DNA of 64,000 nt. Origin: Myxococcota bacterium (GTDB taxonomy: Bacteria > Myxococcota_A > UBA9160 > UBA6930). This document shows, one piece after another, positions 1 through 64,000 of this stretch; positions within the stretch are counted from its first letter, which is position 1, and every line of letters begins with the position of its first letter. The DNA is taken from contig OZ245015.1 in assembly GCA_965223705.1 (NCBI GenBank), positions 960,001-1,024,000 on the forward strand, in the 5' to 3' direction. Made by a program: the position numbers and the translations under genes. Under the pieces are notes generated by a model that worked only from the letters and a program-made list of their open reading frames with translations, was not told the origin of the DNA and did no database searches.

Positions 1-55
1 AAGAAGCGCGGAACCGCGCGAGTTCCGCGCACCCGTGAGCGTGGGGAAGGCGACT

Positions 56-640
56 ATGGCGACGTACACCGACCGTTTTCCACAGACCGTGACCCTCGAT
101 GGCGACGCGAAGGTCGAGATACGGGTGATGGACGTCGGCGATCGTGATGCCGTGCTGGCCTTCGCCAGGGCATTACCCGAGAGGGATCTACTTTTCTTGA
201 GGGTGGATCTGACGTCCGCCGACGTGGTTGACGATTGGATGGACAACCTAAAGAGCGGCCACTCCACTTCGTTGGTCGCTTACGAAGACGGAGAGTTGGT
301 GGGCTACGCGACGGTTCATCGGGACCCCGCTCCCTGGACCCGCAGGGTGGGCGAAATCCGGGTCAACGTGGGGCCTTCTCAGAGGGGAAAGGGTCTGGGG
401 CGAAATCTCACGTCGCAGATCTTCGACGTTGCAAGGGAACTCGGGTTGAAGAAGTTGATGGCGACCATGACCGTCGATCAACACGGGGCACAGGCCGCGT
501 TCCGTCGCTTGGGCTTCGTTCCGGAGGCGCTGCTCGCCGACTACGCCGAAGACCGGGAAGGCACTGCACACGATCTGGTGATCATGTCCTACGACATCGA
601 AGGTCTGACCGACCGACTCGATGAGCCCATCCGTATCTAG
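56..640 (+). CDS. GNAT family N-acetyltransferase
   Basis: Acetyl-CoA motif QRGKGLG, A..FRRLGF; ATG at 56 preferred over GTG at 35. Confidence 0.85.
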   Translation: MATYTDRFPQTVTLDGDAKVEIRVMDVGDRDAVLAFARALPERDLLFLRVDLTSADVVDDWMDNLKSGHSTSLVAYEDGELVGYATVHRDPAPWTRRVGEIRVNVGPSQRGKGLGRNLTSQIFDVARELGLKKLMATMTVDQHGAQAAFRRLGFVPEALLADYAEDREGTAHDLVIMSYDIEGLTDRLDEPIRI

Positions 641-649
641 TCACCATCC

Positions 650-1453
650 TTAGACGGCTTCGCTGAGGCGCCCCGCCAGGACCTCGTAGACCCGCGGATG
701 GAACGCCATGCCCACGTGGGTACAGTTCACCTCGTCGTTTCGTTCCGGGTCGTCTCCCATGCAGCTCTCCCAGTGCGCCACGCCGTCTCTTCGCGAGTAG
801 ATCGCGAACTGAGGGACACCGGTGGGATCCGGGTCCAAGGTGTTCTTCACGAACGTGCAAAGGCAGTGGCCCGTGCCGCATGAGCTGCGCAGGTTGCGAC
901 CCACGAGTGCTCCCCTGGCCGCCTTGAGATGATCCCAAAGGCCCACGACCGAGGGGTGGGCCCGGACGAGGTCGCGAAACGGGGAGCCCAGGGTGACGAC
1001 CCGGTCGATGTGCTCCGGGGCTTGCTGGACGAGGCTGCGGCCGAGCATGCCGCCCAGGCTGTGCCCGACGATCCGCACCTTCTGGCCAGATTTCGCATGG
1101 ATCCCGCGAAGCCGGGCCAACAAGCTCCTCGCGGTCGTGTCGGGGCAGTCGGTGTTGAAAGGGATTCTCGAGAAGTGGCTCTCGTAGCCGATCCGGAACA
1201 GCCAGCGGTGCATTTCGAACATCACCACGTCGTTCGAAAGGAAGCCCGGGATCACGAGAACGGGCTCCCGATTCCCGCGCGGCACTCCGTGGCCGTAGTA
1301 GACGGGGCTCATCCGGAGGGAGAGCCACTCGAAGGGCCAGAGGACTTCGCGCCAGATCGGCGTGTTGACGTGCTCGACCGAGGGGTCGAATTCGAAGGGG
1401 TCGCCCAACCCCTTCGGGTTCTCAACAGCGGGTGATTCGCTCAATTCTTCCAC
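650..1453 (-). CDS. alpha/beta hydrolase (lipase/esterase-like), paralog 1
   Basis: IPGF oxyanion loop, GHSLGG nucleophile, TLGSP, DG, and His in CTHVGM. Confidence 0.85.
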   Translation of the reverse strand: MEELSESPAVENPKGLGDPFEFDPSVEHVNTPIWREVLWPFEWLSLRMSPVYYGHGVPRGNREPVLVIPGFLSNDVVMFEMHRWLFRIGYESHFSRIPFNTDCPDTTARSLLARLRGIHAKSGQKVRIVGHSLGGMLGRSLVQQAPEHIDRVVTLGSPFRDLVRAHPSVVGLWDHLKAARGALVGRNLRSSCGTGHCLCTFVKNTLDPDPTGVPQFAIYSRRDGVAHWESCMGDDPERNDEVNCTHVGMAFHPRVYEVLAGRLSEAV

Positions 1454-1480
1454 CGGGTACTTGCGCTGCGCAGTCAGGAG

Positions 1481-1504
1481 CGCCGGATCGCGAGCGATCC
1501 GGCG
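1481..1504. terminator. GC-rich hairpin between the phasin-like gene and the hydrolase
   Basis: CGCCGGATCG-CGAG-CGATCCGGCG perfect 10-bp stem; no U-tract. Confidence 0.5.
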
Positions 1505-1531
1505 ACGATCGAGTCACCCGCCGTGCGGTTC

Positions 1532-1993
1532 TCAGCTCCGGAGCGACTCTAGGCTCCTTTGCCAGGCTTCGCTCATCGGATTGTTGAGGCCGAAGGACCG
1601 GCCGATCTCCATCGCGGACTCGGCAGCTTCGCGGGAGCTTTCCATCACCATCTGCATCGACTCGCGCAGGCTTTCAGCCGCCGCCGCTTGCTCCTTGTAG
1701 AGGTCCTTTGCGAAGTCGAGGCCCCGGTTCTGGGACTCGATGGCCGCTTCGAGCACCGCCTTCGAGTTTTCGGAATAGGCGTTCGGATGGGTCGCGAACA
1801 ACTTGGTGAGCTCGAGGGCTTCGCGCTGACCCTGCAGTACCTGCTCGGACATCATGTCGACGATCTTGCTGCTGCGCTGGCGGGCGGCGGCCATCGCCTC
1901 GTTCAGGCGGTCCTGGTTCTCGATGATCTTGTCGATGAACTGACCAATCTCGTTGGTGTCGTCTTTCTTTTTCGCACTCTTCGCAGAGGCCAT
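1532..1993 (-). CDS. phasin-like helical protein, paralog 1
   Basis: Ala/Glu/Gln-rich helical 153 aa, strong RBS AAGGAG, adjacent to phaC; function from context. Confidence 0.6.
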   Translation of the reverse strand: MASAKSAKKKDDTNEIGQFIDKIIENQDRLNEAMAAARQRSSKIVDMMSEQVLQGQREALELTKLFATHPNAYSENSKAVLEAAIESQNRGLDFAKDLYKEQAAAAESLRESMQMVMESSREAAESAMEIGRSFGLNNPMSEAWQRSLESLRS

Positions 1994-2047
1994 GGCAATT
2001 CTCCTTGATGGGCGGCGGTCATGATGGCCGCGCATTGCCGTTGCGAT

Positions 2048-2084
2048 TGGAACATATATATGTCATTTGCATATACATGTCAAG
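2048..2084 (-). promoter_or_regulatory. putative PhaQ operator overlapping a sigma70 promoter of phasin 1
   Basis: AT-rich imperfect inverted repeat TGGAACATATATAT-N9-ATATACATGTCAAG; minus strand reads TTGACA-N17-TATATA; similar to 8154..8190. Confidence 0.65.
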
Positions 2085-2123
2085 TTTTCTCGCTGGGCCG
2101 TTCCCCTGGGGAGTAAGGCGGGC

Positions 2124-3215
2124 TCAGGTCGAGCGCTCCGCCAGCCATCGGTCGATCTGCGGCCACAACCGGTATTTGGCATTGCCTCCGGCGATGAGGC
2201 TGACGTGGCCGCCCTTCAAGACGATGTCCTGCTTGTCGTCACTGGACACGAGGTCGACCAGATCCCTCGACGAGGCATCCGGGACGAGATAGTCGTGCAA
2301 GGCGCGGACGTGAAGAAACGGGGCCCGGATCTTCCCGATGTCTACGGTGTGGTCGCCGATCCTGAACTCTCCGCGGAACAGCTTGTTGGCGACCAGGAAA
2401 TCCTTTTGCATCTGGCGCGCGACCTCCCCAGGGAAGGGGATTTGATCGTTCGCCCAGCGTTCGATTCGCGTATGGGCTTTCACGAACTCGTCGTTCTCGA
2501 CGTTGTCGAGCAGCTTCATTTGACCTGACACGCGCTGCAGGGGACGGAGCATCTCGATCGAGGAGACGATGAGCTCCGGCGGGACGTTGCCCAGGGAGTC
2601 GATGAGCCGGTCGATGTCAAAGTGCGCTGGATCCGCCCAGGTCCGCTGGAACTCCATTCCGTCGGAGTTCACTGGGGTCGTCAGGCACAGCAAGTTTTTG
2701 AGCGGCCCGTCCGCGTGCGTCGCGGCGTACATCGCGGCGATGGTTCCGCCCAGGCAGTACCCGGCGAGGGTGAAGTCGTCTTCGCCCGAGTCCTCGCAGA
2801 CGCGAGCGACGCAATCGGGCAGGAAGTCGAGGACGTAGTCCGCGAAAGAAAGCTTGGCGTGCTCCGGGCGGGGGATCCCCCAATCGATCATGTAGACGTC
2901 GTGGCCCTGACCGACGAGAAACTCGATCAGGCTCTGACCTTTCGCCAGATCGAAGATGTAGGGCTTGCTTACCAGCGACATCACCAGAAGGAGCGGTGCG
3001 CGATACACCTCGTCGGAGACCGGCGTGTAGTGATAGAGCTTGATCAGGTCGCGCGAGTAGATCACTTCCCGAGGGCTCGGGGCGAAACCCAGGTCTCCGG
3101 TGAGGTCGTCGAGTCGGGGCAGTCCGGGGATGTTTCGCGCGATGGCGTCTTCCACCGCCTTGCGCGAACGCTCCGCGATTTCCTCTCGCGACGGACGAGA
3201 GGCCGGGTTCGTCAC
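2124..3215 (-). CDS. phaC: class III/IV-type PHA synthase catalytic subunit
   Basis: PLLLV..LVSKPYIFDL, DVYMIDWG, lipase box GYCLGG, Asp in HDYLVP, His in GGHVSL; GTG at 3215 overlaps the upstream stop. Confidence 0.85.
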   Translation of the reverse strand: MTNPASRPSREEIAERSRKAVEDAIARNIPGLPRLDDLTGDLGFAPSPREVIYSRDLIKLYHYTPVSDEVYRAPLLLVMSLVSKPYIFDLAKGQSLIEFLVGQGHDVYMIDWGIPRPEHAKLSFADYVLDFLPDCVARVCEDSGEDDFTLAGYCLGGTIAAMYAATHADGPLKNLLCLTTPVNSDGMEFQRTWADPAHFDIDRLIDSLGNVPPELIVSSIEMLRPLQRVSGQMKLLDNVENDEFVKAHTRIERWANDQIPFPGEVARQMQKDFLVANKLFRGEFRIGDHTVDIGKIRAPFLHVRALHDYLVPDASSRDLVDLVSSDDKQDIVLKGGHVSLIAGGNAKYRLWPQIDRWLAERST

Positions 3216-4174
3216 TGGCTTTCTCCTGGCGCCCCGGCCGTTTCGGGGATGCTTCGCTTGAGCCAATCGAGGAGATCGGCGACGACTTCATCTCGATTGA
3301 TCTCGTTGAACATCTCGTGACGTCCGCCTTCGTAGAACTTGTGATCGACGCGCTGTAGGCCGGCTGCGCGGTATTCCTCGATCAGTCGCCACAATCCGGC
3401 GAGCTCCCGGTGAATGGGATCGTCCGCACCGGAGAAGATCAGTAGCGGAATCGTCCTCGGAATCTTCGCGCGTTCGGATCGCCGACGCTCGAGGGCGAGG
3501 GCGTCGAACATTTCGCAGAGGCTTCCCATGCGCAACACGAAGCCGCAACGCGGATCCTCGACGTAGAGGTCGACCTGTTCGGGATCTCGCGAAAGCCATT
3601 CGAAGCCGGTGCGGCCCGGTTCGAAACGCTCGTTCGTCTTTCCGAAGAGCGCTTTCTGGACGATCTCGCTCTCGCCCGATGCTCCGTGGCGCCAGCGCTC
3701 GATCCGAGCGAGAAGACGGGTCAGCAAGAGCTGCAGGCCGCCGCCGTCCGTGCTCCCCGAGAGGATTGCCGCTTCGACGGTTTCTCCGTGCTCGATCAGG
3801 TACTGACGCGCGAGAAACGATCCCATGCTGTGACCGAGGAGCACGCGAGGCGTCCCCGGGTGTCGCTCGCCGATCCAGTCGACGAGTTCGCGAAGATCAC
3901 GGACCGCCGCGTGCCAGCCGCCGGGGCCCATGTCTCCGAGGGAGTCGGGACCGCTCGCCGTCAAGCCGTGGCCGCGATGGTCGTTCGCGTAGACCCGGTA
4001 GCCGGCCTCGCACAATTGCTCTGCGACCCATGCGTAACGGGCGGCGTGCTCTCCCATTCCGTGTGCAATAAGGACAACGGCGCGTGGGCGAGGGCTCGAG
4101 TCCGGTTCCCATTGGTACAGGCGCAGCGCTTGTCCGTCGCTGGCAGAAAAAGCCGGGGTCGAGGTTTTCATCAC
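3212..4174 (-). CDS. alpha/beta hydrolase (lysophospholipase/monoacylglycerol lipase family)
   Basis: HGMGEH, DHRGHG, GHSMGS, RHEMFNE. Confidence 0.9.
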   Translation of the reverse strand: MMKTSTPAFSASDGQALRLYQWEPDSSPRPRAVVLIAHGMGEHAARYAWVAEQLCEAGYRVYANDHRGHGLTASGPDSLGDMGPGGWHAAVRDLRELVDWIGERHPGTPRVLLGHSMGSFLARQYLIEHGETVEAAILSGSTDGGGLQLLLTRLLARIERWRHGASGESEIVQKALFGKTNERFEPGRTGFEWLSRDPEQVDLYVEDPRCGFVLRMGSLCEMFDALALERRRSERAKIPRTIPLLIFSGADDPIHRELAGLWRLIEEYRAAGLQRVDHKFYEGGRHEMFNEINRDEVVADLLDWLKRSIPETAGAPGESQ

Positions 4175-4339
4175 GATTTCAGTGCCTCGCAGCGAAACAG
4201 GATCGGGTATGCGCCGACCGGCCGCTACTGCTCGCCCGCTCGGACATCACTGCAAAGTGTCGATAGCCCCCGAATGCATCAAGTGAAGCCGCTAGGTGAG
4301 CGTCGTACACTTCGGAAGGCGCACGGAAGGGTTACGGAC

Positions 4340-4642
4340 ATGCCGACCTACATCATGCTCAGCAAACTCACGGACGAGGGACGAAAGGTCTTGAAGATCC
4401 GGCCGGAACGCCTGTCCGAGGTCAACAAGGAGATCGAGTCGATGGGGGCCAGTGTCGCCGCACAATACGCTGTCCTCGGAGGCTACGACTTCGTGAACGT
4501 GGTCCGGGCGCCGAGCAACGAGGTCATCGCGCGAATCTCCGTCGAGCTCGGGTCGCGGGGCACGATCGAAATCACGACCTTGCCCGCGATGGAAGTCCCT
4601 GAGTTCATGAAGTTGCTAGACGGCGGTGAGGCTTCCGGGTAG
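4340..4642 (+). CDS. GYD domain protein
   Basis: MPTYIMLSKLTDEG...LGGYDFV...ITTLPA typical of the GYD family. Confidence 0.85.
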   Translation: MPTYIMLSKLTDEGRKVLKIRPERLSEVNKEIESMGASVAAQYAVLGGYDFVNVVRAPSNEVIARISVELGSRGTIEITTLPAMEVPEFMKLLDGGEASG

Positions 4643-4652
4643 GAGCGCCGCA

Positions 4653-5621
4653 GTGCCTCGCTACGTCATCCTCTCGAGATTCTCATCGGCGGGACGCAAG
4701 ACCGCGGCCTCGCGAATCAAGACGCCTTCGCTCGACGTGGAGGTGGCCGAGGCGAAAGGGAGTGTCGTCTCGCGTTTCGTCCTACTCGGGGATTGGGACT
4801 CGTGCTCCGTCGTCGACCTCCCCAACAACGCGGCTGCCCATTTGTTGCGTACGGCGCATATGGGAAAAGCGGGAGTAGAGCGACTCGTTCTGCCGGCCGT
4901 CGAGCTCTCGCTCTTCGAGCGACTTCTCAAACAGACCACGCAAACGTCGGGTCCGCACCCCTGGCAGATCCAGTTGCCGGCGCGCATGGCTCGTCGCGCG
5001 ATGCGCCCGATCATCGTCGGCCACTACCGACGCAAGTATTTCAAACCCTTTCGGGTCCTGGGTCGGGAGAACCTCGATGGTTTCAACGGGCCCGCCGTGT
5101 TCATCGCGAACCACAGCAGTCACCACGACATGTTCGCGATCATCGAAGCGCTGCCGTCGCGATTCCAGGACCATGTGTACTTCGGCTCCGCGGCCGATCG
5201 CTGGTATCTCAAGGGCCGTCGCAACCCGCAGAAACAGGGCTGGTGGCGTTCGCTCTTCCTGGGCTGTTTTCCGGTGAAGCGCGCCGGCGGTGGTGGCGCG
5301 CTGGACTACTCGGAGTGGCTGATCCAACAGGGCGCGTCGATCGGCATCTTTCCGGAAGGAACGCGAACCCGAAACGGCCGGCTGAGCAAATTTCGACCCG
5401 GCGCCGCCTTGCTCGCACAAAAGATGAAGGTGCCCATCGTTCCGATGTACTTCCAGGGACTCTTCGAGCTGTTGCCGCCGGGAAGCAAAGAGTACAGGCC
5501 CGGGCCCGTCACCATCCGAATCGGAAAGCCCTTCCAGGTTCCGCCCGGCATCGAGCGCCTCGAAGCCGCGACGATGATGCGCGACGCCGTGGCGTCGCTG
5601 CAACCGCCGCAGCCCTCCTAG
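4653..5621 (+). CDS. GYD-like domain fused to a PlsC-type lysophospholipid acyltransferase
   Basis: N-term PRYVILSRFS...LGDWD resembles the upstream GYD; C-term NHSSHHD, FPEGTR, PIVP. Confidence 0.8.
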   Translation: MPRYVILSRFSSAGRKTAASRIKTPSLDVEVAEAKGSVVSRFVLLGDWDSCSVVDLPNNAAAHLLRTAHMGKAGVERLVLPAVELSLFERLLKQTTQTSGPHPWQIQLPARMARRAMRPIIVGHYRRKYFKPFRVLGRENLDGFNGPAVFIANHSSHHDMFAIIEALPSRFQDHVYFGSAADRWYLKGRRNPQKQGWWRSLFLGCFPVKRAGGGGALDYSEWLIQQGASIGIFPEGTRTRNGRLSKFRPGAALLAQKMKVPIVPMYFQGLFELLPPGSKEYRPGPVTIRIGKPFQVPPGIERLEAATMMRDAVASLQPPQPS

Positions 5622-6424
5622 GGCTTCGGTCGCCCCGAGCGCAGGAACTCTTCGACGGCGATCCCGAGTCCATCCTCGGTGTTCGGAGGCGCCACCGCAT
5701 CGGCGGCGCGTTTCACCGGCTCTTCTGCTTGGCCCATGGCGTAGGAAAAGCCCGCGACCTCGAACATCTCGATGTCGTTCTCGGCGTCGCCGAAAGCGAT
5801 GATCTCGCTCGGAGCGAGGTCCAGCGCATCGCAGGCGCGGGCCAGCGCGGCGCCCTTGTGGACCTCCTTGGCCGTCAAGGTGAGCACGATTTTCTGTCGA
5901 CTCGAAATCGATGCCGCGAACCGGACCTCGTTCTGCCAACGGTCCTGAAGATCGCCCAGGATCGCGTCGCAGACTTGGCTTCCCTGAACCAGCGCCATGC
6001 GGGGGAGATCCGAGGCGGCGTCGCGCAACGAGGGAACCTGGCGCACCCCGGGCGGAAGATCCGGAACGGTTCCGTCCCCTTTCATCAAGACCTCGCTACC
6101 GAAGGGAATCCACGCGAGGCAGCGCACGGAGTCGCACAGCTCGAAGAGCTCGTTCGCGAAATCGCTTGGCAGCCGCAGATCGAGGAGATCCTGATCGGCC
6201 CGGATCATGCGCACTTCCGCACCCTGGCACGCGACGAGCGGGCCGTCGAGCTCCAGGGATTCGGCAATCGGCAGCGCCAGGCGATACCAGCGAGCAGTGG
6301 CGAGGATGACCTCGAGGCCTCGACTCCGGGCCTCGAGCAACGCTCGCCGATTTCTCGCGCTCATTTTCCCGTCGGGGCCCAGTAGGGTCCCGTCGAGGTC
6401 TGTCGCGATCGCTTTGAATTCCAT
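5618..6424 (-). CDS. Cof-type HAD IIB hydrolase
   Basis: DLDGTLL, ATAR, K, FGDAENDIEM. Confidence 0.9.
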   Translation of the reverse strand: MEFKAIATDLDGTLLGPDGKMSARNRRALLEARSRGLEVILATARWYRLALPIAESLELDGPLVACQGAEVRMIRADQDLLDLRLPSDFANELFELCDSVRCLAWIPFGSEVLMKGDGTVPDLPPGVRQVPSLRDAASDLPRMALVQGSQVCDAILGDLQDRWQNEVRFAASISSRQKIVLTLTAKEVHKGAALARACDALDLAPSEIIAFGDAENDIEMFEVAGFSYAMGQAEEPVKRAADAVAPPNTEDGLGIAVEEFLRSGRPKP

Positions 6425-6459
6425 TCTCGCGTTGGCGGCGGGGTCGCGCGACCGCCCTC

Positions 6460-6813
6460 TCAGTCGGACTTCGCGGGTTGCAAGCTGGTCAGCGCCCGGG
6501 TGTAGGCGCGCAACGGCTCGTGCATCAGGTCGAGCCAACTCTCCATCAGCGCGGCACTCGCACCGTTCAAGCTCCGCAACCGGTGGCTCGCACCTTCCGG
6601 AGACTGATCGAACATCGACGAAGCGAAGCCCACTTTTTCGAGCTCGCGGACGGTCTTGTACACGGAGCCGGCCGCTTCGCTTCTCTCGGTGTCTTCGATC
6701 TGGAGGAAGGCCTTCGCAAGTTCTGTTTGATAGACGGCGGTGGCCTTCGATAGGGCCAGGAGGTGAGCCGCCATGAGATCCGCGATCGTTCGGTCGCCGC
6801 TCGGGTCAGTCAT
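6460..6813 (-). CDS. hypothetical helical protein
   Basis: ATG overlaps the stop of the upstream hydrolase (ATGA), GGAG RBS. Confidence 0.55.
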   Translation of the reverse strand: MTDPSGDRTIADLMAAHLLALSKATAVYQTELAKAFLQIEDTERSEAAGSVYKTVRELEKVGFASSMFDQSPEGASHRLRSLNGASAALMESWLDLMHEPLRAYTRALTSLQPAKSD

Positions 6814-7622
6814 ATCGTCGCTCCTTCGTTCAATCGTCTCGCGATGATCTGATAGACCTCGCCATGGAACGCCATGCCGACGTGTGTGCAATCGACGGCG
6901 TCATTCATCTCCGGGTCTTCCGAGAGGCAACTTTCCCAATGCGCCACCCCGTCCTTCGGGGAGTAGATCGCAAACTGCGGGACGTCCCTCGGCTCCGGGT
7001 CGAGAATGTTCTCGACGAACGTACACAGGCAGTGACCGGTGGCGCAGGACGGCCGCAAGTTGCGCCCGACCAGTTTGCCCTTGGCCTCTTTGATTCGCTC
7101 CCATAGCCCGACTACCGCCGGATGCGCCCTCACCAGGTCTCGAAAAGGCGATCCCAGCGTGATCACGCGGTCGATGTCGTCGGGGATCCGCTGAACCAGG
7201 CTGCGCGCGAGCATGCCCCCCAGGCTGTGCCCCACAATGCGAACCCGTGCGCCGGTCTCCGCGCGGATCGTTTGCACCCGACCGGCGAGATATCGGGCGG
7301 TTTCGTCGGGGCAGTCGACGTTGAACGAGACGCGGGAGAAGTGCGGGCGGTAACCGATCCTGCGGAGCCATCGGTGCATGTCGATCATCATCGCGTCGTT
7401 CGACAGAAACCCCGGGATGAGGAGCACCGGCTCGCCGCCGCCATGGGGAACCGTCAGCCCGTAGTAAGCGGGGTGGAAGCGCAGTTGGAGCCACTCGAGC
7501 GGCCACAGCACCTCGCGCCAGATCGGCGTCTTGACGTGTTCGATCGACTCATCGAACTCGAAGGGATTTCCGAGACGGGTCGACGTCTGGGAATCCCGGG
7601 CGAATTCGATCGCGGATGCCAC
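6810..7622 (-). CDS. alpha/beta hydrolase, paralog 2
   Basis: Close paralog of 650..1453 (TPIWREVLWP, GHSLGG, CTHVGMAFH). Confidence 0.85.
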   Translation of the reverse strand: MASAIEFARDSQTSTRLGNPFEFDESIEHVKTPIWREVLWPLEWLQLRFHPAYYGLTVPHGGGEPVLLIPGFLSNDAMMIDMHRWLRRIGYRPHFSRVSFNVDCPDETARYLAGRVQTIRAETGARVRIVGHSLGGMLARSLVQRIPDDIDRVITLGSPFRDLVRAHPAVVGLWERIKEAKGKLVGRNLRPSCATGHCLCTFVENILDPEPRDVPQFAIYSPKDGVAHWESCLSEDPEMNDAVDCTHVGMAFHGEVYQIIARRLNEGATI

Positions 7623-7627
7623 GTGCT

Positions 7628-8128
7628 CTACCGCGCGCTAGCTGCGTTGAGAGGCCAGGCTCTTCTGCCAGGCTTCGGCGATCGGGTTCGCGTCGGCCCG
7701 CCAGTTGCCGAACTGAATCGGGTTCGCGTCGACCAGTTGCCGAACTGCAGCGTGACCTCGGCGGCTTCTCGAGACCGCTCGAACATGGTGGCCAGGGACT
7801 CACCCGCGAGCTTGGCGGCTTGCATCTGCTCGTCGTAGAGGTTCTGCGCGAACTCGAGCGTTCGTGTTTGGGCCTCGATGGCAGCTTCCAAGACAAGGCT
7901 CGAGTTGGCGGAGTAGTCGTTCGGCTGGCTGGCGATCTTCTTGGTCAGCTCGAGCGCCTCGCGTTGATCTCGTTGAACCTGTCCGGCGACGAGCTCATTC
8001 GCCTTGATGCCGTGCTTCCGGACACCTGCGAGGGTCTTACTGAGTAGGTTTTGGTTCTCGAGAGCGAAATCGAGGAGCTGGATCATCGGTGAGGTTTCGG
8101 GTTTCTTGCGCTTCTTTGTCTTGGCCAC
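7628..8128 (-). CDS. phasin-like protein, paralog 2, with a frameshifted C-terminus
   Basis: Shares QREALELTK, YS.NS..VLEAAIE.Q with 1532..1993; RBS AAGGAGG; C-terminus shifted by the repeat at 7680..7747. Confidence 0.6.
   Translation of the reverse strand: MAKTKKRKKPETSPMIQLLDFALENQNLLSKTLAGVRKHGIKANELVAGQVQRDQREALELTKKIASQPNDYSANSSLVLEAAIEAQTRTLEFAQNLYDEQMQAAKLAGESLATMFERSREAAEVTLQFGNWSTRTRFSSATGGPTRTRSPKPGRRAWPLNAASAR
7680..7747. repeat. imperfect tandem duplication (36 bp + 32 bp)
   Basis: GATCGGGTTCGCGTCGGCCCGCCAGTTGCCGAACTG followed by AATCGGGTTCGCGTCGACCAGTTGCCGAACTG. Confidence 0.9.
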
Positions 8129-8153
8129 GATCAGCCCTCCTTGGTTTCGTCTG

Positions 8154-8190
8154 CTTGACAGATATATCCTTTTCGCATATACCTGTCAAG
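8154..8190. promoter_or_regulatory. inverted repeat: putative PhaQ operator and overlapping divergent sigma70 promoters
   Basis: CTTGACAGATATAT-N9-ATATACCTGTCAAG (13/14 symmetric); TTGACA-N17-TATACC on +, TTGACA-N17-TATATC on -. Confidence 0.75.
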
Positions 8191-8230
8191 TCTTCGTTAT
8201 GCGCAACCCACAGATAAGTGATCCCGACGC

Positions 8231-8614
8231 ATGCCTACGAACTCCGCGGAAACCAAGCAAAACCCGGCCGGGGATATGTTGACCGCAAACCTCCTGGCTC
8301 TCCTCAACGGCTGGCAGGCCTGCGGTTACGACCTGATCAAGCGTCTCAGCGAGGCGGGCATGGGGCAGTACAACTCGGGCACCATCTACAGGGCTCTCCG
8401 GCAGATGGAAAAGCTGGGGTTGGTCTCTTCGATGTGGGATACCAGTGCGGAAGGGCCCGCAAAGCGGCTCTACAGTGTCACCCAAGTCGGGTTGCTCTTC
8501 TTGGAGAACTGGCTCGTGATCGTCCAGAGCCACCGGCGAGCTATCGAGATGTGGATGAACTTCGGTCGCGCAGCGGCCGGGGAGTCCGACGCAACAGAAG
8601 GGAAGTCACGATGA
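8231..8614 (+). CDS. phaQ: PadR-family repressor, PhaQ-like
   Basis: GYDLI, GTIYRALRQMEK.GLVSS.WDTSAEGPAKRLYS.T closely resembles Bacillus PhaQ as I recall it; PHA context. Confidence 0.75.
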   Translation: MPTNSAETKQNPAGDMLTANLLALLNGWQACGYDLIKRLSEAGMGQYNSGTIYRALRQMEKLGLVSSMWDTSAEGPAKRLYSVTQVGLLFLENWLVIVQSHRRAIEMWMNFGRAAAGESDATEGKSR

Positions 8615-8988
8615 GCGACAACGAACCGAAAACGGTCGACCCCTTCCGCGCCTGGCGGGAATGGTTCCAGGAGAACGAGCAACGCTGGAGTCAATCGATG
8701 ACCGATGTCATGGGTGACGAGCGTTTCGCCAAAGGGCTCGGGAAATATTTCCAGGAGGCTCTGCACGTCCACCGGATGTTCACCGATTCGATGGCACAGT
8801 ATCTGGGCAACATGAACCTGCCGTCGCGATCGGACATCCTCGACATCGGCGATCGCGTGGGGCGGCTCGAAGATTCGATCGCGGCATTGCAGGCCGAAGT
8901 CCGGAACTTGCGCGCGGCTTCGAACCCCACGACGGCGACCGTACGCCCCAAACGAACCAAACGCCCGCCGGCACCCGACGAGTCTTAG
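8611..8988 (+). CDS. PhaE/PhaR-like second subunit of PHA synthase
   Basis: DPF..WREW N-terminus, NLPSRSDI...RLE coiled-coil C-terminus; coupled to phaQ. Confidence 0.65.
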   Translation: MSDNEPKTVDPFRAWREWFQENEQRWSQSMTDVMGDERFAKGLGKYFQEALHVHRMFTDSMAQYLGNMNLPSRSDILDIGDRVGRLEDSIAALQAEVRNLRAASNPTTATVRPKRTKRPPAPDES

Positions 8989-8995
8989 GGTCGAC

Positions 8996-9877
8996 GTGGC
9001 GCGCGTTCAGGCAAACGGCATCGAGATCGAATACGAGCACTTCGGCGACGGGGAAGAGACGCTCGTTCTCATTATGGGGCTCGGAGCCCAGATGATTCTC
9101 TGGGACGACGCGTTCTGCGAGGGGCTTGCGGACCGGGGCCTGCGCGTGGTCCGGTTCGACAACCGCGACGTCGGTCTGTCCTCCCACTTTCCCGAACTCG
9201 GCGTACCCAATGTCGTCCAGATGTTTTCCGACCTGGCCGAAGGCAAACCGCTTGTGTCGCCCTATAGCCTCGATGACATGGCCGACGACGTACTGGGGCT
9301 GCTCACCGCACTGGAAATCCCGAAGGCGCATCTGTGCGGTGCCTCCATGGGAGGGATGATCGCCCAGACCTGTGCCTACAAGCATCCCGAGCGGTTGAAG
9401 AGCCTCACGTCGATCATGTCCAGCACGGGGGATCCGAAGCTTCCGCAAGGCAAACCCGAGGCGATGAGCCTCTTGTTTCAAACGCCCCCGTCCGATCGCG
9501 ATGGCTACATCGACTACGCGACCAACGTCTGGAAAGCGATCGCAGGCCCCGGTTTCGAGTTCGAGGAAGATCGCGTCCGGAAACGGTCGGAGCGCCACTA
9601 CGACCGAAGCTTCGATCCGGGCGGGGTGGGGCGCCAGCTGGCGGCGGCCGTCGCCCACGGCGACCGAACGCCTCGACTCGCGGACGTGCAAGCTCCGACC
9701 CTCGTCATCCACGGTGACGCCGATCCACTGGTTCCGCTCGAGTGCGGAACCGCGACCCACGCGGCCATTCCCTCCGCGGAGTTACTGGTCATCGAGGGGA
9801 TGGGGCACGACCTCCCGCGAGGTGCCTGGCCTCGCCTCATCGACGCGATCGTGACGCACGTCGAGCGGGCCGCTTAG
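8996..9877 (+). CDS. alpha/beta fold hydrolase (esterase)
   Basis: IMGLG, FDNRDVGLS, GASMGG, HGDADPLV, GMGHD. Confidence 0.9.
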   Translation: MARVQANGIEIEYEHFGDGEETLVLIMGLGAQMILWDDAFCEGLADRGLRVVRFDNRDVGLSSHFPELGVPNVVQMFSDLAEGKPLVSPYSLDDMADDVLGLLTALEIPKAHLCGASMGGMIAQTCAYKHPERLKSLTSIMSSTGDPKLPQGKPEAMSLLFQTPPSDRDGYIDYATNVWKAIAGPGFEFEEDRVRKRSERHYDRSFDPGGVGRQLAAAVAHGDRTPRLADVQAPTLVIHGDADPLVPLECGTATHAAIPSAELLVIEGMGHDLPRGAWPRLIDAIVTHVERAA

Positions 9878-9904
9878 CGGCCTCGAACACTCTCGGACAA
9901 GGGA

Positions 9905-10633
9905 TCAAGAGCTGGTCGCGAGCACGCCCGCCAGCGCCCGGTAGACGTCGCGGTTGTAGACGAGTCCGCTGTGACTCCCGCTCACTTCGATGTGTCGAGC
10001 GCCCGGGATCAAACTTGCGCGCGGAGGCACGATCCCATCCTCGCGGCTGAAAATAGAGACCACCTGAGTTGTCGGGTGCAAGGGCCGGCGCAGGTCGCGC
10101 ATGAAGGCGCAATCGCAGGCGGGAAAGTCACACGCCGGGTCGAGCACCTTTCGGGCGAACTGACCCGCTTCGGCGACCGGGTGACTGCGTCGAGCGCTGG
10201 CCACATGAGGCGCGCCTCGGTGGAGCAGGGCGCCGAGCGGTGAGCCCAACAGCAGCAGATGAGACGCGCGCCCCTGGAGCCGAGCGGCCAGGGCCTTCGC
10301 GAGGATCCCTCCGCGGCTGTGGCCCACCAGGGCGACGGGACCGTCAGAACGCTGCAGAGCCGCCCACGGCCGCCGACTGACACGATCCAGGCAGCCCGCA
10401 TTGAAGGTCATCGCCGACGTGATGGGTCGGTAGCCGACACGCCGCAACCAACTGCGGAGCGGCCGCAGATAGAAATCGCCGCCGAAGAGCCCTGGGAGCA
10501 CACAAACCGAGCGTCCGTCGCCCGGCGGCACGCCCCGCCCTTGGAGGATTGGGTCCGCCAGGAGCTCCGCCCACTCGGTCATCGCTCGCCACTCGCCCAC
10601 CCGATACTGTTCCTCCGGCACGATGCATACCAC
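9905..10633 (-). CDS. alpha/beta hydrolase, divergent paralog 3
   Basis: LPGL, GHSRGG, LGSP, DG, SHSGL; start uncertain (ATG at 10582 possible). Confidence 0.8.
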   Translation of the reverse strand: MVCIVPEEQYRVGEWRAMTEWAELLADPILQGRGVPPGDGRSVCVLPGLFGGDFYLRPLRSWLRRVGYRPITSAMTFNAGCLDRVSRRPWAALQRSDGPVALVGHSRGGILAKALAARLQGRASHLLLLGSPLGALLHRGAPHVASARRSHPVAEAGQFARKVLDPACDFPACDCAFMRDLRRPLHPTTQVVSIFSREDGIVPPRASLIPGARHIEVSGSHSGLVYNRDVYRALAGVLATSS

Positions 10634-10659
10634 GGGCCGAGCGAGGAAGGCAGGACAGG

Positions 10660-10893
10660 ATGAAAGTACGCATCAATGTAGAGCTCACCCCGGAGGAGGC
10701 TCGGGCCTTCTTCGGCTTACCCGACGTGGCTTCCTTTCAAAAGGAACTCCTTGAGAGGATCCGAGATCAAATGCTCGCAGGCGCAGAAGGATTCGATCCG
10801 GTTTCGTTGATGAAGCCATTCTTCGACACAAACCTGCAGGCCATGGAAATGATGCGGGCGGCCTTTTCGGGCGAGACCGAGCGGGACTCGTAA
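10660..10893 (+). CDS. DUF6489-like small protein
   Basis: MKVRINVELTPEEARAFFGLPDV signature. Confidence 0.7.
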   Translation: MKVRINVELTPEEARAFFGLPDVASFQKELLERIRDQMLAGAEGFDPVSLMKPFFDTNLQAMEMMRAAFSGETERDS

Positions 10894-10917
10894 CGCGCAC
10901 GCTACAGGAGGTCGCCC

Positions 10918-11388
10918 ATGTCCGCTGAATCGTTTCTGTCTTCAGTCGTTGAGATCGGAATCGGGCTGGCGGGATTCGCGGGCATCATCGCCGCCGTGCG
11001 GCAGCGCGACCCGGCCTCATGGGACCCCCATCACCGAGTTCTCTTGCAGATGCTGTTCACCGCGTCGGCAGCCGCCATTGTGTTCTCACTAGCGCCTTCA
11101 GTTCTCCTAGAGAGCGGAATCGACGAGCAAACGATGTGGCGCGTCGGGAGCATTTCGCTCACGGTGTGGTTCGTCGTAGCACCCGCCTACCGTCTGTATC
11201 AAACTCGGCATCCCGGCGTCAGCTTCTCGATTGCACGATCCGTCATGGTTCTCGTAGTGCCCCTCATCGGGCTGCAGGTAGCGAACTACGTCCTCTGTGA
11301 GGCGTGGCCGTACATGTTGGGCGTCGGGGGAATCCTCGTTAACGGATTCGCAACGTTCTTGGACCTTCTCTTCAGATCTTCGGAGTGA
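10918..11388 (+). CDS. hypothetical membrane protein
   Basis: About 5 hydrophobic segments, RBS AGGAGG. Confidence 0.65.
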   Translation: MSAESFLSSVVEIGIGLAGFAGIIAAVRQRDPASWDPHHRVLLQMLFTASAAAIVFSLAPSVLLESGIDEQTMWRVGSISLTVWFVVAPAYRLYQTRHPGVSFSIARSVMVLVVPLIGLQVANYVLCEAWPYMLGVGGILVNGFATFLDLLFRSSE

Positions 11389-11429
11389 TCGAAAAGAACG
11401 GAGTCGCCGTGCACGTCTCGGCTGTCGCG
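11374..11429 (+). repeat. diverged copy of the cupin gene 3' end (25495..25550)
   Basis: 46/56 identical, ungapped. Confidence 0.75.
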
Positions 11430-11448
11430 ACGAGCGGGCCCGACGGGT

Positions 11449-13512
11449 TCAGAAGACGTAGCGAACCCAGCCTCGGAAGTTCCGCGGGTTGCCCGGTGTG
11501 AAGTGGAAGTCGCCAATGCCCGCGCCGCCCCCGGCCGGCGCACAGGCCGCCACGACGCCAACCTCGCTCGGCGCGCATGACTCGAAGAAAAACTCCGAGC
11601 TGCGCCACTTCCTGTCCGTCAAGTTCTCGAGCGCGAATCCGACTTCGAACGGGCCGTGGCGGTACCGCGCGCCGAGATCGAACACCGTGTAGCTCGAGAG
11701 CTTGGGATTGCCGAAGTCCTCGCTCGCGTAGCGATCGCCGAGAGAACGCACCCCGAGCTCGGCGAAGAACCCCCCCTTGCGCACGCCCAGGGCCCCCTTG
11801 GCGATGAAGCGCGGCGCTTGAGGCACGGGGTCGTCGCCCGACGTAAAGCGCGCCGACGTGTAGGCCAGGTCGCCGCGCAGGTAGAGCCAGTCCGTGAGAA
11901 CGACGTGAGTCGCGAACTCGACCCCCAGCCGACGAGACCGGCCACCCGACTCGGTCGTACCCTCGTCGCCCACGAAGACGAGCTCGTCTTCGATTTCGAG
12001 CCAGAAGGTGCTGAGCGAGAACGTCACCCAGTCGAACAAGCGTGTGCGCACGCCGATCTCGGCGCCGGGTGCCCGCGCCAGAATGCGCTCGTCATCGACA
12101 CCCGAGCGAGCATCGTTCGAGTGGAAACCGATTCCGAAGTTCAGAAAGAGTTCGAGATCGCGCAGGGCGGCGAGCTCGCTCGCGAGCGGCGCATCCTCGG
12201 CAAAGGGAGACAGGATCAGGTTGGCCTTCGGCAACCAGATGCGATCGACACCGCTCCCATCCAGCGCGCCGGGGATCCGGCTGTCGACATCGAAGGAAAA
12301 GCTCTCGAAGCGCACGCCGCCCAGGAAGCGAACCCAGCCGAGGGGAAAGAGCTCGATCTCGACATAGGGACCGAGCGACAGCTCCTCGACGTCGTCGTCG
12401 TTGGTGAGTCCGGCGACCTGGCGCCGGGTCTGATTCCCGAGACGCACGCGCGCGTCGTCGTAGCGCCACTCGAACCCGGCGCGCACGCCGCCGAACCACG
12501 GGAGCTCGGGGAACTGGAGGTATTCGACGCGGCCCCCCGTGTAGATCCGGTCGTCACGCTGGATGATCCCATCGCCAGTCGCGGGATCGCCGAGCGCGTA
12601 GGTGAAGTTCGAGTAGAGGTCGAGGTCGTAGTGGGCGACGTAGGCGTTGACGAGGACGCGGCTGCTCTCGGAGGGCTCCCAGTCGAGCTGCAGCTTGCCC
12701 TGGATGCGCGAGGTGTCGCCGCCTTCCGTGGGATCGAGCGAACCGAAGCGGTTGAGTCGGCCCGAGTCGACGAGCCGCTCCGGGATGAGGCCCGACGCGT
12801 CCCAATCGGCCGTGTATCCGAGGACGTGACCGGAGAGCTTCAGCGTGGGGGAGAGCCGCACGTCCCCGCGCCCGAACAGCGAGAGACGTCGAAGGTTTTC
12901 GTCGCTCCGGAACGGACCGTCCGTGCCGTAGGCCTCGAACGAGAGCACACCGCTCGCGTCGGGGTCCGAACCTCCGAAGGCGCCGAAGCGCGGCGAGACG
13001 ACTCCGACCGCGCGGTAGGTGTTCCACTCGCCGATTTCGAACTGGACGAGCGACTCGTCGCGCCGCTGGAACGGCACATACTCGATCGTCCCCGCGGTTG
13101 CGAAGTCTCCGAAGCGCGCCGAGTAGGGCCCCTTTGCGACGTCGAGCTTCTCGATGGTCTCCTTGGTCACGAAGTGGAGGTCGAGGTAGCCCTGACCGTG
13201 GGCGTGGCTGCGTAGGTTGATGGGCACGCCGTCGAAGTAGACGGCGAGATCTGTGCCGTGATCGGCATCGAAGCCGCGCAGGAAGTACTGCTCGGCCTTG
13301 CCGCCCCCGGTGTGCTGCGCGGTGAGCGCGCCCGGCACGGCCTCGATCATCTGGCCCCCGCTCTCGAGGGGCCGGAGCTCGAAATCCTCTGCGGGGACCG
13401 CCATGGTGGAGCTCGCTGTAACGGGCCGTGGTTCCTGCGCAGCCGAGCTCCCGGCAACGGCGGCGAACCCGGTTGCAAGAAGGCGGATGAGAATGGACTT
13501 CCGAGGGCGCAT
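11449..13512 (-). CDS. TonB-dependent receptor
   Basis: Signal peptide, plug (QYFLRGFDADHGTD, KGPYSARFGDFA), ENLTD, C-terminal RYVF. Confidence 0.9.
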   Translation of the reverse strand: MRPRKSILIRLLATGFAAVAGSSAAQEPRPVTASSTMAVPAEDFELRPLESGGQMIEAVPGALTAQHTGGGKAEQYFLRGFDADHGTDLAVYFDGVPINLRSHAHGQGYLDLHFVTKETIEKLDVAKGPYSARFGDFATAGTIEYVPFQRRDESLVQFEIGEWNTYRAVGVVSPRFGAFGGSDPDASGVLSFEAYGTDGPFRSDENLRRLSLFGRGDVRLSPTLKLSGHVLGYTADWDASGLIPERLVDSGRLNRFGSLDPTEGGDTSRIQGKLQLDWEPSESSRVLVNAYVAHYDLDLYSNFTYALGDPATGDGIIQRDDRIYTGGRVEYLQFPELPWFGGVRAGFEWRYDDARVRLGNQTRRQVAGLTNDDDVEELSLGPYVEIELFPLGWVRFLGGVRFESFSFDVDSRIPGALDGSGVDRIWLPKANLILSPFAEDAPLASELAALRDLELFLNFGIGFHSNDARSGVDDERILARAPGAEIGVRTRLFDWVTFSLSTFWLEIEDELVFVGDEGTTESGGRSRRLGVEFATHVVLTDWLYLRGDLAYTSARFTSGDDPVPQAPRFIAKGALGVRKGGFFAELGVRSLGDRYASEDFGNPKLSSYTVFDLGARYRHGPFEVGFALENLTDRKWRSSEFFFESCAPSEVGVVAACAPAGGGAGIGDFHFTPGNPRNFRGWVRYVF

Positions 13513-13576
13513 GGCAGGTGGGCACGTTAGGAACGCCCGCCAAGACCGACTATGGATCGGACTTCGTTGTCAGCGC

Positions 13577-14572
13577 CTATCCGAGCCGGAGGAGCCGCAG
13601 CAGCCAGTGCTCTGTCAGGTGGTGCAGCGGATCGGCTGCGAGTCCGAGGAACACGGGCACGCTTGAGGCTGTCGCCCACGCGACCCATGGCGACGACGGC
13701 TCGCGGCGCGGGTCGTCGAGCAGGCTCCGGACCCGCGCGGCGACGTGCGCTCCGCCGAAGGCGGGCAGGACATGGGGCGTGGCGGGCGACGCCGACCCCG
13801 CGAGTCGCTCGACGGCGAGGAGCGCCTCGGCGACACCGAGGCGCGACCCGGCGCGCTTCGCCGCGAGCTCGTCGCAGGTCTGCTCCGTGGCGAGCACCAG
13901 CTCCACCAGGATGCGGCGCCTCGTACTCGGCCACAGCGGCAGGGAGAGAAGCTCGGCCGCGGCGCGACGCAACGGATCGCGTCGCGCGAGATGTGCGCGC
14001 TCGTGCTCGAGCACGACATCGAGCTGTTGCCGGCTCAGTGCCCCTGACAGCGCGGAGGAAACCCAGATCTCGCGGCGCCGGAAACCCGCAGCGAAGGAGA
14101 ACGGGGTCATCGACGGCGCGATCGAGAAACTTCCGCTCGGGCCTTCGCCCGTCGACGCGCGCAGGGCGGACAAGAAACGGCGCGTGCGGAGAAGGGCTGT
14201 CCCGCCTCTCACGAAGACGAAGGCGAGGGCGGCCATTCCCAACCCGAGGGCCACGAGGAGCGGTGCGTGCAGCGCGCCAGTCCAGTGAACGAGACAGAGG
14301 TGAGGGTGCCCACCATGAGCCAGACAATGGTCCCCGTGCCAGCCCAGCAGTGCGGCCAGCCCTGGCGAGATGCACAGCAGCACCAGCAGCGTGGGCAGCG
14401 CGGACGGCGCGACCGCCGCGGCTAGAGCGATCCCCGCCCGCCGCTTCGGATGGAGTTTCGTGAGGCGCACGGATGCGGCGCGCCAACCGAGCATCACGGC
14501 AAGGGAGCTCAGCGTCGCGAACAGGAGCCACGCTGCCACGATGAGGCCGAGTGTGGCCAGCGCACTCGTCAC
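13577..14572 (-). CDS. M56/BlaR1-like membrane zinc metallopeptidase
   Basis: TM helices, HERAH, E..CD; GTG overlaps the BlaI stop. Confidence 0.85.
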   Translation of the reverse strand: MTSALATLGLIVAAWLLFATLSSLAVMLGWRAASVRLTKLHPKRRAGIALAAAVAPSALPTLLVLLCISPGLAALLGWHGDHCLAHGGHPHLCLVHWTGALHAPLLVALGLGMAALAFVFVRGGTALLRTRRFLSALRASTGEGPSGSFSIAPSMTPFSFAAGFRRREIWVSSALSGALSRQQLDVVLEHERAHLARRDPLRRAAAELLSLPLWPSTRRRILVELVLATEQTCDELAAKRAGSRLGVAEALLAVERLAGSASPATPHVLPAFGGAHVAARVRSLLDDPRREPSSPWVAWATASSVPVFLGLAADPLHHLTEHWLLRLLRLG

Positions 14573-14967
14573 GACGTCTCCTCGGTTCGCTGGCGGCGCT
14601 CCCGAACGAGCGCCTCGAGTTCGTCGAGCGTCGCGGTTCCGGTCCGCTCGGCGAAATCGACGAACGTCGAGACGAGGAGCGGGGGATCGACGCCGGAGAG
14701 CCGGTTCACGAGCTCTTCGATCGCATCGCCCAGCCATTCGGAGCGGGAACCGCATGCTCGGTATTCGTAGGCGCGGCCGACCTTCCGTCGCTCAGCAAGC
14801 TTCTTGCGAACGAGACGCTCGAGCGTCGATTGGACGGTGTTGCGCGCGAGCCCGCGCGGCTCGCCCACAGCAATGTGCATCGCCGAAACGTCGGACGGCC
14901 CCGTGTCCCAGAGTTCCTCCAAGACGGCGATCTCCAACCGACCGAGCACGGTCGGGCGCTTCTTCAT
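14569..14967 (-). CDS. BlaI/MecI/CopY family transcriptional regulator
   Basis: LGRLEIAVLEELW, NTVQSTLERL, KVGRAYEY. Confidence 0.9.
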   Translation of the reverse strand: MKKRPTVLGRLEIAVLEELWDTGPSDVSAMHIAVGEPRGLARNTVQSTLERLVRKKLAERRKVGRAYEYRACGSRSEWLGDAIEELVNRLSGVDPPLLVSTFVDFAERTGTATLDELEALVRERRQRTEETS

Positions 14968-15123
14968 CGAGCCTCCCCCGCAACGCCGAGTGGGAAGAAG
15001 CTAACACGACGCGTATTGAGATTCCTTTTCGAAGGCGAAGCGTATTCGCCCAATCCGTTGGACCCACTCCGAGCGTAACTAGGTCGTCGGACTCTTCCTC
15101 CAGCGGAGCCTTGCAGCTGACCC

Positions 15124-18009
15124 ATGGACGGCTCTTTGCGCTTCTGTCGGTTCTTCGTCGCGTGGCGTCATGCGTTCGCCCTCGCGATCGCCATAGCGAC
15201 CCTCGCGCTCGGCTCGCAGATCCGCCACCTCGAAGTCTTCTCGCAGTTCTCCGACCTGCTACCCCGGGACCACCCCTACATCCAGACGTACGAGGCTTAC
15301 CGAGGCGCTTACGGCACTGCCAATGTCGTGGTCGCAGCGGTGGTGCCCAAGCGGGGTGACATCTACCAGACGCCCGTTTTCGAGGCGATCGACTTTCTGA
15401 CGCTCGGAATGGATTCCTCCGTCGTCCCTCCGGAAATCAACGCTCGTCCGTCCGGAGATTTTGCGACGTCGTCCAAGCCTGCCGGTCGCATCGCGCAGGC
15501 GTTTGCGTCGGGGATCGCGCGCTACGTCGAGGACGGGCCCAAAGAGACGGCGCTCACGGGGGTCGATCACAACCTGACGTCGAGCGTCACCCACCGGACG
15601 ACGCGAGCGCCGCGGGTCTTGCTGGACGGGACCCTCGTTGCCCCTCAACTCGTCAACGAGATTCCGGCCGACGAGGACGGTTGGCGAGAGCTTCGGAAGA
15701 GGGTGAGACGAAACCCCTCGGTCTTCGGGGTGCTCGTTTCGGCGGATGAACGCGCTGCTCTCATCAGAGCGAGTTTCATCGACTCGCGGATCGACTACGC
15801 AGCGCTGTTCAAGCACCTGCGATCCCTCGAAGCCGCCGCCGAGGAACGCTTCCCCGTCGAGGTGCATCTGGTCGGACAGCCCGTGCTCTTCGGTTGGATC
15901 TATGCACTCAGCTCGGAGACGCTGTTGATCTCCGCGGTGACGGTCGTCTCCTGTGCGCTCCTCCTTTGGCTGTATTTCCGACGCAGCTACGCGGTCCTGC
16001 TTCCGCTCACCGGAGCGACGGTATCCGTCGTCTGGGGGCTCGGATTCGCCGGGTGGCGCGGGATCCATCTCGACCCTCTCGTCCTCGTGGTGCCGATGCT
16101 CATCACCGCGCGCGCGATCAGCCACTCCGTGCAGTTCGTCGAGCGCTTCTTCGAAGAGTACGAACGACTCGGCGACAAGGAGGAAGCTTGCGTGAAGTCC
16201 ATGGCCGAGCTGCTCCTGCCAGGGACGCTCGCCATCCTTACGGACAGCCTCGGGCTTCTCACCCTCGGCTTGGCCATGATCCCGCTGATCCACAAACTCG
16301 GGCTGCTCTGCGCGTTCTGGTCGTTGTCGATCCTACCGACGGAGATGCTTCTCAACCGGTTGATGATCCTCTATCTGCCGCCGCCCAGGCACCGAAAGCG
16401 GGAAACGCCACGGGTAGCGGGACGAATCCTCAAACGCTGCGCTGCGATCGTGAGTACGCGAGCGGGCGCCGTCGCCTGCGTCGCAGGGTTCGGCTGCGTC
16501 ACACTCGGTAGCATTCCGTTCGCGGCCGACGTCGCCGTCGGAGAAGAGCGTCCGGGGACTCCGATTCTCTACGGAGACTCCGAGTTCAATGTCGCCTCAG
16601 CCGAAATCGGCGCGCGGTTCTTCGGTCTGGATGAGCTCCTTCTGGTCGTACATTCGGACACCGTCAGGAGGCTCTACGCGCCGGATGCCTTGAAGTTCGT
16701 CGATTCCATCCAACGCGTCCTGGAGACGGATCCCGCCGCCGGAGGCAGCATCTCGATGCTCGACGTGTTCAAGGAGGCGAACCGCCGGTTCCACAACAAC
16801 GATCCGCGGTGGTCCATCAACCTGCAGACAACGGCGGAAATCACGGGCTTCCTCTACCTCATCGAGAACTCTGTTCCCGCACAGGGTGTCCTCAACCGGT
16901 TCCGCGATTACGACGGACAGTCGCTCGCCATTCGGGTCTTCTACAGCGACCACCGTTCGTCGACGGTGAGTCGGATGGATCAGCTCATGCAGCGTTTCGC
17001 GGAGCGGGAGACCATCGAAGGGGGTCTCTCGGTGAAGATGCGTGTCCCCGAACGCCCGATCCTCTCTCGGTGGCTCGGCCGGCTCTTGCCGCCACCGAAG
17101 CCCGTACTCGAAGTGGATGTCGTCGACGCCGACGGAAAGGGCCGGCGCCGTTTGCCCGTTGAAACCGGTCCCGGCCTGCCGCGTGGCGCGATCAGCTACT
17201 GGGACGAGCGCGGCCTCGAGCGAACGCCCCGATCGGCAAAGGGCGGTCTCTTCGGTCATCGCTCCGTCGAGGACAAGCTCGGGCGCGCAGCAGAGATTCG
17301 ACCGACCGGGCCCTTCGGGAGTTACCAGTTGTGGGTCCGGCGTCACAGCGATGCCGGGTGGGAGATGCGGCCGAACGCCGTCTGGCTGCCCGAAGGGGTT
17401 GAGCTTCGCCTCGCGGCCGGAACGATGGGCGTTCTCGCCGCCGCAAACGAGGAGGTCGCGGAAAGTCATCGCGTCGCACTGATCGCTGTCGTCGTCGTGA
17501 CGTTTGTCGTCATCGCCGCAAGCTACCAGTCGCTGGTGGTCGGCGGCCTTCTCATGCTCTCCCTCGCTACGGCGGCGTTGGTCGCGATGGCCGTCCAGGG
17601 AATCGCGGGAATCGGCTTGAACGTCAACACACTGCCTCTCCAAGCGATCGGAATCGGCATCGGCGTCGACTACTCCATCTACATCGTCGATCGGGTTCGC
17701 CGCGAGGTAGGACGAGGCTTGGGACGCGGCGCGGCGATCCGAAAAGCTGTGGAAACCACCGGGTCGGCGATTGGCTTCACAGCCACGACGCTTCTGGTCG
17801 GGATCGCGTTTTGGATCCCGATCTCCAGCCTGCGGTTCTCCGCCGACATGAGCCTTCTGCTTTCCGTACTGATGGCCCTCAACGCGTTGGCTTCGGTGCT
17901 CTTGCTGCCCGCCCTGCTGCGTTTGATGCCCGAACGCTGGGCTTCTGGGCGCCGCGCTTCTACGGACTCGCCCGCTTCCAGTCCGGCTGATAGCGTCTCG
18001 CCAAGTTGA
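15124..18009 (+). CDS. MMPL/RND family transporter
   Basis: Two TM bundles, ARAISHSVQF, GIGVDYSIY, TTGSAI. Confidence 0.85.
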   Translation: MDGSLRFCRFFVAWRHAFALAIAIATLALGSQIRHLEVFSQFSDLLPRDHPYIQTYEAYRGAYGTANVVVAAVVPKRGDIYQTPVFEAIDFLTLGMDSSVVPPEINARPSGDFATSSKPAGRIAQAFASGIARYVEDGPKETALTGVDHNLTSSVTHRTTRAPRVLLDGTLVAPQLVNEIPADEDGWRELRKRVRRNPSVFGVLVSADERAALIRASFIDSRIDYAALFKHLRSLEAAAEERFPVEVHLVGQPVLFGWIYALSSETLLISAVTVVSCALLLWLYFRRSYAVLLPLTGATVSVVWGLGFAGWRGIHLDPLVLVVPMLITARAISHSVQFVERFFEEYERLGDKEEACVKSMAELLLPGTLAILTDSLGLLTLGLAMIPLIHKLGLLCAFWSLSILPTEMLLNRLMILYLPPPRHRKRETPRVAGRILKRCAAIVSTRAGAVACVAGFGCVTLGSIPFAADVAVGEERPGTPILYGDSEFNVASAEIGARFFGLDELLLVVHSDTVRRLYAPDALKFVDSIQRVLETDPAAGGSISMLDVFKEANRRFHNNDPRWSINLQTTAEITGFLYLIENSVPAQGVLNRFRDYDGQSLAIRVFYSDHRSSTVSRMDQLMQRFAERETIEGGLSVKMRVPERPILSRWLGRLLPPPKPVLEVDVVDADGKGRRRLPVETGPGLPRGAISYWDERGLERTPRSAKGGLFGHRSVEDKLGRAAEIRPTGPFGSYQLWVRRHSDAGWEMRPNAVWLPEGVELRLAAGTMGVLAAANEEVAESHRVALIAVVVVTFVVIAASYQSLVVGGLLMLSLATAALVAMAVQGIAGIGLNVNTLPLQAIGIGIGVDYSIYIVDRVRREVGRGLGRGAAIRKAVETTGSAIGFTATTLLVGIAFWIPISSLRFSADMSLLLSVLMALNALASVLLLPALLRLMPERWASGRRASTDSPASSPADSVSPS

Positions 18010-18988
18010 GGATGCGCTGCACCAAGACGGCGTAGTCGATACCCGCGTGGGCTGCGGAGAGTGCGAAATCTTCGTCGAGGCTGATGTCGGGGGTGGCGTT
18101 GACTTCGATCACATAGACGCGGCCATCGGGCGTCAAGCGGAGATCCGCCCGCGCGTACCCAGACAATCCGAACGCGCGGTACAGCCGGCGCGCCGTCGTC
18201 GCGATCCGCCGAGCGAGCTCGGGGGTCAAGTTCGCGGGGCCGGTATCGATACCCAATTTTTTCTGATAGGCGAGGTCCCACTTGACCTTCTCTGTCGCAA
18301 TGGGTTCGTTGCTCTTGGGAAGGTTTCGGAAAGACAGCTCCCACGGTGGCAATACGGTGAGGCGCCGGTTTCCGAGAACGCTCACGGTGAGCTCGCGCCC
18401 TTCGACGTACTCCTCGGCGATCGCGTCCCCGATGTTCTCGTGGACGAAGGCGACGCGCTCTTCGAGCTTCGACGGGCTCCTCACGATGGAAGCCTGGGAG
18501 ATGCCGAGGGACGCTTCCTCCTCGAGCGACTTCACGATCAAGGGGAACGACAGTTCCTTCGAGACCCGCACGCGCCGGTCGCGGCGGAACACGGCGAACC
18601 GCGGAGTGGGAATGCGATGAAAGCGAAGAATCTTCTTCGATGTCGCTTTGTCGCGCGTCAGCAAGATTCCTTTCGGGTTGCATCCGGTGTACGCGACGTG
18701 GAGGAGCTCGAGATAGCTGGTGACGTGCACCTGGTACGTCCCGACATCTTGGAACTCCATCAACAGATTGAAGATCGCGTGGGGTTTCCAATCCTCGACC
18801 ATTCGGCGGATCGGCATCAGATCGTCGGATACGCCGAGGAAACGGACGTCGTGCCCGAGTTCACCCAGCGCCTGCCACATATCGTATTCGCGCTTGCAGT
18901 GTTGCCTTTCGGCGGCCTTCAGTGAGAGGAAGTTCTCGGGCGGAACCAGTTCTTCGTGGGTCAAGATTGCGACCCGCATCGCTTTCAT
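17960..18988 (-). CDS. D-Ala-D-Ala ligase-like ATP-grasp protein
   Basis: FPLIVKS, ASLGI, EEYVEGRE, YARADLR, IEVNATP. Confidence 0.85.
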   Translation of the reverse strand: MKAMRVAILTHEELVPPENFLSLKAAERQHCKREYDMWQALGELGHDVRFLGVSDDLMPIRRMVEDWKPHAIFNLLMEFQDVGTYQVHVTSYLELLHVAYTGCNPKGILLTRDKATSKKILRFHRIPTPRFAVFRRDRRVRVSKELSFPLIVKSLEEEASLGISQASIVRSPSKLEERVAFVHENIGDAIAEEYVEGRELTVSVLGNRRLTVLPPWELSFRNLPKSNEPIATEKVKWDLAYQKKLGIDTGPANLTPELARRIATTARRLYRAFGLSGYARADLRLTPDGRVYVIEVNATPDISLDEDFALSAAHAGIDYAVLVQRILNLARRYQPDWKRASP

Positions 18989-20022
18989 CGCTGGTACTCG
19001 ACGTGCCGACGCCGAACGAGTCGTACGGCGTGGGTGGTGAGCAGAATCGCAGCGCCCTCGCCGGTCTCCCGCTCCGACAACGTCGTGCGCAACCCGAGGC
19101 GCCGGCAGCGTCGGATCATGTCGCCGAGCACGCGATCGATCACGTATGGATGCTGGCCCGTCCATTTTGCGACGGATTCTCGGAGCTCTCGGCGCCGCCG
19201 CGTGAGAAAGCTCGCCGCCGTCGCCGCAGGGCCCTCTGAGGCCTCGGCGCTGAACAGGCGCAGGAGGTCCCGGTCGTAGACCGAGCGATCCTCTTCGCCG
19301 TACACCGCCTTCTTGCGCGCGTAGTACTGGCGCAGCGTCATGCGCAAGGACGCGACGGAATCCGTTCGTTCGCGCGAGCGCACAACGGGCGGCTGATCTC
19401 TGATCTCATCCATGAGTTCTTCGACGAACTCGAGCTTACCGAGCGCTTCCCAGTCCGCGTATCGCCTTCGCCAACTCGACCGCGGCGTCATCCAAACCGC
19501 GAAGGTTTCGGCGAAATCCTCGAGCGGGTGACTTTGCGCGTACCAATTGTCGAGATGAACGACGAAGCGTCGGCTCGCGGGGCGCGGGACGTAGGACCGA
19601 CGGTACGGGGTACTCGCCGCCCCGAACTGCTCCCTCCAGGCTTTGCGGCGGCGCAATCGGTAGGCCGTATCGAGCGCATGACCCGTCTCGTGCCGCATCA
19701 GCTTCATGCACCAGGACTTGGTCCCGCCCTCCACCTCGAGCATCTGGTCATCTTCGAGCTTTCGGAGACGGGGGTGTGCCAGATAGAAGGGGATGGCGAA
19801 ACCGGGAACCCCATAGGGCGAAAACCAGTCCGTGGAGATCCAGACGTGGGGGCGAAAGCGCAGACCCGCCGCCTTGAGCTCGCTGTAGAGAAGCTCCACC
19901 CGAGAAGCCAAGGGCGTCGACTCGATCGACAGGCCGAGATCGCAGAGCCTGAGATCGAGCAGCTCCTCTTTCGGCAGGCGGCTCCATTCGGCGGTGTTTC
20001 GGACATCACTCCGACGCGACAC
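18985..20022 (-). CDS. putative zinc-binding metallopeptidase (zincin)
   Basis: HETGH, YAQSHPLEDFAETF; stop overlaps the ATP-grasp start; start approximate. Confidence 0.8.
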   Translation of the reverse strand: MSRRSDVRNTAEWSRLPKEELLDLRLCDLGLSIESTPLASRVELLYSELKAAGLRFRPHVWISTDWFSPYGVPGFAIPFYLAHPRLRKLEDDQMLEVEGGTKSWCMKLMRHETGHALDTAYRLRRRKAWREQFGAASTPYRRSYVPRPASRRFVVHLDNWYAQSHPLEDFAETFAVWMTPRSSWRRRYADWEALGKLEFVEELMDEIRDQPPVVRSRERTDSVASLRMTLRQYYARKKAVYGEEDRSVYDRDLLRLFSAEASEGPAATAASFLTRRRRELRESVAKWTGQHPYVIDRVLGDMIRRCRRLGLRTTLSERETGEGAAILLTTHAVRLVRRRHVEYQR

Positions 20023-20202
20023 AAGCGAGGACCCTAACGGATTACCGATCGGCGCGCGCGACGAGCGGGGTGGCGGCACCTCGCCGCGAATTGAATTCGG
20101 CCGCAAGAAGCGGATACCCCCGCTGCTCCCTCGCAACTAGCGTTCTTGATGGATCTACGGGAACGAGTCGCGGAAGCCATACGGTGAGGGAGGGACGCAT
20201 CG

Positions 20203-20967
20203 ATGAGTACCCTGAACGGAAAGGTCGCCATCGTCGCCGGCGCCAGCGTCGGGATCGGCGCAGCGACGGCCGAGCTGTTCGCTGCGGAAGGGGCGCGGGT
20301 CGTTCTCGGAGCGCGCCGGTCGGAGGAACTCGACGCGTTGGTCGATCGGATCAGCACTGCGGGCGGGCATGCAACCGCACTCGCCGGGGACGTCACGGAC
20401 GAGTCGTACGCCCGCGCACTCGTCGAGTTGGCCTGTGAGCGGTTCGGAAGGCTCGACATCGCCATCAACAACGCCGGATCGCTGGGGAAGATGGGACCCA
20501 CGCCGGAGCTGCAACTCGCTGACTGGCACCATGTCGTCGACACGAATCTCACCAGCGCCTTCTTGGGCGCGAAGTACCAGCTCCCCGCAATGCTCGACGC
20601 AGGCGGGGGATCGCTCATCTTCACGGGAACATTCGTGGGGCATACTGTCGGTTTCCCCGGAGTGGCCGGATACGCGGCCAGCAAGTCCGGTCTGATCGGA
20701 CTGACTCAGGCGCTCGCCGTCGAGTTCGCTGAGCGGGGCGTGCGCGTCAACGTCATTCTTCCCGGTGCCACGGATACGGCGATGTATCGGGAAATGAACG
20801 ACACGCCCGAGTCGCGCGAGTTCATTACCAGCCTCTACCCGATGCGTCGGGTCGCAAGCCCCACCGAGATCGCGAAGTCGATGCTCTACCTTGCGTCCGA
20901 CGCGTCGAGCTTCACCACGGGCAGTGCGATGCGGGTCGAAGGGGGGGTCTCGATCAACCGCACCTGA
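20203..20967 (+). CDS. SDR family oxidoreductase
   Basis: GASVGIG, NNAG, YAASK, PG.TDT. Confidence 0.9.
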   Translation: MSTLNGKVAIVAGASVGIGAATAELFAAEGARVVLGARRSEELDALVDRISTAGGHATALAGDVTDESYARALVELACERFGRLDIAINNAGSLGKMGPTPELQLADWHHVVDTNLTSAFLGAKYQLPAMLDAGGGSLIFTGTFVGHTVGFPGVAGYAASKSGLIGLTQALAVEFAERGVRVNVILPGATDTAMYREMNDTPESREFITSLYPMRRVASPTEIAKSMLYLASDASSFTTGSAMRVEGGVSINRT

Positions 20968-21085
20968 GGAGGGCGACGTTCCCTGGGCTCAGCATCCCTG
21001 GGCCGGATGCAGCGATACGGGTCGATGGGTGCCTGCTTCTTGAGCAACGCTTCGGGCAGAAGGCCTCTGGCTGTCGCCTACGCAC

Positions 21086-21101
21086 GGGCACGGGACGTGC
21101 A
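21086..21101 (+). promoter_or_regulatory. putative sigma54 -24/-12 promoter
   Basis: GGGCACGGGACGTGCA with exact GG-N10-GC spacing, about 45 bp before the phaC2 ATG. Confidence 0.5.
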
Positions 21102-21146
21102 TGGAGTTTTTCCGGGCACCACCGCGATGCCTCGAGGAAGAACAGA

Positions 21147-22100
21147 ATGCCTTCAGACGGCCCGATCCCGAGAGCTGTCGTTCACACCGACGGGACGCTC
21201 AAGCTCTACCATCTTCTCCCCGTCCTCGACGAGATCTACCGGGTGCCGGTCCTTCTCGTCATGCCCATCCTCGGACGGATCAGCGCCCTCGACCTGCTGA
21301 AGAACCAGAGCCTGGCCGAACATCTGGTCCGAAACGGTTTCGACGTCTACGTCATCAATTGGGGGATTCCACGGGACGAGGATCACGACCTCGGTCTCGA
21401 AGACTACGTCCTGAAGAAGATCCCCGACTGTGTCGCGCAGGTCGCCGAGCATTCCGAGATCGCCGAAGTCTCGATCATGGCTTATTGCCTCGGTGGGACC
21501 TTCGCCTGCATGTACGCGGCCCTCCATCCGAAAGGCCCGCTTCGGAATCTCGTGTGCTTCACCACCCCCGTAGACTCCGAAGGCCTCACGCTGTTCCGCG
21601 ACTGGAAGGACGGCTCTCTCGATATCGACGAGATCGTCGGAGAGTCCGCAAACATCCCACCGGAGCTGATCGCGTCTTCGCTCCGGGAGATGAAGTTCGA
21701 CCGCCCCGACGGGGGCGACCGCTGGGACGAGGATGAATTCCTCCGGCTATGCGCTCGGTTCGAACGCTGGTCCCTCGATCAGATCCCTGTGGCGGGAAGG
21801 GTCGCACGCCAGCTCACGCAGGAGTTCCTGCGCGGGAACAAGCTCGCAAAGGGGACGCTCAGGATCGCCGGCCGTCGTGTGGAGCTCGAGAAAATCCGAA
21901 TCCCATTGCTCCACATCAGCGCGGAGTACGACCGTATTGTCCCGAGCGCAGCCTCTCGAGAGCTCGTGCTTCGAGCTGCCAGCCGTGACAAGACCGAGCT
22001 GGTGATCAAGAGCGGGCACGTCGATCTGTTCGCGGGGGGCAACGCGGTCTACCGACTGTGGCCGAAGGTCGAAGCGTGGTTGGCATCGCGCTCGGTCTAG
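21147..22100 (+). CDS. phaC: second class III-type PHA synthase-like protein (short N-terminus)
   Basis: Paralog of 2124..3215: LKLYH, AYCLGG, YDRIVP, SGHVDL, YRLWP. Confidence 0.75.
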   Translation: MPSDGPIPRAVVHTDGTLKLYHLLPVLDEIYRVPVLLVMPILGRISALDLLKNQSLAEHLVRNGFDVYVINWGIPRDEDHDLGLEDYVLKKIPDCVAQVAEHSEIAEVSIMAYCLGGTFACMYAALHPKGPLRNLVCFTTPVDSEGLTLFRDWKDGSLDIDEIVGESANIPPELIASSLREMKFDRPDGGDRWDEDEFLRLCARFERWSLDQIPVAGRVARQLTQEFLRGNKLAKGTLRIAGRRVELEKIRIPLLHISAEYDRIVPSAASRELVLRAASRDKTELVIKSGHVDLFAGGNAVYRLWPKVEAWLASRSV

Positions 22101-22177
22101 CTTCGCTACGCGCGCCGCCTTCCTGACTCTGCTCCTACGTGCTAGGTCGCTAGCACCTACCTCGGGCTGACCGCCTC

Positions 22178-22186
22178 TGCTATACT
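22178..22186 (+). promoter_or_regulatory. extended -10 promoter candidate
   Basis: TGcTATACT about 190 bp upstream of the RRM gene. Confidence 0.45.
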
Positions 22187-22379
22187 TTTGCGTGAGAGGA
22201 CCTTCGATCGGTTCGCAAGTCCGGCCCTTGTGGTCAACCTCCGTATCCAGTTGAAACAACCCCTTTCGCACTCCGGAACCCGGAGTTATCAGGGCCTCGC
22301 TCGCTCAGGACGGACAATCTGTCCGAGTAGCGAAGTTGAATTTGGCATCCATGAACTTGGAATGCCGCAAGGATCAATT

Positions 22380-22634
22380 TTGAGTAAGAAACTTTATGTT
22401 GGGAATCTTCCGTTTTCTTCCACCGAGCAGGATATCCGTCAGCTATTCGAGCAGCACGGAAGTGTCGACTCGGTGAACGTGATCACGGACCGAGAAACTG
22501 GGCGGCCTCGAGGCTTCGCGTTCGTCGAGCTGAGCGAGGCGAGCGCGGCCGACAACGCGATTCGGACGCTGGACGGTTCTCAGCTCGGTGGCAGGAGCCT
22601 TCGAGTGAACGAAGCCCAAGAACGCGGTCGTTAG
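22380..22634 (+). CDS. RRM RNA-binding protein
   Basis: RNP2 LYVGNL, RNP1 RGFAFVE; TTG start. Confidence 0.92.
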   Translation: MSKKLYVGNLPFSSTEQDIRQLFEQHGSVDSVNVITDRETGRPRGFAFVELSEASAADNAIRTLDGSQLGGRSLRVNEAQERGR

Positions 22635-22643
22635 GCGAAGCCG

Positions 22644-22680
22644 GAGCCCGGTACGAGCTTCGCGCTCGCCGGGCTCTTCC
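22644..22680 (+). terminator. hairpin after the RRM gene
   Basis: GAGCCCGG..CGAGC-loop-GCTCG-CCGGGCTC, weak U tail. Confidence 0.45.
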
Positions 22681-22695
22681 TGCCCGGGAGGTACC

Positions 22696-23163
22696 ATGGA
22701 TCGCATCAGAATCTTTGTCAGCTACGACCCGGAAAGCGATTCTGACCTACTCGATGTCATGCGAGCCCAGTCGGAACGCAGCGGTGCGATTTTTTCGATC
22801 GCCGGCCAATCGAATCCATCGGAGATGACCGAGACTTGGTCGAACAAGCTACGCGAAGAACTCGCAGCGACGGACGAAGTCGTCGTCATCTGCGGTGAAA
22901 GCACGAAAGACTCGGAACGAGTTGCGACGGAGCTTTGCATCGCTCAGGAAGAGAACAAACCGTACTTGCTCATCTGGGGGCGACGTAGCGTGATGTGCAC
23001 GAAGCCCTCGAGCGCGACCAAGCTCGATGCCATGTACGGCTGGGCTCCAGAAACCTTCGGTGATCAGGTTGGAGATACTCTCCGACAATGGAAAGCCAAG
23101 GAAGACAAGACGGCCGCGCCTTCGGATTCTCGCGACGCGTTTCCTCGTCCACCGCAGCCCTAA
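22696..23163 (+). CDS. TIR-like domain protein (MTH538/DUF1863/ThsB-type)
   Basis: IFVSYD, VVVICG..T..S..V..E...A....KP pattern. Confidence 0.7.
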   Translation: MDRIRIFVSYDPESDSDLLDVMRAQSERSGAIFSIAGQSNPSEMTETWSNKLREELAATDEVVVICGESTKDSERVATELCIAQEENKPYLLIWGRRSVMCTKPSSATKLDAMYGWAPETFGDQVGDTLRQWKAKEDKTAAPSDSRDAFPRPPQP

Positions 23164-23236
23164 AGAAGGCGACTGACTCTAGCCTCGAAGCCGTTGCTCC
23201 GAGGCCGCCCGCCCGCCGTTCGGGTCGGATTCGGCC

Positions 23237-24328
23237 TTAACCGGTCGGCGGCAACACCCTGCGTTCAATGAGATCACGCAGCCAATGGCAGAAACTCTCT
23301 TGGGTATTCCAGACGCGAGAAAATCCCGCTTGCTTGACCTTAATGGAGCTAACAAATGTCGGCGGCGGAAGCTGGTCGGTGCCTGAAGCTAAACACATAT
23401 CCGCATAATAATGTGACTCGCCTAGTAGTTTGGGCAGGGGAATGTCCTGCAGCGCATGCTTTTCGACAATTTGCTGCCACACCGCCGCATGCTCGGGGAT
23501 GTACTCGGCCATCAGTAAGTTTTCATCCGGCCCCGTCTCGACGCCGAGCGTATCGGCAATCGCCGGCCACATGTCGCGAAATGAAAACACTTCACCGTTG
23601 GTAAGGTTGTAAGTTTCACCATTAGCCCGCGGCGTTTCGGTCGCCCAGCGCAATGCTTCGGCAACAAGCCGGACATCAACCGCTTCCCAAACCCAGTCGT
23701 TATGGTTTGGGAACGAAAACGGTAGGCCGAGCTCGCGACGTATCGCACCGTAAACCCCCAGCACCGGCGGAATGTTCATCACCACGCCGTGGTTGGGGCC
23801 GACGATAAGTTGCGGACGGAATATCGTGAATGCCAGATCGCCGGCCGCAGCAACCTCACGCAGGTAATCTTCCTGGCGCCAATAAAAATTGGGATGCTCC
23901 ACCCGCGGTTGGGATTCGCGCGCAGGTATCCGAATGGGCCCAACGGTCAGACCGTAGGCCTTTGTTCCTTGCAACAGTGAAATATGCTCAAGCTTGGCGC
24001 GTTCTCTCAACGGTTCCAGAACGTTTCGCAGCATTTGGTCATTCGTGTCGATCTGTTCTGGATCGGTCCAACCCTCAATTAGACCGGGCTTCTCGTAAAC
24101 CGCCGTGTAGATTAAGTGAGTCACCTCGTCGCAAGCATCGCTGACCACTTGTCGACAGGCATTTGCATCAATCAAATCGAGTGTCACATGTTCTACGGCG
24201 TGCCCGTCCAGTAACTCGGGGAAACGTCTTGACGCGGTGATGACTCGCCAACCGGCATTGGCAAATTCGATTGCAGCCGCAGTGCCAACTAATCCGCTCG
24301 CGCCTACAATCAATACTGTATTCGTCAT
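23237..24328 (-). CDS. SDR oxidoreductase, PRISE (progesterone 5-beta-reductase-like)
   Basis: GASGLVG, LQGTKAYG, PNFYWRQED; visibly lower GC. Confidence 0.85.
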   Translation of the reverse strand: MTNTVLIVGASGLVGTAAAIEFANAGWRVITASRRFPELLDGHAVEHVTLDLIDANACRQVVSDACDEVTHLIYTAVYEKPGLIEGWTDPEQIDTNDQMLRNVLEPLRERAKLEHISLLQGTKAYGLTVGPIRIPARESQPRVEHPNFYWRQEDYLREVAAAGDLAFTIFRPQLIVGPNHGVVMNIPPVLGVYGAIRRELGLPFSFPNHNDWVWEAVDVRLVAEALRWATETPRANGETYNLTNGEVFSFRDMWPAIADTLGVETGPDENLLMAEYIPEHAAVWQQIVEKHALQDIPLPKLLGESHYYADMCLASGTDQLPPPTFVSSIKVKQAGFSRVWNTQESFCHWLRDLIERRVLPPTG

Positions 24329-24435
24329 AATTCAAAGTACTCGTGAACTAGTTGTCGAGGGTTGATGCTCTCAGTATAGGCGTCAGCAACTTTGCGGCCT
24401 ATTAGACAGTCGTCATCCGTAGATTCTACGATGAG

Positions 24436-24864
24436 CTACGGCTCTCCGATCCCTTCCACCATGACGCCGTTCGAGGTCTTCGGGTGAGTCAGCCAGCGAG
24501 GGGTGTGCTGCCCAGAAATCGCTGGGCGCTCGATCACTTCAAGGCCCGACACGCGGAGCGCCTCCCCAGTCGTCGCGATATCGCCCACGTCGACGGCGAG
24601 GTGGTAGAACCCCTCCCCTGAACGCGCGAGACGCCGAGCCAACGCGTTGTCCATGTCGCTCTTGTCCATCGGTTCGATGAGTTCGATCGACATCTCGTCG
24701 GCGGTTCCTCCGACAGAGAGCATGGCGTTGCGGATGCCCTCGACTGGAATCTCCATCTCGTCGTACTTGATCAGGCCAAAGACCTCGGTCCAGAGCTTCG
24801 TTGCCGCCTCGAGATCGTCGACCACGATGCCGATATGTCGAATGCGCTTGATCATGTGGGTCAC
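24436..24864 (-). CDS. VOC family protein (methylmalonyl-CoA epimerase-like)
   Basis: HIGIVV, IELIEP, GEGFYHLA, HPK..NGVMVE. Confidence 0.8.
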   Translation of the reverse strand: MTHMIKRIRHIGIVVDDLEAATKLWTEVFGLIKYDEMEIPVEGIRNAMLSVGGTADEMSIELIEPMDKSDMDNALARRLARSGEGFYHLAVDVGDIATTGEALRVSGLEVIERPAISGQHTPRWLTHPKTSNGVMVEGIGEP

Positions 24865-25097
24865 CCTCGCTTCGGGCTAGCGCACGATCGCGTGAATGCA
24901 GCCGCGCTTTCAGCCCGCGGCCAGCCTATCACGCGAGGGTTCGAGAAGTGTCCGAAGGGAGCGAGGCGCGGGCAGCTAGCCGCCTGCCCCTGGCCGTCCG
25001 CCTTCGCAAAGAAAGAAGTGGTACGCTGCAGCCGTGGATGCCGATTTGTGGCAGAGAGCCGCTCGCATCGGTCCTAGCTTGTTCCGGAGGTGGACTC

Positions 25098-25541
25098 GTG
25101 GATAGAAAACCGCTTGTCGTAAAGCCGAGTTCGTATCGCGCCGCGCTCAATGTTATCGACACCGACGTTACGGTGCTTGCCGGGACGGCCGAGACCAATG
25201 GGCAGGAGTTCACGTTTCAGTCCGGAGACGAGGGGAAGGGGCCCCCGCCTCACAGCCATGACTGGGACGAAGCATTTTTCGTACTCAAAGGAAGCATCAA
25301 CGTTGTGTGTGGAGAAACCGAGGAAACATGTTGCCCCGGGACGCTGGTATTCGTTCCGGCCGGGACTGTTCACTCTTTTTCCTACGGCCCGGGCGGTGGA
25401 GAAATGATCGAGGTCGCCGGTGTGGGTAGCGGCGCTTCTCAGGTGTTTGCGGAGCTCGATGCTGCCGTCCCGCCGGGACCTCCGGACGTCGAGAAGATCG
25501 TCGGCGTGATGAAGAAGAACGGAGTCGCCGTACACATCTGA
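25098..25541 (+). CDS. cupin domain protein
   Basis: PPPHSHDWDEAFFVLKG, VPAGTVHSF; GTG after GGAGG. Confidence 0.85.
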   Translation: MDRKPLVVKPSSYRAALNVIDTDVTVLAGTAETNGQEFTFQSGDEGKGPPPHSHDWDEAFFVLKGSINVVCGETEETCCPGTLVFVPAGTVHSFSYGPGGGEMIEVAGVGSGASQVFAELDAAVPPGPPDVEKIVGVMKKNGVAVHI

Positions 25542-25559
25542 GCTGTCTCGGTCCGCCTC

Positions 25560-26075
25560 CGGGTCTCGGCTCCTTGGGCAATGAGGGTCCGTGTCGTCGA
25601 CCAGCACCGTCCCGAAGTCGTTTCCAAAGAACACCTCATTGTCGACCGACGCAGTGAGGAGGACCGTCTGCGGCATCGCGGCTCTTCTCTTGTTTGGATG
25701 CACGTACACGGTAGAGACCCCTAAGCCGGACCCTCGCGTGCGCATGGAGCGGGTGCTCGAACTCGAGCGCGACGGCCGATGGGGGCACTGCGAGGCGGAT
25801 CTGGTTCTCAACCGCCGCGGTCAGCGCCCTGCGAGAAAATCCTCGCTCTCAGCGCGAAGGCGCGCACCGAGTCCGGTTTCTGACGGAGCCGCGTCGAGCG
25901 GTGCCCAAGCCTCGAGCAGAGGCGCACCGTCGATCTCGACGGTCACGGCGGCTGGTTCGAGTTCGATCCGCTGAGCCACGTGGACTTCTAGCGGCTCGGT
26001 GAGTTCGGGGGTCCCGACGGCATGGGATCCGGTGGCAGCGAAAAGCGCGAGGATGGCGAGTGCAAAGCGTGTCAT
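25560..26075 (-). pseudogene. possible decayed secreted-protein gene
   Basis: RBS AGGAGG plus signal peptide ORF (26075..25821) stops after 84 aa; coding-like sequence continues in other frames; lower boundary approximate. Confidence 0.35.
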
Positions 26076-26242
26076 CGGGTGCGACCTCCTGGCTGAGGGG
26101 CGGGGGCCCCTCCGATGCGAAGAAGTCGCGCGGGATCCGGATTCGGATCACCCGATTTGGCAACCGTCGCCGGAATGGGAACCGAACTCGGCCGCAAGAA
26201 GCGGATGGCAGAACGGACCACCCAGTCTATACGAGACGCCAA

Positions 26243-26875
26243 TCAAGATGTGGGCGCGGGCGCTGCCCCCTGACTAGGCCGCTCTCGGCTTCGGGTTCGG
26301 CCCAGGCCCACCAGGCCGAGCATCAGCAGTGCCGCCGGGCCCGGCTCGGGCGTGAATGTCCAAACTCCGGGACTGTCAGCGACGTGGCCTCCGTCCGACG
26401 CAGGGAACAAGATGATGATCCCGTCCCTAAAGCTGACCGGTCGAATGACGCCGCTGTCGCGGGCGTTGAACGCGTCAAGGCTCGTCGTCACGGAGAGCAC
26501 CACGGTCGGAGGGCCCTCCTCCAGGGTTCGACCGGCACCAAAGTTCCATGCGGTGATCGCTCCGTCGGGGCTCGTGCTCACTGCCAGGAGCGGAGAGAAG
26601 TCAGCGTTCGCGGCACTCAGAGTTTCTCGGCCATCGCTTATCGCCCAGCCTAGGAGAGCGCTCACCGGAATCGGCTCGAAGGTGAGGTTCGCCGGAAGTG
26701 GGGTATCGAGCTCAAAGAACCCGGTGACGCGCATCGCCGTGTCGTAGGCCCCCGACACCTCGCTGAACGCGTTCCCGACGTACGTGTAGATCGCCAGCGC
26801 GTTCGTGGAACTGGTCACTAAGATCGGGAGGAACAAACCGAGTACAAGGAAAAGGCGACGAAGGGCGACGCTCAC
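26243..26875 (-). CDS. PEP-CTERM sorting domain protein
   Basis: Signal peptide; TPEPG + TM helix + basic tail. Confidence 0.8.
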   Translation of the reverse strand: MSVALRRLFLVLGLFLPILVTSSTNALAIYTYVGNAFSEVSGAYDTAMRVTGFFELDTPLPANLTFEPIPVSALLGWAISDGRETLSAANADFSPLLAVSTSPDGAITAWNFGAGRTLEEGPPTVVLSVTTSLDAFNARDSGVIRPVSFRDGIIILFPASDGGHVADSPGVWTFTPEPGPAALLMLGLVGLGRTRSRERPSQGAAPAPTS

Positions 26876-27597
26876 AAAGACCTCCGGTTGCCCGAATACG
26901 ATCGGTCAGAGGCGAAGCCAAGGGCAGCGAGGCCGAGAATGAGCAGTACCGCCGTACCGGGCTCGGGTACCGCGCGGACGAGGTAGTGGCCGACCGGGGC
27001 GGGGTCGGATTCAGACAGCGCCGCAAATTCTTCCAAGAATAGTTCGCTAGGGGTGAACTCGATGGCCGTGATCGAGTCAAAGCCAGTTGTGGTGGCGCGT
27101 CCTGTACGATCGGTCGCCTTGACCTCCACGCCAACCAACTCGAGATCCAGTGAGACGAAGACCGCAGCGGTTGGGCCAAAGCCGAAGATCGTTCCAGTCC
27201 CGCCCGTTGCGGCGAGTCCAAGAAGAGTTCGGTTGTTCGTATCGCAGCCGAAAGTACACCCGAGCAGTTCGAGTAGCCTACTTGCGCCATCGAAGTGACT
27301 TGCCTCGAACGGAGTGTTGAGCGTGTCTAGACCGGCGGCCGAGAAGAGCTCGTCGATCTCTGTGACGGATGCATGTCGGAATCCAAGGTCGACCCATCCC
27401 CCAACGCGGTCGAGATAGATCTCGCTGACGGTGAGGCCCGCGGTCTGGTCCACGTCGAGCCACTCGAGCCCCGACTCGGTGTCCACCGTAAGCAGACCGT
27501 CTCCCGGCGCGAAGAGGTCGCCCCGAATGAGCGCGGCTTGGGTGGGCGAGGCCAGGCACACGGCGAGGAGGGCGCACGCGACAAGGTCCGACCGCAT
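26872..27597 (-). CDS. PEP-CTERM sorting domain protein
   Basis: Signal peptide, D..SGLEWLD, VPEPGTAVLLILGLAAL. Confidence 0.85.
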   Translation of the reverse strand: MRSDLVACALLAVCLASPTQAALIRGDLFAPGDGLLTVDTESGLEWLDVDQTAGLTVSEIYLDRVGGWVDLGFRHASVTEIDELFSAAGLDTLNTPFEASHFDGASRLLELLGCTFGCDTNNRTLLGLAATGGTGTIFGFGPTAAVFVSLDLELVGVEVKATDRTGRATTTGFDSITAIEFTPSELFLEEFAALSESDPAPVGHYLVRAVPEPGTAVLLILGLAALGFASDRSYSGNRRSL

Positions 27598-27669
27598 CTT
27601 TCGTGCCTCCGCCCCCGACCCGCGGAAGTGTAACCCCTTACCGTCCGGGTTCAGCCCGGTTTCCACCAG

Positions 27670-27701
27670 CGTCCGCCGCCGCTGCGGTCAAACTGTTGTC
27701 A
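27670..27701. repeat. 32-bp direct repeat, copy 1 (att/integrase-arm-like)
   Basis: CGTCCGCCGCCGCTGCGGTCAAACTGTTGTCA, 31/32 identical to 28632..28663. Confidence 0.85.
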
Positions 27702-27885
27702 ACTGAAGTTGCGATCGAGCCCCTCGCCCAACAGCGCACGTTGCAATACGACACGGAAGCTTCAGATCGACAAACCAACTCCGAAGGGCTGAGGTGATAT
27801 GCTGCAGATCGGTCGGCAATTGGTGAGTTAGGCGGACGCCAACGAAGGCGGGTCTAATCACCGACACCTGTGGAAGGGAAAAGCA

Positions 27886-28500
27886 ATGCGACTGATGGCA
27901 CTAGGAGGTGTGGCCGGCCCCTTGGTCTTCGCGGTTGTGATTGCTGTGTGTGGCTGGATCCGGCCCGACTACAGCCACCTCCACCAGTTCATCAGCGAGC
28001 TTGGAGCGACCGGAACGGTTTTCGCACCTTTGATGAACTACGGTGGCTTCGTCGTCGCTGGCCTCCTACTCACGACCTTCGGGGTTTCACTGTTGCGCAT
28101 TATGCCCGACGAACGCCTACCCATGATTGGGTCGATGTTTGCCATCGTATTTGGCGCAGGCGTAACAGCGTCTGGCCTGATCTCATGTGACCCAGGTTGT
28201 CCTCAGGTTGGGGGCTCGACCGAGAACTTCATCCACGACAAGATCGCGCCCATCGCATTCATTTGTTTGATCCTTGCTACCTGGCTCTTGGGAGGCTCAT
28301 TTCGCCGCATGCCACAGTGGCGTTCTCTCTCGGTGTATTCACTTGTGACAGGATTCGTCGCTTTGGGATGTCTCGTCGCACTCATTGGGACGCTTGAATC
28401 GCGCGTTCTCACAGGGCTCTGGCAACGTCTCCTGCTGGTTGTGCTTTTCCTCTGGACTGGAATCGTGGGCGTGCGTGCATCTTCTCTTGCTCGTGTCTGA
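27886..28500 (+). CDS. DUF998-like membrane protein
   Basis: YS...QFISELGA, CDPGC, GLWQR; multiple TM segments. Confidence 0.75.
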   Translation: MRLMALGGVAGPLVFAVVIAVCGWIRPDYSHLHQFISELGATGTVFAPLMNYGGFVVAGLLLTTFGVSLLRIMPDERLPMIGSMFAIVFGAGVTASGLISCDPGCPQVGGSTENFIHDKIAPIAFICLILATWLLGGSFRRMPQWRSLSVYSLVTGFVALGCLVALIGTLESRVLTGLWQRLLLVVLFLWTGIVGVRASSLARV

Positions 28501-28631
28501 CCTAATCGGCTCGAGTGACCGATGGTCACGGCGGGCCCGTGGGTCTCATTAGCGGATACGTCCGCGGTTCAAATCGTCTATTGGTGGCTCGGGCACCCGA
28601 AGTCGGCCCCGACTCCTCTACTGCGCACCGA

Positions 28632-28663
28632 CGTCCGCCGCCGCTGCGGTCAAACTGTAGTCA
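28632..28663. repeat. 32-bp direct repeat, copy 2
   Basis: CGTCCGCCGCCGCTGCGGTCAAACTGTAGTCA, about 50 bp from the tRNA 3' end. Confidence 0.85.
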
Positions 28664-28711
28664 GGAGAAGCTCGCGGCCGGGCAGGAGACGCCCCAACCG
28701 CCTGGATTCGC

Positions 28712-28787
28712 TGGAGCCGACGAGCGGATTTGAACCGCTGACCTGCTGATTACGAATCAGCTGCTCTACCAACTGAGCTACGTCGGC
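28712..28787 (-). tRNA. tRNA-Thr(CGT)
   Basis: 76-nt cloverleaf GCCGACG...TAGCTCAGTTGGTAGAGC...CTGATTCGTAATCAG...GGTTCAAATCC...CGTCGGCTCCA. Confidence 0.97.
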
Positions 28788-28957
28788 CGGATCGATGAAA
28801 CGCTTAGCCGATTCTGAATCCATGCGCCTGCCCCGCGAGCACCGATTCGCTGCGTTATCGCGGAGGGGAGTGCCCCCACCCCGGGAAGTTTTCAGGCGGC
28901 TACGACGGCGCTTTCCCCGAGGACGCCAGGCAGGCAGACCTCGCGTATCCTTCGCCT

Positions 28958-30430
28958 ATGACCCGATCCGACAGCCCCTCGTCGCTGTTTCAAGGCTACC
29001 GACCCCTCGAGGGAACGTGGGACGAATACTTTGGGGATCGCGATGAGCCGCGCCCCGAGGCCCGGCACATCGTCGCGCTGCTCAATGAGCTCGGAACCAA
29101 GGAGTTTCGGGCGCGCCAGAAGCTCGCGGATGCGACGTTTCTGCGGGGCGGGATCACCTTCTCGGTCTACTCGGATCAGCGGGGCTCCGAGCGCATCTTT
29201 CCGTTCGACCTCGTTCCGCGCGTGATCGCGCAAAGCCACTGGCGGCGCGTCGAGCAAGGCCTGAAGCAGCGGATCAGCGCGCTGAACGCGTTTCTCAGCG
29301 ACGTCTACGGCGAGCAGCGGATCCTCGATGAGGGCGTCGTTCCGCGCGACTTCGTGCTCGGCGCGAAGGGGTACCTGCCGCAGATGCGCGGCGTGCGCCC
29401 ACCGAGCGGCGTGCACATCCACATCGCGGGAATCGATCTGATCCGCGACCCCGAGGGTAATTTCCTCGTCCTCGAGGACAACGTCCGTACACCGTCCGGT
29501 GTTTCGTACGTGCTTGAGAACCGCACGGTGATGAAGAAAGTCTTCCCGCACGTCTTTTCGGAATCGCGCGTCCGCGGGGTCGAGGAGTATCCGCTCCGTC
29601 TCGTCGAGGCGCTGACGTCCGTGGGACCCGCTCCGGACGAAGAAGAGGGCACCGCGGTGCTGACGCCGGGTTCGCTCAACTCGGCGTATTTCGAGCACAG
29701 CTTCCTGGCGCGACGCATGGGTGTGCCGCTGATCGAAGGTCGCGATCTCTTCGTCGATCAGGATCGCGTCTACGCGAAAACCACGCTCGGCCCACGTCGG
29801 ATCGACGTGATCTATCGCCGCATCGACGATCCTTTCCTCGATCCCGAGGCGTTCCGAAAAGACAGTCTGCTCGGTGTCCCCGGTCTGGTGGCGGCCTATG
29901 CGAAAGGCAACGTCGCCCTCGCCAACGCGATCGGCAACGGGGTCGCCGACGACAAGGGCATCTACCCCTTCGTGCCCGACATGATCCGGTTCTATCTCTC
30001 CGAGGAGCCGATCCTCGGTCAGGTGCGGACCTACGTCTGCGCCCGAGAAGACGACCGACGGTATGTCGTCGAGCACCTTTCCGAACTGGTGGTCAAATCG
30101 GTGAACGAAGCCGGGGGGTACGGCATGCTGATCGGTCCGCAGGCGTCGCGCCGCGAGCGGGCCGAGTTTCGCGAGCGCATCGAGGCGGATCCTCGCGGCT
30201 ACATCGCACAGCCGCGGATCGAGCTTTCGACGTGCCCCACCTGGGCTTCGAAGGCCGTCGCACCGCGTCGCGTCGATCTCCGCCCCTACATCTTGACCGG
30301 TGCGAACGGCTCCTGGGTGCTGCCGGGCGGGCTCACCCGTGTGGCGCTCGTCGAGGGCTCGTACGTCGTGAATTCGAGTCAAGGCGGCGGGTCGAAAGAC
30401 ACCTGGGTGCTCGAGGGGGCCGGCACATGA
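28958..30430 (+). CDS. circularly permuted type 2 ATP-grasp protein
   Basis: [47 protein letters not shown]. Confidence 0.92.
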
Positions 30431-31425
30431 TCTCGCGTGTCGCCGAGAGCTGTTTCTGGTTGAACCGCTATGTCGAGCGCGTCGAGGTGCTCGCTCGCAT
30501 GCTCGGTGTGAATGTCGCCTTCCAGCTCGATGTCGACCTCGAGCAGGCGGAATGCTGGCGCCCGCTGGTGGTCGTGACCGGCCAGGAAGCCGATTTTCTC
30601 AAACGACACGACGAAGCGCGGGCCGACGATCCGGAACTCGTGCAGGACTACCTGACCTGGAGCGACGACAACCCCAGCTCGCTGCGTTCGTCGCTGTGGT
30701 CGGCACGGGAGAACGCGCGGACCATTCGGGAGACGATCAGCCTCGAGATGTGGGAGACGCTGAACGACCTGTGGGTCTGGCTCGGCGAGCGCGAGGCGAA
30801 GCGCCTCTACGACCGCGACCGCCCCGCGTTCTACGCGCGCTTGCGGAACCAGTGTCTGCTCTTTCACGGGGTCGCCCAGGCGACCATGCTCCACGAGGAT
30901 CCCTTCGAGTTCATGCGCCTCGGGACGGCGTTAGAACGGGTCGGGCAGACCGCGCGAATTCTCGACGTGAAGCATCACAGCGTCGGACCCACCCGAGAGG
31001 CCGAGGATGGCGAAGAAACCCCGGCCGAGATCGCGCAATGGCTCGCGACGCTCCGCTTCTGCTCGGGTGTCGAGCCCTTCCTCAAGCGACGCACCGCGGT
31101 GCCTTCCGGCGCCGCGGTCGCCGAGTTCCTGCTCTTCGACCGCGCCTTCGCGAGGTCCGTTCTGCACAACCTCAACCGCACGGGGAACTTCCTGCGCCTG
31201 GTCGTCCCCCGCGGCGGCTCCCCGATCGGCGCCCGAAGTCGAACGCTTCTCTCCGAGACCCGCAGCCAGCTCTCATCGATGAGCATCGAGTCGGTGTTGC
31301 ACGAGGGGCTCCACGAGACCCTGACGTGGATCGTGGGAATCACGGCGGAGCTCAGCGACCTGATCGACGCCGAGTTCTTCGATCCGATCCCGGTCGTCTC
31401 GGCAAACGTCGAGACGCCCGCCTAA
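30427..31425 (+). CDS. alpha-E domain protein
   Basis: [34 protein letters not shown]...TARILDVK. Confidence 0.9.
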
Positions 31426-33224
31426 CTTTCGGTTGGAACTTCCTCGACGCGAACGGACGTGGTGAGCGTCTCCGTTCCGCCACCTCGGTAGATCGTTCCA
31501 GAGGTCGGCGTCGCGTCCCGGTAGTTGCGCCCGCACGCGACGCGGACGTGGTTGGTGCCGACCTGGATCCCGTTGGTCGGATCGAGACCGTGCCAGCCGA
31601 CCTGGGGTAGGTAGAGCTCCGTCCACGCGTGAGAGGCCTCGGACTGGATCTTGTTGGCGTAGTCGGCACCGGTGAAGATGTACCCCATGCGATACCGCGC
31701 GGGAATGTGCAAGAGCCGCGCGACGCAGATCATGACGTTCGCGAAGTCTTGGCAGACCCCGCGCCTCGATTCGAAGACTTCGAACGGAGTCGTCGCGATC
31801 GTCGTCGAGCCCGAGGTGTACTCGAAATCCCGGTAGATGGTTTCGTTCAGGTCGAGCACGGTACCGACGAGGTCGTAGGTATTGCGTTCGACGAAGCTCA
31901 TCGCGAACTCGGAGAGTTCTTGAAGTTGTGACTCCGGGAGCTCGGGCGGCATGAGATAGGCGGAAAGCATCTGCCGTTGCCAGGGCATCCAGGCGAGCGG
32001 GATCGCGTCCCGCCGGTGCGCCGCACGCTGTTCGAGCGAGCGCGTGTCGCTCAGATGAACGGTCGCGCGGCTGGTGATCTGCAGGGCCGTGTACGGGTTG
32101 TTGAGTTCGAGGGCCATCGCGCTGTTGCCGAAGACGTCCTCATACTCGGTGCCAAACACCGCCGGGGAGATGGCGATCTGGAAGTCGCGGAGCTCCTGAT
32201 ATCGATCCTCGACCGGGTGCAGGAGAATGCGGTGTGTGCTGCGGTCCACTGGCTGGTCATAGGTATACGCGGTTTCGTGGGTGACCTGCAGTGTCCGCGG
32301 TAGCACGTTGCCGCTCGGTTGCGCGCTCGTCGAAGAGGGCAGGGGGTGAGCCGCGGCCGCCTGCTGACCGGTCTCGATCTGACCCACGCCGACGGGCGGC
32401 AGCGTCGACGTCAATTCAGCACCGACGAGGTGACCGTCGGGCTCACTGCTCCACAAGATCGACCCGCGTCGCGCGAGCAGCAGCTCGCCGGGGGTGGCTG
32501 CCTTCCAAGGCGTTGCGTCGATGGGAACACTCGAGAAAACGAGCGCGGTCCGGTTCGAATCCTCCGGGGTGTCGAACGAGATCTGGACGGCCGGGGACCA
32601 GAGCTCGGTGGAGACGTGGGGCGGGATGCGTCGCGTCCAGTGGAGCGAGCCCTGGCCCCGGGCGTCGCGGTAGACCGCGATCTGTTCACCGTCGCAGAGG
32701 ATCGCGTTGAGCTGACCGTCCGCGTTGAGCTCGAGCATCCACTCCCGCAGCTCCTCGGGACGGACGTCGGCGAGCGACCGGATGCGGGCCGCATGCAAGC
32801 GCGAAAGCAGGAGGCAGAAAGCGTGCTCGCTATCGGTATGGCCGAGCGGATCGAAAGCCGGATCGTCGGGAAGCGGAAAGCGCTCGGCCCAGTTGGTCGC
32901 GAGGTCGCCGTCATGGGCGAAGATCCACTGGTGTCCGCCGTAGCTGCGCACAAAGGGCTGCGCGTCTTCCTGATTGCGGGCTCGCTCGTGTCCGCGCAGG
33001 TGACAAACGAAAAGGGTGGACCGGAACCGGTTCCACTCACGCAGCGCATCGTTGACACCGGGTTCCCCCCACGAGGTGGGGTCCTTGATGACCGATGCGC
33101 CGCGCTCGCTCGAGGGGTACCAGCCGACCCCCCAGCCGTAGAGGTTCGGATCCGCCGCCGGCCGCGCGAAGCGGATGGACGGCGATGTGTTCGCGTCGAC
33201 GCACAGGGCAACTAGCTCACTCAC
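31422..33224 (-). CDS. class II glutamine amidotransferase-like (Ntn) domain fused to bacterial transglutaminase
   Basis: N-term GWGVGWY, FAHDG, G.TDSE; C-term HET.YTY, GVCQDF, SHAW, LDPTN, GRNYRD; GTG overlaps the upstream TGA. Confidence 0.85.
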   Translation of the reverse strand: MSELVALCVDANTSPSIRFARPAADPNLYGWGVGWYPSSERGASVIKDPTSWGEPGVNDALREWNRFRSTLFVCHLRGHERARNQEDAQPFVRSYGGHQWIFAHDGDLATNWAERFPLPDDPAFDPLGHTDSEHAFCLLLSRLHAARIRSLADVRPEELREWMLELNADGQLNAILCDGEQIAVYRDARGQGSLHWTRRIPPHVSTELWSPAVQISFDTPEDSNRTALVFSSVPIDATPWKAATPGELLLARRGSILWSSEPDGHLVGAELTSTLPPVGVGQIETGQQAAAAHPLPSSTSAQPSGNVLPRTLQVTHETAYTYDQPVDRSTHRILLHPVEDRYQELRDFQIAISPAVFGTEYEDVFGNSAMALELNNPYTALQITSRATVHLSDTRSLEQRAAHRRDAIPLAWMPWQRQMLSAYLMPPELPESQLQELSEFAMSFVERNTYDLVGTVLDLNETIYRDFEYTSGSTTIATTPFEVFESRRGVCQDFANVMICVARLLHIPARYRMGYIFTGADYANKIQSEASHAWTELYLPQVGWHGLDPTNGIQVGTNHVRVACGRNYRDATPTSGTIYRGGGTETLTTSVRVEEVPTES

Positions 33225-36200
33225 GTTGGGTACTTTCGCAGATCGAGCGTCATCGGAAAATCGCGATCCGGTTCGGACGGCACAAGAGGCGTCGAACCCG
33301 GCGAGTGGCCGTAGGCGAAGAAGCGCGCCAGGCGCCGGCCCTCCGCCTCGTACGCATTGACGGGAAAGGTCTCGAAGTTGCGGCCGCCGGGGTGTGCCAC
33401 GTGATAGCGGCAGCCTGCGACGGCGCGGCCGGACCAGGTGTCGACCAGGTCGACGGTGAGCGGGGCGTGGGGCGGGATCGTCGGATGGAGGGCGCGGGCC
33501 GGTTGCCAAGCGCGATACCTGATGCCCGCAACGGCTTCCCCCTGCGTTTCGGTGCGGTGGAGCGGAAGGTGCACACCGTTGCACGCGAGCTCGTAGCGTC
33601 GCTCGGTGAGCCCCGTCGCGCGCACCTCGAGTCGTTCGAGCGAAGAATCCACGTAGCGGGCCGTTCCGCCGACCGCGCCTTCTTCGCCGAGAACGTGCCA
33701 GGGCTCGAGCGCCTGGCGGAGCGAAACCTCCACATCACCCGACCGGAAGCTGCCGTAGCGCGGAAACCGGAACTCGTGATGCGCGCGGAACCACTCTGGG
33801 TCGAAGGAGAACCCCGCATCGTCGAGCTCCGCGAGGACTTCGCGGAAGTCACCCCACACGAAGTGCGGAAGCATGAACCGGTCGTGGAGCGCCGTCCCCC
33901 AACGCGCGAGCGGCGCGCGGTAGGGATCGTTCCAGAAGCGCGCGATCAGCGCGCGGAGCAGCAGCTGCTGCACGAGGCTCATCCGAGCATGGGGCGGCAT
34001 TTCGAACGCGCGAAATTCGACGAGGCCGAGCCGGCCGGTCGCGGAATCCGGAGAGTAGAGCTTGTCGATGCAGATCTCGGCGCGGTGGGTGTTGCCCGTC
34101 ACGTCCACCAGCAGGTGCCGGAAGATGCGATCGACGAGCCAGGGAGGGCACGGCTCCCCGTCCTCTGGGATCTGTTCAAACGCGATCTCCAGTTCGTAGA
34201 GCGCGTCGTGGCGGGCCTCGTCGACGCGAGGCGCCTGGCTCGTGGGGCCGATGAAAAGACCGGAGAAGAGATACGAGAGAGACGGGTGGTTCAACCAGTA
34301 GGCCACCAGGCTTCGGAGGAGGTGGGGGCGTCGCAGGAAGGGGCTGTCGGAAGGTGTCGGTCCCCCCACGACGATGTGGTTGCCGCCGCCGGTTCCCGTG
34401 TGACGACCGTCGAGTAGGAACTTCTCGGTCCCGAGGCGCGAGAGTCGCGCTTGTTCGTAGAGCGTGGTCGTGTTCTCGACGAGCGCTGTCCAACTGCGGG
34501 CGGGTTGGATATTGACCTCGATCACGCCGGGGTCCGGGGTCACGCGAAAGACGTCGAGCCGCGCGTCTGGCGGGGGCGGGTAGCCCTCGATCCGAACCGG
34601 GGTCTCACCGGCCGCGGCGGTGTCCTCGATCGCGGCCACGAGATCGACGAAATCGTCGGCCGTCTCGACCGGCGGGAGGAACACGCAGAGCTGTCCGTTT
34701 CGCGGTTCGACGACCAGGGCCGTGCGAACGGGGTGGCCGCCGGTCGGCGCGGTCGACGACTCCGGCGCGTCCTCGGCCGCACCGGAAACCGTGCCGGACG
34801 CGTGACGGAAGGGCTGGCGCCGCGGGTCCGGGGCGGCGAAGGGAGGCCGCTCGAGGGTCGGGTCGGCCGCGATCACGTGGGGATACTCGAGGGGCGGAAG
34901 TCCGGGCAGCGAGCCCAGGGGCAGCCGATATCCCGCGGGCGAGTCACCCGCTGCGAGCAGGAGCTTCCCGCCGCGGAAGCTCCACTTCTCGGTTCTCCAG
35001 CGCCGCCGTCCGTCTCGCGCGTTCCAAACCTGGACCGGTAGAACGAAGGCGGCGGGCTGCGAAGTATCTCGGAACGAGGGGCCGTCGGCCGAGCTCGGGG
35101 CGTGCGGATCCTCGTACGCCGCAATCCGCACGTCCGGGTCGATCCCGAGGCGCTCCGCGACGCCGCGCATGAACTGCTCGGCCTTCCCGACGTCCGCTCC
35201 GCCCGGTTCCTCGTCCCGAGCCACCAGGTCGACATCGTTCCAGAGGGGCTCCCCGTCGACCCGCCAATAAACGGAAAGCGCCCACCGCGGAAGCGGCTCG
35301 CCCGGGTACCACTTGCCCTGACCGAAGTGGAGGAGGCCACCCGGGGCAAAGCGCTCGTGCAGTCGTTTCGTCAGGTCCGCGGCGAGCGCCCACTTGGTCG
35401 GCCCGACCGCTTCGGTGTTCCACTCGTCCGCTTCCATGTCGTCGATCGACACGAAGGTCGGCTCTCCCCCCATGGTGAGACGGACGTCATCCGCCTCGAG
35501 TCTCCGGTCGACTTCTCGCCCCAACGCGTCGACGCGGTTCCAGGCCTCGTCGGAATATGGCTTGGTGACGCGGGGCGACTCGGCGACGCGCTCGACGCGC
35601 ATTTCGTGCTCGAACGCGACCTCGCAGGGCTCGAGTTCGCCGGTGACAGGCGCGGCGCTCTGCGGCTTGGGGCTGCAGGCCAGCGGAATGTGACCCTCGC
35701 CGGCGAGCAGGCCCGACGTGGGATCGAGACCGATCCAACCCGCGCCCGGGACAAAGGCCTCGGCCCAGGCGTGAAGGTCGGTGAAGTCTTCCGTCGCGCC
35801 GGACGGCCCGTCGAGGGACGGGACATCGGGAACGAGCTGGATGAGGTAACCCGACGCAAAACGCGCCGCGATCCCGAGGTTGCGCAGGATGTGGACCAGC
35901 AGCCAAGCACTGTCCCGGCAGGAGCCGCGCCCCGACCCGAGCGTTTCTTCCGGCGTCTGGACGCCGGGCTCGAGACGGATCACGTACTCGATGTCGCGTT
36001 CGAGCCGCTGGTTCAGCGCCACGAGAAAGTCGATGGTCGCGGTGGCATCTCGCGGCACCGATGCAAGCCAGGCAGCGAGCCCCGGGCCCGGCCGCTCGAC
36101 CTCGAGGAACGGCTCGAGTTCCTCCGCGAGCCAGGGCTCGTATTCGAACGGCCAGCGCTCTGCACTCTCTTCGAGGAAGAAATCGAAGGGGTTGATCACC

Positions 36201-36457
36201 ACCATCTCGGCGACCAGATCCACCGTCACGCGCAGCTCGCGCGCGGGCTCGGGCACGACCACGCGGGCGAGAAAATTCCCCTGAGGATCCTGCTGCCAGT
36301 TCAGGAAATGTTCTTCGGGTTCGATGCGGAGCGAGTAGCTGGCTACGGGCGTCCGACAATGGGGGGCCGGTCGCAGCCGGATGGTCTGCGGCCCCAACCG
36401 CACGGCTCGGTCGTAGCGGTAGCGGGTCTCGTGATGAAGGGCGACGCGTAGGGTCAT
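33221..36457 (-). CDS. transglutaminase + DUF2126 putative amidoligase
   Basis: [53 protein letters not shown]. Confidence 0.9.
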
Positions 36458-36641
36458 GTCGGTGTCGTACTCGCTTGCAGAGGACTTAGCACGCCGGCGG
36501 GAAAGAGCATGCTTCGCGGAAGATTGCCACGGTGACGAGTCCTTGGGTCACGGCGATATACTTGGGAACCACAGGGGGAGGTGAGCTTTACAGACGCGCG
36601 GGCGTCTGGAGGTCTCGGTGGTGGCAGATCCGAAAGATGTG

Positions 36642-37199
36642 ATGAGTCGAACGCGATTGTTCCTGATCGACGCCGCGCTGGTCGTGGGGGGCGTGGTTCT
36701 CCTCGCCTGTGGGCTCATGAAGATCGGCGAGTGGTCGTTGGGTCACCCCGCTTCGTCATGGGGGATCCCCGTCCAAGATTGGGCGCTCGCCGCACTTTGC
36801 CTCCTCGTTTTCGCCGGAGTCCTCTGCGTGCGGGCACTCGTCGCGCGGGGAGCTGACGAGAGCGTCGGAGACGAGATCCCGGTTGAGCCGCCGGCCGCGC
36901 GTCCCAGCCCCGTTCCGATCCCGCCTCAGGCCCCCGAACCTCCGGCTCGCGTTGCCGAGGTTGTGACGGGTCCGCGGCCTCCGGTTCGCCGAGGGAACGC
37001 GCTCGAACGGGCAGCAGCGGCGGAAGAACGGCGTCAGGCCCGCTTGCGGGCGGAGCGCGAGCGCCAGTCCACGCCGGACGAGCCGGTTCGCTACGTGGAC
37101 GACGTCGCCATCGCACCGGACGAGCCTGCCCAGGCAGAAGCGAGCAGGCCGAAGCCGCCGCGCTTGCGCGCTGTCGATCCGGGTGGGAACTTCCTCTAG
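36642..37199 (+). CDS. hypothetical membrane protein with a Pro-rich tail
   Basis: Two TM segments then a low-complexity region. Confidence 0.55.
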   Translation: MSRTRLFLIDAALVVGGVVLLACGLMKIGEWSLGHPASSWGIPVQDWALAALCLLVFAGVLCVRALVARGADESVGDEIPVEPPAARPSPVPIPPQAPEPPARVAEVVTGPRPPVRRGNALERAAAAEERRQARLRAERERQSTPDEPVRYVDDVAIAPDEPAQAEASRPKPPRLRAVDPGGNFL

Positions 37200-37248
37200 T
37201 CGATGAGCAACCACCGGGTGGGAACTTCCTCTAACTGATGAGCAACCC
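37179..37248. repeat. 35-bp tandem duplication at a gene junction
   Basis: CCGGGTGGGAACTTCCTCTA(GTC/ACT)GATGAGCAACC twice. Confidence 0.9.
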
Positions 37249-38206
37249 GTCGCCGACCGAACGCACCATCTGGATCGATGGAGAGTTCGTGCCGTGGAGC
37301 CAAGCGACGGTTCACGTGCTTTCGCACAGCCACCAGCGCGGCTCTCTCGTCTTCGACTACATGAGTGTGTACGAGACGCCAGAGGGACCGGCGGTCTTCC
37401 GCTTGAACGACCACGTCGAGCGCTTCTACGCGTCTATCGCGTTGGTCCGCTTGCCGTTCACGTGGGAGCGCCACGAAGTGCGCGCCGCGATTCGGGATGC
37501 CGTGCGCGCGAATCCAGGTGCGAAGGCGGTGAAGGTCTCGGCCTACCTCGCGTCGGTGGAAGTCGATGTGGTGCCGATCGACACGCACGTCACGCTGGCC
37601 GTCGCGGCCTACGACCCGCTCGAAGACGTGATACGACCGGCGGGCGGCGATCGACCCGCTGTGCGCAAGCCCCTCAAGATCTGGCTCGAGAAGGAGCTTC
37701 GCAATCGCCGCAAGGACATCCTGTCTCCCCAGGCGAAGGTCGCGGCGAACTACGCGTCGCCGATGGCGGCGAAGTGGGCGGCGCGGGAGCTCGGGTTCGA
37801 CGAAATCCTGCTCATCGACAGCGACGGCTATCTGGCCGAAGGGCCCACGACGAACGTCTTCCTCGTGGATCCCGAGGGCGTCGTCTGCACCCCGCCCGAG
37901 GAAGGCGTGCTCCTCGGGGTGACCCGGAAAGCGATCATCGAGCTCGCCCGGGCCGAGGGCTTCACCGTAGTCGAGCGCGCGCTTCAACCCGATGAGCTCT
38001 TCGACGCCGCCGAGGCGTTTCTCACCGGGACGAGTGCTGGCGTCTGGCCCATCGGGTCGGTTGACGAACGGGCGATTGGCACCGAGGTTCCCGGGCCGGT
38101 GTCGCGCGCGCTGGCGGAGCGGTTTGCAAAGATCTCCGCCGGTGCCGATCTCGAGTTTCAGCACTGGCTTACGCCGGTCTCGCCCGCTGGCGCCCGCGAC
38201 TTCTGA
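37238..38206 (+). CDS. aminotransferase class IV (IlvE-like)
   Basis: IWIDGEFVPW, AK..ANY, EGPTTNVF, LLGVTR, FLTGTS. Confidence 0.88.
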   Translation: MSNPSPTERTIWIDGEFVPWSQATVHVLSHSHQRGSLVFDYMSVYETPEGPAVFRLNDHVERFYASIALVRLPFTWERHEVRAAIRDAVRANPGAKAVKVSAYLASVEVDVVPIDTHVTLAVAAYDPLEDVIRPAGGDRPAVRKPLKIWLEKELRNRRKDILSPQAKVAANYASPMAAKWAARELGFDEILLIDSDGYLAEGPTTNVFLVDPEGVVCTPPEEGVLLGVTRKAIIELARAEGFTVVERALQPDELFDAAEAFLTGTSAGVWPIGSVDERAIGTEVPGPVSRALAERFAKISAGADLEFQHWLTPVSPAGARDF

Positions 38207-38215
38207 GGAGCCTCC

Positions 38216-39187
38216 ATGCGCATTCTCTCTGGGATCACCCCTTCGGGCGAACCCCACATCGGCAACTACTTCGGCGCGATCCGCCAATACGTTGAGCTGC
38301 AGGCGAAGGGTCAGGCGATCTACTTCATCGCCGACTACCACTCGATGAACAGCGTGCGCGACGCGAAGGAACGCCGGCGCCTGGTGCACGAGGTCGCGCT
38401 CGATTTTCTGGCGTGTGGCCTCGATCCCGAGAACGCCATTCTCTACCGGCAATCCGATCTTCCGGAGCTCTGCGAGCTGTGCTGGCTGCTCACGACGATC
38501 ACGCCGATGGGGCTTCTCGAACGCGGCCACGCTTACAAAGACAAAGTGGCACAGGGCCAGTCCGCGGATCACGGCCTGTTTGCGTACCCCGTACTGATGG
38601 CGGCGGATATTCTCATCTACCGCTCCGATCTCGTCCCGGTCGGGCAAGACCAGAAGCAGCACATCGAAATGACGCGCGATCTCGCGCAGCGCTTCAACAA
38701 CACGTACGGGGAAGAAGTGTTCGCGCTTCCCGAGCCCTATATCCTCGACGACGTCGCCGTCGTACCCGGGACCGACGGGCGCAAGATGAGCAAGAGCTAC
38801 GACAACACCCTGCGCCCATTTTGGTCGAAGGGGAAGCTCAAGAAAGCGGTGATGGGGATCGTCACGGATTCGACCCCGGTCGAAGAGCCGAAAGACACGT
38901 CATCCGCCGTGTTCCAGTTGTGGTCGTTGTTCGCCACCGAGGACGAGCGCGAATCGATGTTCGCCCGCGCGAAGGCTGGCGGCTTGGGCTACGGCGACGT
39001 CAAGAAGGACCTTCTCGCGCGCATTCTCGAGACGTTCGGGCCCATGCGCGAGCGGCGTGAAGAGCTCGCGAAAGACACCGATCTTGTCGAGGGCGTGCTG
39101 GCGGACGGTGCCGCGCGGGCGCGCGCGTTGGCCGCTCCGGTGATCGCTGCCGCGCGGGCGGCCGCCGGGGTCGGGTCGGCCGCTTAA
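38216..39187 (+). CDS. trpS: tryptophan--tRNA ligase
   Basis: SGITPSG, HIGN, YPVLMAADIL, KMSKS. Confidence 0.96.
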   Translation: MRILSGITPSGEPHIGNYFGAIRQYVELQAKGQAIYFIADYHSMNSVRDAKERRRLVHEVALDFLACGLDPENAILYRQSDLPELCELCWLLTTITPMGLLERGHAYKDKVAQGQSADHGLFAYPVLMAADILIYRSDLVPVGQDQKQHIEMTRDLAQRFNNTYGEEVFALPEPYILDDVAVVPGTDGRKMSKSYDNTLRPFWSKGKLKKAVMGIVTDSTPVEEPKDTSSAVFQLWSLFATEDERESMFARAKAGGLGYGDVKKDLLARILETFGPMRERREELAKDTDLVEGVLADGAARARALAAPVIAAARAAAGVGSAA

Positions 39188-39369
39188 GCGGCTTGCGACC
39201 GCGCCTCGTTCCCGGGAATCGGAAGCGTCGTGAGCTTCGCCGGTCCGTCGGAAGCGGGGTCGAATCGCGCGCACGGCTGGGCCGCCGCGCGGAGCAGGCC
39301 GGCCACGGCGACGACGGTTAGGGCAACGAAAACGGTCGAAAGAGGGGTCAAAGCCAGAGCCTCATCCAT
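39184..39369 (-). CDS. possible small membrane protein
   Basis: 61-aa ORF with one hydrophobic helix; no recognisable family. Confidence 0.3.
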   Translation of the reverse strand: MDEALALTPLSTVFVALTVVAVAGLLRAAAQPCARFDPASDGPAKLTTLPIPGNEARSQAA

Positions 39370-39508
39370 CTGCGTGGGGCGTTGCGGGTAGCGAGTGCGT
39401 CTCGTCCGCGCGGGGGCCCCAGTGGGTCGTGCAAGGTTCCTTCGGCAGACGCGACCGCGAGCGATAGCGACAAACTCCCGACATCCGGAAATTTCTGCGG
39501 AAGCGGCT

Positions 39509-41971
39509 CTAGTCGACGATTGCCAAGAGTTCCTGCGCAATTTCCGTCGCACTTTGCGGGCGTCTTGCCGGATCTTTTTCGAGCGTGCGCAGCAACAACG
39601 CAGCCAGCCGCGGATCGAAGTCTGCCGCGATCGACCGCGGATCCGGGGCCTGCGTGTTTCGGTGGTGCCACATGATGTCGCCTTCTTTGAAGGGGACGAT
39701 CCCGGTGCCGAGTTCAAACAACGTGACGCCTAGGGAATACAAGTCCGCGCGGTGGTCGACGCCTTTGCCGGTGACCTGCTCGGGGGACATGTAGTAGGGC
39801 GTCCCGCCGACCAAGGTCTTCGCGCGGCGCACTTCTTCGAGCATCTTGGCGAGACCGAAGTCCATGATCTTGAGGACTTTGTCGCGCGTGAAGAGCAGGT
39901 TCGCCGTCTTGACATCGCGGTGAATGATGCGCCGATCGTGCGCGTATTGCAGGCCGGCCGCCGCTTGAACGCCGAGACGCGCTACATCCGCTGTCGACAA
40001 GCGTCCTCGCTTACGGAGGATCTGACTCAGCGTGAGCCCTTCGAGAAACTCCATCGTGAGAAAGAACACACCGTTCTCTTCGTCGACGTCGTGGAGCGTA
40101 ACGATGTTCGGGTGGTTCAGCGCCGCTGCGCTCCGCGCCTCGCGCAAGAAGAGTTGTACGGCCTTGGGGTTCTCTTTCAGGTTGTCCGGGAGCTGCTTGA
40201 GCGCCACCACCCGACCGAGGCGGGTATCCAAGGCGCGGTACACGACGCCCATACCGCCGCGCCCGATTTCGGCCTGGAGCTCGTAGCGATGCCCCTGACC
40301 GACGCCTTGACCTTTCGAGAACGAACCGCCCAGGGCGCGCGTAATCGATTGCCGTTTGCGCAGCGCGTCGATGCGTTCCGTGAGGCCTTCGCGCTCGGGA
40401 TCGTCCGCGGCGACGCGCTCCCAAGCGAGGAGGGCGCGATCGGTCTGGCCGGAGCGCTCCAAGATCTCTCCGAACCACGCGAAGGTGTCGGCGGACGCCT
40501 TTGCGTTCGGTTCGAGCGACACGATTTCCTCCGCGCGCTGGAGGCCCAGCTCGATCTTGTCCTCTTCGATGTAGAGATCGGCCAGCATGCGGCACGCACG
40601 ATCGTACGAGGGGTGGCGCGCATTCACCTGCTGCAGATTGCGGATGGCGCGGCTCTTGTCGTTGCGGGTGATGCAAAGCTCTCCCGCTTCAAAACAGTCC
40701 CCGCGCTTCTCGAGCACGTCGATGAGCTTCGGAATGGCCTCGCAGTCGCGGTAGCAGATCTCGGCACTCTCGAGGTCGCCCGCTTCTTCATAGGCACGCC
40801 CGGCGCGCAGCAGGTCGCCGGCGGCGTTGTAGAGCTCGGCCGCCTGCGCGGAATCGCCGGCCTGCTCGTAGAGCGCCGCCGCGCGCTCGAAAGCGCCGAC
40901 ATCGGCGTAACACTGAGCCGCCTCGAAAAGCCTCCCGGCTGCGACAAACTGCGTCGCCGCGGTTTCGTGATCTCCCTTGGCGAGCAGACTTCGCGCGGAG
41001 AGAACGCGGCCTCGCTTGAGGTCGCCCGCGCGTTCGAGTGCCGTGCCCGCGGCTTCGAAATCGCCTTGCAGGTACGGCTCGACGGCTTCCGGACAGCCAT
41101 CGAACACCAGCTCGAGATCGTTTTCTACGTCGAGCGTGATTTGACGCGCCTCGAGGGATTCGATTTCGAGGGTGTGTTCGAGCACGACGCCATCACCACC
41201 GACGATCAACGTGTGCGCGCCTTTCTCGAGCTCCAAGCGGAAAACACCGGCACGCGCGTAGCGGAGCGCGTCGCTACTTCCAGTGACGGCGAGGCGCACG
41301 TCGGAGAGCGGAATAGCGCCGCGCATCACCCGCAACTCGATCATGCACTCCGTCGGCGCTAGATCGAACGCCAAGCGCGCGACGCGACCCCGTTCGACAC
41401 TCGCCTGCTGCTCGAGGGCAACGTGCCGGCACTCGCCCGTCCTCGTGTCTTCGAGCTGCCCCTCGACGAGCACGAAGTAGTGCCGCGAAGGAATGGCGTG
41501 AAACTGCGTTTCTCGCGACACACTGTTGTGTTCGAACCGACTCGACGCGCGGTCGATCGCCGCCGTTTCTTCCGCTGCCGTGCGGCGCGTCAGCCGCTGG
41601 CGCGAGACGCGGACGCTGAAGGTGCCGCGGAACTCGTTGGGGTATTCGAGCGAGATCGCGATGTCGCCTTTCGAGCGAAGCGATTTCGCGACGAGCGACA
41701 GGACGAGGGCCGCCGTCAGGACGAGGGCTGCGACCACCGCGCCGATCGAATCCGCGTTCGCGGAAGCGTCGGCGGTCGTCCGGGCGAGAGCGGGCGCCGC
41801 GGCTGCTCCACAGATCGCGGTCGAGAGCCCTAAGCCTTTGGGAACCCAGGGTCTTTCCCGGGAAAAGGACTCCCTCGTTATGTGTTTGGCGCGCAGCAAA
41901 CCGTCTTCTCGAATCGGCCGTTCGGAGCGCTCGATTGAGGGCGACCACGAGTCGCGGTGCTCTCGCACCAA
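39509..41971 (-). CDS. Ser/Thr protein kinase with a TM segment and TPR-like repeats
   Basis: GRGGMG, VALK, HRDVK, DFG, GTPYYMSPE; start uncertain. Confidence 0.9.
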   Translation of the reverse strand: MVREHRDSWSPSIERSERPIREDGLLRAKHITRESFSRERPWVPKGLGLSTAICGAAAAPALARTTADASANADSIGAVVAALVLTAALVLSLVAKSLRSKGDIAISLEYPNEFRGTFSVRVSRQRLTRRTAAEETAAIDRASSRFEHNSVSRETQFHAIPSRHYFVLVEGQLEDTRTGECRHVALEQQASVERGRVARLAFDLAPTECMIELRVMRGAIPLSDVRLAVTGSSDALRYARAGVFRLELEKGAHTLIVGGDGVVLEHTLEIESLEARQITLDVENDLELVFDGCPEAVEPYLQGDFEAAGTALERAGDLKRGRVLSARSLLAKGDHETAATQFVAAGRLFEAAQCYADVGAFERAAALYEQAGDSAQAAELYNAAGDLLRAGRAYEEAGDLESAEICYRDCEAIPKLIDVLEKRGDCFEAGELCITRNDKSRAIRNLQQVNARHPSYDRACRMLADLYIEEDKIELGLQRAEEIVSLEPNAKASADTFAWFGEILERSGQTDRALLAWERVAADDPEREGLTERIDALRKRQSITRALGGSFSKGQGVGQGHRYELQAEIGRGGMGVVYRALDTRLGRVVALKQLPDNLKENPKAVQLFLREARSAAALNHPNIVTLHDVDEENGVFFLTMEFLEGLTLSQILRKRGRLSTADVARLGVQAAAGLQYAHDRRIIHRDVKTANLLFTRDKVLKIMDFGLAKMLEEVRRAKTLVGGTPYYMSPEQVTGKGVDHRADLYSLGVTLFELGTGIVPFKEGDIMWHHRNTQAPDPRSIAADFDPRLAALLLRTLEKDPARRPQSATEIAQELLAIVD

Positions 41972-43294
41972 GCGGGCTCCGGCGCGCTAGTCTCGGGTGC
42001 TCGCTGCTCGAAGGAGCACCTCGTCGAAAGCCGTCACCACGCGTTACCGCCCTTGGCGGGGCTATTTCCCAGCACCTATTACGGTTGGGTCATCGCCGGC
42101 GCTACGGGCGTCATCATGTTCGCCACGGTCGGCGTCGGCTTCTACGCGATGGCGGTCCTCATCGACGGCCTACCCGAGGCCAAAGGCTTTACGCGCGCCC
42201 AAGTGGCCGGCCCCACGAGCTTCTACTTCGTTCTGCAGGGGCTTCTCGGACCCTTGGTGGGTCGCGTCGTCGATCGTCACGGTTCCCGCGGCGTCATCAT
42301 TTGCGGGACCGTGCTCCTCTCGGCGGGCCTGCTGCTCCTTGGCGGCGTGGACGAGGCCTGGCAGCTCTGGCCGACCTACTGCGCGATGTCGCTCGGTTTC
42401 TCGCTGTGCGCCGCGATTCCGACGAACGCTCTCTTGGCGCGTTGGTTCATCGGATTGCGCGCCCGTGCGCTGGCATTTGCGCACTCCGGCGTCTCCCTGG
42501 GCGGGATCTTGGTGACGCCCATCGCGACGTGGGTGCTCCACCAGCACGGCGTGGGAGCGGCGACTTCACTTCTCTCGGGCATTGCCCTGGGCGTGGCGGT
42601 TCCCGCCGCTTGGTTTGCGCTGTCGCAGGACCCGCGTGATCACGGGCTCGAGCCCGACGGCGGCGCCACCCGCCCACGCGAAAGCGAGCTCCTGTCCGAG
42701 TCCTACCAACGCGCCGCGTGGAGCACACGCGAAGCACTAGGCACCCACGCGTTCTGGATCGTCGCACTCGCTTTCTCCCTGGTCCTCTTCGGCCAGCAAG
42801 GCCTGTTGATCCACGAAGTCGCTCTCGTTCACGAACGCACCGGAAGCTCCCAGGCCGGTGCGTTTGCGGTTTCGCTGACGGCGCTGGGAAGCGTCACCGG
42901 TCGACTCATCGTCGGGATGTTCGCGGATCGCTTCCCGAAGCAGCGCGTCGCGTTCGGCGTGATGATGTTTCAGGCGCTCGCCCTCTGGATCTTCGCGCAA
43001 GCGACGGGTTTGCCGGGGCTCTACGCGTCCGCCCTGATGTTCGGCATCACCATCGGCAACGTCTTCATGCTGCAGTCGCTGATCGTCGGCGAGTTCTACG
43101 GCATGACCTCATTCGGCGCCGTCTTCGGCGCGCTGATCTTCGTGACGCAAATCGCCGGCGGCCTCGGCCCCTGGGGCTTGGCCCAAATGAACGAACTCCT
43201 GGGCGGCTACGGCGAAACCCTGCAGACCCTCGCGCTAGTCGCCGCTGCGGGCGCCTGCGTGATCGCCTTTGCGACCCCCCCGTCTCGCGAGTAG
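41957..43294 (+). CDS. MFS transporter
   Basis: YYGW, GRVVDRHGSR, GMFADRF, about 12 TM; start probably downstream. Confidence 0.88.
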   Translation: MLSHQAGSGALVSGARCSKEHLVESRHHALPPLAGLFPSTYYGWVIAGATGVIMFATVGVGFYAMAVLIDGLPEAKGFTRAQVAGPTSFYFVLQGLLGPLVGRVVDRHGSRGVIICGTVLLSAGLLLLGGVDEAWQLWPTYCAMSLGFSLCAAIPTNALLARWFIGLRARALAFAHSGVSLGGILVTPIATWVLHQHGVGAATSLLSGIALGVAVPAAWFALSQDPRDHGLEPDGGATRPRESELLSESYQRAAWSTREALGTHAFWIVALAFSLVLFGQQGLLIHEVALVHERTGSSQAGAFAVSLTALGSVTGRLIVGMFADRFPKQRVAFGVMMFQALALWIFAQATGLPGLYASALMFGITIGNVFMLQSLIVGEFYGMTSFGAVFGALIFVTQIAGGLGPWGLAQMNELLGGYGETLQTLALVAAAGACVIAFATPPSRE

Positions 43295-43319
43295 AGCGCG
43301 CGTCAGCTGAGCGTTGCGA

Positions 43320-43438
43320 GGCCGTGGGGGTGGGGGGTACCGCGCGCAGTTCCGCAGCGCCGCAACCAAGCGCGAATGATCTCGTCACGCCCCGCGGCGC
43401 GAGGATGTTTGAGCACGGTACCCCCCACCGCCACGGCC
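43320..43438. repeat. 119-bp element with 26-bp terminal inverted repeats (MITE/REP-like)
   Basis: GGCCGTGGGGGTGGGGGGTACCGCGC ... GCACGGTACCCCCCACCGCCACGGCC (24/26 match). Confidence 0.7.
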
Positions 43439-43448
43439 CGACCCCGGT

Positions 43449-44255
43449 CTACGTCATGACGGCGAGCTGCCGACACTCCGCGAGGAGCACCCCGTCCTCG
43501 CTCCAAACCTCCCCGTCCTCGACGAGGCAACCGTCGCGCACCGTCTGCGTGACGAGTCGGATGAGGACGAACGCGTCGGCGCCGAAGGGAAGGCTGCGCG
43601 GATCACATCGGAAGTGGATCGTCAGGTCGACCGTCGAAACGCCGGCGACGGGCCCGTCCCGGTGGGCCCAGGCCAGGAGAGCGGGGGGCCACACATCGCA
43701 GTACGCGGCGAGAAGCGGAGCGTCGATGACGCCCGGCGGGTCGACGAGCCGAATCCAACCGCCGGCCTCCGCGTGCGGCAAGCCTTCCCACGGTTCGCCG
43801 CCAAAGACGGGTCGGCGCTCGAAGTGCGCGCGCAGTGGCGGATGCTCGGGGCGTACCGAAATGGTACGCACGTCGCTTGAAGGCGGCGCCTGAGGCGCTT
43901 CGCGGTGCGCGAGCTCGAGCCCGCCTCGCGGCGTCCCGCACGCGAGAACCCCCAGCACACACAGTTTCTCGCCCTGCATCATTCGCATCGTCGCGGTCGA
44001 GAAACGCCGGCCGGTTCGTTCGATCGCGACGTGAATCGCCACTTTGGCCGCCGTCGGCGGACGCAAGTAGTGCAGTGTGAGAGAACGCGGCGTCCGCTCG
44101 TCGTCACCGAGCTCTGCGAGAGCGGCGCGCAAGGTAATCGCCGCGAGGAAGCCGCCATTCGGTCCCGCATCGATCCACCAGGAGCGATGGATGAACGCTT
44201 CGTAGACACCATCGCCGATCGGAGTGACGGCCGTGTCGCGTTCGAAGCGGGTCAT
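43449..44255 (-). CDS. acyl-CoA thioesterase (TesB-like double hotdog)
   Basis: GPNGG, HYLRP, D..PP, TVDLTIHF, RQLA. Confidence 0.85.
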   Translation of the reverse strand: MTRFERDTAVTPIGDGVYEAFIHRSWWIDAGPNGGFLAAITLRAALAELGDDERTPRSLTLHYLRPPTAAKVAIHVAIERTGRRFSTATMRMMQGEKLCVLGVLACGTPRGGLELAHREAPQAPPSSDVRTISVRPEHPPLRAHFERRPVFGGEPWEGLPHAEAGGWIRLVDPPGVIDAPLLAAYCDVWPPALLAWAHRDGPVAGVSTVDLTIHFRCDPRSLPFGADAFVLIRLVTQTVRDGCLVEDGEVWSEDGVLLAECRQLAVMT

Positions 44256-44995
44256 CGAGGGTTCCTTCTTTGATCGATCTGCCTCATTCGCTCTCCTACC
44301 ACCATGGCCATGGCGGCTTGCAAGTTGTAGGACGGAATGAATCCGTGCATCGGGAGACGCAACACGCGGTCTGCCCGGGCGAGGTGATCTTCCGGGACGC
44401 CGTGCTTTTCGCCGCCGACGATCAGTAGCACGGGCCCCGAGAGATCGATCTCCCAGGGCGCGACGTCTCCGGAATCTTCTACGGCAAAGATCTGCCGGCC
44501 GGCGCGGCGCGCAGCATCGATGACGCCGAGGCCATCGTCCCAGAAGACGGGCATGAAGCGGTCGGCGCGCATCGAGGCGCGCAACGCTTCGCGTTTTCCT
44601 TCGTGGGCCATCCGGTTGTCTACGAAACAGGCGTCGGCGCCCGAGACTTCCGCACAGCGGATCCCGAAACCCGCGTTTCCAGGGTAGGCGACGTTCACGA
44701 GGAGCCACGCGGCACCGCCGCGGGCGAGGGCCGCTTCGCGGTCGACATCGGCGTCGGCACCCACCAGGCCCAGCACTTCGGCCGGCGGATCGGATTTCGA
44801 CAGGCGCCACAGGGAGGCTTCACTCGTCTCGCGAACCGCGATCGATTCCGCGCGGGCCCGCGCGAGGAGGGCCGGCACGCGTGGGTCGCGGGGCTCGCGG
44901 TGGGTCAACAACAAGCGGATCGGCTCACCGCGATCGAGCGCGGCCGAGATCGCCTCGGGGCCCGCCAGTTGGCGGCGCGCGGGAGCGTCACCCAT
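44252..44995 (-). CDS. TrmH/SpoU family RNA methyltransferase
   Basis: PGNAG..IR, GGEKHGV, LPMHG..PSYNL. Confidence 0.85.
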   Translation of the reverse strand: MGDAPARRQLAGPEAISAALDRGEPIRLLLTHREPRDPRVPALLARARAESIAVRETSEASLWRLSKSDPPAEVLGLVGADADVDREAALARGGAAWLLVNVAYPGNAGFGIRCAEVSGADACFVDNRMAHEGKREALRASMRADRFMPVFWDDGLGVIDAARRAGRQIFAVEDSGDVAPWEIDLSGPVLLIVGGEKHGVPEDHLARADRVLRLPMHGFIPSYNLQAAMAMVVGERMRQIDQRRNPR

Positions 44996-45752
44996 CGCGA
45001 CGAAAGACCAAGTATTCGTTCAAGTCGCCCGACGCACCGTCGGCGGAGAAGCGCAGGGCGAGCGGCCAAGGCAGGGCGCCGATCCAGTGCTCGCGCTCCG
45101 CTTTCGAAACTTGATGGCAGTAGCGCACCTGATCCTCTCCCCAGCGCAACAAGTGATCCCCATCCTCCACGCCGTGCTCGTCGATCGCGGGAAACCCGTA
45201 ACGCGGAAGCTCGTGCCACGGTACTCGCCGGTCGCGGAAGCGCGCTCGCTCGCCGAAATCCCACACCGAAACCGCGAGTTGTCCGCCCGGCGCGAGAAGC
45301 TCGCCGGATCGCTCGAGCAAAGCGAGGCGCCGGTCGCGGCCCGGGAGGTGATGCAACAAACCGAAGACGACGACGAGATCGAAGCGCTCGCCGTGCAGAG
45401 CCGCGAGACCGTCGGACGCGAGATCGAGGCAGACGACGCTCGCTTCGGCGCCGACCTGGCGCGCCGCGTCCCGAGCTTCGCGGAGAAGTGGGGCGCTCGC
45501 GTCGACACCGACGTAGGTCAGCGGCCGCAAGCCGGCGTCGGCTGCGGCGCGCACCCATCGGCCGTTGCCGCAGCCCAAGTCGAGGACCCGCAAGCCCCTG
45601 CGCGGGAGGGTCGCTAGGATGCGTTCCCAGCCGGGCCATCCGCGGCGACGCGTGCGGCTAAACGACGCCGCTTGGTCGCGGTAGAACGCGCGATTGATGG
45701 CGACGAGCGCCCGGGCGGTGGGCGAATCGGACGAGTCGGACAGATCGGACAT
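44988..45752 (-). CDS. class I SAM methyltransferase, Trm9/ALKBH8-like
   Basis: FY...A.SFSRTR..GWP, DLGCGNGR, LHHL...RR...L.PGG...SVW, RYCH. Confidence 0.75.
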   Translation of the reverse strand: MSDLSDSSDSPTARALVAINRAFYRDQAASFSRTRRRGWPGWERILATLPRRGLRVLDLGCGNGRWVRAAADAGLRPLTYVGVDASAPLLREARDAARQVGAEASVVCLDLASDGLAALHGERFDLVVVFGLLHHLPGRDRRLALLERSGELLAPGGQLAVSVWDFGERARFRDRRVPWHELPRYGFPAIDEHGVEDGDHLLRWGEDQVRYCHQVSKAEREHWIGALPWPLALRFSADGASGDLNEYLVFRRDG

Positions 45753-47454
45753 GCAAACGGCCTGTGCAGGAAACCCCGAAGGGGATCTCGACGCGATCAT
45801 AGACGAGATCCTGGCGAGCCCGTCCTGGAGCGATGCCTCCCTCGACCGCATCCAACGACGTCACCCGAAAGATGGCCGCGGCTTCTACAACAAGCGCGAA
45901 ATCTTGGCCCGCTTTCGCACGCGGGGTTCGGACGCGGATGAGGCACGGTTCACCGAGCGACTCCGCACGTGTCCGACGCGCTCGGTCTCGGGCGTCCTGC
46001 CCGTCACCGTCCTCACGAAACCGTTTCCCTGCCCCGGCCGTTGCGTCTTCTGCCCGAGCGACGTGCGGATGCCGAAAAGCTATGTGTCGAACGAACCCGG
46101 CTGCCAACGGGCGGAATCGAACGCGTTCGATCCCTATCTGCAAGCGCTGAGTCGACTCACCGCCTACCGCGACATGGGTCATCCGACCGACAAGGTCGAG
46201 CTCATCGTGCTAGGCGGCACCTGGTCGCACTACCCGAAGTCCTATCGGCGCTGGTTCGTCGGCCGCTTGTTCGATGCGCTGAACGATTTCGGCGACGGCG
46301 CACGCCGAAGCGATTGCGGCGGTCCGCGCAGGCCCGAGGTCGCCGCGGAACCGAGCGCCACCGATGTTCGCGGTCGATACAATCGCTACGTCGCCGCCTC
46401 TCTCTACGAATCGGACGATTTCTCGCCGACCGCGTTCGTAGAAACGACGCATCGCAACGAATCGGCCGCGACGCGGTGTGTCGGTTTGTCGATCGAAACG
46501 CGCCCCGATTGCATCGACCGGGATGAGCTCCGCACGCTCCGAGAGCTCGGCGTGACGAAGGTCCAGCTGGGCATTCAGAGCACGTCCGACGACGTGCTGC
46601 GCAAAAACCAGCGAGGACACGATGTCGCCGCCACGCGCCACGCCATGTGTCTCTTGCGTTCGGCGGGTTTCAAGCTGCACGGGCACTGGATGGCGAACCT
46701 GCTGGGAAGCGATCCCGAAGCGGACGTGGCCGACTTCGAGAAGCTCTTTTTCGACCCGGCGCTTCGCCCGGACGAGCTCAAGGTCTATCCCTGCAGCTTG
46801 CTCGACACCGCCGAGTTGGTTGCGCACCACCGTCGGGGCGATTGGCATCCCTACGACCACGAGACCTTGACGGGTGTTCTCGTGCGCTGCCTCGCCGCCG
46901 TTCCTCGCAGCTGTCGGGTCACGCGGATGATTCGCGATATTCCGTCGACCGACATCTTGGTCGGTAACCGCCGGACGAACCTACGAGAAGACGTCGAGAA
47001 GCGTGCGCGTCGCGAGCGGGTGCCGCTTCGGGAAATCCGCGGACGCGAGATCCGCGGCGACGCGATCGATGCGCGTGCGCTCACCCTCAAGGAGACGCGC
47101 TACACGGCCGGGCGCGGCGACGAGATCTTTCTCGAATGGACGGACGAAGGCGATCGGATCGCCGGGTTTCTCCGCCTTCACTGCCCGCGTGAGGAAGCCC
47201 CTCTCCCCGAGCTCGTCGGTGAGGCGATCATCCGGGAGGTCCACGTCTACGGACAGACGGCGCGCCTCGGCTCCCGAGAAAAACGAGAAGCCCAACACGG
47301 CGGGTTGGGCGCTGCGCTCATCGAACGAGCCGTATCGCTCGCGCGGTCCGCGGGTTACCGGTCGCTGGCGGTGATCTCGGCGGTCGGTACGCGGGGCTAC
47401 TACCGGCGATTGGGATTTGTCGACGGGGAGCTCTACCAACATCGCGCGCTCTAG
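45751..47454 (+). CDS. elp3: Elp3-type radical SAM/KAT tRNA U34 carboxymethyltransferase
   Basis: TRS.SGV.PV, CPGRCVFCP, PKSY...EP, KVELIVLGGT, ETRPD, KVYP, REVHVYG, QHGGLG, VISAVGTR.YY. Confidence 0.92.
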   Translation: MQTACAGNPEGDLDAIIDEILASPSWSDASLDRIQRRHPKDGRGFYNKREILARFRTRGSDADEARFTERLRTCPTRSVSGVLPVTVLTKPFPCPGRCVFCPSDVRMPKSYVSNEPGCQRAESNAFDPYLQALSRLTAYRDMGHPTDKVELIVLGGTWSHYPKSYRRWFVGRLFDALNDFGDGARRSDCGGPRRPEVAAEPSATDVRGRYNRYVAASLYESDDFSPTAFVETTHRNESAATRCVGLSIETRPDCIDRDELRTLRELGVTKVQLGIQSTSDDVLRKNQRGHDVAATRHAMCLLRSAGFKLHGHWMANLLGSDPEADVADFEKLFFDPALRPDELKVYPCSLLDTAELVAHHRRGDWHPYDHETLTGVLVRCLAAVPRSCRVTRMIRDIPSTDILVGNRRTNLREDVEKRARRERVPLREIRGREIRGDAIDARALTLKETRYTAGRGDEIFLEWTDEGDRIAGFLRLHCPREEAPLPELVGEAIIREVHVYGQTARLGSREKREAQHGGLGAALIERAVSLARSAGYRSLAVISAVGTRGYYRRLGFVDGELYQHRAL

Positions 47455-47519
47455 AGGCCCTTTCAGATTTCCCCACACGACAGCTCAGTCGTGGTATACG
47501 CCACCCAGGAGGAAACTGT

Positions 47520-48671
47520 ATGTCTCGCCGCGCAATTCAAGCTCTGGTCCTGGCTGTGTCCTGCCTGTGGGCGACAACGGCCACCGCCCAACTCTCCGTG
47601 ATGACGCGCAATTTGTACCTCGGTGCGGATCTCACGCCAGTCTTCGCGTCGGACGCTGCGACCTTCCCGGCGGAAGCGGCCGCGGCGCTCAATCAGGTCG
47701 CTCAAAACAACTTTCCGAGACGCGCGCGGGCCCTCGCCCGGGAAGTCGCTCGCACGCGACCCCACGTGATCGGTCTCCAAGAAGCCTTCCGATTTAGCGT
47801 CGGTGGTGCGACGCTCGGCGTGCCCTTCGTCGACATGTTGGAGGTGTTCGAACAAGCACTCGCTGCGCGCGGGCTCAACTACGTGCGCGTCGCCGTCGTT
47901 CCGAACATCGATCTCAATATCCCGGCGGCGGCGGTTCCAGGGCTCGGAGGTGATCTCGGGGTACTGGACCGTGACGTCATCCTGGTGCGCGGCGATGTCG
48001 CCGGATCCGCTGAGCCTCTTCCGCCCGGCTCGGGTACGTATGATTGCATTCAGCCGGTGGGAGACGGCTGCCGTCTGACGCCCGGCGTTCCATTGCCGGC
48101 GACCCTGATCCCGTTCTCCGCCGATCCGTTCCTCGGTCGCGGCATCGTGGTGGTCGAGTTGAGCGTCGCGGGCGAACTCTACCGCGTGGCGAACACGCAC
48201 CTCGAGGTGCGGCTACCCGATCCGACCAACCCCGCGTCCGCCGGCGTCCAGAGTTTCCAGGCGCAGGCCGTGGCTATGGCAATGGGTCAGCTCGCCGGGC
48301 CGAATCACGAGACGATTCTCATCGGCGATATCAACTCAGCGCCCGATGACGCACCCATCGAAGCCACCGATCCAATGACCGGTGATCCGATACGGATCAT
48401 TCCGCCGTACCAGATCCTCGCGAGCTCCAACCTTATCGACGCCTGGACCCGGAACTTCCTGATCTTCTTCAACCCGGACGGCGCGACGTGTTGCCAGCAG
48501 CCCGACCTCGCGAACTTCCAGTCCCAGCTCGACGAGCGGATCGATCAGATCTGGGTCCACAATCGGCGGTTCGCCGCGCTGGCGATCGTCACCGGGGAGA
48601 GGCGCCTGTTCGGCGTGCCGCGCTGGTCATCGGACCACGGCGGTGTGTTCGGCCTGCTCTTCTTCCCGTAG
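47520..48671 (+). CDS. secreted endonuclease/exonuclease/phosphatase family protein
   Basis: Signal peptide, TRNL, GLQE, NTHL, GDIN, RID, SDH. Confidence 0.85.
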   Translation: MSRRAIQALVLAVSCLWATTATAQLSVMTRNLYLGADLTPVFASDAATFPAEAAAALNQVAQNNFPRRARALAREVARTRPHVIGLQEAFRFSVGGATLGVPFVDMLEVFEQALAARGLNYVRVAVVPNIDLNIPAAAVPGLGGDLGVLDRDVILVRGDVAGSAEPLPPGSGTYDCIQPVGDGCRLTPGVPLPATLIPFSADPFLGRGIVVVELSVAGELYRVANTHLEVRLPDPTNPASAGVQSFQAQAVAMAMGQLAGPNHETILIGDINSAPDDAPIEATDPMTGDPIRIIPPYQILASSNLIDAWTRNFLIFFNPDGATCCQQPDLANFQSQLDERIDQIWVHNRRFAALAIVTGERRLFGVPRWSSDHGGVFGLLFFP

Positions 48672-48681
48672 GCCCCGCACG

Positions 48682-48740
48682 GCCCTGGGCCGCCGCCGTT
48701 TCTCGCTAGATCGAGAAGGGGGGGTGGCGGCGGCCCGGGC
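48682..48740. terminator. hairpin between convergent genes
   Basis: GGGCCGCCGCC..TTCTCG-loop-CGAGAA..GGCGGCGGCCC. Confidence 0.55.
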
Positions 48741-48761
48741 ACTGCCGGGCGAGCGCGACGG

Positions 48762-51353
48762 TCAGTCGCGCCGGCGGAACTCCAGAGCGTCGCCCGAGAC
48801 GCGCGCGTCGACCAGAACCTTCGCGCCTTCCGGGAACTCGCCCTCGAGGATCTTCATGGCCAGCGGGTCCTGCACCAGGCGCTGGATGACGCGCTTCAGC
48901 GGGCGCGCACCGTACGCGGGGTCGTAACCCTTCTCGGCGAGGAGGGTCTTCGCCTCGTCCGTGAGCTCGATGTCGATTCGGCGATCCGCCAACAGCTTGC
49001 GAACGCGCTCGATCTGCAGATCGACGATGTGGTCGATGTGCTCCCGAGCGAGCTGGTGGAAGATGATCGTGTCGTCGATTCGGTTCAGGAATTCGGGCTT
49101 GAAGTGCGCGCGTAACGCTTCGGTGACACGCGTCTCCATGAGCGCGTGGTCCTGTTCGCCGAGGCTCGTGATGTGTTCGCTCCCGATGTTCGATGTCATG
49201 ATGAGTACAGCGTTCCGGAAGTCGACCGTGCGCCCTTGACCGTCGGTGAGTCGGCCGTCGTCCAGGATCTGGAGGAGGGCGTTGAAGACGTCGGGATGCG
49301 CTTTCTCGATTTCGTCGAAGAGCACCACGCTGTAGGGTCGGCGGCGAACGGCTTCGGTCAGGTAGCCGCCTTCTTCGTAACCGACGTATCCCGGGGGCGC
49401 TCCGATGAGGCGCGACACCGAGTGCTTCTCCATGAACTCACTCATGTCGATGCGCACCATGGCGTGCTCGTCGTCGAAGAGGAACTCCGCCAACGTGCGC
49501 GCCGTCTCGGTCTTCCCGACGCCGGTCGGGCCCAAGAAGATGAACGAACCGATCGGTCGGTTCGGATCCTGCAGGCCCGCCCGGGCGCGGCGCACGGCGT
49601 TCGACACCGCGGTGAGCGCTTCTTCCTGGCCGACCACGCGACTGCCGAGGACGTCCTCCATGCGGAGGAGCTTCTCCTGCTCACCTTCGAGCATCTTCGA
49701 GACCGGGATGCCCGTCCACTTCGAGACGATCTCGGCGACTTCTTCCGCCGTGACTTCCTCGGAAAGGAGTGAGCCTTCCTTCTGGAGGCTGTCGAGCTTC
49801 TCCTGCTCGGCCGCGAGGTCCTTCTCGAGCTCGACCAATAGGCCGTACTGAATTTCGGCGGCGCGTTCGAGCTGACCCTGGCGCTGGGTGCGCTCGAGCT
49901 CCGCAGTCAGCGCTTCGCGGCGTTCCTTGAGCTCGCGCACGTGGGCGATCGTGTCTTTCTCGTGGCTCCAACGCGCGGAAAGCGCGGCGCCGGAATCGTT
50001 GAGATCCGCGATCTCGGCACTCACGCGCTCGAGGCGTTCGCGGCTCGCGTCGTCGCTCTCTTTCTTGAGCGCCTCGCGCTCGATCTCGAGCTGGGTGCGC
50101 TTGCGCTCGAGGGCGTCGAGCTCTTCGGGCATCGAGTCGATCTGGACGCGCACGCGACTCGCGGCCTCATCGACCAGGTCGATGGCCTTGTCGGGCAAGA
50201 ACCGGTCGGTGATGTAGCGGTTGGACAGGGTCGCCGCGGAGACGAGCGCAGCGTCCTGGATCCGCACACCGTGGTGCACTTCGTAGCGCTCCTTCAGGCC
50301 GCGCAAGATCGAGATCGTGTCTTCCAAGCTGGGCTCGCCCACGAAAACCGGCTGGAACCGGCGTTCGAGCGCCGCGTCCTTTTCGACGTGCTTGCGGTAT
50401 TCGTCCAAGGTCGTCGCCCCGACGCAGCGAAGCTCGCCGCGCGCGAGCGCGGGCTTGAGCAGGTTGGCCGCGTCGGCCGCGCCTTCCGCGGCTCCGGCAC
50501 CGACGATCGTGTGCAGCTCGTCGATAAAGAGAATGACTTCACCGTTGGCTTCCGTGACTTCTCGGAGGACCGCCTTCAAGCGGTCTTCGAACTCGCCGCG
50601 GTACTTGGCACCGGCGATGAGGGCGCCGACGTCCAAGGTGATGACGCGGCGGTCGGCGAGCGATTCCGGCACGTCGCCGGCGACGACCCGCTGCGCCAAG
50701 CCCTCGGCGATGGCTGTCTTACCGACGCCCGGCTCCCCGATCAATACCGGGTTGTTCTTCGTCCGCCGCGAAAGCACCTGGACGACGCGCCGGATCTCTT
50801 CGTCGCGGCCGATGACCGGGTCGAGCTTTCCGTCGCGCGCAGCTTCCGTGAGATCGCGACCGAATTTCGATAGCGCTTGGTACTTGCTCTCCGGATCCTG
50901 ATCCGTGACACGGGCGGAACCGCGCACGGAGGCGAGCGCCTTCTCGATCGCTTCGTGGGTCGCACCTTGATCGATGAGGAGACGCGCGGTCGCTTCCGAC
51001 GGGTTCTTGACCAAGCCGAGCAGCAAGTGCTCCGTCGATGTGTATTCGTCCCCGCGCTCGCTGGCGTCGGTCTCGGCCGCTTCGAGGGCGTTCGCGAGAT
51101 CCGGCGAGAGCGTGGGTTGTGAGCCGCCCGACACTTTCGGGAGTGCCGTCAGCAGTTCTTCGGCGTTCGCCTGGAGCGGAGGCAGGGCGACCCCGATTTT
51201 TTGCAGGATCGGGATCGTGCTGCCCTCGGGCTGGGCGAGAAGCGCTTGCAGCAGATGGGCGGGCGTAATTTGGCTGTGGCCGCGCGCAGTCGCGAGCGAC
51301 TGCGCTTCGGAAAGAGCTTCTTGGCTTTTAATCGTGAGCTTGTCGAATCGCAT
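48762..51353 (-). CDS. clpB: ATP-dependent chaperone ClpB
   Basis: Two AAA+ domains ([16 protein letters not shown]) and a coiled-coil M domain, 863 aa. Confidence 0.97.
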
Positions 51354-51420
51354 GCCAGGAACCTATGCACCGAAGGACGCATGGCAAGCGACGTTGCGCG
51401 GGGGCCCCAAGGGGTTTGCG

Positions 51421-52842
51421 CTAGAGCTGCGTTTCGATCTCGGGTTCGATCTCACAGTCGCGGATCTTGCTCAGCAACGTCTTGTAACTGACCTCGAGAA
51501 GCTCGGCCGCGCGTCGTCGGTTCCAATCCGTTTGGTAGAGCGCGCGTTGAATGGCTTCGCGTTCGGCGGCGAGTGCCGCGCGGCGGCCGACTTCCTTGAG
51601 CGGCACCTCACCCGCGGTGGCTTCGAGCTCTTCGAGAACGCGGTCGAGCTCGCTGATACCGCCGCCCGACGGACGGCTCGCCCGGGCCAGGAGATCCTGG
51701 ATCACGCTTTCTTCGCTCTCCAACACGACGATTCGCTTGATCAGGTTCTCGAGTTCTCGAACGTTGCCGGGGAAGGGGTGACGATCGAAGAGCGATACGA
51801 GCTGCTTCGAAAGCTCGCGCCGTGGCTTGTCGTAGCGCGCTGAGAAGCGCGCGAGAAACACGTCGACGAGGCTGTCGATCTCATCGCGTCGCTCGCGGAG
51901 CGGCGGAATGCGGACATTGACCACGTTGAGGCGGAAGAAGAGATCTTCCCGGAACGTTCCCTCGCGCACCATGTCTTCCAGTTGGCGATGGGTCGCCGTC
52001 ACGACGCGCGCTTCCGCCGCGAGCTCCTCATTGCCGCCCAGGTGCGAGAAGGTCCCGTCCTGCAACACGTGAAGGAGCTTCGCCTGAAGGGCGGCGCTCA
52101 TCTCCCCGATCTCGTCGAGGAAAATCGTCCCGCGTCCCGCCTGTTCGAACTTCCCCGGCTTGCGCCGCACCGCTCCGGTGAACGCGCCCGCTTCGTAGCC
52201 GAACAACTCGCTTTCGAGGAGTTCGCCCGGGAGCGCCGCGCAGTTCACCTTGACGAAGGGCTGGTCGCGCCGCGGCGAAATCGCATGCAGTTCGCGGGCG
52301 ACGACTTCCTTGCCCGTGCCGCTCTCACCTTGGATCAACACCGTGACGTCGGTCGACGCAATTTGCTCGAGGAGCCCGCGGATCTGCGAGAGCGCCGGAC
52401 TCTCCCAGAAGGGTTCGTCCGACGGCGGTGCGATGTCGTCCTCGGGACGGCGCGTGAGATCGCCGAGCAAGCGCTCGAGGTGGCCGGGCGGAGCGGGTTT
52501 CTCGACGTAGTCGGTCGCCCCGAGGCGGAGTGCGTCGACCACGGTTCGCGGTTCGCTCACCGAAGAGAGCATGACCACCGGAACATCCTCGTCGAGCTGG
52601 CGGATTTTTTCGAGGGTCGTCAGGCCGTCGTCCCCGGGCATGATGACATCGAGCACGATCGCGTCGGGAGCCGCGCCGGACTCGAGGAGCGTCACCGCGC
52701 GACGCCCGTCTTCGGCGGTGTCGACGTCGAAGTCGGCGGCCTCCAGCGCGTCCGCCAGGAGGGTCCGGAGGCCGTCCGAATCGTCGACCACCATGATGCG
52801 CGGCCGCGCCGGGCTTTCGGAGACGGTGCGGGGTTTTCTCAT
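51421..52842 (-). CDS. sigma54-dependent response regulator (NtrC/AtoC family)
   Basis: REC domain, GESGTGKE, GAFTGA, C-terminal HTH. Confidence 0.93.
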   Translation of the reverse strand: MRKPRTVSESPARPRIMVVDDSDGLRTLLADALEAADFDVDTAEDGRRAVTLLESGAAPDAIVLDVIMPGDDGLTTLEKIRQLDEDVPVVMLSSVSEPRTVVDALRLGATDYVEKPAPPGHLERLLGDLTRRPEDDIAPPSDEPFWESPALSQIRGLLEQIASTDVTVLIQGESGTGKEVVARELHAISPRRDQPFVKVNCAALPGELLESELFGYEAGAFTGAVRRKPGKFEQAGRGTIFLDEIGEMSAALQAKLLHVLQDGTFSHLGGNEELAAEARVVTATHRQLEDMVREGTFREDLFFRLNVVNVRIPPLRERRDEIDSLVDVFLARFSARYDKPRRELSKQLVSLFDRHPFPGNVRELENLIKRIVVLESEESVIQDLLARASRPSGGGISELDRVLEELEATAGEVPLKEVGRRAALAAEREAIQRALYQTDWNRRRAAELLEVSYKTLLSKIRDCEIEPEIETQL

Positions 52843-52859
52843 CTCCCCCTATGTATCGC

Positions 52860-54966
<2,107 letters not shown>

Positions 54967-54967
54967 G

Positions 54968-56506
54968 CTAGCTCTCGCGCTTCACGGCGACGAAGACCTC
55001 GGCCTCTCCACGTCGGACGAGGAGCAGCGCGCCTTTCTCGGCACCTTTGACGGCCTTCTCGAAAGCGTTCGCGTCGGAAACCGGCTTCTGGTTCACCTCG
55101 AGGATGACATCGCCGCGGCGAAGCCCGGCTTCGGAAGCCGCGCTGTCCTCTTCGATGTCGGTGATCAGCACACCGTCCGGCTCGTCGAGGCCGAGTTGCT
55201 CCGCGGTCCGGGAATCGAGGTCTTTCACGACGACGCCGAAGGCGCCTCGCTCGTCTGCCTCGGCACTTGCGAGCACGACGTCATCGTCGCGATCGAGCTC
55301 GCCGAGCTGCACCTTGAGCGACTTCTTCTTGCCCTTGCGAAGCACCTTCACGTCGACGCCGCTTCCGACGGGCGTTCGCGCGACCACCCGCGGCAGGGTC
55401 GACATCTTGTCGATGTCTTCGCCGTTGAACGAAACGATGACGTCACCGCGTCGGATCCCCGCCTTGTCGGCGGGCCCGCCGGGCTCGACCTTGGACACGA
55501 GGGCTCCCACTTCTTCGTCGAGGTCCATGAGCTCGGCCGTCGTCTCGTCGATCTCCTGGATGTAGACGCCGAGCCAACCGCGTGAAACGCGGCCCGCGGT
55601 GCGCAGCTGGGGCAGGATGTCTTTGGCAATGTTCACCGGCACCGCGAACCCGATGGTGTTCGCACGCGGGTTGATCGCCGTGTTGATCCCGATCACCTCG
55701 CCGGCGAGGTTGAGCAGCGGCCCGCCGGAATTGCCGGGGTTGATCGCCGCGTCGGTCTGGATGAAGTCGTCGAAACGGCGCGCTTCCGGATCCGGGTTGA
55801 TGACCCGGCTCTTCGCCGAGACGATGCCCGCCGTGACGGTATGCCCCAGACCAAAGGGGTTGCCGATGGCGACGACCCAGTCGCCCGGATCGACGTCGTC
55901 CGAGTCGCCGAGCGCGAGAGACGGAAGCGGGCGGTCGGGTTCGACCTTGATCAACGCGATATCGGTCTTGGGGTCGCGGCCGATGACTTTCGCTTCGAGG
56001 GATTTTTCGCCTTCGAAGAAGAGCACTTCGATTTTGTCGACGTCTTCGACGACGTGGTTGTTCGTGACGATATAGCCGTCTTCGGAGATCACGAAGCCGG
56101 TGCCCAAGCTCGGCACGTTTCGCTCACCGCCGAACATGTCGGGGAACGGGCCGCCGAAGAATTCTTCGAGCGGATGTCGCGGGCGGCCGCGATCGCCGCC
56201 TCGCCGTCGGTTGACGAGCTTCTTCGACGTTTGGATGTTGACCACGGCGGGGGACGTCGCTTCCGCCAAGTTCGCGAAACTCGCCGGAGCGCCGCGGGGC
56301 GGGCTGTAGACCGTCTCCCCCTCGCCGTCCTTCCAGAACGCCTCGTTGTCGGCGGTCTTCGTTTCACTCTTGCCAAACAGGTCGATGGCTTCCGCAGTGG
56401 GCGCTTCGACCGAAAAATCGATGTTTACGACGCCAGAAGCGAGCAGTAGTGCGCCGATCGCGGCGGCCATGACGACCACTCGAAGCGAGCGAAGGGAGTT
56501 ACTCAA
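54968..56506 (-). CDS. DegP/DegQ (Do) serine endoprotease
   Basis: TNNHV, TDAAINPGNSGG, two PDZ; TTG after AAGGAG. Confidence 0.92.
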   Translation of the reverse strand: MSNSLRSLRVVVMAAAIGALLLASGVVNIDFSVEAPTAEAIDLFGKSETKTADNEAFWKDGEGETVYSPPRGAPASFANLAEATSPAVVNIQTSKKLVNRRRGGDRGRPRHPLEEFFGGPFPDMFGGERNVPSLGTGFVISEDGYIVTNNHVVEDVDKIEVLFFEGEKSLEAKVIGRDPKTDIALIKVEPDRPLPSLALGDSDDVDPGDWVVAIGNPFGLGHTVTAGIVSAKSRVINPDPEARRFDDFIQTDAAINPGNSGGPLLNLAGEVIGINTAINPRANTIGFAVPVNIAKDILPQLRTAGRVSRGWLGVYIQEIDETTAELMDLDEEVGALVSKVEPGGPADKAGIRRGDVIVSFNGEDIDKMSTLPRVVARTPVGSGVDVKVLRKGKKKSLKVQLGELDRDDDVVLASAEADERGAFGVVVKDLDSRTAEQLGLDEPDGVLITDIEEDSAASEAGLRRGDVILEVNQKPVSDANAFEKAVKGAEKGALLLVRRGEAEVFVAVKRES

Positions 56507-56591
56507 GGTAGGTTCTCCTTGTCTGGGACTCAGCCCTGGGAGTTCAGTCGCCGATTGAGACGCCCCGGGCGGGACGTGAGTTCCCCAGGAA

Positions 56592-57932
56592 TCAGCCCAG
56601 AGGGACTCGCAAATGGTACCGGCCGCGTCCCCGCCGGACCACGAGGAGCGCGCCATCGCGGCCGCGCAGCCCCAATATGGCCCGGCGCAACGCTTCATCG
56701 TCCGAAAGCCCCTGACCGTTGATCCCCAAAACGAGGTCGCCGGGTTCGAGACCGGTTCGGGCCGCTCCACTTCCGCGTACGACCCGCACCACCGCGAACC
56801 CGCCCTGCGGGTTCGGTTCGAGTTCCATGCCGAGGCGCTGCACGCCCATGGCGTCGATCTCGTCGGCGCTGATCTCGCGTGCCGTCACCGGCACCTCGCG
56901 GGAGACGCCGTTCGCGGCGACGGTGAGCGAGACCCGTTGCCCCGCCGTGACGCGAACGAGCAGATCGTAGAATTCGCGGGAGGAGGAGACCGGAACACCG
57001 TCAAACGCGGTGATGAGCTCTCCGCGGCTGAGCGCCGCCTCCGCCGCGCTACTGCCTTCGTGCACCCGGGAGATCAAAGCGCCGCGCGCTCCCGGCCCGA
57101 GCTCCATCACTTCTTGCATCGTGGCGTCGACGTCTTGAAGCTCGAGACCGAGCCACACCGGTGCGATCGCACCCCGCGTGATCAACTCGTCGACGATTCG
57201 GCGCGCCGCGTCGATCGGAATCGCGAAGCCGATTCCCTGGGCGTTGCCGTAAATCGCGGTGTTGATCCCGATGAGCTCGCCTTCGGCGTTGAGCAGGGGC
57301 CCGCCGGAATTTCCGGGGTTGATCGAAGCGTCGGTCTGCAGGAACCCGTGATAGACGCGGCCTTCCGCGCGGATCGAGCGGTCGACCGCGGACAACACGC
57401 CGGTCGTCACCGTGTTCGAGAGCCCGAACGGATTGCCGATGGCGATCACCGGCTCGCCGACCAGGACATCGTCCGAGGATCCGGGAGGCGTCCAGGGAAC
57501 CGGCTCGTCGGTCTCGAGCCGCAGGACGGCGAGGTCGTTGTTCGGGTCGGCACCCACCAAGGTCGCTTCGAATTCGCGCCCATCGCCGATCGTCACCCGA
57601 ATGCTCTCCGCCCGCGCGACGACGTGCTCGTTCGTCACCACGTGGAGTTCATCATCGATGACCACGCCGGAGCCCAGGCTCGTGCGCCGCTGCTGTTGTT
57701 GCGGAAAGAAATCGCGGAAAAAGCGGTCGAAGGTCGGGTTGTTGAAGGGCCCGCGGAACGGTCGGTTCGGCTGCACGAGCGACGTGGTGATGTTGACGAC
57801 GGACGGGCCGACCTTCTCCACGACGCGCACCGTGGCGGTGCGCCGCAGGAAGGGATCGTCGGCGCGCGCGTCACAGGCGAGCAGGGCGACCCAGACGAAG
57901 AGGGCGAGGACAGCGAGCAGCGAGACCTTCAT
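56592..57932 (-). CDS. HtrA-family serine protease with PDZ domains
   Basis: Signal peptide, TNEHV, TDASINPGNSGG. Confidence 0.92.
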   Translation of the reverse strand: MKVSLLAVLALFVWVALLACDARADDPFLRRTATVRVVEKVGPSVVNITTSLVQPNRPFRGPFNNPTFDRFFRDFFPQQQQRRTSLGSGVVIDDELHVVTNEHVVARAESIRVTIGDGREFEATLVGADPNNDLAVLRLETDEPVPWTPPGSSDDVLVGEPVIAIGNPFGLSNTVTTGVLSAVDRSIRAEGRVYHGFLQTDASINPGNSGGPLLNAEGELIGINTAIYGNAQGIGFAIPIDAARRIVDELITRGAIAPVWLGLELQDVDATMQEVMELGPGARGALISRVHEGSSAAEAALSRGELITAFDGVPVSSSREFYDLLVRVTAGQRVSLTVAANGVSREVPVTAREISADEIDAMGVQRLGMELEPNPQGGFAVVRVVRGSGAARTGLEPGDLVLGINGQGLSDDEALRRAILGLRGRDGALLVVRRGRGRYHLRVPLG

Positions 57933-57949
57933 TGCGCGGAACTTAACAA

Positions 57950-59317
57950 CTAGTCGCGGATCGCCTCACCGGTCTCTTCCGAGTCCTTGAAGCTCGCGGG
58001 CTGCGAAGGTACCCGCCCCCGCTTGATCAGCAGAAACTTCAGGTCGCCGCCCCGGCGCGCGGTGATGAGGAACCGATCGCGGCCTTCGACGTCGGCCAGG
58101 CCGCGATCGAAATCATCGAGGTCTCCGATTCGCCGATCTTCGATGTTCTCCACGATGTCACCGGGAAAGAGCCCCGCTTCCGAGGCCGGCGAGCCCCGCG
58201 CGACAAACGACACGTAGGCGCCGCGACGAGAATCGAGGCGCTGCTCGCGAAAGAGCCGCTCGGTGATTTCCTGGACGTGGAAGCCCAGGTCGCTCTCCCG
58301 CTCCGCGGGCTCCACCTTCGGCTGCGTCGCGAGCTTGAGGGTGACGTCGCGAGCCTTGCCGTCGCGCAGGAAGGCCACCCGGACTTTCTCACCGGGCGGC
58401 ACGGCCGCGACGCGGCGCTGCAAGGTTCCCAGGTCTTCGTCTTTCTCGGCTTCGACGGCTTCCCCCGCGAAGTGCGTGATGATGTCGCCCGGCCGCAGCT
58501 TCGCGCGCTTCGCCGGCGAGTCTTCCGAAACGCCACTCACGATCACGCCCGTCGCGTCGGGTACGGCGAAGTACGTCGCGAGATCTCGCGAAAGGGGCTG
58601 CATCGTGATCCCGAGCCAGCCGCGTTCGATGCCGCCCCGCTCGATCTGACGCTTGACGCCGAGCACGGTGTCGATGGGGATCGTAAACCCGATGCCGCGA
58701 CCTTGGCCGCGCGAGTTCAAGCCGATGACCCGACCCTCGAGATCGAACAGCGGCCCGCCCGACGAGCCCCGATCGATCATCGCGTCGGTCTGGATGAACT
58801 CGTTGATCAAATCGGGGACCTCGAGGTTGCGGCCCATCGCCGAGACGATTCCGAAGGACACGGTGCCCTGGAGGCCGTAGGGGTTGCCGACGGCGAGGAC
58901 CCATTGCCCGACGCGGACGTCGCTGTTGCGACCGAAGGTCGGAACCGGCAGCGGCTCGTTGGGATCGATCTTGAGGAGGGCGACGTCGGTCTGTTTGTCC
59001 GTTCCGAGGACCTCGGCGCGGTATCTCGCCCGCCGCCCGGGAACCGTGACTTCTACTTTCTGCGCTTTCTCGACGACGTGATGGTTCGTCAGGATGAGCC
59101 CGTCCGCCGACGCGATGAGGCCCGAGCCGGTGACCTGGTTCCGCCGATCGTTCACACGGACGATCGCTTCGATGTGGACGACCAACGGTTTCACTTGTTC
59201 GGAAACGGCGATCACCCGGCGCTGGAGCTCGTCCATCGGCGCAGCGCCTTCGGCGCTCGCGAGCTCGGGGGACAACGCGAGGAGGAGCGGTAGTAGAAAA
59301 CGCAACGGAGCGGCCAT
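57950..59317 (-). CDS. HtrA-family serine protease with PDZ domains (divergent)
   Basis: TNHHV, TDAMIDRGSSGG. Confidence 0.88.
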   Translation of the reverse strand: MAAPLRFLLPLLLALSPELASAEGAAPMDELQRRVIAVSEQVKPLVVHIEAIVRVNDRRNQVTGSGLIASADGLILTNHHVVEKAQKVEVTVPGRRARYRAEVLGTDKQTDVALLKIDPNEPLPVPTFGRNSDVRVGQWVLAVGNPYGLQGTVSFGIVSAMGRNLEVPDLINEFIQTDAMIDRGSSGGPLFDLEGRVIGLNSRGQGRGIGFTIPIDTVLGVKRQIERGGIERGWLGITMQPLSRDLATYFAVPDATGVIVSGVSEDSPAKRAKLRPGDIITHFAGEAVEAEKDEDLGTLQRRVAAVPPGEKVRVAFLRDGKARDVTLKLATQPKVEPAERESDLGFHVQEITERLFREQRLDSRRGAYVSFVARGSPASEAGLFPGDIVENIEDRRIGDLDDFDRGLADVEGRDRFLITARRGGDLKFLLIKRGRVPSQPASFKDSEETGEAIRD

Positions 59318-59328
59318 CCGGGCTGAGC

Positions 59329-59979
59329 TTAGCCGCCCGAGTCGACGGGGTGAACGGCGTCGAGTGCGCGGCGGAACGCTCGCGCCGCGTCGCAGGGCGA
59401 ATCGGCGAGGAGGAGGGCGCCCGTCACCGCTACGCCGACCGCCCCCGCGGCGATGCACGTCGCGGCGCGCGGCGGGTCGATCCCTCCCTGGGCAATCACC
59501 GGCGGGCCGCCCGCCGCGCCGGCGATCGCCTGGGGTCCGAGGGGCGGTCGCGTCGAGGCCTTCGAGCGCGGCGCGTAGATCGGCGCGAGCTGCGCCTGGT
59601 CCACCACGTTCGCCGGGAGTTTCAGGATCTCGTCCGTCCCGTGGCATGCGACGGTCACGATCTTCTCGGCGCCCACCAGGGCACGCGCGTCGGCCGGCGC
59701 GATCGCGTCGAAGCCCAGGTGCACGCCGTCGGCGCCCGCGGCCAGCGCGACATCGATGAAACGGTTGACGAGGATCTCGACCGAGCCGCCGCGTCGCGCG
59801 GCGCCGCGTCGGCTGGCCGCAGCGATGTCTTCGACATGCCGAAGCAGCGCGGCTCCGGGGAGGCCGCGCTCTCGTACCTGCACGCGATCGACGCCGCCGG
59901 CGACGGCGTCTTCGACGGCGCGCAGTAAATGCGAGCCACCGACTTCGCGGTCGGTGACCAGCACGAGGAGCGGGGTCAC
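59329..59979 (-). CDS. thiE: thiamine phosphate synthase (ThiE/TenI family)
   Basis: VQVRE, ADGVHLG, P.SK, AQGGI; in the thiSG operon; somewhat degenerate. Confidence 0.7.
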   Translation of the reverse strand: MTPLLVLVTDREVGGSHLLRAVEDAVAGGVDRVQVRERGLPGAALLRHVEDIAAASRRGAARRGGSVEILVNRFIDVALAAGADGVHLGFDAIAPADARALVGAEKIVTVACHGTDEILKLPANVVDQAQLAPIYAPRSKASTRPPLGPQAIAGAAGGPPVIAQGGIDPPRAATCIAAGAVGVAVTGALLLADSPCDAARAFRRALDAVHPVDSGG

Positions 59980-59983
59980 GGCG

Positions 59984-60760
59984 TTAGAAAGTGGCCAGCC
60001 CGTCGAGGGGGCTCGACGCCGTGGCGTAGAGGCGCCGCGGAATACGCCCCGCTTCGTAGGCGAGCCGCCCGGCGGAGACGCCTTCGCGCATGGCGCGGGC
60101 CATCTTGACGGGGTCTTTCGCGCCCGCGATGCCCGTGTTCATCAGCACGCCGGCCGCTCCGAGCTCCATCGCCACGGCGGCGTCACTCGCCGTGCCGACC
60201 CCGGCGTCGACGATCACCGGCACTTCGACGGTCTCGAGGATGATCCGAAGGTTGGCGGGATTGCGGATCCCCAGACCCGAACCGATCGGTGCGGCAAGGG
60301 GCATGACGGCGGGGCAGCCGAGCTCGGCGAGCTGTTGGCACGCCACCGGATCGTCGGTGATGTAGGGGAGCACCGTGAAGCCGTCTTCGACGAGGATCCG
60401 ACACGTCTCGAGGGTCTTCGCGACGTCGGGAAAGAGCGTTCGCTCGTCGCCGATGACTTCGATTTTTACCAGGCCGTGGCCCACGAGCTCGCGCCCGAGC
60501 TGCGCGGTGGTCACCGCATCGTCGATCGTGTAGCAGCCGGCGGTGTTCGGGAGAATCTCGACGCCTTCGGGAAGGTAGGCGAGGACGTTCGATTCTTTCG
60601 GGGCCTTCAGGTCGACGCGCCGCAGCGCGACCGTCGCCAGATCGGCGCCGCTCTCGCGCGTCGCTTCGAGCTGAAGCGGCAACGATTCGTACTTCCCCGT
60701 TCCGACGATGAGCCGGGACTGAAACGTGAATTCGCCCAGAGTGAGCGCGGGTTCAGACAT
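59984..60760 (-). CDS. thiG: thiazole synthase
   Basis: [33 protein letters not shown]. Confidence 0.96.
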
Positions 60761-60997
60761 CTAACCTCCTCCCACGGCCTCGAGGATCTCGACGCGATCC
60801 CCGGATTGCAGGGCCAGGTGCTCGTAATTCGCGCGGGGGACGACCGCGCGGTTGACCGCCACAGCGACCTTTCGATCCCCCAGCGAGAGCTCGGCGAGCA
60901 GCGTCGCGACGCTCGCGCCTTCCGCGAGTTTGCACGCTTCGCCGTTGACCTGGATCTCGAGCGTGGGGGCCTGTTGGTCGATGTGGGGACCGTACAT
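60761..60997 (-). CDS. thiS: sulfur carrier protein ThiS
   Basis: IQVNGE...VAVN..VP...GDRVEI..AVGGG. Confidence 0.93.
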   Translation of the reverse strand: MYGPHIDQQAPTLEIQVNGEACKLAEGASVATLLAELSLGDRKVAVAVNRAVVPRANYEHLALQSGDRVEILEAVGGG

Positions 60998-61061
60998 CGC
61001 GCGCGCCCGCGATGCACACCGCCCTCACGAAGAACCTCCGCGATTCCGATACCTTCGCACG

Positions 61062-62195
61062 ATGCCTCGCGGAAGGCCGAGCTACGCCGAAATCGATCTC
61101 GAAGCGCTCGCGGACAACTACGCCCTGGCGAGTCGCCTGGCTTCGGGCCGCGAAGTGATCGGGGTCGTGAAGGCCAACGCCTACGGGCACGGCGCGCCGG
61201 CGATCGCACGGCACCTCGAGTCGATCGGCTGCCGCACGCTCGCCGTCGTCACCGTCGCCGAAGCGCGAGTGTTGCGGGACGCGGGTGTCAGCGCGGCGCT
61301 TCTCGTGATGGGCGGCGTCCACGACGCCGCCGAAGCCGCCGAGGCGGTGAAGCTCGAGACGACGCCCGTCATCCAACGCAAAGCGGACATCGACCGGTTG
61401 GCCAAAGCCGCCGGCGCGCGCCGCCGGCGACTCCCGGTGCAGCTCGAAGTCGACACCGGCATGTGTCGTATGGGCGCGGCGCCCGAGGAGGTGGTGCCGC
61501 TCGTCTCGCGCATTGCGGAACGCGAAGCGCTCGCGTTGGACGGCCTCTACACGCATTTCGCGCGGGCGGATGAGCCGGATCCCGAACCGACCCGCGAGCA
61601 GCAGCGCCGCTTCGCCGGCGTCCTCGCCGCAGTTCGCGAGCGCTTCGGCTTGCCGCGTTCGGTGCACGCCGCCGCGTCGGCAGCGCTACTCGCCGGCTTG
61701 GCCACGTCGGAGCTGTTGCCCGAACTGAACGCCGTTCGCCCTGGGCTGATGCTCTACGGGATCGCACCGAGCCCCGAGCTCGAAACCGCGCCCAACACGC
61801 TGCGTCCGGTCATGCGGCTCGCCGCCCGGATCGTCGCGTTGCGGCGTGTGCCGCCGGGGCAGGGCGTGGGCTACGGCGCGACGTTCCGACCGGCAGTCGA
61901 GACCACGATCGCGACCCTCCCCGTGGGCTACGCCGACGGCATTCCGCGCCACTTGACCGACACCGCTTTTGTCTCTCACCGAGGCCGGAACGTGCCGATA
62001 GTGGGACGGGTTTCGATGGACTTCGTCACGGTCGACCTCGGGGACCACCCCGCGGCGATCGGCGACGAAGTGGTGGTTTTTGGTCCCGGTCAATCGGTCA
62101 CCCGACTGGCCGCAGCGTCTGACACCATCGCCTACGAGCTCCTGGTGAGAGTCGGCGAACGCGTCCCGCGCGCCGTCCTGGCCGAGGAGGCGTAG
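61062..62195 (+). CDS. alr: alanine racemase
   Basis: VVKANAYGHG, VDTGM.RMG, THFA, GYADG, GRVSMD, TIAYE. Confidence 0.95.
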   Translation: MPRGRPSYAEIDLEALADNYALASRLASGREVIGVVKANAYGHGAPAIARHLESIGCRTLAVVTVAEARVLRDAGVSAALLVMGGVHDAAEAAEAVKLETTPVIQRKADIDRLAKAAGARRRRLPVQLEVDTGMCRMGAAPEEVVPLVSRIAEREALALDGLYTHFARADEPDPEPTREQQRRFAGVLAAVRERFGLPRSVHAAASAALLAGLATSELLPELNAVRPGLMLYGIAPSPELETAPNTLRPVMRLAARIVALRRVPPGQGVGYGATFRPAVETTIATLPVGYADGIPRHLTDTAFVSHRGRNVPIVGRVSMDFVTVDLGDHPAAIGDEVVVFGPGQSVTRLAAASDTIAYELLVRVGERVPRAVLAEEA

Positions 62196-62215
62196 CCCCG
62201 AAACCGGTTTCGGGG
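62196..62215. other. perfect 20-bp palindrome after the alr stop
   Basis: CCCCGAAACCGGTTTCGGGG. Confidence 0.6.
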
Positions 62216-62246
62216 GGGCGAGCTTGCACAACCGATCGGTTCTGAG

Positions 62247-63035
62247 ATGAGCGCCGCGCGGGTTCTCGCGCCGTTCGCCTGGGTCGGCGGCGCGTCGATC
62301 GGTGCGGTCCGCCACGTGGGTGCGGCGACGTCACTCCTCGCCGAGGCGCTTTTCGCCGGGCTGCGACCGCCGTTCCTTTCGCCGCGCTTGCTCCTCGCGC
62401 AGGCCTACCAGATCGGCGTCGCCTCGATTCCCGTCGTGGTGATCACGGGCCTCTTCACCGGCATGGTCCTGGCCCTTCAGTCGCTCGACGCCTTCGGGCG
62501 GTTCGGTGCCGAGGAGCTGGTCGCGACCGTGGTCTCACTCGCGATGATGCGCGAGCTCGGCCCGGTCCTCACCGGCCTGATGGTCGCCGGGCGCGTCGGC
62601 AGCGCGATGGCCGCGGAACTCGGCACCATGCGGATCAGCGAGCAGATCGATGCATTGGTAACGCTCGGGACGAATCCCGTTCGCTATCTCGTGCTGCCGC
62701 GGATCCTCGCATCGGTCTTGATGATGCCGGTACTCGTCGTTTTCGCGAACGCCATCGGAATCTTCGGCGGATTCGTCGTCGCCGTTCACCTGTTCGGTCA
62801 GAACCCCGCGCTCTACGAACGACGCGCCATTCAGTACCTGGGAACCGGGGATCTCACGATGAGCTTGGCCAAAGCCGTCGTCTTCGGCGCCGTGTTCTCG
62901 TTGGTGAGCTGCTATCAGGGCTTTCACGTCGCGGGCGGTGCGCGGGAAGTCGGGCTGGCGGTCACGCGCTCGGTGGTGATCTCGCTAATGGGCATCCTCG
63001 CGTTCAACTACATGCTGACGGCGTGGCTCTCGTGA
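62247..63035 (+). CDS. mlaE: MlaE family ABC permease
   Basis: RELGPVLT, AGRVGS..AAELGTM...EQIDAL. Confidence 0.93.
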   Translation: MSAARVLAPFAWVGGASIGAVRHVGAATSLLAEALFAGLRPPFLSPRLLLAQAYQIGVASIPVVVITGLFTGMVLALQSLDAFGRFGAEELVATVVSLAMMRELGPVLTGLMVAGRVGSAMAAELGTMRISEQIDALVTLGTNPVRYLVLPRILASVLMMPVLVVFANAIGIFGGFVVAVHLFGQNPALYERRAIQYLGTGDLTMSLAKAVVFGAVFSLVSCYQGFHVAGGAREVGLAVTRSVVISLMGILAFNYMLTAWLS

Positions 63036-63808
63036 AAAACGACGAGCTGCCGCCGATCGGCGCGCTTTCCGAAGCGCGCGCCGTTCGCAAATCGTTCGGC
63101 GAGCGAACCGTTCTCGACGGCGTCGACCTCTCGGTTTGCGAGGAAGAGATCACCGTCGTGCTCGGCGGAAGCGGTAGCGGCAAGTCGACGTTGCTGCGCT
63201 GTTTGATGGGTCTCGAGCAACCCGACAGCGGAACGGTCCGGCTACTCGGACAGGACCTCGACGCGTGCTCGCCCGACACGCGGACAAAGCTCATGCTGCG
63301 CACCGGGATGTTGTTTCAGTTCGGTGCGCTCTTCGATTCGATGACCGTCGAGCAAAACGTCGCGTTCGCGTTGCGGCACGTGCTGAAGCGCCCGGAAGAC
63401 GAGATCGCGCAGAAGGTTCGCGAGAAGCTCCTCATGGTCGGGCTCAAGGACGTCGGACATCTCTTCCCGTCGCAACTGTCGGGTGGCATGCGCAAACGCG
63501 TCGCCCTCGCGCGCGCCATCGCGCACCGCCCGAAGATTCTCTTCGTCGATGAGCCCACCACCGGTCTCGACCCGATCATGTCCGACACGATCCACCAGCT
63601 CATTCTCCAGCTGCGGGATCGTCTGGGGATGACCGTGTTCTGCATTACGCACGACTTGCGCGCCGCGTTCTTTCTGGCCGACCGCATTTCGATGCTCTAC
63701 CGCGGCCGGATCATCGCGTCCGGGACTCCGGACGAAATGCGACGTGCGGCGGACCCTGTGGTCCAACAGTTCGTGACGGCCTCGACGCACGGTCCGATTC
63801 TCCCGTAA
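63032..63808 (+). CDS. mlaF: MlaF/Mkl family ABC ATPase
   Basis: GGSGSGKS, FQ.GALFDS, LSGGMRKRV, DEPTTGLDP. Confidence 0.92.
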   Translation: MKNDELPPIGALSEARAVRKSFGERTVLDGVDLSVCEEEITVVLGGSGSGKSTLLRCLMGLEQPDSGTVRLLGQDLDACSPDTRTKLMLRTGMLFQFGALFDSMTVEQNVAFALRHVLKRPEDEIAQKVREKLLMVGLKDVGHLFPSQLSGGMRKRVALARAIAHRPKILFVDEPTTGLDPIMSDTIHQLILQLRDRLGMTVFCITHDLRAAFFLADRISMLYRGRIIASGTPDEMRRAADPVVQQFVTASTHGPILP

Positions 63809-63913
63809 TTCCCAAAACAGCGGGGCTCTTTGCCCCCTCTTTCCGTCTCATACAACCGAGACGCAAGTCGAGCCCCGAAACGGCCGAAACCGAGGGTGAT
63901 AGGAGGGCGACGA

Positions 63914-64000
63914 ATGGGTCAGCACCGGAAGGATGTGGGCGTCGGGATCGCGGTCATCGCCGCGCTCGGGATGCTCTTCGCGTCGACGATGCGGATCGGG
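63914..64000 (+). CDS. probable MlaD/MCE protein, 5' part only
   Basis: RBS AGGAGG, MGQHRKDVGVG + TM helix, follows mlaEF. Confidence 0.6.
   Translation, partial: MGQHRKDVGVGIAVIAALGMLFASTMRIG

Follow-up and report, generated by a model that had tools for sequence, protein, structure and literature searches.

A candidate two-gene Elp3-Trm9 route to mcm5U34 in a Myxococcota bacterium in which neither MnmE nor MnmG was found

MnmE and MnmG, with or without MnmC, act on the C5 atom of U34, and their modification combines with thiolation by MnmA. In the archaeon Haloferax mcm5U has been demonstrated, with Elp3 and Trm9 (HVO_1032)-Trm112 as the enzymes, and all characterised Trm9 proteins depend on Trm112 (PMC6144793). 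An Elp3-Trm9 gene cluster is described in Sulfolobus solfataricus (PMC2584109). Elp3 proteins of bacteria, archaea and eukaryotes hydrolyse acetyl-CoA when triggered by specific tRNAs, not by peptides, and the in vitro activity of the Dehalococcoides mccartyi protein, DmcElp3, is weak (PMC6367351). Passages of published accounts place bacterial Elp3 in a single clade, for which they know of no direct proof of xcm5U34 (PMC7663514), and treat mcm5U and mcm5s2U as non-bacterial (PMC7694415) and methyltransferases partnered by Trm112 as having no detectable bacterial homologs (PMC5372719). A literature search returned nothing on Elp3 in the phyla considered below.

The locus described here lies in a stretch of 64,000 nucleotides (the window) from a Myxococcota bacterium (contig OZ245015.1, positions 960,001 to 1,024,000). 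An Elp3 and a Trm9-like methyltransferase encoded there likely form a two-gene route to mcm5U34 or mcm5s2U34 in a bacterium without MnmE and MnmG. The sequence-only reading had proposed such a module, and it is supported by active-site residues, by gene linkage and by the absence of mnmE and mnmG.

The divergent gene pair

The elp3 gene (45751..47454, plus strand; ATG start, 567 amino acids) and the gene of a class I SAM-dependent methyltransferase of the Trm9/ALKBH8 type (44988..45752, minus strand; ATG at 45752, 254 amino acids) are divergent, exactly where they had been placed at first sight. The two likely ATG codons share a single CATG (45750..45753, assigned to neither strand), as read from the sequence. 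The gap is thus -2 nt, with no intergenic space; the median gap between divergent Elp3/Trm9-like pairs is 96 nt (76 measured, some duplicates among them). Both start codons are inferred from where homologs begin, and the longer starts at 45694/45697 (Elp3) and 45851 (methyltransferase) were rejected because the homologs start near the CATG. No sigma-70-like promoter was detected at the junction. The region 44200-46075 is covered by contigs of the read runs X1 and X2 with no gaps and no differing letters, and by a contig of X4 with no gaps and four differing letters; these runs represent at most two samples of one study, possibly including the source sample.

The larger protein is an Elp3 with intact catalytic residues. 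It scores 424.5 bits against TIGR01211 (cut-off 350) over residues 61-562, contains the radical SAM and KAT domains, and has D. mccartyi Elp3 (5l7j) as its best PDB match (E 1e-95). The Fe-S cysteines of the CX3CX2C type are kept (C94/C98/C101), and K148, K308, E496 and Y550 align with K77, K193, E386 and Y441 of the acetyl-CoA site of DmcElp3 (PMC6367351). The N-terminal extension resembles that of archaeal and eukaryotic Elp3. The linker zinc cysteines, reported to be conserved in Elp3 of bacteria and archaea and missing in that of eukaryotes (PMC6367351), are absent from the alignment of this protein and variable across 48 bacterial Elp3s. Since eukaryotic Elp3 lacks them, they are not required for membership in the family. 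The predicted product is cm5U34.

Likeness of the methyltransferase to Trm9 and ALKBH8

All the motifs that had suggested a Trm9-like enzyme are present: FSRTRRRGWP (residues 31-40), DLGCGNG (58-64), LHHL (133-136), RR (141-142), LAPGG (153-157), SVW (162-164) and RYCH (210-213). The family profile has Trm9 (5cm2) as its best PDB match (E 1.3e-15; next 2.6e-11), and hhalign aligns it with eukaryotic Trm9/ALKBH8 over the full length (P 99.7, 226 columns). Conversely, the eukaryotic profile ranks this methyltransferase first in the genome with 2.5e-18, 11 orders of magnitude ahead of the runner-up (1.2e-7). In yeast Trm9, alanine mutants of R29, D72, H116, W145, W168, R241, Y243 and N271 are inactivating, with about 10% activity left in Y243A (PMC4678810). 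When the positions are mapped by way of eukaryotic homologs and the alignment with 5cm2, R35, D84, H135, W164, W204, R210 and N245 correspond to all of these but Y243. These seven of the eight are present in all 40 rows of the subfamily, and 29 other methyltransferases have two to five of the eight. The equivalents of Trm9 Y18, H115 and R122 are kept as well. The N271 column contains glycine in 11 of 16 rows of one Chloroflexota subgroup. In the structural model, beta5 and the helix after it are separated by two strands, 199-204 and 208-213, that resemble the betaA/betaB lid of Trm9.

Fold searches with this model were not discriminating. The top matches in both Foldseek and VIA are other methyltransferases; 5cm2, an N-terminally truncated crystal structure, took rank 19 in Foldseek, with a TM score of 0.73 normalised to target length, and was not among the 50 listed VIA rows. 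Pfam and NCBIfam yield generic class I matches only, and the ESM Atlas places the protein in generic methyltransferase clusters, mostly from Chloroflexota and Myxococcota with some Actinomycetota. A tree with other methyltransferases joins all 135 Trm9-like rows (SH 95). In two trees of a 53-row subsample this subfamily has three unrelated methyltransferases next to it, with support values of 83 and 51, and the AU test does not reject one clade with eukaryotic Trm9 (p 0.42). Trm9-like forms of Patescibacteria and Dehalococcoidia-like genomes group with eukaryotic Trm9 with support 95-98; archaeal Trm9 was left out of all these trees. Thus profiles and residues put the enzyme nearer to Trm9/ALKBH8 than to other methyltransferases, as the sequence-only reading had it, while the trees are not decisive. 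Sequence comparison confirms the protein as Trm9/ALKBH8-like, and it is predicted to be a cm5U34 carboxyl methyltransferase. The bacterial Trm9-like proteins are diverse, and they might represent the pool of stand-alone enzymes out of which Trm112-dependent Trm9/ALKBH8 evolved.

The equivalent of Y243 is C212. This change is fixed in the subfamily, where the column holds cysteine (37 of 40 rows) or valine; tyrosine occurs in 13/13 Dehalococcoidia-like and 18/23 Patescibacteria rows. It is one reason to consider that the methyltransferase acts downstream of Elp3 towards an end product other than plain mcm5(s2)U. The R-Y-C-H motif might alter selectivity, the ester might be an intermediate (for example on the way to ncm5U), or 2'-O-methylation by a neighbouring SpoU protein might give mcm5Um. 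The SpoU/TrmH-family RNA 2'-O-methyltransferase gene (44252..44995, minus strand; Pfam SpoU_methylase and SpoU_sub_bind) overlaps the 3' end of the methyltransferase gene, and of the order's 41 genomes that carry the methyltransferase, 29 have SpoU adjoining it. One fusion protein with SpoU was found (P0258), and a search of the genome gave no canonical TrmL. However, every residue to which the docking model assigns carboxylate or base binding is kept. The SpoU protein has an RlmB-like N-terminal domain, scoring under every NCBIfam cut-off (RlmB 49.8 bits, cut-off 160; TrmL 33.3 bits, cut-off 191), and occurs at only 1 of the 80 best cross-phylum methyltransferase loci. Nor does its presence track the pair: 9 of the 19 genomes without the pair have it, and this query did not detect it in 8 of the 40 genomes that bear the pair. 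A different end product is therefore rather unlikely. The idea that SpoU is an indispensable third component was rejected, and it is probably a lineage-level neighbour outside the pathway.

It had also been stated that no Trm112 partner is visible. This holds for the window, but a gene for a Trm112/YcaR-like protein of 82 amino acids lies about 105 kb away in the same genome (G000:C1:854957-855202, identified by tblastn and fold). An initial Pfam result of no Trm112 in the genome was overturned by tblastn with orthologs from relatives. The protein scores 18 bits against PF03966, under the cut-off of 22, and all three close orthologs tested are above it. In Foldseek its top ten rows all belong to small proteins with the Trm112 fold; these include 6zxw_H and 6f5z_D, chains of archaeal Trm112, as well as two bacterial orthologs, 2kpi and 2js4. 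A variant of the preferred explanation, overlapping it, is that the chemistry is the same and this protein activates the methyltransferase, as in yeast and Haloferax. The dependence of every characterised Trm9 on Trm112 agrees with this, as does the presence of the gene in 39 of the order's 40 genomes with the pair and of PF03966 above the cut-off in four of five Chloroflexota carriers. On the other hand, the gene is unlinked to the pair and occurs in 16 of 19 genomes without it, and none was found in five Patescibacteria carriers of Elp3 by Pfam, which can miss such proteins, as in G000. At the Trm112-binding positions V59, F78 and P112 the window methyltransferase has R55, T79 and H120; the equivalents of V102 and F116 are kept. 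At the equivalents of Yarrowia lipolytica V59, F78 and V102, hydrophobic residues stand in 25, 26 and 25, respectively, of the 26 eukaryotic rows, as against just 1, 6 and 18 of the 40 subfamily rows, and the interface positions are polar across the bacterial groups. Complex prediction for the methyltransferase with the Trm112-like protein, run without folded controls, gave 0.00, 0.83 and 0.00 and is counted neither for nor against binding. As the binding surface is polar, Trm112 is probably not needed, and the bacterial Trm9-like enzymes would probably work without it; activation by the 82-residue protein is a less likely variant.

Linkage of the two genes and exclusion of mnmG

Elp3 is present at 55 of the best 80 methyltransferase loci, and thus the pairing is not by chance; 54 of the 55 are divergent. 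In the bacterium's own order both genes occur in 40 of 61 genomes, always as head-to-head neighbours, and neither occurs in 19; one genome has Elp3 alone and one the methyltransferase alone, both assemblies being fragmented. Every one of the 31 Chloroflexota genomes with Elp3 contains a Trm9-like gene, and Elp3 is present in each of the 18 that have this subfamily. A divergent Trm9-like gene was found at 23 of 30 Elp3 loci examined in Patescibacteria and, from a second subfamily, beside Elp3 in 12 of 13 Dehalococcoidia-like genomes. Where the genes are not adjacent, Elp3 is still present in 9 of 10 methyltransferase genomes tested. The methyltransferase profile had no match in three Elp3 genomes of the own phylum. 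Tree distances of the two proteins correlate over 48 linked pairs (rho 0.91). The expected conservation of the pairing is thus borne out in several phyla, and the two head-to-head genes are inherited together, lost together and apparently also transferred together. Among 57 matches of 505-2000 amino acids there was no Elp3-methyltransferase fusion, which is weak evidence, and annotated phages contained no match. The search for fusions also turned up insect ALKBH8.

These data already contradict the possibility that an unrelated small-molecule methyltransferase stands beside Elp3 by chance. The generic class I assignments and the top fold matches agree with that idea; divergent linkage conserved across several phyla, a shared pattern of presence and absence, trees that agree and residues specific to Trm9 make it extremely improbable.

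Neither mnmE nor mnmG was found in this genome, which is 95% complete, when the suggested check was made; MnmA and all U34 substrate tRNAs are encoded. In the own order mnmG was found in none of 61 genomes. Among 201 genomes of the phylum, 29 have Elp3, 113 have mnmG and none has both; among 151 Chloroflexota genomes the numbers are 31, 71 and none. Together with 52 of 121 Patescibacteria genomes, these counts show that bacterial Elp3, described before as sporadic, is indeed patchy but widespread. Related genomes are not independent, and therefore the exclusion rests on a modest number of lineages. Neither Elp3 nor mnmG was found in 59 of the 201 and 49 of the 151 genomes, and thus the pair is not an obligatory replacement of MnmEG. 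These genomes, and the weak activity of DmcElp3, would fit a pair whose joint substrate is not tRNA U34 but a different RNA, some protein or a small carboxylic acid, with U34 C5 left unmodified as in relatives that have neither system. However, mutual exclusion with mnmG indicates the same U34-C5 site, and Elp3 responds to specific tRNAs, which makes such a substrate highly improbable. The best reading is that the pair is mobile and, among the samples searched, found only in genomes without mnmG.

Proposed pathway and comparison with described systems

In the preferred two-gene route, stand-alone Elp3 would use SAM and acetyl-CoA to place a carboxymethyl group on C5 of U34, giving cm5U; this step is suggested by family membership and catalytic residues, the in vitro proof coming from other Elp3s only. 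The Trm9-like enzyme would then hold the carboxylate by R35, H134/H135, R210 and Y24 and the base by W164 and N245, and SAM would esterify cm5U to mcm5U, as active-site conservation and linkage suggest. Finally, MnmA would 2-thiolate tRNA-Lys, tRNA-Glu and tRNA-Gln, giving mcm5s2U. As MnmE and MnmG are missing and the pair is carried, mcm5U is probably made. Judging from passages of reviews, this modification is probably not yet credited to bacteria. Haloferax volcanii without Trm9 does not accumulate cm5U (PMC6144793), and thus in vivo products can be more complex.

There is about an even chance that a transferable, Trm112-independent Elp3-Trm9 cassette constitutes, with MnmA, a second U34 system making mcm5s2U, exclusive with MnmEG, in several large and mostly uncultured lineages. 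The lineages concerned are this order, Thermoanaerobaculia, Anaerolineae, Dehalococcoidia and much of Patescibacteria. If so, archaeal and eukaryotic wobble chemistry would be used across a sizeable part of bacterial diversity, and the question of which product bacterial Elp3 forms in vivo would gain a concrete answer that can be tested. ALKBH8 catalysis could be modelled more simply with a single-chain Trm9, and the two genes would offer a route for installing mcm5U in a laboratory bacterium.

The MnmE-MnmG(-MnmC) system, found in none of the Elp3 genomes tested, performs aminomethyl chemistry, whereas the Elp3-Trm9 pair would form a carboxymethyl ester. DmcElp3 (5l7j) is likewise bacterial and stand-alone with the same catalytic residues, but the window Elp3 is about 75 residues longer at the N terminus and has no linker zinc cysteines; the passages covered here name no downstream enzyme for DmcElp3. 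H. volcanii and S. solfataricus likewise combine, in a prokaryote, stand-alone Elp3 with Trm9, the likeness to archaeal Trm9 being by description. The Haloferax system is archaeal and Trm112-dependent, with thiolation predicted via Tuc1, whereas this genome has MnmA. The Trm9-Trm112 enzymes of Saccharomyces cerevisiae and Y. lipolytica (5cm2) and the methyltransferase domain of ALKBH8 share with the window protein the class I fold, the two-strand lid, the full-length profile match and the conserved residues listed above. Unlike them, it is bacterial and encoded head to head with Elp3, with cysteine in place of Y243 and a polar Trm112-binding surface; it has neither RRM nor AlkB domain.

Divergent genes for Elp3 and a Trm9-like methyltransferase

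The Elp3 gene (45751-47454, plus strand, 567 aa) and the gene for a class I methyltransferase resembling Trm9/ALKBH8 (45752-44988, minus strand, 254 aa) are divergent, as the sequence-only reading had proposed. Every methyltransferase motif quoted in that reading is present in the 254-aa protein. The likely start codons of the two genes, inferred from the start points of homologs, share one CATG. A SpoU-family gene (44252-44995) overlaps the end of the methyltransferase gene. Contigs from two sequencing runs, X1 and X2, possibly derived from the source sample, span the locus (44200-46075) without gaps or differing letters. The genome, G000, is 95% complete (4.56 Mb, two contigs); its nearest named homologs suggest a Myxococcota-type bacterium. 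Further neighbours in the window are ordinary: a TPR-containing Ser/Thr kinase (39509-41971, minus strand), ClpB (48762-51353, minus strand), TrpRS (38216-39187, plus strand) and tRNA-Thr(CGU) (28712-28787, minus strand).

Elp3 scores 424.5 bits against TIGR01211 (cut-off 350), and its best PDB match is Elp3 of Dehalococcoides mccartyi. It retains the Fe-S cysteines (C94, C98, C101) as well as the residues corresponding to K77, K193, E386 and Y441, which are listed in the available text of PMC6367351. Unlike the D. mccartyi protein, it has an N-terminal extension and no linker zinc cysteines.

Pfam and NCBIfam give generic matches only for the methyltransferase. In a single-sequence PDB search Yarrowia lipolytica Trm9 (5cm2) ranks third, aligned from the TR..PW motif to past the VW motif. 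It is the top match (E 1.3e-15, next 2.6e-11) of a 67-homolog profile composed of the window protein and 66 of 120 listed homologs. The eukaryotic profile was made from 46 sequences of nearly full length, out of 120 listed, that are related to an insect ALKBH8 domain; few are named, and all were treated as eukaryotic Trm9/ALKBH8. Its alignment with the bacterial profile spans 226 columns (P 99.7, E 1e-26), and, searched over the whole of G000, it ranks the methyltransferase gene first (2.5e-18, runner-up 1.2e-7).

The available text of PMC4678810 describes eight residues of yeast Trm9, each inactivating when mutated to alanine. Seven are present in the methyltransferase (R35, D84, H135, W164, W204, R210, N245); the eighth, Y243, is replaced by C212. 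With D/E, W/F and Y/F scored as equivalent, the seven are found in all 40 subfamily rows examined (the subfamily being the protein's own branch), and 29 other methyltransferases have two to five essential residues each in the same, forced, alignment. The AlphaFold model (pLDDT 94.7) places two strands at the position of the Trm9 lid. Against a close relation to Trm9, fold searches did not single it out. JGI automated naming assigns TRM9 to 8 of the 120 listed homologs.

Linkage and phylogenetic distribution

Of the best 80 methyltransferase loci in named genomes, 55 include Elp3, which is divergent in 54. These loci represent Myxococcota/Deltaproteobacteria, Acidobacteriota, Chloroflexota and Patescibacteria. 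Seven of the other 25 have less than 2 kb of upstream sequence, and nine of ten genomes searched from the remainder encode Elp3 elsewhere. ClpB adjoins Elp3 in several loci from Myxococcota, too, and in one from Dojkabacteria.

In 61 genomes sampled from the order of G000, the methyltransferase (E <=2e-42, all other matches 4e-18 or weaker) and Elp3 occur in 41 each; 40 have both, always adjacent and divergent, and the pair is wholly missing from 19. Elp3 is present in 31 of 151 Chloroflexota genomes. The window's subfamily occurs in 18 Chloroflexota genomes, every one with Elp3. The other 13 Elp3 genomes, labelled Dehalococcoidia-like on their size (1.4-2.4 Mb) and short Elp3, have a Trm9-like gene of a second subfamily, divergent to Elp3 in 12 and located elsewhere in one. 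Patescibacteria have Elp3 in 52 of 121 genomes; in 23 of the 30 best-scoring Elp3 loci, a divergently oriented gene of Trm9-like type lies no more than 1.5 kb away. In the phylum of G000 (201 genomes) the methyltransferase gene accompanies Elp3 in 26 of 29 genomes; the other three have no match with this methyltransferase profile. The pair is a real, conserved system.

Three near-complete genomes, G100, G119 and G136 (loci L121, L135 and L130), have Elp3 and match neither mnmG nor this methyltransferase profile. They may finish the modification at cm5U or ncm5U, or may encode a methyltransferase that is more distantly related.

FastTree separates 135 Trm9-like rows from 29 others (SH 95). Against a close relation to Trm9, three outgroup rows fall beside the window's subfamily in IQ-TREE analysis of a 53-row subsample, with support 83 (LG) and 51 (mixture model); a single Trm9-like clade is not rejected by the AU test (p 0.42). 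In these trees, whose Trm9-like rows are bacterial, giant-viral and eukaryotic, this subfamily lies farthest out among the Trm9-like branches. All three trees unite the rows from Patescibacteria, Dehalococcoidia-like genomes, giant viruses and eukaryotes in a single group (95-98). The giant-virus-type proteins, encoded on IMG/VR contigs (L235-L265, many labelled GVMAG), group with eukaryotic Trm9, and 13 of 16 examined have all eight essential residues.

Elp3 and methyltransferase tree distances of 48 linked pairs correlate with rho 0.91, matched by none of 500 permutations, some correlation being expected from shared descent alone. In the Elp3 tree, Chloroflexota and Patescibacteria are scattered over several places. 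We infer that the pair moved between lineages as a unit. In one genome, G019, the Elp3-methyltransferase-SpoU stretch occurs twice (contigs C1 and C20), the C1 methyltransferase looking split; this may be contamination or assembly error.

The SpoU gene adjoins the methyltransferase in 29 of the 41 methyltransferase-bearing genomes of the order, and in one case (P0258, 527 aa) the two are fused. It is also found in 9 of the 19 genomes of the order without the pair, has no match to this SpoU query in 8 of the 40 with it, and occurs in one of the best 80 cross-phylum loci. We regard it as a lineage-level neighbour.

MnmEG and the candidate substrates

In G000, the genome covered by the mnmE search, mnmG and mnmE are both below family level. 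The mnmG gene was found in none of the 61 genomes of the order and is absent from both Patescibacteria genomes tested. Counting related, hence non-independent, genomes, the own phylum has Elp3 in 29, mnmG in 113, both in none and neither in 59 of 201, and Chloroflexota have 31, 71 (with unpublished G270), none and 49 of 151. The pair excludes MnmEG in the samples tested. Since mnmG loss is more widespread than Elp3 gain, the pair fills a gap and is not obligatory. Genomes with neither Elp3 nor mnmG, which number 19 of 61 in the order, may leave U34-C5 unmodified or use a third route.

Genes, residues, linkage and distribution were observed here, and the chemistry is deduced from characterised relatives. 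Elp3 would place a carboxymethyl group on C5 of U34, the Trm9-like enzyme would esterify the carboxylate using SAM, and MnmA, present in all five carriers tested including G000, would thiolate C2 in tRNA-Lys/Glu/Gln. It is quite likely that these enzymes make mcm5U and mcm5s2U. The tRNAs of G000 include Lys(UUU), Glu(UUC), Gln(UUG), Arg(UCU), Gly(UCC) and Leu(UAA); tRNA-Sec is also encoded.

Arginine CGN codons are served in the whole genome by tRNA-Arg(GCG), (UCG) and (CCG). As there is no ACG tRNA, and both deaminase matches are weak and RibD-like in appearance, TadA and inosine-34 may be missing. If so, the arrangement is archaeal-like, and tRNA-Arg(UCG) is a possible extra Elp3 substrate.

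Trm112 and the archaeal and eukaryotic pathway

A Pfam search of G000 did not find Trm112. However, tblastn, prompted by weak matches in relatives, overturned this absence: an 82-aa Trm112/YcaR-like gene lies at C1:854957-855202 (minus strand; also listed at L303:5954-6202). Its product is Trm112/YcaR-like in sequence and fold, shares a central insertion with XF2673 (PDB 2k5r) and scores under the PF03966 cut-off. Inferring "no Trm112" from Pfam alone is unsafe. Of the order's 61 genomes, 57 carry the gene, among them 16 of the 19 pair-less ones. PF03966 is above cut-off in four of five Chloroflexota Elp3 genomes and has no match in five Patescibacteria Elp3 genomes.

Among 26 eukaryotic rows, the Trm112-interface positions V59, F78 and V102 (Y. 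lipolytica numbering) carry a hydrophobic residue in 25, 26 and 25, compared with 1, 6 and 18 of 40 in the window's subfamily, 1, 0 and 7 of 13 Dehalococcoidia-like and 1, 3 and 11 of 23 Patescibacteria rows. The F116 position is hydrophobic in all groups, and four further positions tested do not separate them. From these counts, the bacterial enzymes can be expected with good confidence to act without Trm112.

We found no description of a bacterial Elp3-Trm9 pair in the literature, covered thinly for subscription journals; a mention in a phylogeny or supplement is possible. In the parts available, PMC13315578 reports Elp3 in 'numerous bacteria', PMC7663514 places it in one bacterial clade, with xcm5U34 lacking direct evidence, PMC7694415 leaves bacteria out of the domain assignments of mcm5U and mcm5s2U, and PMC5372719 notes that bacterial homologs of Trm112-partner methyltransferases were not detected. 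The available texts on archaea describe mcm5U and Trm9-Trm112 in Haloferax volcanii (PMC6144793) and an Elp3-Trm9 gene cluster in Sulfolobus (PMC2584109). The pair is probably the known archaeal and eukaryotic pathway in a bacterial, Trm112-independent form.
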